A DNA stretch of 63,882 nt, filler included, from Cercozoa sp. M6MM (GCA_040357565.1; 10 parts of 10 records of this genome joined end to end with filler, not necessarily neighbours in it); one strand, 5' to 3'. Positions 1-63,882 are shown, numbered from the whole stretch's first letter. The notes: generated by a model not told the origin, from the sequence alone. Made by a program: numbers and translations.

Positions 1-41
<41 letters not shown>

Positions 42-792
42 CTCAGATGCTCAACATGTGCCTTTGCTACAACCTTTTCATGGCGGGAACCAAGCGCCAG
101 AAATTCGTTAAACCGTTAACGAATATACGACAATCTTCGCCCCTCCTTACCCCCCCCCCCCGCAGCAGAGTTCAGTACCACAAGCAGAGCACCCAAACTT
201 GAACAGCCACAGTACAACAACAACAACAACAACAACAACAACAGCAGCAGCTGCAACAACAACGCAGTAGCAACCACCAGTACAGTTGCAGCGGACAGTA
301 GTAACGTACGTTCATCGGGAACCGGAATCCGGTGGTCAATTTCAGTTTTGAGTTAGTTTAGTCTTCGAAGAACGATGAAGCTTGGCGTGGCGAGAAATAC
401 GCCATAATTACGCAGAAATACGACTGAATAACCAGGCGTTTTATTGTTTTGAGGGTGCTTATGCACATGTCAGTAAATTTTTTGGACAGCGTTCATTGAA
501 GGTAATACGTTGTTAATTTAGGCAGTGAGATGATAACGCACTGGGGACGAAATCATCCGATAGCTGGGGATTGCAGGATCGTTTACTGGCGGGGCCTCAA
601 GATTCAGAGAGCGGAGTCGGACAGATTGAGCCTCTAGTACAGCCACAGAAAATGTAGGCTACGAGTAAAGCAATTCATTACGGTCGTTTTAACTGTTCAA
701 ACAGTCAACTGAAGGAACATATTTTACCGACGGCAAAAATTGAAATATTTGCAGCAGCAAGCTTGCTTGACACCGTCGCCAGGCGCAAAAAT

Positions 793-1852
793 TCAGATCT
801 CTATTGACGTCGGTACATTGGTTGGAAGCAACAGGGTAAAGGACACATTGTTGATGAGGTTTCGCCGCTCAATTTGATACTGAATGCGAGCCAGATCTGC
901 AATGAATCGGCCATATTGTTCACGGTAACATTCAGAAATGTCGTTCTTGTTTATTGCCCTAAACACACAACCGGAGTTGTTGTTGCTTTCTTGGAACGTG
1001 AAGAGCCCAATCAGTGAACGCCAAATGAAACTGACAGATCAAGTGCATCTGGAAGCGGTGCAGGAGATCTTTCATGTTCGGTGCTCATCTTGAGCGGCAA
1101 GAGTGTGCGTAAACCGGGAAGCGAAAGAGTTCGACCGTATCTGATGACCTAAAAGCCGAGAAAGGAGAGCATAAATCTAGGTCCATAATTGCTTGCAGAC
1201 GCACCCCCTAATAGGTCATACTAACCTTCATGGCATCGGCGTGCGATGGCAAAGCTTCCAACAAGAATTGTTCGTCCACGAAACGTAGTTCAGCCTCTCT
1301 CTGTTCAAACAATATTTTTCAAAACACTTTTCCACTATATAAGCTTACACTCGGCATCTCTTTTAGCAGGTACAAGGGTCGAGCGGGCACAAAAGCGCAC
1401 GCTTCGTACTGTCCGAAGTTCACCGCTGCGTGCTGCGCCGTCGCTGTCCAAAGAAGAACAGACAAGAACTCCTTCAGTCTGCGGACTGTCAGAATGTGAC
1501 CCAGTCCCTTCAACGCGACAAACCTCTCATCACGCAACTCTGTGAACAGCTCTTGCAACAATTTGTCCGAGGCAACTGCTTTGTCGCTCTAGGAAATCTA
1601 ATTTAAACCCTCGAGTTGGTACGAGTAAAAGTACGGAGTAGATCGAGTCGATGCATTCGCTGACATAGCGGTTGATAGCAGCGTTTAAAAGCGCAGCGTC
1701 GTCGCGGAAATAAAATCCTGGCAGATCGTCGATCTCAGTTCCTGCAACAGAGTAAACTTAAATCAAAATCTAGATTGACAACTTTGCCGTACCAGCATCG
1801 TCAGGCGACGGAGGAGCCCAAAAGCCCCGCCGCTTCATATCCGCCTGCTCGT

Positions 1853-1891
<39 letters not shown>

Positions 1892-1898
1892 GTGTGTG

Positions 1899-1978
<80 letters not shown>

Positions 1979-2838
1979 TGAAACTGGCTCCCCAAAAGCG
2001 CCACTTTGATGTCTCCTGCATAATCAATGCCAGCGCTCCTATAAAAGCAAATCATCTGAACGAAGCTCTAGCATTTTAGCACGAGAAGAAGCTTACCATC
2101 CAAACCAAGAGATAAAATGTCGTCGATTATCGGCTCGGATTCGGCGATCAAAGTTTCGCGACCTTCAGTAAATTTAGAAGTACACCTGCGGTAGTCTTTG
2201 CACGTTGTCACAAAGATCACAATTACCTAGCGAGTTAATGGCTAGTGTTTGGAAGAAGTGAGGTTTCATGAATAGCATCACCTGGAAGAGCACAATCGTA
2301 CATCGCTAGTTTCATCAATATCAATACGGCAACCCCTTCCCACAAATAATTATTACAGCGTGTTTTGAAGGCAGTTTGCGGTTAAAACTGACAATGATTG
2401 GCTCGATGACCTAGCCAGTAAATACTGTAACCTACGCGGTCTTACGACTTTGGTACCAAGTGTGTCAACGCAAGGTGCGACACGAGTTCATGAATGTGGG
2501 CGTCCGCGACTGATACTAAAATAAAACCATTGACTCGAGCTAAAAGCAACCAACCAAACCTGGTCGCTTTTTTCCATACGCGTAATCGGGAAAGTACCAT
2601 GCATTTTTGCGAATCGCCATACGTATCCATTTGGTTCGTTGGGAAGGAACACTCGATTTTGCGACAACACTACAGTTGTGTAAATTTCTGGGCTTTTGTT
2701 TACTGTTATAACAAAGCAGAATCGGTACTCGTTTTACGAGTGAGTTGCACGGCCAGTGGCATCAGTTGTCGCTTCACTGGCACTTGTGTTTGCCTCAAGA
2801 ACATTTGTTCAATCTGTGGCATTGTGCGTCGTCTACCG

Positions 2839-2897
<59 letters not shown>

Positions 2898-2997
2898 NNN
2901 NNNNNNNNNNNNNNNNNNNNNNNNNNNNNNNNNNNNNNNNNNNNNNNNNNNNNNNNNNNNNNNNNNNNNNNNNNNNNNNNNNNNNNNNNNNNNNNNN

Positions 2998-3049
<52 letters not shown>

Positions 3050-6000
3050 GCGCGTCCACGCATACACGCAGTAGTATACAACGTAAACAATAGTATCGTA
3101 GTATACTTCTGCAGTGTAGCCCGAAAGTGACTGGCAGGTGTGCTTGTGTACACCTAAAAGATACAAACCGACAGTCTTCATTTATAAGAACGTCGAACTG
3201 GAATTCTCTGCACCATACGACGCTGAACATAGAGCAAAACCACTGGTGCATACAGCACCCTTCCTCCACGGTGACGCAAATGCCCTGCGTCAATAATTGG
3301 TTGCAGGCTTTGGTAGTCCACGCAAAACAGTTGTCTGAAAACAAGAAAGATACAATATATAAATTTTAGTGTTCTGCTCCCTGTCAGTAAATAAGATACG
3401 TGACCTTGAATCAAGCAGTTCCTGCAAATTCTGCTGTCCGATTTCAGCTAGAAAGGCATCGATGCGGCTACGAGTATTTTTGTCGTTCCGAAACTGTTAT
3501 AAGCTAGGGTATTCTCATTTTCCGCGCTGTAAACTTACACATCAACAGTGGGGGGGTACCAGAGGTGGCACTGCACCTTCGCAATGCTCAATGACGGAAG
3601 AATGAGCACCTGCGATGAAGCTTCCGGCAAAGGACTGATCGCTATCCCATGTCTACCCAGGGAACATTACTGTACCCTTTGGTGTTTTCTTTCCCGTCAC
3701 GCAGGGAATTCGTGTGCTGTGTCAAACGTACGTGCAAGGAGGGAGGCGGGTCGAAAAATGCATTGTCTCCAAAGTAAATGCCGTAGCGCGACTTGATCAA
3801 GGAAGGCCGCTCTCCTTCCTTCGAAGCAAAGCACGAACGAAATCCTTGATCAAGGTTGTCTGTGCTCCAAGTTAATATAAATTTACCCTCTGCGCACTCA
3901 GAAACTTGGATGACAACGAATCCCCCAACGCAGCTAGTTGCGACTTGGCACCTATCTTCCTTTGGTTCAGTTCGCAGGTCCACCATCTTAGGGTAAATTT
4001 ACCAATAATCCGCGCCTTTTCTTTGAATATCGGTACGTTATACGCCACGAGTCTGGTACTTTTCTCGAGATCAAAAGCGTCCGCTTGGGGTAAATGTGCA
4101 ATCTTCTTTGGCAACCGCTGTCGGGGGGGGGGGCATTTCAATTTAAAAAGGAGGTACTTAACTTTTAGTACCTGAAACGGAACGGGGTACGAAGTCAGGT
4201 GGTATTGCTGAACATCGCCGCCTCCCCGAAACTCCTCACCATGGATTCGACGCGCCTGAGGAAGTCAAACAGGCGGACTGCTGTGCACACGCGTATGACC
4301 ACACTCTGTACAAAGTGAGGTGCACCTGCGCGGCTTGTTGGTACACTTGCTTGCGTACGTGCTGCATGGCACCCAGCGGTCGGTGCTCGCGCAGTGTATT
4401 CCACACATTGAACTCAAGCATCTTGCACGACACCGTTCTTTCGACCTGAAAGTAGCACACGCATTGCACTCTAGGTTTAGACCTCCAAGTGAACTCTAAA
4501 TTTTACCTCGTTTTGTCCATTTCCAAAGTGTTGTTGGGGAATAATGAATTTTGCGACCTGGACGTAGCCGTCTTTGTCAATGTGTACGCCAGGCACACGA
4601 CTCAGCGGTTCTTTGGATCTGCCTGTAGTAATTAAACTGAAGGTAAACTGATACAATGGCTACCCCTTCGTACAAACTTTTCGCACCGGGAAACGTCCAC
4701 TCCTGATGGAGCTGCTCGATGGGTTGCGCGCACGCATCACGTTGAATTTGAACGGAGAGCGACATGCACGCAGGTTCTTTTCGGGTCGTTGTTGAGCGTT
4801 TGACTGCATCGCGAAGAAAATCTTTGCCAACACGTTTTTCTATGTCCTCGATTACATCGAAAATTGCCGTTCCTATGCTCACACCAGTGCACCAGCACAA
4901 AACAAAGGTCGCTCATCATCGTTACCTGTCTCGCTCAGGCACGGAGCGACGCGGTATTGCACCGCAAGGTCGCCTAGAGCGAAGGCTGCAGCCGAGTGGT
5001 ACGTGCCTGTTCAAACTCTAGGTGGAATCACTAACGCGAGAAGTGTAAATGTTATCCTCACTTGTAAGCGGGTTGATCTCTCCCTCTCCCGAAGACATGA
5101 CTGCCTGTACAATGCATATCACACCCCAGGATCATCTTTTAACAATTTATGTGTCCGCCTTAAAGGACGTTGTTAGGCATACCTGTCGCAACACGAACGC
5201 TTGCGTCAACTCAAGCAACTTAAACAGGCCTTCGTCCACCACAATTCTCCAGATCACACGTTTCAACGTTCCAGCGAAACGCGCCCACTCCTACGAGACA
5301 ACAAAGTAGCATCTTCCTGCCTGATCAAGGAACGAACGTACCACGCGTGCCCACCGCTCTAGCGCCGTGACGGAGGACACAACAAAGCGCGGTGACGTCG
5401 CGAGCACGAAGTCCTGAGTTGGAGAGTCGTAGTGTACCGCAAGGAAATCATCCTCGCTCTCTTCGTTTGTGTATTGGGTGCTCTTGTTGTAAGCATAGTT
5501 TTGCACTGGTGCTCGAACGTTGCGCACGAGGTTGCCGACGGATTCGAGTACCATTCCAAAGAACCGCGCTGATTTGCGCTTTCTTTCGCCTCGCAGAGGA
5601 TGCAACGGCAGCGGCTCAAACGTGTCGGGAAGCCATACCTTGACCGCAAACCCCCGCGTTGCTGCAACGAAATCTGATTTGTCGGAGGGTACCCAACTCG
5701 AGAACCGTATGGCAGCCGGGAATCGTACACCTCCGTGCATAAAAAGACCTAATTTACAGAAGACACAAGAAACGCTCTTCTAGTGCTAAACCCAAATCGG
5801 GTTCAACATAGTACCCTTGCGCAACTCAGTCGGCAGATTTTCGTCTATCACGAGTTCGGCGGCTACGCATGCTTGTTGCTTTGCAAAGACGATGCGATCT
5901 CCAAGTTCCAGTCCGTTCTTGGTGTTTGCATCATAATGTTTGGTGGCAAGTCCCGCCAGTTCCTCGCTCAGTTGTTCTATGCGCAACTGCATATCATCAT

Positions 6001-7008
6001 TAGCAAGGTAGGCGTCAGCTTCTTCCGATCCCTGGAAATCAATTATATTTAAACTTAGTGTACGAGTCTGAGGAGATTATCAGTAAATACCAGGGGCAAC
6101 GAAGCGGCACACGTTGAAAAAGGAAGCAGGCTGTCCACACGGCCCATTCGGGCTATAAGAACAGATGAGACCGTGAGGAGGAACCAAACTGAGCTCGCGA
6201 TGGCAGCTGCGAGAATGCGCAACACGCGACGGCGGACGATAAAGTTTCCTACAACCGCGATTTCGTGTCGTTTCGCAGATTCCAGCGAGAGGCCATTGTT
6301 GGATTGCTTCCTGCGATGCAGGTGACGAGGAATTCGCATGGCAGGTTTTTGCTCTTCTCGAACCAACGCTGGATTTCTGTGCCGTAATGACACTTTCGGA
6401 GAGGCACTGTGCGAGCGCTTTCTTGCTTTATCTCGAGAAAACGAGAAACCTTGACGAGCTTTTGGTGTTGAGCGAAAGTTGCGTTTCGTTCTTGAGCCGA
6501 TTCCGGGTTTGCGTGCCGGAGGACTCAACACCTCGGAAGCTGTGCTGGCATTGTGTTCTGCCGAATAGTCTGACCTGACAGGGCAAGGTGTCCCACCACT
6601 TGACCCTGAGGGCGACGAAGCAGGATGAGGTTCGATTAAAGGAGCCGGGGAGTTGGAACATGCTACGCAAGTTGGATCAGCCAACGGACAGTTGAAAGTG
6701 AGTTAGGGCAAGTACAGCGCATGTTCGAATCGAAGCCCGTCTCTTTGTCATCATTTTCTATTCGGCAGCGCATATGCAAAGGTGCTGCGGTGGTTGAACC
6801 GTTCAATAAATATACTCACCAAGTAGAACGACGGATCTGGGGGAACTGACTTCTGCCACGAACCACAGCCAAAACACCAGTGCGAGAACGAGTGGGCTTA
6901 GTACACTCCAAAATGTTATCTTTAAAAGACAGAAACACAGCCATCCAGCAGGGCACGAGAATGGAGTTAAGGAGGACAAATGGACATGGTCAACAAGCTT
7001 ACCGCCAT
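793..7008 (-). CDS. Catalase-related (allene oxide synthase/hydroperoxide lyase-like) domain - lipoxygenase fusion protein, multi-exon; 5' exons (6030-7008) tentative
   Basis: Manual GT-AG splicing gives one open frame. Catalase-like part (~5990-4230): DRIVFAKQQACVAAELVIDENLPTELRKGLF..FPAAIRFSS..D...TRGFAVKV, TQDFVLATSPRF, NPLTSTYHSAAAFALGDLAVQYRVAPC, DFLRDAV..ACMSLSVQIQRD..PIE..EW, VAKFIIPQQHF, CKMLEFNVWNTLREHRPLGAMQHVRKQVY. LOX part (~4120-793): WDSDQSFAGSFIAG, LFCVDY, LYAPVVLLY, LMPLAVQL, WRFAKMHV, DAHIHELVSHLALTHLVIEP, KPHFFQTLAINSLGRETL, ADMKRRG, FYFRDDA, TAQHAAVNFGQY, IERRN, C-terminus PTSIEI-TGA (793-795). Confidence 0.88.
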
Positions 7009-7456
7009 CGGACACTGCAGAGCTAGCTACTTGAGGCAAGTGATACCTCACAACTCAACAGACCACCTGTGCAAGTAAAGAAGCCGTAGTGGTCCGCAGT
7101 GGAACGTTACTTCGGGACGGTCGGGTCAAAACTGGTCACAAATGGTTCCAGCGCCGTGACCCGTCATAAACTGTAGGGGAGCGATTCAGGGGCGGTGAGT
7201 TTCCTGGGCCTGATAGTGATGCTGGGATACAGTACGTCAGAGCACCAGAACAGACAACTGGAAAGCCAGGGCAGAAGTATCTGAATGACTCTCTGTCTCC
7301 TGTTCTTGTCGCCCCCTAAAGTAAGCAACAAGCAACAATGCACACCTGCCTCAACGAACTAACGTGTTCAAACGTGCGCTGAGTGAACCTTATAGGCATG
7401 CTTAGACCAGCAAGTGCGAACTTTGCACCTTGATTATAATTTTGTTTCTGCAGATC

Positions 7457-9911
7457 ATGCCAGGCGCCTTGACACTGAGTGAGCTCGCCGCGCAGGGAGC
7501 GATCGAAGCCACCACAGTGATTGACACAGCGCGGTACGTTTCTTCAACGATCGACAGACCGTGGTTTGTAGCTTTCTCGACAAAAACCGTCCTTGTGCAG
7601 CGAGTTCGCCGACTGTTTCGACTTCAGTATCGATGCAGCGGTACCAATGACTGCTGTCTAGTGTTTTCCCAAAGGCATCTGAGAGTGCTTTGTAGAAACT
7701 GACTGCGTCGGAGAAAGAGTCGCTGCTGACGTCGCTGACGACCGAGGCCATGAACAGCGCGAAGAACTCGATCGCGCACCGCGCGGCATGTCTCAAGCTG
7801 CTCAAGGTGCTCGCGCGCTCGCGTGGTACACCTCGCTGTCTTCTCCATGTTCCTTCACTTCTCTGACTGACTGACAGGTGATCTGTCGCCTATGTACGCC
7901 GACTCTTTCCTGCCACAGCTGCTGCCTGCTGCCACCGAGGCTCTGTACACTCTTCCCATATCCAATTCTGTATACAAAGTATGTCCACAACACGCGTAGC
8001 AAGGAACAGGACGGCGAAACACTGGCGCTGCAGGCAGTGCACGTGTGCATCAATTGCTGCATTCTCGACATGCAGAAGGGCGTTACCAAGATTCTGTCCA
8101 GCACGCGTGTGCACGAGTGCATCGATACGATTCTCATCACAGCCAAGGACACGCTCCTGCTCGCTTCGACCGCGCGCGTTCTCTTCTTCCTGACTGTAAA
8201 CTATCAGTTTACCTCTTGTCTCCATTTGCTCCTTTTAACTTCTTTGTGTCCCTTGTTGTGCATAGGTGATGCCAGACTTTGCGGACAAGGTGAACGATCA
8301 GGGCATCATGGACTCCAGCACCTCTGTACGAGGCCCTGTGTGTGTACACCTGCGTCGAATTTTTGTATGCATGTTTGTTGGCAGGTGCAGGACCTGTCGA
8401 AACTAAACGTGAACACAAACGAACTGGTCACGTACAACGCCTTGTTCCGCCTGTTCCTGCAGGCGACCGAGGGTGTGTTTACACCTTTCCTTCGTATTAC
8501 CTTCTCCTCTCTACCTCCTTATGTACCCTCCCGACAGACGACGAGTGGTACACGTCGCAAGCCTCGTGCGAACTGGCCAGTCGATGCTTGCAGACACTGT
8601 TCAACCTGAGGTACACGTTTGCCCCCCCCCCCCACTCACCTCTGCACCCTGCTTTACTTCCTCCCACACACGCAGCAACGCCGCCGACAACAAGCTGCCG
8701 CCGGAGATGCAACTCGGTGCCGCACTCCTGGGCAACAAGTGTACCTCTCTTCTTCCTTCCTGGTTCTGTTCACATGTATCTGTCCATATGTACCTGTCCA
8801 TAAGTACCTGTCCATATGTACTGCTCGTGTGCCATTGTAGCCAATATGGAGCGCGACACCACACTGCTGGCCGAGCGACTGAAGCAGACGGGTTACCTGC
8901 AGCGCGTCATTCTGCGCGTGCGCGACGTGCTGCACGTGCCGCTCCGCCAGGCCTGTCCGCACTACGAGCATATCCGCATGGTACCTATTGATACCTCCCA
9001 TTCCCTTCCTCAGTGATGCGTATCGATACACACGATTCGCGCAGGCAGCGGCGTCGAAACCGTCGCCTCTGTCGGTCAAGAACGACGTCATCAACGTCAT
9101 GCTGCACTTTCCGAACGATCGCGTGCTGCTGGCGCCGCTGCTGCGCGACCCGGAGAAACGTTTCTTCCGAGGTACCTGGTCACCCCCTACCTCCTCCCTC
9201 CTGTTACCCCTTGCCCATACAGGACTGCAGGACTATGCTGTGTGCACGCTGCGCTGTCCGGGCAATAACAAGGCTGCCACCTTGTGTCCTCTCCTCATGG
9301 TACACTGAGCCTTTACTCCTTAACTCTCCCCTCATTGTACCCTGCTCTCAGGTACTGTTCGGAGTTGCCAAGGGCAGTCGCGTATCCTGCCACGCGCTGA
9401 AACATTTCGTGTTCGGTGCACTCGCCGAGCGACCCGAGGAATACGTTGCCCCTGCTGTACCCCTCTACCTACCTACTCCTGTTCTGCCTCCTCCTACTAC
9501 CCTTTACCATGCAGGACCCGCAAAGCGAAGCGATGGACCCGCCTGAGTTCGAGGAATCTGAGGTACACTGTCGCTGGAACTTTTGTTGCCTCTGCAGCTC
9601 TACCCCCTCCCCCCACACACAGAAGATCAAGGGCCAGGAGTCGCCGCGTTTCTTGTTCACGCAGCTGGTGACGTCGCTCGACTCGCACGTCAAACTCATC
9701 GTGCAGCAGCTTCTGTTTGCCCTGTGCGACGAGGACCGTGCCTTTCTTCCTCTGATGCTACCTATTCCTTGTGCATTTGCTATGTTACGCCCTCCCTGTC
9801 ACCCCATGCAGCCCAGGAGTACATTCGACTGCTCGGTTTTGGCAACGCCGTCGGCTTGCTGGCGCAGTCCGGCGATCTGCCTGGCATGCTCGGTACCTGT
9901 TCTTCCTCCCC

Positions 9912-9959
<48 letters not shown>

Positions 9960-10059
9960 NNNNNNNNNNNNNNNNNNNNNNNNNNNNNNNNNNNNNNNNN
10001 NNNNNNNNNNNNNNNNNNNNNNNNNNNNNNNNNNNNNNNNNNNNNNNNNNNNNNNNNNN

Positions 10060-10107
<48 letters not shown>

Positions 10108-10358
10108 GACCTTGTATGACTGGTACTCTTGCAGGTCTCGGCCAGGGCCAGGTGCGCCAGCGAGAACTCACGCGCGAGGAACTCGAGCGAATGTCACAGG
10201 AGGGTCTTTTCCTCCCTCGCTCCTGCCTGCCTCAGTTGGCCTTTTCTCGTACTATATTTTAGTCCTATTTTTGTCCTTCCTGCTGCGCAGCAATGGAGCG
10301 ACGCGCTCGCATCGAAGCAGAGGAAAACGCCTCCAAGGACGACTCCAACAGCCACTAA
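7457..10358 (+). CDS. RIC8: Ric-8/synembryn family G-alpha chaperone/GEF, ~18 exons
   Basis: The spliced product has ACLKLLKVLARSR near the N-terminus and the Ric-8 C-terminal signature VKLIVQQLLFALCDED-QEYIRLLGFGNAVGLLAQSG. ATG at 7457, TAA at 10356-10358. Confidence 0.8.
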
Positions 10359-10664
10359 TGACCGCACTGTAACAGAGAAACGTGTTGCCGTGCGTTGTTC
10401 AAGTTTATTATTCCACTCGATGGATCGCGACCAATCGCGCACCCGATGCCGCTCGGGCGGACATGGTGCATTCAGTATTACAGTACTAGACCGTACATCG
10501 TGCATACACTGATAGTGTTGTACAGCACTGTACAGTATCAGCGACGACTACTACTTCGGCGAATAAAAATGAATTCCTGATCCCATCGGGCTGGGATTGA
10601 TCCGAGATCGGAACCGCCGTTCTCCTGTCCTGGAACGTGAGTGTGCCGGACTTTGTGTGCGCGC

Positions 10665-12057
10665 ATGGGCGTCAGTAAGGAGGCGGAAGCAGAGCGCGTT
10701 GCGCGACTGTAGGCTGAGCTGCACAAACACATGAGCTGAGCACGTGTTTTGCTTTGCTTGTCATGCAGTCACATATGTGTTCCTGTGCATTTCTATCGTG
10801 TGTAGCGCCGAGTGGTTTGATGCCACGGGCGTCAAGGACACCGAGGTGCTTATCGAAGGTCGTTTATACGACGTGGGCGGTGCCTTCATCAAGAAGCACC
10901 CAGGTACACTCGATACATTGACCAACATCATGAACCTGGACTGACTGCTGACTGGCTTGGTTTTTAGGTGGCAGCATCTTCCGATTTTACCACCCCAAGT
11001 CCGGCCGTTTGCCTGATGCCACTGACGCGTATATAGTGCTTTGTTTTGTCTGTCCCTGTGCTGCATGTATTGCGGTGTGACCAGGTTCAACATGTTCCAT
11101 GCCAAGACGCGGCCGACCAAGTGGCTCGAGTCGCTGCCGTCGCGGCCGTTCGAAGAGGTCAAGCCGAGCAAAGAGGATGCCATCACGACCGACTTCCGCA
11201 AGCTCGAGCAGGAGCTGCGCAACGAAGGTACCTGACATTTTACCCTGGAATATCATGTGTTGGTCTATGTATCATGTGCGACAGGCTACTACGACTGGTC
11301 GCCGCTGCACCTGCTGTACCGCTTCTCGGAGATTCTGCTGATGCACGTGCTCGGCATCTACCTCGTTCTGCAGGCCACGCCTCTGGTACAAGAGTGTTCT
11401 GTGTATCACTCGATGTATCACTGTGTGTGGTGTTTTGTTTCGACAGAAGGTGCTGGCTGGTTTGATGGTGCTCGGTGTCGTGCAGGGTCGCTGCGGTTGG
11501 TACCTGTTGTCTCTTTCATGCATGTGCATGTGTGTGTGTGTCTGTGTGTGTGTGTGTCTGTGTATGTACGTGGATATGTCTGCAGGCTGATGCACGAGTG
11601 TGGTCACACGAGTGGCACCGGCAACGCGTGGCTGGACCGTCACCTGCAGATGTTCCTCTACAACTTTGGTGCCCTCATCACACGGTGTTCTTGTTTCTAG
11701 CTGTGTGACAGGAGTTTCTATCTGTGTGACAGGCTGCGGTATGTCGGCGGCCTTCTGGCGCAACCAGCACAACAAGCACCACGCCACGCCGCAGAAACTG
11801 CAGCACGACGTATCGTGTCTTTTGCCTGTATCCCATGGTACAGAGGTATGCCTCGATGGTGTTTGAACAGGTTGATTTGAACACCCTGCCGCTGCTGGCC
11901 TTCCACGAGAGCATCGCCACTCTGGCCAAGGTGTGGCTTCCCTTCACATATTTGGTTGTTTCATACACAAACACATGTGTAGCACCCGTTCGTCAAGAAG
12001 TGGATCCGCATCCAGCACGTGCTGTTCCCGACTGTGACGTGTCTGCTTGTTGCCTTG
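10665..12057 (+). CDS. Front-end fatty acid desaturase (delta5/delta6-like, cytochrome b5 fusion), 3' truncated by contig end
   Basis: EVLIEGRLYDV..KKHPGGS (cyt b5 HPGG), QGRCGWLMHECGH (His box 1), WRNQHNKHHATPQKLQHDVDLNTLPLLAF (His box 2). Confidence 0.92.
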
Positions 12058-12085
12058 GGTACTTTCACCTGCATGTGTGTGCGTG

Positions 12086-12139
<54 letters not shown>

Positions 12140-12239
12140 NNNNNNNNNNNNNNNNNNNNNNNNNNNNNNNNNNNNNNNNNNNNTTAATTAATTAANNNNN
12201 NNNNNNNNNNNNNNNNNNNNNNNNNNNNNNNNNNNNNNN
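12140..12239. other. Artificial contig-joining linker (N-run/TTAATTAATTAA/N-run)
   Basis: Identical six-frame-stop core at 12184, 34099, 37523, 39544, 41426, 45478, 49358, 60780 and 62410. Confidence 0.98.
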
Positions 12240-12264
12240 CCCCCCCCCCCCCCCCCTCCCGCAG

Positions 12265-12918
12265 AGCCGACGAAGGTAGCGGCGGCGGCGATAAGCGAGG
12301 CGCGGCGACTGCAGGACGACGTCGTGCTGATCGACACGGCGGGCCGCATGGTGAACAACGAGCCTCTGATGCGCGCACTCTCGAAACTGATCGTGAGCAA
12401 CCGACCCGACCTGGTGCTCTTCGTGGGCGAAGCTCTGGTCGGCAACGACGCTCTGCAGCAGCTCACGATGTTCAACGCCTCGCTGGCCGACCTGGCGCCG
12501 CCCAACTCTCCTGCGCGACAGGTCGATGGCATCGTGCTTTCCAAGTACGACACTGTCGACGATCGCGTCGGCGCTGCTGTCAACATGAGTCGCACCGCGC
12601 GGAGACCCATCGTTTTTGTCGGCACTGGACAGGGTAGTATATGACTATAAAGATATATATATGTATATATGTATATGTATCTATGTATATATATATATAT
12701 TCTATGTATGTATGTTTATGTATCTATGTATATGTATGTATATCTATTTATGTATCTATGTCTATGTCTATGTATCTATGTCTATGTATCTATGTTTATA
12801 TACATATATATATATATAGATGTATAAATATGTATTGATGTTTATACATGCCACCGTAGATTACGGTGACATTCGACGCATGAATGTGCGCGAGATGGTG
12901 CGTCGTCTGCTGCGCTAA
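12265..12918 (+). CDS. SRPRA: Signal recognition particle receptor alpha subunit, C-terminal GTPase part (5' truncated)
   Basis: [69 protein letters not shown], last exon ending in TAA. Confidence 0.93.
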
Positions 12919-13219
12919 GCTGCCTTGTTTATTAGCTACACTAATCACACGCCCACATCTGCTGACAATACATTTGACTACATTCAGTCTGGCGTGACTT
13001 AACTGAATGCAGTAGCGCGCGCAAGCGACGGGTGTTTCAAGTTTAAGTTGAAACTGAAAGTTTAAGAACTGAAGCAGCATTCAGATGCCCCTACTGTGTA
13101 CTACAGTCGAGTACTCAGCAGGCGTTCAATCTTCCGAGAAATACAGTGCAAATCTGGTGTCGGTTGTCACTTTGCTTCAGTCCAGTTGGCGTTTTACAGA
13201 CGGAACACGAAGAAACGCG

Positions 13220-14751
13220 ATGAAACTACTTGCGTTGCTTGCGCTCATGAGTATCGCGGCGATGAGCACCGCCACCGAGGCGACGCAAGCGACCGCTGCT
13301 GACCAGGAGCAGGCGAGTGTCGGGGCTGTCACTCCTGTCGCATCGGACACCGCAGTGACCGCACCATTTCGCGCCCCCGCCCCAAGCCCAACAACAGTAC
13401 ACAATATAGTGCTGCTAGCCTTTGATACTTCAAGACCTGATTTGTGTGCTGTCAATACTAAATTTTACATTGTAAAATTTAGTCCTCCGAGGTTGGATCG
13501 CCTGTTGTTCCTGAGGAACCGACCCAGATGCCTGTAGTTTATTCTAATACCATTACTTAATACAATATCATCGTACGTTACCCACTACCCAGATGTTATT
13601 ATAGTAACTTGGTTTCATTCAGAAGTTTATGCTCGTTTACAGTCAATATAAAATTGATCTTACAGTCCAGTTGCTTTCTCAAAGATAAATTTATGACTGT
13701 GTTTGATGTGCGGGAGCAGCAACGACAAGTCGAACTAGAACAGCAACTGCTCCACGTCGGACAAGCGCTCGAACGAATCGAGGCTGCAACGGCTCGCCAA
13801 CAAGCCGAGATTCTGACACTGCTGCCGCAGTTTCCCCATCAGGTACCCGAGGTCAGTGAGGTGGGGTACTGTTTCCAAGCTACCACTACCGCGTGACTCT
13901 GTGTGTACTGGCAGTTGCAAACAGATGCTCAACAAGAACTGGACAGTCTAATTCGAGACATCAGGCAAACGATCGAACAACAGAAAGCTCAAACATCCGG
14001 TCAGTTACGCCGCGATTTCCAACAGTCGCCAGACCAGTTCCAGGCGACTGTCCAAAAAGTGACGGAACAACTGGCAGATCTCGAGCAACGCTGTGCTCAA
14101 GCACTGGAAGAATTGAAGCGGCGGGTTATTGACACTCTGGTAAGGAAGCCTCTGAGCAACAAGCTATATGTTGAACACACTCGTTGTTTAGCACCGCGGC
14201 TACTGGGCGATAGTTCTGCAGGAACTCGAAACCACACTGCGAACCCACATTGGAGACATGACGGCTCGCCTTACAGATCTAAAACTGCGGGTACAATTTC
14301 CTTCCGTTTCACTCCTTGCACTTCCTTGTTTGACTGTTAGTAGGCCGGCGCAACTCCCGAGGCAGCACTGCAGGCAATGCAGCATCAATTTGTAGAACAG
14401 AACGCTGCGATGATCGAAGGCATTAAAGAAACACGTGTCACGCTCGAGCAGCGTGCTAAGCAGCTGGTCGCCGAAGTAAACTGACTTTGAACCTGGCTGA
14501 ATTTGCGGAATCCTCTTGTAGAAAGAAGCTACTGAATTCATCCGACACCTGGATCTACTGCACACTGAGGCGATGGCTTTGATGCGAGCCCAGCACCAAG
14601 CACTCGAACAAGTGGAGCTGCGAGAACCTGTATTCACTTTCTGTTTACACACCTTGTGTCTCACTTTACGGCGTGTCTACGTGGGTAGCAAGTGGAAGCA
14701 GAGGAGGAGGAAAGAGAGGAGGAAGAAGCAGAGGAGGAAGAAGCAGAATAG
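13220..14751 (+). CDS. Predicted secreted coiled-coil protein of unknown function
   Basis: Signal-peptide-like MKLLALLALMSIAAMSTA, a Thr/Ala/Pro-rich exon, Q/E/L-rich helical exons and an acidic tail ending at TAG 14749-14751. The frame continues to 14841. Confidence 0.6.
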
Positions 14752-15287
14752 GAAGAATTCGAGGAGAAAACAGAGCAGAGGGAGGAGGAAGATACAACCC
14801 CTCCGGTAGCCTCGAGACTGACATTTGGCCGGATACTGTAGCCGAACACTCAAACTAGTTCTTCCGCTTCTGTTTCATGCACCAATTGACTGTTTAGTGT
14901 CTAAGTAAGAAGTTAACTCATGCTAGGCTCAGAACGTACGTCTGAGCATTTTTCAGATTTTTGGCGTTTCTCCAGTGATTTTTTACCTGAGAATGCACTT
15001 TTTTTTGTCGTGTCTACGCTTTGAGACTCACCAGAGTATCACTTTAAGTTTAAGTTGACGAGATGGAAAGGGTTTTCTGCGCTTAAATTTAAAGTGCTCA
15101 AATGTGTTTGGAACACGCCTTTTAATAGGCGCAAGCGAGTGCTGTTAGTTCTTTGTGTAATTGAACGAAGTGAAAACACTACCAAGTCCGCATAGTTCAA
15201 GTTTGAGCCAGATAACCGTCGTTGCTTCCGCCCGTTTAACGAAAACGTCGATCGACACCTTTGTTCTGTTTTGTGCTCGGCCCGGGG

Positions 15288-16378
15288 ATGGAGCGCCAGG
15301 AGGTGGCTGCGCTGGAACGACAGTTCCCGCAGCTGTCCCTGCAAAAGAATGGCCGCTCTTTGGGTATGCAGTCAGTTAGTCTCTTTTCTTATTTTTTTGT
15401 TGTGACCCGCGTTTTTCCTGGAGGCAACCAAACCGCGTGTATCTCTTGAATATTGTGAAACGTAGTTCGACAAGGTCAGCTGATGGTAGCCGGCGCCGTG
15501 CTGGGTACCTTGTACAGTGGTTCTGTGCTTGTTCGCATGCGAAACCCGCTGTGCAGGCGGAGCAAAGCCGAAACCAATGTCGCTTTTTCTGTTTAACGAT
15601 GCGTTGCTGCTGGCTGCAAGCAGTTCGTTGACGCCGTTCTTTGGTTCGTGTGTGCCTTGAAAACCGTGTGACTGACGGAGAAACTGAGAGTGCTTTTCGC
15701 TTTGTGCGCAGGCAAGTCGTTCTTGACCGAAAAGCTTCGCGTGTGCCTCTTTTTGGATTTTACTGCCGATGCTGTCGTTGCTGGTACTGGCAGTTTTTGA
15801 GGGCTTTTATCAGTTTCACTTGTTGCGACTGCGCAGAGGAACCGCGCGTGGTGGCTTTGCCCACAAACTTTCGCGCTCTGCTTTGCTTTCAGGTCTGCTG
15901 TTTGGTTGGCTTTCTTTGTCTTGCACACATGGACTTGCTGTCGACAGGTGCGTTCGATGGCGACGTCGTTTGTGGCACAGTGTGAGTCGCCTACCGAAGC
16001 ATCTGAATGGTTTGATTCTTTTTTGCTTTGCTTGCTTTCTTTGCCATCTGCTAATGTAACAGGTTGTTGCAACTCCAAACACTGCTGAACGAGTGTCGTT
16101 TGATGCGGTATCTTTCCCTTCGTTTTGTGAAAAATCTCGAAATGCCGTTCTTCCACTTCAGAGACGCTAGGCGAAGGCGTCGACTCGAACGAGGTGCGTT
16201 GCTTTCTCCTTTCTTTGTAAAACTGAACGGAGTAATCGTAGCTCTTTACGCTGACATGTATTTCGACAACGACAACGACGAAGATGAAGACGAAAGCGAC
16301 GACGAGTTCAACAGCAGCATAGATGCCTTTCATCTCAGTGTACTCTCTGCATACTCTTTATGTTGTGTTCTCTACGCG

Positions 16379-16430
<52 letters not shown>

Positions 16431-18385
16431 GAGCCGTCAAAAAAGCGAGCTGAAACCGCACCGGTTTGGAAGGACGATTCAGCCACTTCGTGCGTTTCTT
16501 GCTTTCGACATGATTGAAAACGTTTCTTTGTGCGCAGTCAGTGTCCACTTTGCGCCAATCGATTCTCGATAATTCTGCGAAAACACGTAAAATGTGTTTC
16601 ATTGGTTGGTCGTGCTTGTGTGTTTAGATAGTCGTGCTTTGCGTGCGTGTAAAGCACTGCCGTCGTTGCGGCGACGTTGTTTGCGACAAGTGCTCGCGAA
16701 ATCGTCAGTTGCTGCGTTTCTCCAGGTGAGCAATCTCCTGTGTCGATTCGCACACATTCACAACTCACTGCAGTCAGCCTGTTCGTGTCTGCGATCGGTG
16801 CATTCGGGAACCTGCAGTCAGGAAGAAGGACAGTGACAGTGATTTGAAGAAAGAATGCTTCCGCGCGGAAGGTGCACACTTTTGACTCAGTGATTAGAGA
16901 GATAATTTTGGATTCTGCGCTTGTGTTGTGTCAGCTGGATTTGTGAAACTGCTGCGCATTATCGCGGCCATGCAGCGACACAGTCGACGGTGTTTTTTTC
17001 TTGCTCTTGATTTCGTCGATGGTAACTGGGTGTCTTCAGGTGGATGCGTGCAGCCGAGTGGCGAACCGTTTTCGAATCGCTTCGGCCCATCACCGAGTTG
17101 TACCAGACCACAGTTTCGACTGTACATTTCGCTTTCACGTGTGTGTGTGCGACTTGACCTCACAGACACACGAAGATCTGGAACGAAATGCGAATCGCAC
17201 GCAAGAAAGGAGTAAACTGACCAGTCGACCGGTCTTGTCATTGTTCAATGCAGTGTGTGCTTGTGTCAGCAGGGCAATCCGTTCGAAATCCTCTTCAAGC
17301 ACGCGAATTCCTTCTTTCGGTATTTTCACGTGTCTTCCTTGACTGGACGACATTTGTGCTGTTGTATCTTTTTGCTTCAGTGGCTACGAAAGCTACGCGC
17401 GGACGCAACAAGACCGTTTAGACATGTACACTTGCTGTCGTCAGCTTTGACTGGTGCGGAGTGTCAAATATATGCAGTGTCGAACGACTACAAAGTCACG
17501 TTTTGTTCACTGCACTGGCTCAGGTACAGTTTTGTTTAATCGGGGTTGTTTAATCAAGACCCTTTTTTGGATTGGCTTTTCTGCATTGGCACGTGTTCTG
17601 TAGGAACTTGCAGTGCCACTGCCGTGCACACACATGTGATCATGCTTTAGTAAAGTCGGGCTTTGTGTTTATGCTTTGTTTGTTGTTTGTTGCAGCTTCA
17701 TGGCGCCGCTGTTTCACTTGCAGAAACATAGCTCTATCTGTCGGCGTGCACAGTGTACGTAGTTTGCTTGTGTTTGCCATTTGGTTTGTATCGAGCTTTC
17801 TTTAGCACAAGAGTCGACGCGCAAACTGGCGGACTCCTTGGACACGATTGATCACAAGCTGCAGGTGCTTTGAGCTTTCGATTGTGAAGACAGTTGTGTT
17901 GTTGTATTCATTCATTCTATTTTTGCTTTAGTTGGCCAAACACGACGCAGCCTTGGCTCGTGTGGTCAGTTTCTTTCTTGCTTTAGTGTTTCTTTAACGT
18001 AAGCGTGTGGCTTGTTGTAGTATTGTCAACTGGCCGAACGCATCTGCGCTCAGGACGTTGTGGTACACCGGCCTCAATCTATTGAGTGTGTGTTGGTCCT
18101 TGCTGCTTGCTGAGTGCCTGTTGTTTCCAGTTGTTCCCGATGCACTCGAAACTCGTCAAATTCGGTCGCGTCGCGAATTTCGTTCCGCTCGAAGTGAAGT
18201 TCGGTTCGGCCTCTTCGGTGTCGCTGCTTTACCCTTCTCCCTTAACCTGCGCTATGTGTGCGTATGCAGTTGCAACAAGAAGGCATGGCCTACGTCTACC
18301 TCTTCTCGGATAGAATTCTCGTGACTGATGAGGCTCATCACACACAAGGGTATCTCTACTTCTTTCCTTCCTCTGTTGTTGCAAC

Positions 18386-18434
<49 letters not shown>

Positions 18435-19923
18435 GGCAGTGAGGTGCGATTGCACGCGTGTCTGCAGCACCAGACGCTGCAGGTGTCGTCTCTTGCTCCT
18501 CCTTCCTGCAACTCCAGCAGTCCCGGGGGCGACAACTGCAACACCGAGATCGTGCTGGAGGCACGCGAGCCGCTGCAGCAGACGATTCGTCTGCGCTTCG
18601 CGAACGCCGACGAGACTGAGCAGTGTGCGTTTCTTTCTTCTGTGCACCTTTATTTTCGGCTATGTATCTATATATATATATATACTTATATATTTATATA
18701 TAATCTATACGTATATATATATGTATAGATATATATATATCCTTAGATATATACTCATATATACTATATATACTAATAGATTATATACCTATATGTGTGT
18801 GTGGTGGGACGGTAGGGCACTCGAGAATAATGGCGACGGTGGCCACCTTTGTTTCGGGCGTGACTGAGTGCGCTTTCACCTTGCTTCTCTCCGTGTTCGT
18901 GTGTGTATATGTGTGTGTATATATACATATATATATATATATGTGTGTATACATATACATGTGTATATATATGTATATATGTGTGTATACATATATATAT
19001 ATATGTGGGTGTGTGTGTGTTGACACTTGCGTTTTTCTCCGAGCAGACGTTTGTGTCGTGCCGTCGGCGAAAGCAATCTCCTGTCGCTGCGAGGTCGGTG
19101 TTTCCCTTGTTTTTGAACCGAGCGTGTGTGTATTTTTCGACTGCTGCAGACGCCTTCAGCGACGCCGAGGAGACGTTCCCGCCTGCTTCGATGGAACAGG
19201 CGCTGCGACTCGCACTGCGACACGTCGACACTGTGCTGGTGCACGCTCTCGCACCACCGTGTTGCTTTCTTCTACACTCCTCCCTCACTGCAGGACGAGG
19301 AGGAACGCATCCGCGCGGAAGCTGTGGTCGCTTTGCTGTTGCGCAAAGGAGCGCCCTACAGCAAGGAGCAGCTGCCGGCCATCGTTGCTGTCGTTCGTTC
19401 CGTCGCGTGAGTTCACCCCCTTCCCGTTAACCCAGTCTTACCCCCCCCCCCCCGTGTGATGCATGTCCGTGTGATGCAGCTGCGAAAACGCCAGTGTGGC
19501 GCCTTTGCCCTGGCCGGAATTCAGCCTGAGGTAGCATTGTTTTTCATTCGTTTTGTTTTCCTGGTTTGAGTGATAGAGTGCGATGAATGCAGCTGAACTG
19601 GTCGCCACATATTGTACCATTAGATAGTCACAACAACAACAACAGCAACAGCAACAGCAACAAAACACTGAGAAACTTCTGTACCACACAGAGTCAGAGA
19701 CGTGCAGTGCCTCCTCCTCCTCCGTGCGCTCTGTGTTACCCCCCCCCCCCCCTCCATGTGTACTATGAGTTGTGTGCACAGAAGGAAACTGAAGCCCCCG
19801 CCGCCACCTGGTGCACGCGAGACGAAACTCAACTCGGAGCAGTCGCCGTTCGGCACTGCGCACGCCATGCTCGCGCGCGTCCTGCAGCAGCACTCCTCCG
19901 CGCAGCGCGCCGGCACGGCATGA
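15288..19923 (+). CDS. PH-FYVE domain protein with a further DH-like/PH region, multi-exon
   Basis: PH: RSLVRQGQLM..KPKPMSLFLFNDALLLAA..SFVAQCESPTEASEW. FYVE: APVWKDDSATS..CPLCANRFSIILRKHHCRRCGDVVCDKCS..VRVCDRC. Second PH-like: KLVKFGRV..YVYLFSDRILVT. Continuity of the 3' half is less certain. Confidence 0.72.
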
Positions 19924-20299
19924 CCTGGCACCTTCGCTAGTTGAAAACGACGTTGTGTCCGGTCACGGTTCGGTTTAGTGACCCAAGCTACGGCTAAAAT
20001 GTTACAGACTGGCTCAGATTATGCAGTCTCCGCGGGGATAGACCCGGACAGACCACGCCAGTTGAAGCAAAAGAGAAAGAAGAGTTAAGAGTCTGTGGCT
20101 CTGCGGTACTACTGCCTATAGAGCTGTGACTGGATCTGTCCGAAAGCCTGTCCTGTAGATTGAGCCTGCCAGTTGGCAAAGAGAAACCCTCATCTCTGGT
20201 CAGTTGCTCTGCAGTTTGTACTGATATCCACCTCTACAAGTAAGCATTGGCTGCTGTAGAGAGAAGGTTTTTGGTTAAATCTTCTCACAATTTTCCACG

Positions 20300-23200
20300 T
20301 GACGAAAGATTCCGTCTACAACTCCGTCTAAGTTTAGTTTGACGTAAGAACCCGGTTGGGGTAATTCTTCACTTCGCTTCTACCTGATGAACTTGATTCC
20401 CTCGCTTCGTCCAATTGACGACTTACTTTTATTTAGTTCTTTTCACTGACAACCGTCAGTAACAAAAACATGTGAAGTTAGTGCAGCCGGCACCGACATC
20501 AACTACCCGCGTCCTCGCAACAGGGATGGCGCACGGCGAATTCGTCCGTCGGTAGAACTGGCCACGCATACGTAAAGTGTGCAACTGAGACACTGTATGG
20601 GGTGCAGTTACGCTAGCCACGGTGTGCAGTATCTCGATTGGCAGACCACTGCAGAAGAGCAACGCCAGGAGAGCTCTTGTGTTGTGTACCTGTGTGTGGT
20701 ATAGTAATTTACAAAGGTCAGAGCTTAGACTGTTCAGAGTTCAAACTGTTCACAGTTCGGAGATATAGATTATACCTTTGCCAGCTGCGTTTGCAACGAG
20801 TACGTGCGATCAATCTGCCGTTGCAGTTCGCGAGCGCATTCGCGGAGCGCCTTGACTTCAGTCTTCCCGAAGTCGCTGTTGCTCTGTTTGTTTCATTTAT
20901 CAACTGAAAGCAGAGCACTCAAACAAACGCAGACACTTACGCTTTCGCATCCGCAGATCTTTTCAACAGTTTCGCGTATGCTGTCGATGTGCATCATGTC
21001 ATCTTGGTATTCGTGCAGTCCGTCTGACAGTACAAATTTACAGTTCACTCAAGCATCGAGTACTCGCGTTAACGTTGTGTGCGACACCTTCTTGCACATG
21101 GTGCTGCCAGACGTAGTTGGGAATCAGTTTGCTGAGCTTGCGGTTGTTGACCTCATTCACTGTTCCAGAGAAAGTGAGCACAAAAGCGGCCACGAACTGT
21201 AACACGAACACTCGGTATTGTTTGCTACCTTTGCGCCAGTAGCGCATTCGCATCTGTCGGCGTTTAAGAACCAACTCTTGCCACAGTCGAAACTGGTCGT
21301 CGAGCGACGAATTCTTGATGAACTTGCGCGGGAACTGTTTACCTCCCAACACTTCTCTACTCTCAACAAATACAGATCAATATAGCTACTCCCTCGGTAC
21401 GGTCAGAACAAACTGTACAAAAGAAGGTCCACTCCCGTAGAGTAACGCAAAGCCGCGATTGGCACTGTCACGTCTCCTGCGATGTTGTCCGGTACAGTTA
21501 TTTGACCCATACAGACTTTTAATTTGTACCTTTATTAAGCAGTTTGGCGCAGTGAGAGTTCGCCAGTCCCACTCTTTTGCGACACTGTTTCCACCAACTG
21601 AGTGCTTTTGTTTTTTGGAGGAAACTTCGATGTAGCGCGTGAATGTAGGCTTTGGCAATACGCACCGCACATGTTGAATGCCAGTTAAATCATATTTAAA
21701 GCAAAAAGGTACGACTGCTCGTTTGCAAAGCAACCATCGTGAGTGCGTGACGGCAGGTATCGAGTGACGACTTTTGCATCTAAATTTGAGGCAACGGAAG
21801 GATTGAGCACTGTTGCAAACTGAAATAAGGCTGTTGCGAAATTCAATTTTATTTTACCAACGTGGTGATATAATCAATGATGTCGTCAGGCGCCAGAGTC
21901 TGCGGGCCCAGCTGGAGGTTGTCTAGGTGAGTCGACACAAATATCGATACTGTGGAGGCACTCTGACTCCTGGAGCAAACAACGAAAACGAAGGTTTATG
22001 TCAGTAGCAACGACAAAGATGGCAATCAAAGAGAAATTGTGCGTACTCTAATTGAGCTTGGAGGCACGGTGCGTTGGCACAGTGCAAACTGAGCATCAGT
22101 TACAGGAGCTATAAAAGACATCCAAACCAAAGAAACAGCGAACTCACAGTAGTTGGAAAAGCGAAGGCGACGCAGAGCGCCAGAAGGCGCCAGACATGTG
22201 CGAAATCACACCTGCTGCTCTCTCCTACTCGTTTCCATCAACTCCAGGGTTTTTGATCAATTTACGGTCAAGTTTGCAGTTCAAAATCACTTTATATTCT
22301 CGTACATTTGCTTGCGCGAGGAGGCTGCTGAGCTCGCAGTTCGAGAAACGCTCCATCATTTCTGGTGATACACATACGTTGACAATCGGTCCGGTAGCCT
22401 CGATTGATAAGCAAATGAATCAATACGACAACAGATGCGAGCCTGAGTTTCGACTGCGTCTGTCGCCAAGGCGTCCTAAAAATAAACGCGTACAGTCAGA
22501 CGTGTGCAAAAATAACTGGCAAAGCTGTACGTATTTCGAGGCAACATTGCCCAATGTCTGGTGGGTGACACAAACAAACGTGTTCCAGTTGTATGCCAAT
22601 CCTGTGGTTAGATCTAAGTTTACCGTCGCAGCGTTGGAAATTCAACTTTTGTTGTGTGTGCAAGTTTCGCTCTCTCCAGTCTGTTCAGTTCAGTCGAGAC
22701 TAAATAGTCAAGCAATGCGGTAGAGAAGCCAATCAAACCGTGATCGACCAGATCGTCGATTGTTTTGATGTTCAGTCGAGATAGTAAACGACGCAGTGGC
22801 GTTCGACCGCTCTTCGCGTTGGCCAGACAGGCCTGCACTCAATTAAGTAAATTTACTTGAGAAGTTTGGAGAGGAGAGTCTCAGTCAGTGCACAAACCCG
22901 AATGATGACGCAGTTGTTTTGAGTCAAGAAAGTGCACTCTCTCTCGTCGGAGAAGCCCTCACTCAGCACGCAACTCAGCAAGTCAGAGTCACCTTGGAAC
23001 ACATGCGACCACAGTGGCTCTGCGGCTTCTGCAAAGTCACAAACTGCGCTATTAATTGACTGTATCAGGCGCATCCTCCATTAATGCAAAAGCGAAGTGT
23101 ACCCCAGTCAGCACGTTTGTCGAACAAAGCCGATACTGTCTGCATCGAATCTTGCCTCTGGATCGGCGCAGTTTCTTAAATTGAAGTGAAACTCACCCAA

Positions 23201-24760
23201 CTTATACTCAAAGAAAGGTACCAAGAATTCAAGCAGGTCAGACGCCTTCGTGTCCAACAGGTGCACTGCACACAGGCACCCTTGTGCATGTCCTACTATC
23301 CAGGTAGGTAAAGAGCAGGTGAGGTGTTACGCTGTGTTTGCGTGAAAGCGTAGCGACACGCAGCGATGCGATGCGCGAGAAAGTGTTGTTTCAGATATTG
23401 TCGCAACTGCTGCAGCAGCCACGCCAACGCCGACCGCTGTGACAAACATAAAGTCACGTGCATTGCCGTCGCAACTGCGTCGTGCGACTGCAGCACTTTC
23501 ACGTAGTCGTATCTTTCTTTCGCTTCTTCGTTGCTGCCCAACAATCCTTAAGCTTATGAATTAGACACAAAAGAAGCTGTGTTACACAAAATCGAGCATT
23601 AGCTCGGCATTGTCAGACGACAAAAGCTCTCGCATTCGCAACACCCGCACACACACGTGCAAAATCAGCATTCGAAACGTTCGTCCGTGCTGGAGCACGA
23701 GTGCGTGCTCGGGCAACGAAAACCGCCACTTGTCCAGTTGTAGAAATGTCAAGCACATGGTGGGCTCTGGCACCTGAAGAGAATAAAGGGAAGATATATT
23801 TCTGTTTGAATGCGTGAAAGAAAGTCCAAGGCCTTCAGTTTTCAATTGTACATGCAGGGTAGCCTTTGACAGCGGTCTCAGTAGAACGCTAACTTTGTCG
23901 TCATGAATACACGTGATTTTGCCCGAAGAGTCCCTGAATTTGCATGCTGCGGCGATGGACTCGAGCACATACGCAGCATTTGCTTTCTTTGAAAGGACGG
24001 TCCAACCAAACATGAGTCAATTTATATGCTTAACAATGTTTACCCCTGTCAAATCACTCAGATCGACAATTTCCTTTAAGAGTGCTCCCAGTTCAAGCAC
24101 TGTGCTGTCGTCCAAACTGAATGCATTCATTTTTTCCAGTCTTGCCTTCCACAAAAATCGAAAGTCAAAGCTTACTACTCGAAACCTCGGAGACTGCTCG
24201 AGACCAAGTGCTTGACCGCATGCAACACTGTGTTTCGTTCCTTAAGTTGTGCTACTGCCCAGGTCTGCAAGTCAGGCCCAGCCTGAGGGCCGGCATTCGT
24301 GACCAGCAGTCGCAGGTGAGAAACGCCGCCTTTGATCTGACTCAACGTGAAATCTCCAAGGATTCAGGCACTCCCTACTAACATTTAAAAGATACACTGT
24401 AATTTCGATACCTCAAGATCGCTGATTGGAGGCGTGTAGATCCTGTTTCTTTTGAATCGCGTCGTTTCCGCCTTCTCCGTCTCCTCGACTTGGACGACTA
24501 TCGACCGCACAGAAATTTGGACGGATTAAGTAAAACGTGCATGATAATTCTATGAACTTACACAATTGGTTGCTCAGTCTGTCGGCTGATTCTTTCACCA
24601 GCTGCACGACGTGCGAAGTGGGCTGCAGATTATCGCAAATAACAAAAAATGGAAAATCTCACACCCCCCCCCCCCCCATAAAGCTTTACGTGATAGGAAG
24701 ACGGAAAACTCGCGCAACTTGCATTGAGCACAAGTCGCGCCCATAGCAGCCATAGTGCGC
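20300..24760 (-). CDS. One or more hypothetical multi-exon genes (helical, Leu-rich); boundaries approximate
   Basis: Series of minus-strand exon-like frames bounded by GT/AG, e.g. 22853-23074, 23296-23544 and 23582-24013. No family motif recognised. Confidence 0.35.
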
Positions 24761-25154
24761 GCATCACAGCGGTCGCTGCAAAACAAAAGACTGGGGAAAA
24801 TGTAATTTACTTTGCTAAAGGAAAAGTGAAAAGTCCGAGCCCGCGATGTTCGTTGTCGAAAATACAGTAAATTAGACATACCAGGATTTCATATAAGTTT
24901 TTAGCTACTTTCCCATACAGCTTGTACTAAAACACCGACAGCCCGAGTTCGGTCCGTCATATTCGATTCAGTCAATTGTGTTCACAGTAAGTTAAGTTAA
25001 CCTAGAGACTGAACTAACGACAGTAACAAACCGTCGCTGGTGTCGCGTGACTCCTGATTCGATGATCGATGCCGTACACGTATTAAACTTACCGAAAAAC
25101 GACCGTTGATACGTATACAGTTGGACTACTAAATTCGAAAACCATTTCCGAGTC

Positions 25155-27926
25155 TCAGCGCGGAACTGTTGACTCCGACGCACTTTGCAGATCGCGTAGT
25201 GCCTGCGAGAACTCGTGCTTGAGAACCTCGCGGTGCTCCTGTTTAAAATGTCTCAAGCAACAGTAAAGTAGCTCAAATAAAACAAGAGAGGCTACCGCAG
25301 TGAGAGCTTCGTTATCAAGCAGTTCGGACAGCAACCCCACGCGCCGCAGTTTCTGCGAAAGATCTTTTTTAAAATTGAATCATCAAGTGACAGCTTCGAC
25401 TGTCTGTTTGACCTCGTCGGCGGCGTTTTCGATCTGAACCACTGTCCCTGCATTCGTGTTGCCGACTCCACGAACGTAGATGGGACGACGATCGTACCTG
25501 TGAAATAGAAAGAAAAATCGACTTGAAGTTCCATTTTTTTTCTTTTTTTGCCAGAACGAACTGAAAGTGTAAATAGATACCCGCCATAGGGACGGTAGCC
25601 ATAGTGCTTGTAGTCACTTGACGACCAAGAGGACGACGTGTCGTACATTTTCTTGTACAGTTTCTTCTGCTTCTTGGCGTGTTTCTTCTGCCCAGCAAGT
25701 TCGAGTTTTCGTGTTTCAGTTAGGAACTGCGCGACACTAAGTTAAACTCACTTGCAGCTTCTTCTGTGTGCATAGTAGCAGGCGTCAGTTTGCAAGAATG
25801 AAAGCCATAAACAAGTTTAGGGTCAAAAATTAGTGCTACCTGACGTTTGTGCCATCCGCGCGGTTGCACGGCAGCCTCCTTTGAACAAGTTGAAACGTGA
25901 CTCAGATGAAAGCACACAGAGTTCTGTACGTCGTTGCCAGAGTCGAACTCTTCCTCCAGTGTTTCGGCTCCCTTTTCTTCAACAAGATCGTTCGTTGGCA
26001 TAGTGGCGAAAGGCACAGTGAAGTATTGATCAAAGCCGCGAACTGGGACTGGATCAGGTCGAGTCTGGGCCACGGAAGTCTCACAGTTGAGATCTTGCTG
26101 CGACTCGAACGGAACCTAAGAACAATCAGTCGCGAAATTAAAGTCTGCAGACTTCAATCATTGTTGATACAGTACCTCAAAGTAGTGATCAAAGCCGCGT
26201 GTGTAGTACGGACGAGGCTGTTCACGATACAGACACTTGAGGAGCAACAATTTGTTTGCAACCTGAAAGGAGGCAGTTTTACGCGATCACGATAACCGTA
26301 GCCCGCGTGGTAGCCACCGTAGCCATAGTCGTAGCCATAACCATGTCCGTAACTGCTCGAGTAGCCTCCAAACGACAGGTCGAAATTAAGCGGACCCAAG
26401 CCGCTGCGACAACGTTTTTTCAGTTCGGTTTTTCGGTTCAGTTGAGAAAGAACTATGTTTACATCTCCAGATCAAAGAAGCGTCTGCCTTCTTGCTGCTC
26501 ACGAGTTGCAACTGTCAAAGCAGACGTGCAGGCAAACTGGTCAGAATCTGTCTATACCGGAAACTGTGTCGCCAAAACTGGCGCCAACAAGACAGACAGC
26601 TGCACTTTCATTTCACTTGCCTATCGACACTCCCACTGACTGGAACTGCTCGTCTTTGCAGTCAAACGACTCTGACCTCTATGAATCCAAATGGTACGGC
26701 TGCTAGTTCAATGGGCCAACCAGCGGCGTGACTGTAACGTGGGCATGTCGTGTCGCCAGCGAGTTTCGGCCAAGTCAACTCAATTTGCGTTGGCTGCAGT
26801 CGAAATTTCGCTTTAGGACAGATGAAACGTTTCTAGCAGCACTCCGAAGTTCGCGTCATTGGGTATCGGAGGCATATGCACGGCAGTGCGGGCGTTGCTC
26901 CGAGTTTTTATAAAGTCGTTTAACGCGGTCGAGGTGCCAGTTGCGGGACTTGGTCGGCCAGCGTCTGCTCAAATCAGTCCTCATGAGTACTCTGACAGCT
27001 AGGCAGGCTCAGGTCAGTGTCGTACAAGAAACGCAACACACCAAAACGAGCTGAACCTCGTGCATCGCATGTGGCGGAATCTCTTGCTGATGGACATGGT
27101 GCCTCAGATTCTCAGCCGCTTGCTTGAGACAGTTTGGCTGTTGGAAAAAGCTGCCGAAACGACCAAGCACTACACTGCAAAACCAGTCATTTTGCGGCAG
27201 ACAGAGCCGGTCAGCCGGATTCAGTAGCCACGCTAACTCGGACAGTTCGAAGCGACCGTTCTGACCAGCAGTCAGTTCAAAAACACAAAAAAATACAAAA
27301 AATAATGTACCGCAACCAGATTGACTTTGTCAGTCAAGAATTTTGACCTGTCGGTCGACAGCAGATCAAAACGCCGACAGTAGCACAGAGTAATTGCTCC
27401 TGTTGTCTTTTTGAGCACCTCGATAACCTCGCTGTCCTCCAGGTTTGCATTTTCACCAACCCACGTGGCAAAGTCGAAGAAACGCTCCAGATAATTGACA
27501 GCTTGAGCGACACAAGCGACGTCAATACTGTGCACACGCATAGCTGTGTACGGGTTCCCTGAGGCCCAGCTGACTTCCTTTCCCCAGCCGTCCATCTGCC
27601 CCAATCCAGTCAAAGTTGATATGTTTAACCCCACCAGTCAAGGTTATTCAAAACTGAAAGAAAACTGTCAAGTTTTGTTAAAGCGGTACCAGGACACTCT
27701 GTGTACGTGCGTGTTCTGCATGTTGCTTGAACCAGGCTGCGTGACGTGCGATCTCGAGCAGCGCCAGTCGGCACCGGTACTGATCAGCATCGTGCTGGAT
27801 GGTCGAGGCACCTTGGTAGTCTTCCACAGCACTGCGCAGTTGCAGCATGTCTGCAACAGTTGCAACTTGCGGCGCTGCAATCACGCGGTTCGCCACAGCG
27901 ACGGTGCTGTCTTCTAGCTGGGTCAT
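25155..27926 (-). CDS. Hypothetical multi-exon protein with Gly/Tyr-rich segments
   Basis: Exon-like frames 27678-27926, 27272-27634, 26154-26399 (FGGYSSSYGHGYGYDYGYGGY) and 25720-26073, with a stop at 25155. No family recognised. Confidence 0.4.
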
Positions 27927-28343
27927 CACCCTGGGACACAAAAATGGCATGAAAAAGCTCTGGCTCTTTGATCAACAAAAAGCCAAGTGTTTAAATGGAT
28001 TGTACTACGATTGGACGCTTAACCCTAACCCACACACTGTTGGCCAGACCCTGGCAAAAGGGCGCAACGTCGACATTGACTTTTTTACTTTTTTTGCTTG
28101 TCGGACAATGATCAATGATATTATCCAGTTGTTGAGCTGATCAAGCAAGCTCAACTTGTTGGAGACAACGTTTTTGAGACACGACAACTGACGTAAAATT
28201 GAAAGTCTGAAACTGGCGGGTTGAAACTGTAAATTTACATTAAAGCTGGGATAAATCATCTTGCCGACTCGAGTTCTAAACACCGCAGTTGTAGCCTCTC
28301 GTTCTCGGCAGCTACTAATTGCAGGTTCTCGCGCAGATTAGCG

Positions 28344-29120
28344 CTAGACAGGCACCAAACAAACAAGTTCGTTTGCTTGCAGAAAGATCAAACAAAAACG
28401 AAAAGGCTGAAGATACCAGAGAATGCGCAATTCAGCACACTCCAAGCACTCGCGATTCCGCAGTTCATCCAGCTCTTGCCGCAGACTAGCGAAAACTTGA
28501 AGCGCCTCGTTTTCATCTGCACCGTTTTCATCTTCATTTTTCAAGTCAGTTTCGTCGCTTTCTTCACCAATGTGAGTCTGCATTTCAGAAAAAGAGATCG
28601 CAGGTGCCAATGGATCGAGTCGGAAGGAGAAACGCACCTTGAGCAAACTTCCCAGCTTGGCGCAAAGTCGCGTTGTTTCGTCGAGAAGCAATCGTTCTTC
28701 GCAGACAGCACTTCGCAAAGCAAGAGCGTTGAAGGCGAACTTGAGATTCTCGGAATCGTTCAGTTCGATTGTTTCGTGTTTCGGCTGCTTCGTGTCGACT
28801 GTACTTTCCGTCGGTGCTCCTTCAGTCGAAACAGCTGCTTCAGCTTTTGAAACTGTGATTTGAGACGAAGAAGTGCTCAACTGAGCCGAAGAATCGCGAA
28901 GCTGCGCATTTTCGCGACGAAGCGCGCCGAGCTCGTGCTCGAGGCGCTCGATTCGCTCGCGCAGACGCAGCTCTTCGTCGACGCGTGCCGAGTACAGTGC
29001 TGCACATGCGATCGAGTGCAGCACGCTCTTGCAAAACAAGAGTGCTTACCATTGGCACGCGAAAGCAGCGACGCTGTGTCGACTGAGTCGCCTGCCGGCA
29101 TGCGCATGCTGCCATCACAT
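28344..29120 (-). CDS. Hypothetical coiled-coil protein; boundaries approximate
   Basis: EELRLRERIERLEHELGALRRENAQLRDS heptad pattern. Divergent from AP4B1. Confidence 0.45.
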
Positions 29121-29360
29121 CGATTTTTCTTGCGTTGCAACAAGAGATTTCACTTTTGCACTCAATTAACATACATTAGCTCAAAACACACGCAGAACTG
29201 CAGCCGGCAAAGCCACGCACGCGCTTTCTAGCGCTAGTTTTCGACTAGTCACTTTCGGCTCATTCCCGGCTCTATACCGGCTCGAACAGCACCAACGCAA
29301 AATCAGCACTGTAGCTGCAGTTTGATAGGATTAGTGTAGTGCTCGCGGGATAGTGTACGC

Positions 29361-32300
29361 ATGCCCGGCGGCTATTTCGTGGATCACAAGTAAGTGACAG
29401 TGTGATTTGTGCGCGGGTGCGTATTTGCGTGCTTGGACAGGCGAGGCGAGCTGCAGGAGCTGCAGCGACAGCTCAATGATCCTCGTGCACGGAAGCAGGT
29501 ATTTCAGTGTTTTTTCGCTTTGTTCCGCTTTGTTTCGCTTTGGTGTGTTTCGCTTGTTTCGCTTTGTTTCGCTTTGCTTTGCTTTGCTTTGCTTTGGTTG
29601 AGAGCGTGTGATCGTGTGTTGGTGTTGCTTTGCAGCCGCGCGTGATGCGCGCCGTGCTGAAGAACGTGTGTGCCTACATGACACTCGGCATCGACATGTC
29701 GTCGCTGTTCTCGTCGATGATCATGGCGGCGCACACTCGCGACATTGTGCAGAAGAAGATGGTCTACCTGTACCTGTGCGAGTACGCCAACAAGAAGCCG
29801 GATCTCACGCTCCTCGCCGTCAACACACTTCAAAAAGGTTTGCTCTTGCTATTTCAGCACTATTTCGCCTTGTTTCGTCTCAGGCAAATCGATTTCGAAA
29901 CAAAGCAAAGCTATTTCGAATCGCAGCAAAGCTATTTCGAAGCAAAGCAAAGCTGTTTCAAAAAGCAAAGCTGTTTCGAAACAAAGCGAAACAAAGCGAA
30001 ACAAAGCGAAATTCACGGCTCCATTTGTTGTAGATTGCGAGGACGAGGACAGCACGATCGCAGGACTCGCGCTTCGTGCGCTGTGCTCGCTCAAGGTGCC
30101 GAAGCTGCTCGAATACGCTCTGCAGATGCTGCGACGTGGCCTGCGACACCGCGCTGCCTATGTAAACTGACGCTGCTTGCTGCTGTGTCTTGCTTTCACC
30201 TGCTTGAGCACTGCAGGTGCGTAAAACTGCGGCGCTTGGTGTGGCGAAACTGCACTTGAGTGCTTCGGAGCAAGTGCAGGTACTTTAACTCAAATCCATG
30301 CTAGTGTGACAGTGTACTTTGCCGTCTTAGATGCACACCGACCTGGTGGAGTCTCTGCGCGGTCTGTTGAACGATGGCGAACCCACAGTGGTGCGTTTCT
30401 TGTCGAGTGCAGCGTTTCTCGAAAAAACCAAAAAATTCGCGTGTTTTAATGTTTCGAGTGTGTTTGAACGCCGCAGGTATTCAACGCACTCTGTGCACTA
30501 AACGAGATGAGCGCGTCTCGAGGCGGTCTGCAAGTGGACCGTGTGCTGACACTGAAGCTGCTGAACCAGATCGGCAAGTTCTCGCACTGGCAGCAGTGCC
30601 AGGTGCTGCACATGATCGCTCGCTACCAGCCGGACGAGCAGCAAGAGTGCTTCCAGATCATGTCGCTGCTAGACGCCCGTCTGCGTCACCAGTCGCCTTC
30701 CATCGTGTTGGCTACAGTCAAAGTCTTCCTCGAGTACACCAAGCACACACCCGAGGTGCGGACTCAGGTCTACGAACGTGTCAAGTCACCGCTTCTCTCG
30801 CTTCTTGGCGGTAACGCACAACTCTTTTTGTAGCCACCTCTTTTATTTTTGCTTTGCCAAAAGGTGCACAACGCGAAATGTCCCACGCCGCCCTTGCTCA
30901 CGTTGCCTTGCTCGTGGAACAAGCACCACACGTGTTTAGCGATTCCGCGGTAAGTTAGCCCTGTTGGATTTGTAGCCAGTTTTAATTTTGTTGCAAAAAC
31001 TGTAGTCGGTCTCATCGCTATTGTTGTGCCCGTTGCGTGACTCGATCGGATCCAAACTGTTGGTAACGTTGTGTGAAGGCAATTAGGAGTGAACTAACGT
31101 TTGGTTTTGTGGCAGAAACTGCACATTTTGCAGCAAATTGTGAATGCTGAGAACTGGTAAAAAAGAAAAGAGCGTTTCTTGTTCAGTCAGTTGGAACTGA
31201 GAACGAAACTTGCGTGCCTGCAGGCAAGTGATCCTGTCGGACATTGCGCAGTATGCCTTCTGGCAGCAGCAGCAGGTGTCAAGTGCGGCCATTCAGGCAC
31301 TGGCCAACATTGCGATCATGCGACCCGAGACGGTTCGCGAGTCTTGCTGCCAGCTCCTGGAACTGCTCGCATTGGAGGACACTGGTACGCTTGATGTGTG
31401 TGCTCTGGTGCTCAGTCACAGTCATACACCCACTTGTAGCCGCCAAGGCACTGGCTGCACTGACGCTCGTTCTGCGTGCTTTCCCGCACGTATCACAGAC
31501 TTAAGTTTTTTTGCTTTGTGCTGATTGTACCGTTGGCCAGGTCCTACTGCCCGAGCACGATACCATCGCACTGCGTGCACGTCTCGATGCCTTTGTGCGC
31601 ACGCGTGCACTCGACTGGGTGCCCACGCAGGTACAAAACGCATCCTTAACCACACCTTTTCTTTGTTGACTAACAGCGCTTTCTGATAGGAAAACAGAAG
31701 CTCGGGCAAAGCATGCGGCAAATCGGCACTGTTTTGGTTCCTTGGCGAGTTCGCCACCGAATTAGAGGCCGTAACTGAGTTTTTTAAAAGATTTTCTCAG
31801 TTTTTTCATTTTGTTTTGTTCATGGTTTCGCAGGCACCGTACATTTTGGAGAAGTTTATCGACGCGTTTGAGTTCGAAATCGACACAGATGTCAAGTTGG
31901 GTGCGCAAGCATTTTTGCATTTTTCATCTTGCGTGCTGATTTTGTGTTCTGCAGCCATGCTGACGGCCACAGCGAAAGTGTTCTTCAAGCGACCGCCTGA
32001 GGTTCTTGTGTTGTCGTCGACTGTAAAAAAAAACCGATGTTTTCGTGAATTTCAGGCGCACGAGATGTTTTTGCGTCTGCTGCGAAGTGCCATTCAAGTC
32101 GACGCCAAGATTTTCGGTACAGTTGGGTTCTATCGGTCCAAACTGTTCTCGATCGGTTTATTGAAGTACATGACAGAGTTGAATGCAAGCGAGAGTGTCG
32201 AAAACACCGAGAAGCGAGCTGATTCGGCCGTGCGTGACCGAGCTCTCCAGGTGCGGTTTACAGCAGCGTTTCTCCAAAAATTAAAATATTTTAACCCGAG

Positions 32301-33394
32301 TTTGCTGTGGCAGTTGCTGAAGCTGCTGAAACATGACGTTCACGAGGCAGCTCGCGTTGTGAACTGTGGTATTGACCTGTTTGGACAGTGTGAATGCGGG
32401 TTTGGCTTGCAAGTGTGAAACTATGTTTTTGAAGCTGTTGATGTGGTGGAACGCTTCGTCGATGCCGAGCAGTCGCGTTTGCAGACGGCTCTTTTGGCAC
32501 ATTTCGACTCGGTGGCCGTTGTGCTGCGTCGCACGCCGGCCGACTTTTTGAAAGGAGGTGTGCTGCTCTTTCATCTTTCTTTGATTTCATTATTTTCCAA
32601 AATGAGTTCAGGACTGGTGCCGGACTGGACTGAGGAACAAGACGACGAGGACGATGAGGACGAAGAGGAAGAAGACACAGTGGACACTCCTACGACTGTT
32701 GACAACGCATACGGAGGTACATTCATTCATCTCTGACTTGTGTGTGCGTTTCTGTACTTCTGTTTGGTAAGGCGCAGGCACGACCGAAGACTTCTTGGGC
32801 GATGTTTACGGCTCTCCTGCTGCGAACAATGCTGCCCAGCCTGACGGTGCTGCAGATGTTGAGCCTGTCGTGGACGAGGCACCGCCTGCCATTGTTTTGG
32901 AAGCAAACGTTGCCATGTCGCCTGCACTCTTCCAGCAAAAGGTACGTTTCAAGAACAGAAATTAAAAACTGGATGATCGAGAGGCCGAGGAATGATTGTT
33001 CTGCAGTGGCGAGAGATCGGCTCTGTCGTGCAGAGGCGTTTCCAGATCTCTGCTGACACGATTTCTACCACAACGCAGCTGCTTAAGAGCTCAAATATTC
33101 ACACAATGGCCTCGGTGCGTTTCTCCTGGTCCCGAGAGCAGCGTTTCTTGTGACTTTCTCTTTTGACAGGGCAAGGCCGGCGAGCGACTCAAGTACTTTT
33201 TCTACGCCAAGCTGCAGGACACGCTGGTGCTGATGCAGACGCTGGTGCACCAGGCGACGGGCCAGGTCGACGTTGTCGCCAAGGGTGCGCGCAACGACGC
33301 CATCGAGCAGGTGCTCGACATCATGCAGGGCGCACTTGTCAGCCAGGCTTCCGGGTCGCCTGCTGCCGGCCAGACCGATCTTTTGAACGTTTGA
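29361..33394 (+). CDS. AP4B1: Adaptor protein complex beta subunit, most like AP-4 beta
   Basis: [109 protein letters not shown], appendage TMASG..LKYFFYA, ending in TGA. Confidence 0.88.
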
Positions 33395-33720
33395 TTAATC
33401 GACGGACGCTAGCTCGGTAGATTGTAAGCAGGTCAGCGCAGGTGCCGCGCAAGTCCAAAAAAGCCTGCAAGAAGAAATTGCCCGACCCATGATACGGGAC
33501 AAATCGTCAAATTTGTTAAGCGGTGGCTACACTTAAGCGCTCCCGAGTGCTAGATATCGTACACTCTTGTTGGCTGTGCATGCTTCCAAACCTGACCCCG
33601 TCGTGCGCATCTGCTCAGGTGGACGTAGAGCTTTATTTTGCACTAGAGCTGCAGGGGACAGCAGACTCTGGGAGGCACTGAAGCTTGCTGACCAGCGCTT
33701 CTTTTGAGTCGACTAAAAAA

Positions 33721-33980
33721 CTAGGTAGCGTCGCTACTGGTACTAGTTGACGTTTGCGAGCGCGACTTGAGCCACACGGCGTGCAGCAGCACAAAGCACG
33801 AGTAGACGCCGCCCAGGAGTGCCAGCAGTTGCACTGTGCAGACAGGAGACTCAGCCTTACCCCTAACCCTCCCTTAAACCCCTCCTCCCACGTACCACAG
33901 AAGTGTCGCGCCGTGACGCCGTGTTCTTCAACGAGCAGCGCGAACGGCGAGAAGTCGTAGTTTATAAAGACGCCGGGCAA
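33721..33980 (-). CDS. Erv41/Erv46 (ERGIC2/3)-type COPII vesicle protein, C-terminal fragment
   Basis: PGVFINYDFSPF..HFCVQLLALLGGVYS matches the family C-terminal motif. 5' truncated by contig end. Confidence 0.8.
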
Positions 33981-34154
33981 CTACCACGGGGGGGGGGGAA
34001 AGGCGGGGGGTCAAGACGGCACAAAACAACTGCTGGCACTCCTGGGCGGCGTCTNNNNNNNNNNNNNNNNNNNNNNNNNNNNNNNNNNNNNNNNNNNNTT
34101 AATTAATTAANNNNNNNNNNNNNNNNNNNNNNNNNNNNNNNNNNNNNNNNNNNN

Positions 34155-34539
34155 CCGCATGCTTCGGCGATCGCTGCGCTCGTCGTCTAGGCCCGTAGTT
34201 TACCCCCCCCCCACCCCTTAAACCTTTACCCCTCCCCCAGGTACTGCGCCAGCGCGGCGTGGTGGACAAGCCGATGACGGCGGCGCAGGTCGCACTGGTG
34301 CACTCAATCCTCGCACAGGCAGGTAGCACATGTACAAGTGTGCTGTACTGTACTGTACAAGAGCACTGTACAAGTGTACTGTACAAGTGTACTGTACAAG
34401 TGTACTGTACAAGTGCACTGTACAAGTGTACTGTACTGAATGGGCAGGCACGCACGCCGTCGGCGACTGCTCGCAGTGCGGCACGGGCGTGCTGGACGCT
34501 CTCGAGGCCGTGCGTCTGGCACAGACGGCCTCGCTCTAA
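34155..34539 (+). CDS. Possible subtilisin-like (S8) protease C-terminal fragment
   Basis: MTAAQVALVHSILAQAGTHAVGDCSQCGTGVLDALEAVRLA resembles the GxGxxDAxxAV end of S8 domains. Catalytic residues are not in view. Confidence 0.4.
34323..34447 (+). repeat. Intronic 13-bp minisatellite (AAGTGTACTGTAC)n
   Basis: Tandem copies fill a GT-AG intron. Confidence 0.9.
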
Positions 34540-34801
34540 ACTCACTACTCTCGTTAGTTTCCTTAGTTCAATCACTCTACTGTACAGTCTGCACTGTACT
34601 CTGCTCGTTTCGCTTTTAGGTACTGAAGAACCAAGAAAACAAAAAAGTCAGAATCTATAGAGATTGAACTCTGCACTAAGACTACATGGTCGAGGATACC
34701 GGCACGTGTGCGGTGCTGTCGTACATGTACAGGTATACGTACATTAAAAGGCGAGATGGATGGTCCTGCAAAAAGCGGGTAGCGGACTCCGAGATACGAT
34801 A

Positions 34802-35055
34802 GGAAACAAACTAAGTAGTTCCCCTGCACCCGTATCTATCTAAACATCAGTGCCGAGGCACCGGGATGACCCGACGCCACCTGCGACGCCTCTCTACTTG
34901 TAGCCCGCTACCTGCACCAACCATGGAGTCGACTTCGGTTTCTGGGGAACGTCAAAAGGGGAGTTGTATGGTCCTACCCTAAGCGGGCGGTAGACACGGC
35001 TATGCTCTTGTGACCCACCCCAGACTGGTGCAGGGGAACTACATAGTTGGTTTCC
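34802..35055. mobile_element. MITE-like element, 254 bp, 29-bp terminal inverted repeats, TA flanks
   Basis: GGAAACAAACTAAGTAGTTCCCCTGCACC (34802-34830) matches the reverse complement of 35027-35055 at 27/29. TA at 34800-34801 and 35056-35057. No recognisable coding content; lies between two convergent genes. Confidence 0.75.
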
Positions 35056-35165
35056 TAGAAGACTCAACTAACTAACAAAATATCAGTACGGGAGTAGCCA
35101 TTTGAACACCGACCAAACTATTGTATCTGTATCTAACTGAAGGGCATCCAAGAGTCGTGACTCGA

Positions 35166-35525
35166 CTACGGAGTCGACACGTAGCACACGTTGTTGCCTC
35201 GGATGAAAGCGTCGCCATAACGCGCCTGTTGGGAGGATGGGGGGGGGGGGGGGTAACACAAGTACACACGATGAGTGGACATGTACTGACACTCACCTTG
35301 AGCTGTCCGTCCACGTACTCCTCGCACTCCTCCATGGCCACATTCATGTAGCTGTCCAGGCAGGCCAACACCCCTGCAAACAAAAACGATACAGAGCACT
35401 CATCAGTCGGAAAAAAAACAACCCGCAGTACCTCGGTACTCAACGCTGTTGTTCAACTTCACGATCACACGCTTGCCAAAAATAGAGCGCAGGAAGTCGC
35501 CCGGCGTCTTCTTCTGCTTGTCCAT
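35166..35525 (-). CDS. LSM6: U6 snRNA-associated Sm-like protein LSm6, 3 exons
   Basis: MDKQKKTPGDFLRSIFGKRVIVKLNNSVEYRGVLACLDSYMNVAMEECEEYVDGQLKARYGDAFIRGNNVCYVSTP. Confidence 0.95.
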
Positions 35526-35841
35526 ACTGTATCTGTAGTGCACACACACACACGTGGACAACACAAATAGATCTGGTGCTCTGCCAAGAACAGAAAACAA
35601 GCCTTTATTTTCAGGGAAAACCCTGTAGAAGGCAGTGTTTAGAGTTTTGCGCCAGTGTTATGAGGCTCGCTATGTGAATTTTGTTTCTTCAAGCAGTTAT
35701 CTGCCATGTGCCAACCCGTCGTGTGTGGGCAATTCTGTGTTTCAAGTACTGTACGCAAACTGTCGAAACTGGGGACGCAAGTATTGCGAAGTGACTACTC
35801 TAGCCGTTGAATTGATCCCCAAGCACTCAAGACAACTCAAA

Positions 35842-36383
35842 ATGGGTCAGAAACTCGCCTTGATGCAGATGGCGAAGGTTTGTTTATTTTATATTTAGTG
35901 CTGGTGGTTTTGAGAGGATGGGATTGTGCACTTGCAGAGTAAGGTGGAAGGTGCCTCTCTGATGCAAGCTCCCGAAGGTGCCTACGGACTGCAACTCCAA
36001 GCCGGTGCCAAACAAGCACTCATCTCGATCAACAAGGGCAAGATGCGGCCAAACTTCAAGACGGACCCATCCACCTGGGAGCACTGGACCAAGGTGCGCG
36101 ACCTAAACATTGTGAAGGGCGCGAACGCACCTCAGGTCTCTGACGTCACTAAAGATGGTCAGCTGTTTCCTTTCTTTTAGTCTCTTTCGTCTGACCGTAC
36201 CCTTTAATTCTTGTGATTGCTTTAACAACCTGAGTGCAGTTGCGACACGTGTGAAAGACGTCAAGTCGGTCGGCGGCAAACTGTCCAGTCGCAACATCAT
36301 GGAGGGCGTCGCCGCGTCGCTGGTAAACTGTCAACTTTTCTCCATTTTTTTAATCTACTACGAACTGCTCCCATTTTTCTGCG

Positions 36384-36417
<34 letters not shown>

Positions 36418-36510
36418 GTATAGGAAAAAAACGCCCCTGCCGCTGCCAGCTCGGCTGCCGCCGGCGCCGCGGCTCCTGTACAGCAGGCTGCTCGCGCTGT
36501 TGCCACGTAG
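35842..36510 (+). CDS. Small hypothetical protein, 4 exons
   Basis: MGQKLALMQMAK/SKVEGASLMQAPEGAYGLQL../VATRVKDVKSVGG../EKNAPAAASS..TAG, with phase-consistent GT-AG introns. Confidence 0.55.
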
Positions 36511-36652
36511 TTTCCTCCGAACTATGCTGGAATAAGAGTCGAATTCAAATCGGCGACCTGTCCAGTTAATAACTTGCATACAGCTCACAGAACTAGTTCG
36601 AGTGACAAGCCGAAACGCGTCCAGCCGGTGCGACAGCCTGGAGAATAAATGT

Positions 36653-36700
<48 letters not shown>

Positions 36701-36710
36701 NNNNNNNNNN

Positions 36711-36762
<52 letters not shown>

Positions 36763-36914
36763 ACACACACGGATCACACACACACACATACACACACGCG
36801 CACACACACCACACATACACGCACACACACGCATACCACACACACACACACATACACACCACACGCACACACCACACATACACGCACACACACGCATACC
36901 ACACACACACAAGA

Positions 36915-37310
36915 GTCGGTGCACAGGTTCGAGCAGCTTCATTAGTGCTTCGTGCTGGGCTCACATCAAAGTCATCGCCTCCGTGTGCAGTTCTTCCAGT
37001 TGTTGGATGACTTCAGCAGCTTCCTCCTGCCTACGTACCGTACTTACAGATGGGCATCGGGCGCTTTCCAAAGTTTCCTTGAACTTTGTGTCTTTTTACG
37101 TAGTCATTTACTGGTTTTCGTACCCCTGGAAAATCCACCACGTTGTAGCAAATTAAAACTGTACAGCGGCCAATACCAGATTGGATCAGTTCAAACTCGA
37201 CCAACAGCTATCGAATTGCCAGGCTGAGTCGAAAGTGTCCGAACTTGAGGGTGAGAGTCAAGCAGACTCCGGAGTCGCCGACAGCAGCTGCTCAAGCAGA
37301 TCGATCTACC
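36915..37310 (-). pseudogene. Degraded paralogue of the secreted coiled-coil gene at 13220-14751
   Basis: EEAAEVIQQLEELHTEAMTLM*AQHEALMKLLEP versus KEATEFIRHLDLLHTEAMALMRAQHQALEQVELREP (14522-14628). CGA has become TGA, and there are further in-frame TAA/TGA upstream. Confidence 0.7.
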
Positions 37311-37421
37311 CAAGGAAAGTTGACTTATCTCACCACCACCACCCCCGACTTACCCTGCGTTTATGTGCCACCTTGCCTGTAGCATATCGGCGAGTGATCG
37401 CTCTAACGGACGCTGCTGCTG

Positions 37422-37478
<57 letters not shown>

Positions 37479-37578
37479 NNNNNNNNNNNNNNNNNNNNNN
37501 NNNNNNNNNNNNNNNNNNNNNNTTAATTAATTAANNNNNNNNNNNNNNNNNNNNNNNNNNNNNNNNNNNNNNNNNNNN

Positions 37579-37628
<50 letters not shown>

Positions 37629-37629
37629 A

Positions 37630-38104
37630 GGTACGAATCCCATGGCCAGACCTCGCAACAGACCGTAGGTGAGCAAGAAGTGCGACAGTGCGGTCGAAAC
37701 TATCGTCACCGCGACTGACACTGCGAACAGGACGGCGCCTGCCACCTGTCTCCAAACGCACCGTAATGTATCAATGCTCAACCCATGTGACAGGAAGGAT
37801 GATGATACGGTGATGTGCATGACGAGGTGCGGTTTTGGATCCAAGACAACACCAGCAAGCAGCATGCCTAGCGACACCGAGAAGCTGCACACGCCGAACA
37901 CGAACAGGGTGTCGGCATACTACAGCATGTCGTGTGCATACGTACCCATAAACATGAGAAATGAGGACGCACCTGAATATCCTTGCCGGACCGCGCGCGT
38001 AGATACGAAGTTAGGTACGGAGACTCGTTGCCCCAGCCATAGAGACTACCCAGGCACAGGAACAGCGAGCAAGTCGCCGCCACAACCAAGTGACCACGTC
38101 GCAT
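37630..38104 (-). CDS. MFS transporter, oxalate:formate antiporter (OFA)-like, N-terminal part (3' truncated)
   Basis: LFLCLGSLYGWGNESPYLTSYLR and FLLTYGLLRGLAMGF, with multiple TM helices. Confidence 0.8.
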
Positions 38105-38309
38105 GCGCTTTTCCAATGGTGTTGGAGCACCCAAAACTGAGAGCCACGCAGTGCGCTTTAAACCACTCCCTGCTACTAAAAACAAAACACCCGCACCCAC
38201 GCACTCGTGCGATCGCGGCAGCGGTTCTGGGAAAGTAGCCACTTTCAGTTGGGACACACTGTCCAAGGACATTAGGACACGCGACTCACTAAGTTGGATT
38301 CGATTTCTT

Positions 38310-39402
38310 ATGTCGTGTCCAACACCACGTGGTGGGTCGAAAAATGCCACAGGTCTGTTAAATCTGTTTTTTTTTTCTGAGGTGCATTTCGCCACATTTT
38401 TGATTTTTGAAAAAGGCATTCGAGGCGAGTACGAAGAAAAGGGTGTTTCTGGGTTTTACGAGAGTCAAGGAGCGGAGTACACGAACCCGGTGTGTCTATG
38501 TTTAAGTGCATATGAATGTGTATGTGTGTATGCATTTTATATTTTTAATTCGTAGCACGAGCCGCGCGTGCGAAAGGCGTTGTTGGACACTCTGCGCACA
38601 GTGCCTGTCGACACCACTAGAGGTGTCTCTATTAGCTTTTTGTTTGTCGCATGTGGCTTCAGTCGGAAATTACTGACACAATAAGCAGTGCTCGATCTGT
38701 GCTGTGGCAGTGGCGAGGTGACCTCGTTCTTGCGAGACAGAGGAGTGCGCGACATTGTAGGTACAGCAGACTTTGTTTCTCTACCTTGCTGAATCCTTGA
38801 ATATTAATTGTAGGTTGTGATCCATTCACCCACGAAGCGTTTCTTAAACGAACTGTATCTCTTCCATAGTTCCACAAGTCTTGATTCTGGATGCCCCAGT
38901 TACCTTTAGGGATCACCGGCATGGCAACTTTCGTTCGCGGATATTGCCGATGGCGAGTGGGGCGGAGCTGACGAAAACGACACTGTAGACAATGAAGATG
39001 AAAATCATGACACTAACGAAAACTTTGAGCAAAACGAATACGAAAAGAACAACACATTTTCGCTGTGCGTGTGCAGCTATGCAATGCATCTGTGTCCAAC
39101 ACATCGTTTGAGCATGCTGCTATACTTTTTGGCCTGTCGATGCCGACAACTGCTTATTTTGGTTTGTTTTCTGGCTGTCAACACACATTTGCGTCTATGC
39201 CAGTGTTTCTTATTCTTTAGACCCCGCACAAGCGCCCAGTTTTGCCGCCAAACTGCGGTTTCACACTGCAACGCGAGTTTGTCGTCGAGCGCGTGCGAGT
39301 TCGGGTACACTCTGATTAGTTATAGTATCCCTGCTCTGAATCCTGTCGATGTGCTAATCCACTCAGTACTACACGTCGTCTCTGTTTGGCTCTGCGACGT
39401 GA
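38310..39402 (+). CDS. Class I SAM-dependent methyltransferase, uncharacterised family
   Basis: GIRGEYEEKGVSGFYESQGAEYTNPHEPRV, motif I VLDLCCGSGEVT, IVGCDPFT, LSFADIADG, FSLCVCSYAMHL, LTPHKRP; TGA at 39400-39402. Confidence 0.85.
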
Positions 39403-39453
39403 GGTGTGCTCTTTAGTTTGTGTGTGTCTCTGTCTCTGTCTCTGTCTCTGTCT

Positions 39454-39499
<46 letters not shown>

Positions 39500-39614
39500 N
39501 NNNNNNNNNNNNNNNNNNNNNNNNNNNNNNNNNNNNNNNNNNNTTAATTAATTAANNNNNNNNNNNNNNNNNNNNNNNNNNNNNNNNNNNNNNNNNNNNG
39601 CCCCCCTCGAACAG

Positions 39615-40759
39615 GGTGCTGAACAAGCGCGATCTGTTCGAGGACAAGCAGCGGCGTGTCGCTCTGAGCTCCATCTTCCCGGACTTTGACGGTCGGCCTG
39701 GTGGTCAGTTTACTTGACATGTGTGTCTCTCTCACTGGACACGTGTCTCACTGGGCACGTGTCTCACTGGGCACATGATCACTCTGGGCCTGTATGTGCA
39801 GACTACGATCATGCACTCGACTTTCTGCGCAACAAATTTCTGGCACGTGCGCACGACCGCGCGGACTCGGTGCGCGTGCACGTCGTGTGCTCGCTCGACT
39901 CGGCCGATGTTAGGACGGTGTGTTTTACCCTCCTTTTTACCCCCCCCCTCCCTGTATCCCTCTAGTACGCGTGTACCTTTACTCCCCATACTTTACCCCC
40001 CCCCCCCCCGGACAGGTGTTCGACTCGATCCGCGACGCGGCGCTGGCCAACGTGGAGGACGACGTGGAGCGGCGCGGTCCGAGTTCCGCGCGGCCGCCCA
40101 TGACGGAGCGCTGGCTGCGCGGACCGGCGCGCGCGCTGCCCAAGAAACGCATCAAGCGCATTGTATACCCCCTTACCCCTACCCCTTATCTCCCTTTACC
40201 CCCCCCCCCCCTGGGCAGAAGGTGAAGAGTCGCAGCAAGCACAAGCGGCAGCGGCGGCGGCGTGCGCGAAAACAGCGGTCGCCGTACCAGCCGCCGCGTG
40301 ACACGGGACGCAGCTATCCGGTAGTGTTACCCCCCTGTTTACCCCCCCCCCCCTACTTACCCCTGTCTACTCCCCGGTTTACCCCTCAGAGTATGGGTGG
40401 CTCGCGTGCGGATCAGTTGGCGGTACCCCCTACTCATGGCTCCTCCCCAATACCCCTTACTCTTACCCTGTGCAGGACGACGACGACGATTTGCAGCACC
40501 ACCATCATGGCATCACGGACAACGCCATCACCGACAACGCCAACACGGGCCTCAGCCAGCTCGTCGCCGAGCATGAGGCGCACAAGGTGTGTCAGCCCTG
40601 TACCCTCCTTGTCCCTTACCTCAACCTTACCTGCAGGAGCATCGGCGCCGTGCCTATCGTCGCGAGACGCGTCGACGCGTGAAACTTGTGTTCGGAACAG
40701 ACCAAACCAGACAACAGCAACAGCAACAACAGCAGGAAATAATGAATTTTGAACAATGA
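39615..40759 (+). CDS. Heterotrimeric G protein alpha subunit, C-terminal part with long extension (5' truncated)
   Basis: G4 LNKRDLFEDK, LSSIFPDFDG, DYDHALDFLRNKFL, HVVCSLDSADVRTVFDSIRD, followed by a spliced basic/low-complexity tail. Confidence 0.85.
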
Positions 40760-41562
40760 ACAATGACACATAGCACACTGACAGCACACATATACTCACA
40801 CATACACACACTGACTGACTGACTGACTGAGACACCTGACTGGACATAGTAAAAACAACTGAATGAGGCACGCCTATATCGCTGGGCCTGGGCCTCGATG
40901 CTTGCACGCTCAACTGCCGTTTATGTACCATACGATCCATTAGCACGACCGTTCGGTTCCGTTCACAGGCATTCATTGTACTGGACACTGATCTACTGCA
41001 CGGCAGTGACTCGACGCGGCACCACAGTACGCTAGTTATCATTGCGTTCATATTGCTCGAACTCAACATTTGATCCTCCGATTCCTCGGCACTCAATGAC
41101 TAAAACACTCCTGTACTGCGCTTCAGCGACTGGTACTAATATAAGAGAAAATCTTGCAACCTGAGTCGGTAGATCGAGTCAGCTGGCTCACTGGCCAAAA
41201 TAGTCGCTATCGTCGTGCAGTCCAAAGAGCGACTGGTCGCCCAGCACGAGGTTGCTCTCCTGCGCCTGCTCCGGCAGCACGTGCCGACTCCGACTCAGCA
41301 TGTTGCCCAGTGTCAGCGAGCTCGACAGCGCTGCGCAGGTGTGCGTGCATGCGTACCCCTTACCCCTTACCCCGCCGCCCCNNNNNNNNNNNNNNNNNNN
41401 NNNNNNNNNNNNNNNNNNNNNNNNNTTAATTAATTAANNNNNNNNNNNNNNNNNNNNNNNNNNNNNNNNNNNNNNNNNNNNCCCCCCCCCCTATTTGTTC
41501 CATCTTTACCTCTTCTTTACCCTTTCATCTGTACCCCCTCTTCACCCATCCCCCCTCCCCAG

Positions 41563-42540
41563 GCGCGAACGCGAAATGAGGCGACTGCCGCAGCGAACAG
41601 GTATTGTACCTCCCAATCCTCTCCCCATTTACCCCCCTTCCCCCGTAGTGTCGATCTGGACTTGCGTGTTGCGACACGCTAAGCACTTTACAAATCCTGT
41701 ATGCTTTGCCCTCTTTTACTTTTTACCTCTTACCGCCCTTTACAACGCAGTTGTACAAACCATGTGCGGCCGTGCTGTACCCGAGTGCTGCTGCTGCTGA
41801 CACTGTGGTACACTAACCCTTCTCCCATCTACCCCCCTCCCGCCATTTAACTCCTTGCCCTTGCCCTTACGGCAGTTGTGGGACGACATGTGGCGTCGGT
41901 GGGCGCACACGCACCGTATGGCTGCCGTGGAGGTATTGCCACCCTTGTACCCCTTTACACCGCTCCCACTTTACACCGCCCACTTTACTCCTTGTGCAGC
42001 TGCGCGAGCGCAGTGCCTTTGCGATGCCAAAACTGCGTCCGGAGTCACCAGTGTCGCAGTAGGATTGCTTCACCCCCTCTGTGAACCCCTTTGTACCTTT
42101 ACCCCCCCCCCCCCCCCCCCCCGTAGGTCAGTGGGCAAGCCAGTGTTGCCGGTCGAGCGACGCGCGTACGTCGGCTCGTCTGCGCACGCGAGTCTGTTCG
42201 AAGCGGCCGCCACGCTGCGAAAGGAACGCGATGAGGCACTCCAGAGGGTGCACACACATATATATATTTATACGGATATGTATATGTGTGTATAATGTGT
42301 ATACGGATTTGTGTAAATGTAGTTAAAATTTAGATGTATCTATGTATATGTGTGTCTGTGGAATGCGTGTGATAATTGTATATGGACATGTGTATATGTA
42401 TCTGTGTATATGGATACACATATACGGGTATATGGATATGCGTATATGGTTATGTGTATGGCACGCAGGTGCGAGAACTCAAGGTTCAACTCGCCGAGGC
42501 GCAGCGTGCCGCCGCCGGTGCCGCCACGACGCAGCAGTAG
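41563..42540 (+). CDS. Myotubularin-related protein, C-terminal part with coiled coil (5' truncated)
   Basis: LPQRTVSIWTCV..HFTNPLYKP..VLYPS..LWDDMWRRW, then LRKERDEALQRVRELKVQLAEAQ. Confidence 0.75.
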
Positions 42541-42724
42541 TAGTGCCTGTGACACCTACGCTCGCTCAGTGCAGCGCAATTGCGACGCGTCACAGCGCGA
42601 TGCACGTGTAAATTGTGATTATTTTAGCTCGCGCGATTCGGAGCTTGCGTTTCTTACTTACGTTAGTGTCGTTTACCGGGGATCTGGGGACAGGAGAGAA
42701 AGCTTGACGCTCGTGGCGGTCACG

Positions 42725-44500
<1,776 letters not shown>

Positions 44501-44866
44501 AATCGCAGAGTCGGTTCTCAGCACACGCCAAATGAGATTGTGTCCAGGAACCAACACAGCAAAAATATTGAACGGTGGCTCACCTCCGAGTGCGCCTTTA
44601 GATCGATAGCACCGACCACAGGAGCTAAAACAAGTCAACTGCAGAGCAGCTGTGATTTTACAGGTCGTCCAGAACTACCGCATCCTTAAACAACTCAAAT
44701 GGCACATGGGAAACCGTTTGCCAGCCTGATCGGTTGTCACGTAAAGTAGTCGAGTGCAGCGCAGACAGTCCTAGTACGTGTAGACTGGAACAATGAACTG
44801 AATTAACGTTAACCTGTCGCGCTCGCGTCAAGGTGAAACGTGTCGCTAAAACGGCGAGCGCGGTCT

Positions 44867-45338
44867 CTAGAGTCCGATGAACTTGACGGACTCGCAGGCG
44901 ATGGCCTGGCAGTGGTGGGTGAGCTGCCACTCGACGCAGGCGCGCCAGATCATGCGCGACTGCAGCTTCCGGAACTCGCGCTCTGCTTCCTGCGCAAGTC
45001 GTGGTCAACGGAGGTTAGTAGAACTAAATGCACATGCACAAGAAACCAATCAAACAAAACTTAAGTTTACATGCAGCTGCAGCCGGTCTTCCTCCTGCGG
45101 TAGCTGCTCTTGTTGTTGTTGTTCCTGTGGTGATGGCAACTCCAAATGTTGCCCTTGCTGCAACTCAAGCTGTTGCCCTTGCTGCAACTCCTGTTGTTGC
45201 TGCTGTTGCTCCTGTTGAGACACACAAGAGGAAGTGTTACGAGAATACAAGGAAACGACGCACAAGGAACACACATGCAGTAGCAGTCGGTTCTCCTCCT
45301 GCAGTGACTGTTCTTGCTGCTGCACTTGTTGCTGCTGC

Positions 45339-45384
<46 letters not shown>

Positions 45385-45386
45385 GC

Positions 45387-45432
<46 letters not shown>

Positions 45433-45433
45433 G
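44867..45433 (-). CDS. Gln-rich hypothetical protein, 3' fragment
   Basis: A poly-Q exon ending EENRLLLH|GT, a second exon ending EEDRLQLH|GT, and a last exon EAEREFRKLQSRMIW..KFIGL-TAG. Confidence 0.5.
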
Positions 45434-45630
45434 NNNNNNNNNNNNNNNNNNNNNNNNNNNNNNNNNNNNNNNNNNNNTTAATTAATTAANNNNNNNNNNN
45501 NNNNNNNNNNNNNNNNNNNNNNNNNNNNNNNNNTGTCCAACAAAGACCTGGCCGCACTACCGTACTTGGGTCTATCCGCGCCCCCCCCCCCCCCCGTCTG
45601 TCTGTTGATTACCCTTCTCTCTTGGTCACA

Positions 45631-46154
45631 GGGAGGACAAAGCGATGCTGCCGCGTCTCCCGAAGGAGCAGGAGGTTGCTGCTAAAAGTTCCACTGCCGC
45701 GTACGTTCTGTGTTTGTCTCTGCCTGCAGTCCTTTGTACCTTGTGCACCCTCCCATGTAGCGGCGGCAAGACACCAACGTCGGGTGAGATGAGGCCGGCG
45801 CCCGTCCTGGCCGGCCAGGCGTCGTCGCAGGCGTCGCGTGCCGACTCGGCGCTGTCCTGGCGCCGCATGGGTGCGACAGCATAATGATATCCATATATCC
45901 ATCTAGATATACATATACATATATATATATATATATATGTATGTATATATATATATGTGTGCATGCATATTTATGGGGAGTAAAATGCAGTTTCCATTTA
46001 TATTAATATTTTATGTACATGCGTCTGTGTAGACAAGGTGTTCAAGCGCAAATTGAAGGACCACGCGCGCGCCAGTGTTGACGTTGAAGTGACCGCTGAT
46101 GCCACCGAGCGCTCCTTGTTCCAGGTAGGATTGACTGGACTGACAGATAATAAC

Positions 46155-46203
<49 letters not shown>

Positions 46204-46213
46204 NNNNNNNNNN

Positions 46214-46263
<50 letters not shown>

Positions 46264-46761
46264 GCAGGTGGTGTGGCACGCGCGTCTCACAGTGTCACGT
46301 CGCCGGTGCCGTGCGGCAGGCGATGCGCAGAAGTACGTGGTGATGCAGCTGCTGCGCAAGGGTCCGCAGGTGGACCAGGGCTACTTTTACTTCTTTAAGG
46401 TAGGACACTCACAGACTGTATCGAGGCGTGTTGTGTATGTATGTGAGTGAGCGTAGAGTGCTCGCGAAGGCGCACCCGAGTCGAAGCGGTCTCTCACGGG
46501 ACCGCTGCGTGTGGAGGATGCCACAGGTGTGCCCCCTCACTCCTTTGCTGGGACCGCTCGTATCTATCACTGCCACTGATGTGTTTTCTCAGTGCGTTTC
46601 GGCCAGCACTTTGAGACGCTGGTGGGCACGGCGTGGCCGACGACGTGTGAGTCCTGCGGCGACCGCGGCAAGTATGTGCTGCGCGAGTGCTTCGTTGACA
46701 AGTGCGTTCTGTACCTAGACACTGTGTATGAGTACACACACATATGTATATATATATATAG

Positions 46762-46795
<34 letters not shown>

Positions 46796-47540
46796 ATGTA
46801 TACATGTGTATATGTTTATTACCCGGCAGGCGTGCTGGTGCCACACGCTTCGCGGAGGAGAGCAAGCAGCAGCGGCAGCAGAGGAAACTCGGACAACAGG
46901 AGCAACGCCGGCCGCAGCCAGTGTCGGTGCGAATCAACGTCAATGCCATGGCGCTCAGCGACGCCGGTCTCGGCACGGCGTCGGCTCCGTACTTGCCCGA
47001 TCTGGATTTCTGTATCTATGCGTGTTTTTGTGTCCTTGTATAAACAGTGTGGTTCAGTGTGTCTCCACGTGGACTGGTGGCCGGCAACAGTCGTGCCACG
47101 CTGGATCTGTCGCAGCTGGCGCAGCGACTGCCGGCTCCGGCTCTCCGCCGACAGCTGTCGGAAGGCGCTGTCGACGCTGCGGGTACCGACAGTGTATCTT
47201 CCTATGTGCATTGCGCTCATTTCTATATATACAAATATACATGTGTGGAGCTGTTTCAAATGGGTGTATGTGGGGTGTATGTGGGGTGTATGTGCGTGTG
47301 TTGTATTTATGCATGAAGCTGGCCGATCGCGTCGCATGAGCGTCAGTCGCGATGACAGTGACGTCGGCGCACGTATTGCGCGTCTCGACCTCAGCTTGGT
47401 ACACTTGGGATACACACGTCCAACGGTGCAGCACCACGTCGCGTATATGAATGTGTGATCAGATGCCGCCGACGCTGATGGAGAACAGCGTGCTGTCGTC
47501 GGACGCGCCGCCGCTGTCGTCGCAGCAAACTCCCAAGTAG
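45631..47540 (+). CDS. Protein with degenerate WGR-like domain (5' truncated)
   Basis: WHARL..AQKYVVMQLL..YFYFFKSAREG..GPLRVEDATVRFGQHFETLVGTAW..GKYVLRE follows the PARP-type WGR domain pattern. Confidence 0.5.
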
Positions 47541-47782
47541 CGCTCGGGCAGCATCAACGCAACCAAACACAAACCAAACCATTGAAAAGTCAACCGCGCC
47601 ACCGTGTGCGCATGCCCAATGACTAGCGTCCCGTACCGCACGCTAGTTCTGCGCAGTCAACTGCTGAAACATTTTGTCAGGATCAGTGAACTAGCCTCCT
47701 AAGTTTCGTCCGGGTTTTAACCGGATGAACCAGGCATATCTTGATCTGAGAGGGCTACGGTAACACAAACGAGGGCTGCAAC

Positions 47783-47960
47783 TCAATCGTCACGCATGGC
47801 GTCCTCACTAGTACTGCTGTCGGAGCTATCCTTGGCGTCGTCTTCTTCTTGTGCCTCTGGTTCCTGTGTCTTGCCGGAGACATAGAAGGCATCTACAGCA
47901 GCGGCGGCGGCATCGATCTAGAGAAAAGGGGTAGAGAGGGAGGGCAAGAGTATCTATATA

Positions 47961-48009
<49 letters not shown>

Positions 48010-48019
48010 NNNNNNNNNN

Positions 48020-48070
<51 letters not shown>

Positions 48071-49150
48071 AGCACCTGTCGACGAAGCAGCGACACGTCG
48101 AAACTGTCGCAGGAACGCGCGCACAACGCCGTTGCCTCGCAGGCCATCCTTGCTGCCTGCGGGAGGGGATTAAAGGGGTGGGGTAGCTGGGGGGCGGGTG
48201 AAACCTCTATCTCCGAGTCCGCGCGGAAGAGCGGNNNNNNNNNNGGGTAAAACGGGGGATAAAAAGGGGGATAAAAAGGAGATAAAAAAGGTGGATAAAA
48301 AGGGGGATAAAAAGGTGGATAAAAAGGGGTTAGGGAGAGGGGACAAACCCGAGTGAGCGTGAGAGCGAGGTGTCGTTGCAGGTGTCGCCACGACACCTCG
48401 AGCGACGCGCCGACTCGACCGACCTGCCGCAGTCTCTGCGACGCCAACACATCGCGCACCTCCCGGCGCACGCGCAGTCGCCGCTGCAGCAGGCGCAGCA
48501 CCTGCCGGGGGGGGGGGTAAACATGGGTAGACAGGGGGGGGGGTAAGGTAGACAGGGGGGTAAGGTAGACAGGGGGTAAACATGGTAGACAGGGGGAGAT
48601 TAGACGGGGGGGGTAAACAGGGGGGTAAAACCGTGTCGAGCGGCAGCGGCGCCGTGCCGCGCGGCAGCGCCGAAAAATTCGAATCTTCGCTCACGAAAAT
48701 ACCGAAAATGGCTTCATTGGATTCTTGTTGTTGTTCTTGTTGTTTTTCTTGTTGTTCTTGTTGTTGTTTTTGTTGTGTTTCTTGTTGTGTTTTTTGTTCT
48801 TGTTGTTGCTGTTGTGCATGCGCCGACAGGAGCGGCAAGGCGCCGCCGCACATCCGCGCGGACAGCAGCTGCGCATCGGCGTCGCCAGGCAGGAGGCAGC
48901 GCACCGCCGACACGACGTCGTCCTTGGACAGCGGCTCCGCCTCCGACGACGACTGCCGCGCCGATATCAGTCGCGCCATCGACACCTGTCGGGGGGGGGG
49001 GGCACCCACCGCCGGCGGCGGGGGGGGTAAACAGCAGTCACCTTGACCGGCAGCGCAGTCTCGTCGGTGCCGCCAAAGGCATCGAAATCCACGGGACCGA
49101 ACTGAGCCAACAGGTGCTCCACCTCGGCGTTGGGAGCATCCTCTGTCACA
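47783..49150 (-). CDS. Hypothetical protein, 3' fragment
   Basis: GC-rich exons separated by C-rich (sense) introns, a poly-Q/E stretch, and an acidic end with TGA at 47783-47785. Confidence 0.45.
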
Positions 49151-49418
49151 TACATACATACATACATACATACATACATACATACATACATACATACATA
49201 CATACATACATACATACATACATTCATACATTCATACATACATACATACATACATACATACATACATACATACATACATACATACATACACAAATATACA
49301 TACATACATACATNNNNNNNNNNNNNNNNNNNNNNNNNNNNNNNNNNNNNNNNNNNNTTAATTAATTAANNNNNNNNNNNNNNNNNNNNNNNNNNNNNNN
49401 NNNNNNNNNNNNNGCTTA

Positions 49419-49518
<100 letters not shown>

Positions 49519-49797
49519 CTGCCGTTCTTGCGCAGTTGGGGCATGCCGCCTCCGCTGTTCCAAAAGGCTAAGTTCTCCGAAAACGCCGCGCCGACGTCGG
49601 TCTCGGTTTAATCACACGGCAACCTGTTGTGTCACAAGGCTTGTACCACGCCAGCTTGAGGTGATGAAACAAACCTGCCAACGTGCGATTTCGCTTGCAG
49701 TCGCGTCTTGCGCTGTGGAGTTTCCCGGCCGTTCGGTTGTATAAGAATTTAAGCTGCGGTGAAACCTTATTACAGTACGTGCGGTACAATCCGAGCG

Positions 49798-52700
49798 CTA
49801 AAATGAACCAAAATTCGGCTCCGAAGTGGGAATGTTGGCGGGCAGTAGCAGCAACACGAGCACGCATGCAATCGCAACCGCGATCAGCGGGAGCATGGGT
49901 ATCCTTTCCTCGCGGCAGGTGCTTTCGCTCTGGTGCTGCAGGAGCTGCTCCACGTGCTGTTCCACCGTCTGCACACTGGCAGTGGCTAGTCTCGCCTGTC
50001 TTTGCGCCGCCTGCTCGCGTTGTCTTTGCTCAGCCTGTGCAGATTAAGTTCCATTGCAAGCAAGCATATCGCGCAATGAACATGGGTACTATACCTGTTC
50101 CACAAGTGCGTCCAAAACGTTGCGCAAACTGCGATTGCTCTGCTCGAGTGTTTGCGCCTGTTGTCTAAGTCGCACGATCGTTTTGTCGTGCCGCGAGCTG
50201 CGTCGCGCGGACAATGATTTAGCCTCAGCAAGTGCGTGTGACAGCGAGGTCAGCTCGTGCTGAAGTTGTTCAGCATAGCGTTCTTTCTCCTGCAACTAAG
50301 CACAGAGGCATTAAAATGCTGCATTGACCTACCGAAACACTCAAAAAAAGGTACCCTTTGGATCGAAGCTCCCTGCGCACACTTGAGTGCATCGACTTCG
50401 TTGCGTGCAACATGCAGTTGCTTTTCGGCATCGTTAAGCGACACCGACAGCACCTTGAGCTGCACTTCGTTTTGCACTCGGTCCAACTCGCCGTGCTGAA
50501 GTTGCAGTTGCTGACTCTGGACGCGTTTCCGTAGTTCAAACGCCTGCCCAAAAAACGGAACATCACCAACAAAAGACAAGAAAAAAGTCGCTACCTCTTC
50601 TGAGGTATCGGTGAGCTGCGTCTCCATTGCGGCAATGTGCTCGTACAGCTGCGTCATTTGCTGGAGGTTCTCCTCGCTTTGCCGCAGCTCATTCGTGGTC
50701 AATTCAACCTCTTGTTCCTGCAGCAGCAGCGCCTGTTTTGTTTCACTCAATTCTTGCAGCTTTTGCAGCTCCGAGCGCAACTCTTCCACTTCTTCGAGAA
50801 GTTCCTTGTGTTGCTCTGCACAAAAAGGGTAATCACAGTCAAATGTGATAACACAGAGATCCACGAGAGAAGGAACCTTCAAGATTGACCGTGTGTTCGA
50901 TCAGTTGCGCAGGGGCACTCCGTCGGAAGTCGGCACTCACCTGTGAGCAGCCATAGAAAAACTTGCAGCAGAGACCGAAAACTGACTGACCTGTGCATCC
51001 CAGGAGCGAGCTCGCCGCGTGCGAACCAAATGACGGTGTCGTTGCTCGTGCACACCTTCTTCGCTCTGTTTAAATCAATACGAATAAAAACATAGTGTAA
51101 CGAGGTCAAAATACCTCCTCTGGTAGCGCCGGGTGCGTCATCTCTCGCACCGTCGCGGAACGACGCACTGTCAGAGAAGCTTCATTCGACGCTCTCCTTT
51201 CCGTGTCCAAGTCGCGCATCTACTAATATCGTACTTCTGCATATCATTAACAGAAACGTTGGCACGTAATAGAACAAAAACACCGACGCACCCTTTCCCC
51301 GTCTCCGTGGTTGGAAAACGTGGCAAAGTCGAGATCGAAAAACTTGCGCGCACTCACGTTGCTTTCCTGTCTCGCGTGTGTCCTCTCGTTGTCAGGCTAA
51401 ACAAAACAGAAAAGTCAACCAAACCATGTATCTCGCACAACCGCACACCGGTCGTGATTATACCAATGCCTCCTGACTCGTGCGCATGCTGGATTTGGCA
51501 CTTCCGCGGCTTTTGCCTTCGCCTCGCTCGCTTGTTTTGTCACTCTTGTCGCTCGCTCTCTTTTGTGCCGGCGTCTGTCCCGAGTTGCGCAGGAAGGCCG
51601 AGTGATTGAGCGATTCCTGCGAGATTAACTTGGATCACACACACCAACACACACACACACACACACATACACACGCACACACACATACATACACACAGGC
51701 CCACACACACACACGGCCCACACACACACACGGACACACACAGGCACACACATACAGCACACGCACATGGGTGTACCTGTAGAGTGGCAGTGGTGCCCAC
51801 AGTTGACTGCTGCGTCGCAGGTTCTGGAACCGACGCGGGCACTTCATGCTGCGTGCTGCGCCGCAGTTTGTTAAAAAGACGGCCGAGCGAGGAAGTCTTG
51901 CGCGAGTGCTTTTTGTTGGACATACCAGCACTGGGTTCTCGGAGTCGCGCCACGCGGCTGATAACCTGAGCCATCACAAGGCGAGAGCACAGCGGGTTGC
52001 GCACGGCCTCATCGGCGACGAAAGGGTGCGAGTCCAGCACCTGCTGCGCCGTTGGTCTCTTGGCAGCGTCGTACTCGCAGCACTTGGAGATCAAGTCGCA
52101 CATGCTGTCGTACAGTTTCTGCACCAGTTTCGGATTCTTTGCGGACGCTTCCGGAAAGGCGGTTTCGGGAGTACTCGACGGCGCTATTGTGCATGTCTTC
52201 TGCGAGCGCACTGCTCGCACCTCCTCCATACTTCGAAGGTGCGCGTGCGGAGGAGCGCCGTCCACCTGCACACATACAAGACAACATAGTAAAGACAAAG
52301 TGAAATAATCAACACAGACATACAGAGTGCTACCAGCTCACACAACATGCAGCCAAAAGCGAACATGTCGCAGGCAAAACGATCAAAGTCTGCTTGGTGA
52401 GCAAGCTGCTCCGGTGCCATGAAAAGCGGCGTGCCTGCGATCCGGCGCACCTTGCTGCCAAGCAATAGATATATAAAGACGATACAGCACAGACGGAGCA
52501 GCCTAATCAAAGGAAAATCCTACCCTGTCGAGTTGTCCGCAAGATGCGAAGCAATGCCGAAATCCGCGAGTTTGATGCCATCGTCACTTACGAGAACGTT
52601 GTCGGCTTTTATGTCGCCGTGGGCCACCTTGTTTTCGTGCATGTAGGCGAGACCTTCGAGCAAGGCACGCGCAAGCACCTGAATGTCCTCGGGAGCGTAG

Positions 52701-54023
52701 CTTTCCGCACCAGCACCGCGCAACATTCGCTGCGTCGGTAACGAACCATAACGCATCAGCTCCATCAACACCAGTAGTCGCTCGCTGCTTTCTTCAACAC
52801 GACTGCTGTCCGGGTGCAACGGTGGTCGTCCAGGCGGCGCTGTCTCTTGCGACAGAGTCGTCTTCGGCAGTTGCACACAGCCAAAATATCGCACCACCCG
52901 CTCATGTTGAAGTCCTGTTTGTACAACGCGCGTCAGTAACCAATAAAACCAGAGAATGAAGCGTACCACGCAAAATCTCCATTTCGGTTCGAAGCGCATC
53001 AATGCGTCTCTTTTGATCGCTGCCATCGCGCAGTTCGACCACTTTCGCGGCGCAGTCGTTGCCAGCAAAGCGGCACCTCCGGACCTCACCGTACGCACCT
53101 CTTATTTTCGAAATTGTATTCATTTTGTCACTCAAGAGAAGAGACAGAGCGGAACAACTAACCTGCCCAAAACGTCCCCAAGCTCGACTCCTGCGCCAAC
53201 GGCGAAGTCATCGCCACTCCATTTCCTGCAACAGAGTCATAAAGTGCTTGGCGAGCAATAACTCAAAGGCAGTGTACATGTCCGCAGAGAGCGACATGGC
53301 ATGCCGAACTTTCGAAGGAGCCGAGATTGAGTCACCTACGTCAAAATTTACACGAGGAACCATTGAAAAGCGAAATCAACAAGACGAAAAGGCGAAGCGG
53401 CGAAAAAGCACCAGCAACACGTCGCACAAGATCACCGAAAGCAACGAGCCAGACCTTGCGCCCATCGCCAGCACACTCTTGCACGAGTTCCTCGCCGGCT
53501 TCTTTAGCGCTCTCGCCTGTGAATAGCGCACAGACCATTGATTTCAATGAAAAAAACCGGTCACATGAACAAACTTGTTTGCAACAACCTGTTCGACTGA
53601 GTCGAAATGAACCAAAAAGAAAGCTATACCCTCCTTTTCGATCGCGTCTTGCAACGATTCAAGCGATTTCCGCTCTGCAGCGGCGTTTGGCAGCTGCAGG
53701 TCCAGCGTCCTTGAGGCAAACTTGAGTAGAAATCGACGCGCGTCGCTTTCGTCAGGTATCACTTGGTGCAACTCAGCACACGGCACACTGCTCGTGTGTT
53801 CACTGTCCGCCCAGCAAACACGTTCATCGCTCGACACAAAGACGCGGCGTGGTGCGCTATTGTTCTTCTTTTTGAGCTGCTTCTTGCGTTGGTGAAACTT
53901 TGTAAACTGTCCGCCTGTCGCCAACACGCGCGAGAGGATCGCCTGCCGCGCCTGCAGGCGAGCGCGAGCGTTCGAACGCAGCTCCTGAATACGAGCAGCA
54001 GAAGCGGCATCCGGCGACGACAT
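49798..54023 (-). CDS. Ser/Thr protein kinase (STE/MAP3K-like) with N-terminal PH-like domain, C-terminal coiled coil and TM tail
   Basis: PH-like GGQFTKFH..PRRVFVSSDERVCW..RFLLKFASRTLDL. Kinase LGRGAYGEV, AAKVV, HERVVRYFG, HGDIKADNVL, IKLADFG, AGTPLFMAPE, DMFAFGC, KRPTAQQVL. Phase-consistent exons continue through the coiled coil to IPMLPLIAVAIACVLVLLLLPAN..TAG. Confidence 0.82.
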
Positions 54024-55849
54024 CTTCCGCGCGGCCACACACACTCAGCCGAGAAGCAAAAGACTGGCCGACAAATAAATTGTGATGTGGCAAGACAAAG
54101 TCCCACGTTCGCCGTTGCAGCTCAGCAGAGCCACTGCACTAACTACAGCACGCCTCAGCTAACACCCCTAGGCCAATCGCGATATCTTGATCGTTTTGTT
54201 AATTAAGGGTGCGTAAGAGTGAATTTTTGTCAGTTTTTCGGGAGTTGGACTAGCGTTGTGCATGTACACGAATGTACTGCACTAATACTGTATCGCATCC
54301 TTTTTGGAGGATGAACGGAAAGTCGAATAAATCAGCGATCACTGAAGTTCTTATTATTTCAAGTTGATGATGTACTTGTATTCGTTCGCCGCGACGCAGA
54401 GCGCATTCGCGTTGCGCACGCGTCTTTCGTCGAGCACTATTTTTGTGCAACATACAGCAGTATAGGCAAACCTCCAGCAAACACTGGTTGCACGTCAATG
54501 CGTACCATTTGACCGCGCGCGAAAGCGTTCACAGTGGAAGCTGTGGTGCCTTGGACCTGTCCGACACAGAGCAAAATATCAGGGATTTTCAGTGCTGTAG
54601 ACATTGTACAGAAGCTGGGATTGACTCGGCGCTCTACATTGTAGGCCTGGAGCTGTTCGCACGGATGTTGCAGTCGCCGCATGCGTCGCTTGTACCTCAC
54701 CTGGCCTGACTCGCTTCCTGGTGGCAAAGCGCGCATCAGGAGTCGAGATCTGGTTCAAAAGGAGGTACTTTTGTGCGGGGTGGCGTCGCCAACACCGAGA
54801 TTGGCAGCGAGTACTCGAAGCACGGTACGGGCACCTCTGCCCACTACGGCCGCATGAGCGTTAAACTTACAGAGTGTCGGTGAGGAGAGGTACACACGCC
54901 AGACGGCACATTTTCTCGATCTATACGTGCTGCGTACTTGGTCAACAACATCGCAATTCTCAACAATCGTTTCGTATGTTCCTAAGACAAGCCGAGGGCA
55001 AATTGATACGCTATTGGCACGAGTACAGGCTGATGTACGATGTCAGCAGCATAGAGAGAGCGTGTATCGGCGCACAAGGACATGACGAAGAAGGCGTTGA
55101 TGACGACTTCCAAGGCAGAGGCACCAGCAAATTCATCTGGCTCTTCTGCACAATGTACGGTAAAGTACACATATCTGAGGCTTCTATTTTGTATACAGGA
55201 TGTACGGTCAGTGAGATCGTTGTCGCACTCGGCTTGGGCACATTTGAGGTAGGTAAGTTAAATTAAGTAGTTCCAATTATCACAGGAAAACAGAAGAGAT
55301 GGCTACTGCATGAGCCATTCGGCACTTCCTAACCGGGTCGGCTCCAAACTAAACTTAGGTTTTTAGTACAAGTGAAGGGTGCAACCGTGCAAGACTAATT
55401 ACACTGTACCTCCAGGAGTAACCGCACGACATCCTCCGATGCACACACGTTTACAGCTTGGTGCAGAGCAGTGCCATACAGTAACGACTCTTGGTTTACG
55501 TAGGAATGCATGAGGCGTCTCCGTTCGATCTCGTTGCTCTAAAGATACACATCAGTTGCACGCTCCAGTTGTACACATCAGTCGCACGCTTCAGTTGTAC
55601 ACATCAGTGTGCAGTACAGAAAGCCGGCAGATGTGCGCATAAGCTGAGTGCAGCACCCGACTCACCCGATCGAAGCTTCCTAAAGATAAAGAAACTGGAA
55701 AAATTTACTTCTTAGCACCTAAAGGACTCAGGTACCATGTGAAGCAGCGCCGATCAAAGGTGTTAGTCCGTTGCCGTTGCACACCAGAGGGTCGGCACCC
55801 ATCGTGAGCAAGGAGTTTAGTGCCTCGTCTTGCCGGATCTACTTCACTC

Positions 55850-58000
55850 AGTCCCAAGTAATTGAGAACCAAAAGTAGGGACTGTAGAGTCGCTAGGGTG
55901 GATTACAAAAAGAGACGCCAGCAACAGTGGTCGCTGCGGCATGCGAAGAAAACGCGGACATGGTCGTCTTCTCTGAGTATGTAATTTTAGTGTAAATTAC
56001 TTTGTATACTCAGATAAATTTAGAGCAGGAACGGTACTTGGTAGCAAACTGTATTCCTATTGTCCATCTCCTCGTTCATGTCCATTCCAATCTAAGTTTA
56101 CACACCACGTGTGTCTAAATTTACATGGAGGTCTGAGATAGTTGGTACGTTGGTAAGGTAGCTAACAACGTCGAATCGCGATGTCATTGCGGATGCCAGT
56201 GTGAGCAGTGATGCCTACAGGGCTACGGATATACAAGGTACTTCATTTCAACCTGAAGGCTGTACCTTGCACAAGGTCGCTGGGGACACTCTTGCGTACG
56301 AAGACTACAAGTGGTACATCAACTGCTTTTTAGAGCACCCTCCACGGGGATGTGTTTTGATTACCCGTTTCATAAGTGTGCCAGTGCGCATGATGACCGA
56401 AGAAACCGATGAGAGATTCAAACCGAATTCTTGCATCAGTTTGAGCACTTTTGCGACAGATTTTCCGTTCAGTTTCGGCGACAACATCGCCGCTTGCGCC
56501 TGTGAAACAATAGTCAGGTGTAATTCGGAAGAGTGCTAAAGGATAACTTACAGGGCTGTCGATGCGCAGAATGACGTTATGCGACAGCATGACGTACTGC
56601 TCGCAGTGCAACAATGTTCGGTCATGCAGCAGCAGCTGTCGCATCGTTTTTAGGTCGCCACAGCTACGTATACTCTTGCTCACATTATCTCCCAACTATC
56701 CAGGCGCAAATTAACTTGTACCGAACAGCGACGAACCATGCGTTTTTCAGAACAAACGAATGCACTTCACCAGATCGGTTTGCCTGTCGAGTAGTCATGT
56801 ATAGTTAGACTCAAGTGATCTCAAGACAGTTAAATTGTTGCACCTCGATCAGCTTGCGAATGTAGTGCGGAATCTCATGCCGACGAATCGAGCGAACCTG
56901 ACTGCAAAACCACAGGCAGTTTTTTGTCACTCAGTTCAATTACTGCACACAAAATGAAGTAAATTTACTTGCGGTCGCGAGCAAGATGCCGAAACACCGG
57001 CAAATACGACGGGCAGAAGAAATAAGACGTTGCGCTGCGACAGAGGATCTGCGACGCGCCCTTCAAAAACAAACACTTTACTTTAAGTTTAGTTCAGTTT
57101 AAACTTAATATGAAAACTAAATTTAGAACATGACTGGAGGTACGTACTGTGAGTTGCTGTCGGTGTCTCAGACTGCACTCTTTGCACAACGAATCTGACT
57201 GTTCTTTTTGTGTGTGACACCGTCTGCATACCGCCGGCAGACATCATTCAGTTCAGTTCTCAGTCAATCAGAGTCAATCGAGAATTCTGACTGAAAGAAA
57301 CACACCTAAACGGCATGCAACGTGGCCCTTGCTGCATTAGCGAATCCAACACGTTGATGTCGTCCAGTGACATGCCCACAAACTGGTACTTTGCCTCCTG
57401 AGTTCCAAGACGGTTCTCTGTCTCTTGGGCAGTTGACCTGGAGCTCGGATCGATCACAGTGTTCATGCCAATCACTGCCTCTTGCGCCAGCGCCAACGCA
57501 TCGTACTGCAACAACACTTATGCACAGATCTAGATGCGTTGGGAAAACTGTGTGCGGCAAAAATCGTGAGGTACAAAGTGGTCAGTTGGTCCGGACGGTT
57601 CTCCAACGGTCATCTACAGAGAAGGTACCGAATTGCACACATTTGCGCAGGGTTCGTATTTTACCTGTCATGCGTACCTTAAGCGCATGCCAGCACCTCT
57701 CAGATCGGCGCTATAGCAACGGAAAAGCAAAATCGGCGCTCCGGACAACTGATCGAAGAATAAAGAAATAGCACACTGACTCCAAACAGCGCGTAGAGCA
57801 CCGTGGCTGTGTCTTCATTGTGAAGTACGTTGTTTTTAGTTGTTTTATTTGCGTGCGATGCACTGTGCCTGGCAATAATTGCAGGCACAAAATTGAGAAT
57901 TAGCTTCACTTCCTGGATTGCACAAGAGTGGCGAAAAATAACTCTGACAGTCTGTGTTTATAGTGCTTTCACGTGTGAGACACTCCAGAGGCCTACTTAG
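55850..58000 (-). CDS. Hypothetical multi-exon gene; boundaries approximate
   Basis: Exon-like frames 57260-57517, 56550-56695 and 56305-56500 with GT/AG bounds. No family recognised. Confidence 0.3.
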
Positions 58001-58122
58001 ACGAGTAGCATCAAGTTCTTTGCAAAATCGGGCCCAGCGACGCGTTTTGTCTGCCCAGTTTGGTATCATCTGATGAGTTTCACAACGGTATGTCATGCAT
58101 TTCCATAGAAACGACGAAAGAG

Positions 58123-60019
58123 ATGGCGCAATCCGTGTCGCCCGAAGTGTACATTGAAAAAAATTGAAAGGCCGCGATTGAAAGGCCGCGATTGAATGTG
58201 TCTCGGCGCAGGGTGACCTTTGACGAGTTCCCGGTGACTGGGCTGTTGCCCAAGGACAGCACACAGGTATCCGTGCGTATGCTTACAAATACAAAGACTG
58301 TAAATGTATCCTGCGCAAAGGCATCGAGCTTCCGCGCGGAGACTCAATGTGACGGTCGTCGTGCACGCATCGCAGTGTTGTAAGTTTATCTGGGGGGGGG
58401 GGGTGGGGGTAAGGGTATGTCCATGTTCGAGTTGAGTGCAGCGACACTGGCGTCGACCTTGGCTGTGCTGGTCTGCAGGTTACCACCGAGGTACTCCCAC
58501 GTGATACATGTCACTCTGGCTGACTTGTGACTGACTTGACTGCATGTGCACCAGGGCAAGCGCAAGGTGATCGAAGCAGTCGACTGCAGCGGTGCAGGCG
58601 ACACGGCCATGACTGACGCTGCCGTTGCCGAGGATGGCACTCTCACGTGCACCCACTCTCTCCCCCTTTTATACTCCTGTCTTTCCAGTGTAGCCACCCC
58701 TGAGTGTAGACTCAAGTCGGGTCGCAAGGTCCAGGTGCCGGAGACATGGGAAGCTACCGAGTTCAGTATGTTAATTGCCCTTCCCTTTAGCCCTCCCATT
58801 TATATCTGTACCTCCACCCTGAGCAGAGACCGGTCTCAAGCACGCCGCCGACTTCTTCCCGGGTCCGCTGATGAAGCGTATCAAGGTACCCACCTCGACT
58901 GCAGCGTTTCTCTCCCTGAGGTCTAATGCCTTCAGGATGTCCGCGCGGATGAGTTCAAGTCTCAGCGCGAGCAGCTGCGCGCCGAACTGCTGCGTCAGAA
59001 GAGCGACGAAAACGAAAAGGAGCAGAAAACGCTGATCGACGAGTTCGACGCGCTGGCGCAGGTAGTCCTATTCTTTACCCCCCCCCCTTGCCCCTTCATT
59101 TACCCCCATATCCCCTACCCCTTACCCACCCTTATCCCACTCATTTATCCTCCTTTTACTCCCTTCCTGCAGGAGGACTTTGGACCAGTGTACGACGTGA
59201 TCGCGTGGAAGAAGAACGACGGTGCGTTGTCAGCGTCACACGTGTCTGACTGACTGACTGACTGACTGACAGCGTCTATGCTGGATGGGGATGTCTTGTG
59301 TGCAGAGTGGTACGCCACTCTTCTCGAGTACGGTCGCGATGTCGCCGAGGCACTGCCGCCGATGCGCAACTTCCGCGTGGCGCAGGTGCTTTATCTCGGT
59401 TACCCCCCCCCCCCTGTTACCCCCTTTACCCCCCTGTGCAGGAGTCGGCGCAGCTGTGCGCGCAGAGTCAGCTGCACGTGGCACTGAACACTTACGACGA
59501 CGGCAATGTCGTCTCCGTTGTGGTACTGCTCTTGTACACTCGTGTGTCTAGTTGGACCTGTCCAAATATAGCTATCCGTATGTACGTGTACATCTGTACA
59601 TATGCATAGGCACCGAACGGTTCGCACGGTACGCACGTCGCCGGCATCGCCTCTGCGCACTTCCCGGACGCTGCGTATGTTGCTTACCTCTTGTTTACCC
59701 CCCCCCAGATGTGTTTGTGTGTGTTGGCAGTGACGGTCACCTGGACGGTGTGGCACCTGGTGCACAGGTACATTGTGTCTCCCACTCGGCACGTGTCAGT
59801 TGGCACATGTGTGCGACTGGGTCAGGTGGTGTCCTGCGTGATTGGCGACTGCCGCGTCGGCACGATGGAGACGGTGCAGGCGCTGTCACGAGCCATGCGC
59901 GTTGCCGTCGAGATGCAGGTCGACGTCATCAGTACACTTTCCTCACACGCACCTTTTATCTTTTTATATCTACACCTCTGTACATGTATCTGTGGATATA
60001 TATATATATATATACATAT

Positions 60020-60054
<35 letters not shown>

Positions 60055-60735
60055 TTTGTTTATTTATTTATTTATTTATTTATTATATATATTTACATGC
60101 CTACTTTGTGTATAGATATTAACACATGTTGTTCATATGATAGACCTGTCCTACGGCGAGAGCATGGCGATTCACTCCAGCGGCTTCCTGCGCGACCAGG
60201 TGCGTACACACAACTGGGGGAGGGGGGTAAAGGGGCTGGAAACGTAACACTCGGTCTGCAGGTGCGCCAGCTGTCGCAGCAGCACGGCGTTCTCTTCGTC
60301 TCCTCGGCCGGCAACTCTGGTCCGGTACAAGGTCCCACATGGTCCAGTTTGGGCCAGTTGGCTGGTTCATCTGGACCAGTACTTGTTGTCCAGTTTGGAC
60401 ACGTTAATGTGTACAGTTGCTGAGCACGATCGGAGCGCCGGCAGCGACCTGTCCCGAAATGATGTCGATCGGCGCCTTTGTGGTATAGCTCCTTTTAACA
60501 TCCGTAAGGGTGCGACAAGCACGCCGTCCGTTTGTACGCAACAGACGCCGGCCATGCTGGCGGCCGAGTACAATCTGCTCAAGCACGAAAGCTTCGAGGA
60601 ACGCAACATGTTCACCTGGAGCAGTCGGTAGCACTGTTACCCCCTTACCCCTCCCCTTACCCCCCCCCCCCCGCAGTGGACCCAACGACGGCGGCGGTCT
60701 CGGCGTTTCCGTGTGCGCTCCGGGCGCTGCCATCA
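58123..60735 (+). CDS. TPP2: Tripeptidyl peptidase II (S8 family), 3' truncated
   Basis: FPVTGLLPKDSTQASSF..DGRRARIAVLDTGVD..GLQVTTEGKRKVIEAVDCSGAGD, DFGPVYDVIAW, SHGTHVAGIA, GVAPGAQVVS..IGDCRVGTMET, INLSYGE, FVSSAGNSGP, FTWSSSGPNDGGGLGVSVCAPGAAI. Confidence 0.95.
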
Positions 60736-60835
60736 NNNNNNNNNNNNNNNNNNNNNNNNNNNNNNNNNNNNNNNNNNNNTTAATTAATTAANNNNNNNNN
60801 NNNNNNNNNNNNNNNNNNNNNNNNNNNNNNNNNNN

Positions 60836-62365
60836 GGGTCTGGCCGATCTCGAGTGGCGTGGCACTGGTGTCTTACCCCTTTACCCCCCTTTACCGCCTC
60901 CTTTACCCTCCTTCACCCTCTTTCTCCCTTATCCCCTTTACCCCCTTACTCTCCTGGTTGATTAGGACTGTGTCACGAGTATCACAGTGAGCGCGATGGT
61001 AACGGACGATTGGTGCGTTTACCTCCCTGTTTACTCCATTTACCCCCTTACCCCTTAACCCCTGTTTGCCCCATTTACTCCCCCTTCCCTATACTCTCTT
61101 TCCCCTCTGTGCAGGTGCAATTCCCGCTACTGTTGGACTTGACGCACGCTCGTTTGTAGCCTCTTTTTAAGGGGTAAAGGGAGGAGTGAAGAGCCAGGGG
61201 GTAAACAGGCAGGGGGTAAAAAGATAGGGGTAAAGAGGTAGGGGTAAAGAGGCAGGGGGATTAAACGGGGGGAGGGGGGTAAGAATGTCCCGTGTGTCAG
61301 CAGCTGCGTGCGTCCGTCGAATTTGGACGAATTCGCGAGGCAGGCGGAGAAGCAGAAACTGCGCACTTTCAGCGCCGCCGGCGGTCTGCTGTCCGATGAG
61401 GTACCGTCCTTGTGTACCGTCTATGTGTACTGTACAAATGTACTGCAAAAGTATACTGTACAAATGTACTGCACAAGTGTCCTGCACAAGTGTACTGTAC
61501 AAATGTACTGCACAAGTGTACTGTACAAGTGTACTGTACAAGTGTACTGTACAGGTCGGCCTGGGCAAGTCCTTCTCGGTGATCTGCTTGGCGGTATATC
61601 GATGTAGATCGATGTAGATCGATGTCGATGATGTGGCTGTGGTTATACCCCCCTTCACTTGGATAGGTACTGAACCGTCGCGTGATGCCGACTGTTCGCG
61701 TTACGCGGGTACATCCATACCCTTTAACCCCCTCTTTACCCCTTACCCACTTTTTCCCCCTCCCCTCTTTCCCCTGCCCCCTCTTTCCCCAGGCCGTCAA
61801 GCCAAAGAGCAAGCGAGTCAAGAAATCGGCCAAGCCAGTGGTATCTTTGGCACTGGTCACTCTGAAGTGGTCACTCAGGAGTGGTGACTCAGAAGTGGTC
61901 TCAGTCAGAGTGCACGTGGTCACTGTGACTGAGTGCACGTGTGCAGAAGCACGTGGCACCGCAGGCGGCCAGTGACGGCAAGGTGCTGGTCAAGCAGGTG
62001 CGCGTCGACCGTGGACACGTGCAGACTGGTGCCACTCTCATCATGACACCCAACCACCTGGTCGGCCAGTGGCAGTCGGGTACACCTGCCCACCCCCTCT
62101 CAGTTGGCACGTGCCAACCAGTCACATTTGCGCAGAGGTCTCCCAGAAGACACGTGTGCCCAAGTCAAAAGTTATCGTGCTGTCCACCAAGCGGCAGCAT
62201 GAGAGTGTAGGCTTACCTCCCGTATCCCCTGACCCCCTTTACCCCCTTGCCCTTCTCCGTGTAGCTCAATGTGTACGACATCGTGCAAGCTGAGTTTGTA
62301 CATTTACTCCCCTTTTAACCCCCCCCTTTAACCCCCTTACCCCCCGTAGATGATAGTGTCGTACA
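60836..62365 (+). CDS. SNF2-family (RAD5/RAD16-like) helicase/ATPase, internal fragment
   Basis: GGLLSDEVGLGKSFSVICL (motif I), GATLIMTPNHLVGQWQSEV (motif Ia), AEFMIVSY. Confidence 0.8.
61401..61554 (+). repeat. Intronic 13-bp minisatellite (AARTGTACTGYAC)n
   Basis: Same unit as 34323-34447, filling the intron that splits DE/VGLGK. Confidence 0.9.
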
Positions 62366-62487
62366 NNNNNNNNNNNNNNNNNNNNNNNNNNNNNNNNNNN
62401 NNNNNNNNNTTAATTAATTAANNNNNNNNNNNNNNNNNNNNNNNNNNNNNNNNNNNNNNNNNNNNGGTAAAGAGGGGGGTAAACCCT

Positions 62488-63250
62488 ACCGATCAAGTGA
62501 TTGCGCCGCATGTTGTCACTGATCGATTTGAACGGATTGTGCAGCGCGTCCAACATGTCGATCGCCAACGCCGCGAACCATGCCTGGGGGGGGGGGGGGG
62601 TAAAGGGTAAACTGGGGTAAAGAGGACGGCAAACACACCTGCGACGCCAGCACCGAGAAGTGCAGCAACGCAGCATTGGCAACGCACGAGGTCTCGTCCA
62701 CGGTGTTGTCGTGGTAACTGCCAAAACACAAAAACAGAAATGACAAAAAACAAAAAACAAAAAACAAAAAAATCGATCCAACAAAAACTAGCTCTACCCG
62801 GCTGCCCACGCCCAGATCAGCGAAGCCGAGATGCCCAGGTTGCCTGCAACACAGCCAAACCGATGCTTAGCACTCAGTTTGCTATTAAAAAAATGATCGA
62901 TCAAAAACGACTGATCGACCAAAAAACAACTGATCATAACAACTCACACAGCGCGCGCCATGCGTTGAGCCGAGCCGGGTGCCGCTGCGTACGCTTCACC
63001 AGAAAGTACGTGCTCAGAACGAATACTAAAAACAAGGCACACAGTTCAGCAAAAGAAGTGACTCAGAGAACTATGTTGTACCTGACCCGATGACGGTTAC
63101 AATAGCACCGCCACCTGCCCAAAAAACCGCCACATAATTGATCGATTGGCCAGAGATAGCGATCATTGAACGAGTAACAAAAAATAAAACTATTGCCCAC
63201 GGCCACAAGAGGCAAACTCACCATAATACGGGTTCAAGTCCGTCGGCATG
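62488..63250 (-). CDS. 7TM receptor-like N-terminal fragment (TM1-TM3); start approximate, 3' truncated
   Basis: GGAIVTVIGSVFVLSTYFLVKRTQRHPARLNAWRALC..LGISASLIWAW..TSCVANAALLHFSVLASQAWFAALAIDMLDALHNPFKSISDNMRRNHLI. Confidence 0.6.
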
Positions 63251-63519
63251 TTAACTACAATGGCATAGCACACTGTCACGCACACGTCTGCTTCTGTTCT
63301 CTAAGTAGGAGCCGAAGAGGACTGCAGGCCGGGCGCAGGGCGCGACTTGGAGTCCAGTTGGACTTCTCGAGCCTGATGGCGAATTGATGCACGAAAACAG
63401 GATTAGAGGACTTCACTGTCGATAGCATAGTGCACGGACACTGGTGGAACATTGAAGCCGCGAGTGTAACATCTCGGGATCGGAAGGGAGCAAAAACCGC
63501 CTCGAAAACCACAGATTAA

Positions 63520-63860
63520 ATGTCGGACGACGCGCGCGTCGAGCAGCTCCGATCGCGCCTGGTGGCCTTCTACCAGGTGCCGCGCCAACAGCCTAGTTTG
63601 TGGGGATTTTTCTGTTCCTTTTTCTCTGGGAAGAATGCTCAAACTGGCAGGTGCACAATCCGGAAAAGCTGCGCAATCAGGACGAGATCGACAAAACCGT
63701 GCGTCGCTACGTCGGCAAGGTTTACCCCCCTGTTTACCCCCTTTGCACCCCTCTTTACCCCCTCTTTACCCCTCTTTACCCCTCTGTACCCCTTACACAG
63801 GAAGACAAGCTGTTCCGCGATCTCGAAAAGAAATACGTCGACAAGCGCTACCGCACGCAG
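63520..63860 (+). CDS. Protein starting with an RLxxFYxxHNPEKL..YxGKEDxLFxxLEKKY helical domain (3' truncated)
   Basis: MSDDARVEQLRSRLVAFYQ/VHNPEKLRNQDEIDKTVRRYVGK/EDKLFRDLEKKYVDKRYRTQ across three phase-0 exons. Confidence 0.7.
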
Positions 63861-63882
63861 GTAACTTGGGGGGGGGGGGGGG

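Follow-up and report, generated by a model that had tools for sequence, protein, structure and literature searches.

A predicted intron-rich gene joining a catalase-fold haem domain to a lipoxygenase in a marine rhizarian amoeba

The window, i.e., the whole stretch of DNA that was analyzed (63,882 nucleotides), originates from the marine rhizarian amoeba Cercozoa sp. M6MM, now Lemnamoeba sinaloensis. In a database search, the query exon 5345-5746 matched, with 100 % identity, a public protein of Cercozoa sp. M6MM, P0001 (1086 aa), whose record name is "hypothetical protein." Exact spliced mapping placed the whole coding region of P0001 on the minus strand, from 6147 to 793, in 30 exons that are all in frame, with a TGA stop codon at 795-793; all 29 introns are GT-AG. 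Their donors are mostly gtac or gtaa (intron table), 27 of the 29 measure 46-82 nt, and the two longest (132 and 274 nt) contain simple repeats. The GC content is 0.52 in the coding sequence versus 0.42 in the introns, GC3 is similar between the two halves of the protein, and each half is present in one copy in the genome.

Residues 26-454 (exons 2-10; 4229-6013, minus strand) make up a catalase-fold haem domain, recognized by hhalign, a family HMM, AF2, Foldseek, and VIA. Residues 474-1086 (exons 11-30; 796-4117, minus strand) make up the lipoxygenase (LOX) half, in which a helical N-terminal part without PLAT precedes the catalytic domain. The initial annotation had described a single frame leading from a catalase-fold domain directly into a LOX with all iron ligands, and mapping, alignment, hhalign, and VIA bear this out. 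The motifs that it had listed are also present (EHRPLGAMQHVRKQVY..ARRIH in exons 9/10; HELVSHLALTHL, QHAAVN, and the C-terminal Ile), and its linker was located in exons 10/11 (4255-4172 and 4117-4003). Its extent was less exact: the gene is there, but the start given, 6030, falls one exon short of that of the public model, 6147. This first exon (Met1 to Leu19; 6091-6147, minus strand) lies within a longer open frame, 6699-6058, and the true start is uncertain. Homology to the family sets in at residue ~25; exon 2, where this residue lies, lacks an upstream Met of its own, so that an upstream exon is required. The locus is very likely one nuclear gene coding for a two-domain protein of this predicted architecture, in which the start, the insertion at residues 131-196, and exon 17 are the uncertain parts.

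In hhalign, residues 36-473 of P0001 matched the bacterial "catalase family proteins" at 99.7 % (E 1.7e-25), with 25 % identity over 328 columns for the N-terminal domain, and an HMM built from the same family scored P0001 at 124.7 bits. The Pfam model PF00199 was not matched by the whole of P0001, and in the exon-level Pfam scan the segment 5294-5779 gave a sub-threshold E of 0.1; the bacterial family members themselves match PF00199, and NCBIfam has no model for this family. In AF2, in which the two halves were folded in separate runs, the core of the domain reached a pLDDT of 80-96, and Foldseek of the model returned catalases (prob 1.0). With VIA, the model range 26-454 matched 3dy5_A with a Z of 22.7 and an rmsd of 3.7 A over 288 aa. 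More generally, cAOS, the M. avium 33-kDa catalase-related protein, and catalases were matched with Z 20-23 over 270-298 residues, the best matches, 3dy5 and 1u5u, being tied with catalases. The catalase-fold match anticipated for the haem half was recovered, and its proximity to small bacterial "catalase family proteins" rather than to coral cAOS, which had also been claimed, agrees with both hhalign and the family HMM. On sequence grounds, residues 26-454 are a very divergent member of this bacterial group. Compared with the whole bacterial family, the domain carries an insertion of ~65 aa (residues 131-196; 5435-5632, minus strand), unmatched in hhalign and with a pLDDT below 50. In-frame GTA..AG candidate introns exist within it, and the insertion may hide an unrecognized in-frame intron, e.g., 5551-5483 (69 nt).

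Proteins of this bacterial group have the catalase fold and a tyrosine-ligated haem; the distal His is essential for catalase turnover and, in the coral-type allene oxide synthase (AOS), abstracts a proton. In P0001, the proximal ligand is kept as Tyr440 (codon TAC; 4341-4343, minus strand), together with Arg436, Arg447, Arg65, and Arg106. Tyr440, Arg436, Arg65, and Arg106 are invariant in all 122 bacterial relatives, and Arg447 pairs with a family Arg in hhalign; the equivalents of these residues in cAOS are the haem residues R64, R102, R360, and Y353 (PMC5617202). On the distal side, where cAOS has T66, H67, and N137 (PMC5617202), the sequence reads Val67-Phe68 (GTC TTT; 5885-5890, minus strand) and Thr209 (ACG; 5396-5398, minus strand). 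The equivalents of Val67-Phe68 are Thr66-His67 in coral cAOS and Val-His in catalases; the Phe68 column is His in 122/122 bacterial relatives, and this column aligns with the distal His of solved catalases. Similarly, Thr209 occupies the position of Asn137 in cAOS and Asn148 in human catalase, and in its column 104 of the relatives have Asn and the other 18 have Ser. Two further changes, Asn109 to Ser and His72 to Gln, affect columns that are invariant or nearly so in the 122 relatives. In total, P0001 departs from the family at about half of its conserved positions and keeps the haem-contacting residues and 60 others. In the literature, the Thr-His pair has been named the hallmark of those catalase-related haemoproteins whose substrates are fatty acid hydroperoxides. 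Since Phe68 and Thr209 replace the distal His and Asn, no catalase or coral-type AOS function is expected, and the proposal of a coral/cyanobacterial-type AOS/HPL was not upheld. With the proximal Tyr440 and the haem arginines kept, the haem half probably still binds haem, and it probably works differently from the coral and cyanobacterial enzymes or not at all.

In the LOX half, Pfam identified residues ~540-1086 as the lipoxygenase catalytic part (PF00305, E 9.7e-58, 196.6 bits versus a cut-off of 23.6), and in the exon-level scan exon 1322-1588 matched PF00305 with E 2.6e-14. A PDB sequence search returned 54 LOX sequences; the best was 5med ("15-lipoxygenase," 569-aa chain; 5e-38, residues 700-1003), and coral 8R-LOX matched at 3e-36. 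The iron ligands, read from the codons on the minus strand, are His751 and His756 (2477-2475 and 2462-2460, within 2460-2477), His942 (1432-1430), Asn946 (1420-1418), and the C-terminal Ile1086 (798-796). A 13-sequence alignment of P0001 with 12 homologues shows no variation in any of these five columns and, with every ligand present, this half is probably active. Gly794 occupies the Ala/Gly stereo-control position, which suggests an R-hydroperoxide product. An N-terminal PLAT/beta-barrel domain is present in animal, plant, and coral LOX and absent in mini-LOX. No match to PF01477 (PLAT) was found in P0001 by Pfam, and AF2 with the LOX alignment predicted residues 490-550 to be helical (pLDDT 60-90 over residues 560-1000), which places this LOX with the PLAT-less bacterial type. 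Residues 474-1086 are, judging from these features, a PLAT-less LOX of the bacterial or cyanobacterial "mini-LOX" type.

One part of this half deserves caution. Intron 17 (2833-3106, minus strand) contains an assembly gap, 2898-2997, flanked by two (TG)n tracts. In the LOX alignment, no homologous residues are missing across the gap; instead, there is a surplus of ~35 aa (residues 661-695) with a counterpart in none of the 12 LOX homologues, and the pLDDT is ~51-55 at exon 17 and early exon 18. The usual LOX spacing would result if the exon-16 donor were spliced to a phase-0 acceptor located before 2771. Exon 17 (16 aa; 3107-3153, minus strand) is doubtful in the P0001 model, jointly with the first ~19 codons of exon 18 (2832-2772).

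The best overall explanation, to which we give a probability of about 0.5, is a two-domain gene that combines a LOX with a Tyr-ligated haem domain acting on hydroperoxide. Substrate channelling in oxylipin synthesis has its textbook cases in proteins that fuse a catalase-related haem domain to a LOX. In the mechanism that we prefer, at slightly less than even odds, the LOX half would make a fatty acid hydroperoxide, the tethered haem domain would take it over, and the Tyr-ligated iron would cleave the O-O bond without acid-base help; the products would then be epoxy alcohols, ketones, or aldehydes formed by rearrangement, and not an allene oxide. Counted against this explanation are Phe68 at the distal His position, the extremely long branch of the haem domain (7.55 changes per site), the differences at about half of its family-conserved positions, and the uncertain parts of the model; the domain may have lost catalysis.

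This last point leads to a serious, if less probable, reading, in which the fusion is real, the catalase-fold domain is a non-enzyme module (structural, haem-binding, regulatory, or membrane/partner-docking), and plain hydroperoxides are released. The replacements listed above (Phe68, Thr209, Asn109 to Ser, and His72 to Gln) and the extreme branch length are in line with such a module, as are the insertion modelled at low confidence and the deposition in the PDB of a Proteus catalase His-to-Phe mutant (H54F, 3hb6) as "inactive." However, R65, R106, R436, Y440, and R447 are retained with the 60 other family-conserved positions, the core folds with confidence in AF2, and the frame is intact across 10 exons. 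In addition, hydroperoxide cleavage needs no distal His in the P450-type AOS/HPL enzymes. It is improbable that the protein is instead a catalase-related AOS/HPL of coral or cyanobacterial type fused to its own LOX, with allene oxides or short aldehydes formed through the established mechanism. The domain order of the coral and cyanobacterial fusions, the best structural matches (albeit tied with catalases), and the retained Tyr and arginines agree with it, but the Thr66-His67 and Asn137 of cAOS are replaced, the PDB sequence search retrieved neither cAOS nor the AOS half of 3dy5, and the haem domain belongs to another subfamily.

At the junction of the two halves (3875-4264, minus strand), one frame stays free of stops for 130 codons, from exon 10 across intron 10 (54 nt) into exon 11 and on over intron 11 (51 nt) into exon 12. 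Both introns are stop-free multiples of 3, so their intron status rests on prediction, and the genome is very compact, with a median intergenic distance of 162 bp (PMC13746701); these two points favor a neighboring catalase-family gene and LOX gene merged in error by the gene predictor. Nevertheless, read unspliced from the end of the catalase domain, the earliest in-frame stop is at 3874-3872, and no splicing brings an earlier one. Residues 432-663 contain no Met, a stretch of ~230 residues that includes conserved LOX core, which begins at ~residue 557, and the alignment with the helical N-terminal part of bacterial LOX already starts at residue ~514-548, leaving no spacer. Because the frame stays open even if introns 10 and 11 are kept and Met is absent from 432-663, two separate genes at the junction are unlikely, and an erroneous merger is very unlikely; the gene model and the stop-free junction predict both domains in one polypeptide, with the haem domain N-terminal. 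Less credible still is a decaying gene or an assembly chimera joined over the gap, to which the gap itself, the odd surplus at residues 661-695, and the long branches of both domains could point, since all introns are GT-AG, all exons are in frame, all LOX ligands are intact, the exons before and after the gap encode LOX segments that follow on from each other without a change of orientation, and an identical (TG)n repeat flanks the gap on both sides, as described for this assembly (PMC13746701).

In separate trees of the two domains, as suggested in the initial annotation, both sit on very long branches, and neither has a supported donor. In the LOX tree, P0001 is placed, with weak support, beside the short LOX of a cyanobacterial clade and is no closer to animal LOX than to other LOX. 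In three bacterial genomes, members of the catalase family adjoin LOX genes. Transfer of such a linked pair is not supported by the bit scores: LOX-linked copies score 23-53 bits against P0001, versus 60-72 bits for unlinked ones. Of 80 bacterial LOX loci fetched, none carried a catalase-LOX fusion. A phmmer search with exon 3 over 1.84 billion representatives yielded, apart from a spurious WD40 protein (P0002), nothing but the gene's own product, a word-index search with residues 1-480 found only P0001 (subjects of 597-1900 aa covered), and a metagenome scan found no close relatives. Old lateral acquisition followed by intron gain is plausible.

The literature search found catalase/LOX fusions described only from corals and a few cyanobacteria and, as initially stated, none in this lineage. 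P0001 is confirmed, as far as its sequence goes, as a real gene and a variant of the known kind of fusion, without distal His, in a marine amoeba. As a third case, from a rhizarian amoeba that is free-living or amphizoic, it would be distinguished by a different catalase subfamily, 29 spliceosomal introns, and the missing distal His. It is tentatively proposed, although unlikely in its entirety, that this fusion arose separately from the coral cAOS lineage, built in the rhizarian from a bacterial-type "catalase family protein," and that a haem domain without distal His and Asn still transforms fatty acid hydroperoxides into non-allene-oxide products, a new reaction environment for the catalase fold. 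If true, the fusion architecture was assembled more than once, the protein would let enzymologists ask, in a naturally occurring case, whether hydroperoxide chemistry in this fold really depends on the Thr-His pair, and oxylipin signalling or defence would extend to a poorly known eukaryotic supergroup. The case concerns a single predicted gene from one draft genome, and the haem domain may be inactive.

Among known systems, the coral AOS-8R-LOX (Plexaura homomalla; 3dy5, cAOS 1u5u) and the coral HPL-LOX have, like P0001, an N-terminal catalase-fold, Tyr-ligated haem domain followed by a LOX. The coral AOS structures match P0001 with Z 22.7 and 22.5 (rmsd 3.7-4.0 A over 288-290 residues), and the haem arginines and proximal Tyr correspond. 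Unlike the coral fusion, P0001 has no PLAT domain, its haem domain has no detectable sequence similarity to cAOS, and Val67-Phe68 and Thr209 stand in place of Thr66-His67 and Asn137. The cyanobacterial fusions are active on hydroperoxides and carry the distal His that P0001 is without. Those of Anabaena/Nostoc PCC 7120 and Acaryochloris marina combine a catalase-related domain with a PLAT-less mini-LOX of R-type oxygenation (PMC11719350). Compared by description, P0001 shares with them a catalase-type domain joined to a PLAT-less LOX.

By profile comparison, the family of the N-terminal domain is that of the bacterial "catalase family proteins" (~340-440 aa, e.g., in Acinetobacter; mostly uncharacterized). 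These are stand-alone proteins, some of which adjoin LOX genes, whereas P0001 is fused to its LOX, carries the 65-aa insertion, and departs from all 122 sampled members in the distal His and Asn109. Many members have an N-terminal L-x-x-x-x-G-C consensus, presumably a lipoprotein signal. The family profile also matches 3e4w (2.4e-11), and the 33-kDa catalase-related protein of M. avium ssp. paratuberculosis (3e4y) matches P0001 with a VIA Z of 21.5. For the LOX half, the closest PDB entry, 5med, is what we take to be CspLOX2 of Cyanothece sp., which has been described as a mini-lipoxygenase. Both CspLOX2 (PMC11719350) and the P0001 LOX are without a PLAT domain and share ~30 % identity; in P0001, residues 661-695 and 1002-1037 are additional, and the stereo-control site is occupied by Gly rather than by Ala as in CspLOX2.

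P0001, the public 1086-residue protein model of the fusion gene, joins an N-terminal catalase-fold domain, in which the proximal side is kept and the distal side lost, to a C-terminal lipoxygenase (LOX) that has its iron ligands. Its gene lies on one whole contig of 12,139 bp (window 1-12139; C386), within an assembly of 23.6 Mb and 2235 contigs. The source organism, M6MM, is a marine amoeba from fish gills belonging to Apofilosa (Rhizaria; PMC11069148), later described as Lemnamoeba sinaloensis, whose genes average about 13 introns (mean length 82 nt) and lie a median of 162 bp apart (PMC13746701). The words lipoxygenase and catalase are absent from both descriptions of the organism (PMC11069148; PMC13746701).

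In a first step, minus-strand stop-free pieces of the window were searched individually, which revealed a lipoxygenase fragment at 1322-1588 (-) (PF00305, E 2.6e-14) and, at 5294-5779 (-), a catalase signal below threshold (E 0.1). A full phmmer scan with the exon 5345-5746 retrieved P0001 at 100 % identity across the exon; the database entry, "MAG: hypothetical protein MHM6MM_005583 [Cercozoa sp. M6MM]", has exactly the sequence that this gene encodes. Placed on the window by requiring exact translation, it occupies 6147..793 (-) in 30 exons, and all 29 introns are GT-AG. Most introns (27/29) measure 46-82 nt, and dinucleotide repeats occur in the two longer ones (274 and 132 nt); GC content is 0.52 in the CDS vs 0.42 in introns. 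The initial annotation had spliced a catalase-like/LOX fusion by hand; its model is essentially P0001, which contains all the motifs that it quoted. Exon 1 sits within a 214-codon open frame, 6058-6699 (-), that had no match in a Pfam search. Just upstream of the model Met, this frame encodes a stretch of 19 residues that is strongly hydrophobic (6225-6169; mean Kyte-Doolittle 2.06), preceded by a Ser/Pro/Arg-rich region. The true start may lie further upstream and include a membrane anchor or targeting peptide; alternatively, the frame may be the end of a neighbouring gene.

The LOX half matches PF00305 (E 9.7e-58), and no PLAT domain was found in P0001 by Pfam search. By sequence, its closest solved relatives in the PDB are 5med, a 569-aa "15-lipoxygenase" chain (5e-38) that we take to be the Cyanothece mini-LOX, and the coral 8R-LOX (3e-36). 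Every iron ligand falls in an invariant alignment column: His751, His756, His942, Asn946 and Ile1086 at the C-terminus. Whether a LOX oxygenates in S or R configuration is governed by an Ala/Gly position; here Gly794 precedes the conserved Arg in "..INSLGR..", where the compared LOX carry Ala, and an R-hydroperoxide product is therefore predicted. When 45 bacterial, 4 plant and 5 animal LOX were placed in one tree with P0001, it fell outside the plant and animal groups. Its branch is long (1.83) and lies beside a second long one, that of a Cloacimonadota-binned contig, and beside short cyanobacterial LOX that form a clade; above the P0001/Cloacimonadota pair the support is weak, and long-branch attraction may affect the placement. 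The bacterial contig with the LOX most similar to that of P0001 (L089, G005:C22; binned as Cloacimonadota) holds two LOX genes 7 kb apart (631-1689 and 9062-10354), and a catalase-family gene is found elsewhere in this bin (contig L088, G005:C398; 1292-2608).

N-terminal of residue 550, P0001 had no match in Pfam or PDB sequence searches. A language-model look-alike search pointed, as a lead only, to small bacterial "catalase family proteins" (score 0.76). When 80 bacterial LOX loci, fetched by LOX motif, were screened with residues 1-480, three contained a matching ORF, in an Oligoflexus MAG (3.4e-15) and in two actinobacterial genomes (about 1e-7 to 1e-8), and these ORFs match PF00199. The bacterial family that holds them comprises at least 1768 proteins; against a profile of 24 members, P0001 aligned over residues 36-473 (328 columns) with 99.7 % probability and E 1.7e-25, and it scored 124.7 bits with the family HMM. 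Beside an acidobacterial LOX gene, a 384-aa ORF (L008:3117-4268, -) had a weak match to this HMM (E 3e-4, in a small search) and none in Pfam.

An AlphaFold2 model of the haem half, built from a 123-row alignment, has a core of pLDDT 80-96 (residues 30-135, 200-235 and 270-450) and an insertion, 138-196, below 50. With probability 1.0, Foldseek retrieved catalases, coral allene oxide synthase (AOS) and the M. avium 33-kDa catalase-related protein. By VIA-align, model residues 26-454 superposed on the AOS half of 3dy5 (Z 22.7, rmsd 3.7 A, 288 aa); 1u5u gave Z 22.5, 3e4y Z 21.5 and ordinary catalases Z about 20-21. The catalase-fold match sought for the N-terminal half was found by profile comparison as well as by structure, which establishes its fold; by subfamily it belongs with the bacterial proteins and not with the coral cAOS lineage.

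Column counts over 122 bacterial members separate the two sides of the putative haem pocket. In the family profile, the His of "RDAHPK" falls on the distal His of catalases of solved structure, and the Asn of "..INHPVFF" on their distal Asn. The distal His, present in 122/122 members, is Phe68 in P0001; the distal Asn (Asn in 104, Ser in 18) is Thr209; and an Asn conserved in 122/122 is Ser109. The haem-contacting Arg at positions 65, 106 and 436 and the proximal ligand Tyr440, all 122/122 in the family, are kept, and Arg447 was aligned to a family Arg by hhalign. About half of the family-conserved positions are changed in P0001, whose branch in the catalase-family tree reaches 7.55 changes per site and has no supported sister.

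We propose that the LOX would oxygenate C18-C20 PUFA to an R-hydroperoxide, and that the tethered haem domain, which probably still binds haem, would cleave this hydroperoxide at its Tyr-ligated iron, giving rearrangement products; we put this last step at a rough probability of 0.45. A haem domain serving as a non-catalytic module is a somewhat less probable alternative; the lost distal residues and numerous substitutions speak for it, and the kept Tyr and Arg against it. With its acid-base pair lost, the haem domain can be neither a catalase nor a coral-type AOS. In cAOS, His67 is the residue proposed to abstract the proton that leads to the allene oxide (PMC5617202), and a His-to-Phe mutant of Proteus catalase (PDB 3hb6) was deposited as inactive. 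The AOS/hydroperoxide lyase-type function initially assigned is consequently improbable, despite the structural match to coral AOS. On the opposite strand, a gene for a cytochrome b5-fused fatty acid desaturase, of which exons lie at 10744-12139 (+), is cut by the contig end; it is about 4.6 kb away from the LOX gene. Its division into exons makes the matches weak (Cyt-b5 E 0.0067; FA_desaturase E 0.0014), and the pieces carry the His-box-like motifs HECGH, HNKHH and QHD. Because the genome is so compact, the proximity of a PUFA-making and a PUFA-oxidising enzyme may be due to chance.

That both halves belong to a single gene is argued from the sequence. The open frame 4264-3875 (-), of 130 codons, runs from the end of the catalase domain through intron 10 (54 nt), exon 11 and intron 11 (51 nt) into exon 12, and its first stop is at 3874-3872 with or without removal of these in-frame introns. 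No Met occurs in P0001 between residues 432 and 663, the alignment of bacterial LOX starts at about 514-548 and the conserved LOX core at about 557. A wrongful merger of two genes is very improbable, since a stand-alone LOX would have no start site in this Met-free stretch and a stand-alone catalase-family gene no stop in this frame. Each half is single-copy in this genome, which has an ordinary catalase elsewhere (C1170:198-1442, +; best exon E 9.3e-71 with PF00199; at least 5 exons).

Some parts of the model are less secure. An assembly gap (2898-2997), with (TG)n on either side, lies within intron 17 (3106-2833, -). The LOX segment "..YAPVVLLYVQ" closes exon 16 and the next conserved one, "..LMPLAVQL", is in exon 18; compared with 12 aligned LOX homologues nothing is missing between them, and P0001 has a surplus of about 35 residues, for which the AF2 pLDDT is no higher than about 51-55. 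Because these residues are poorly modelled and lack a counterpart in other LOX, exon 17 (3153-3107) is doubtful, as are the initial 61 nt of exon 18 (segment 2772-3213, -). The exon-16 donor could be joined in phase to an acceptor before 2813 or before 2771, the latter restoring the usual LOX spacing between "..YAP..L" and "..PLAVQL"; the gap appears intronic, and the frame would be continuous under every splicing option. Long (CA)n/(TG)n/(CT)n tracts (1850-1976, 2836-3060, 9930-10090 and 12080-12139) sit in introns and border both internal gaps and the contig end, which agrees with the published remarks that simple repeats broke the short-read assembly and occur at contig ends of the draft (PMC13746701). 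In exon 3, a 69-nt in-frame stretch (5483-5551, -; GTAC..AAG), of typical intron length, falls inside a 65-aa insertion present in no bacterial relative and may be an unrecognised intron.

Both domains of P0001 look bacterial in type. Genes of the same catalase family stand beside LOX genes in three bacteria: the two converge, with about 480 bp between them, in the Oligoflexus MAG (L013:133-3615), and are on the same strand in a Pseudonocardiales MAG (L077:1346-4212) and in Lentzea aerocolonigenes (L052:7199-9996), two actinobacteria in which the catalase-family gene follows the LOX gene after about 36 bp. This pairing with one particular catalase family may merit separate study; the LOX-linked copies are not the nearest relatives of P0001. 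The initial annotation considered the catalase part bacterial-like, which holds at the level of the subfamily; for the old lateral acquisition that it suggested, neither the LOX tree nor the catalase-family tree supports a donor lineage, and the branches are long. In a host whose genes carry 13 introns on average, a history of lateral transfer and later intron gain is plausible.

No second protein with the P0001 N-terminal domain in the fusion length range was found in a protein search, nor any close relative in metagenome contigs, both searches being of limited reach. Corals and cyanobacteria are known to have catalase-related/LOX fusions (PMC5617202; PMC11719350); for protists no description was found in the literature, as had been supposed for this lineage. 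Relative to coral cAOS, P0001 keeps the counterparts of R64, R102, R360 and Y353, whereas those of T66-H67 and N137 are lost (cAOS residues from PMC5617202).
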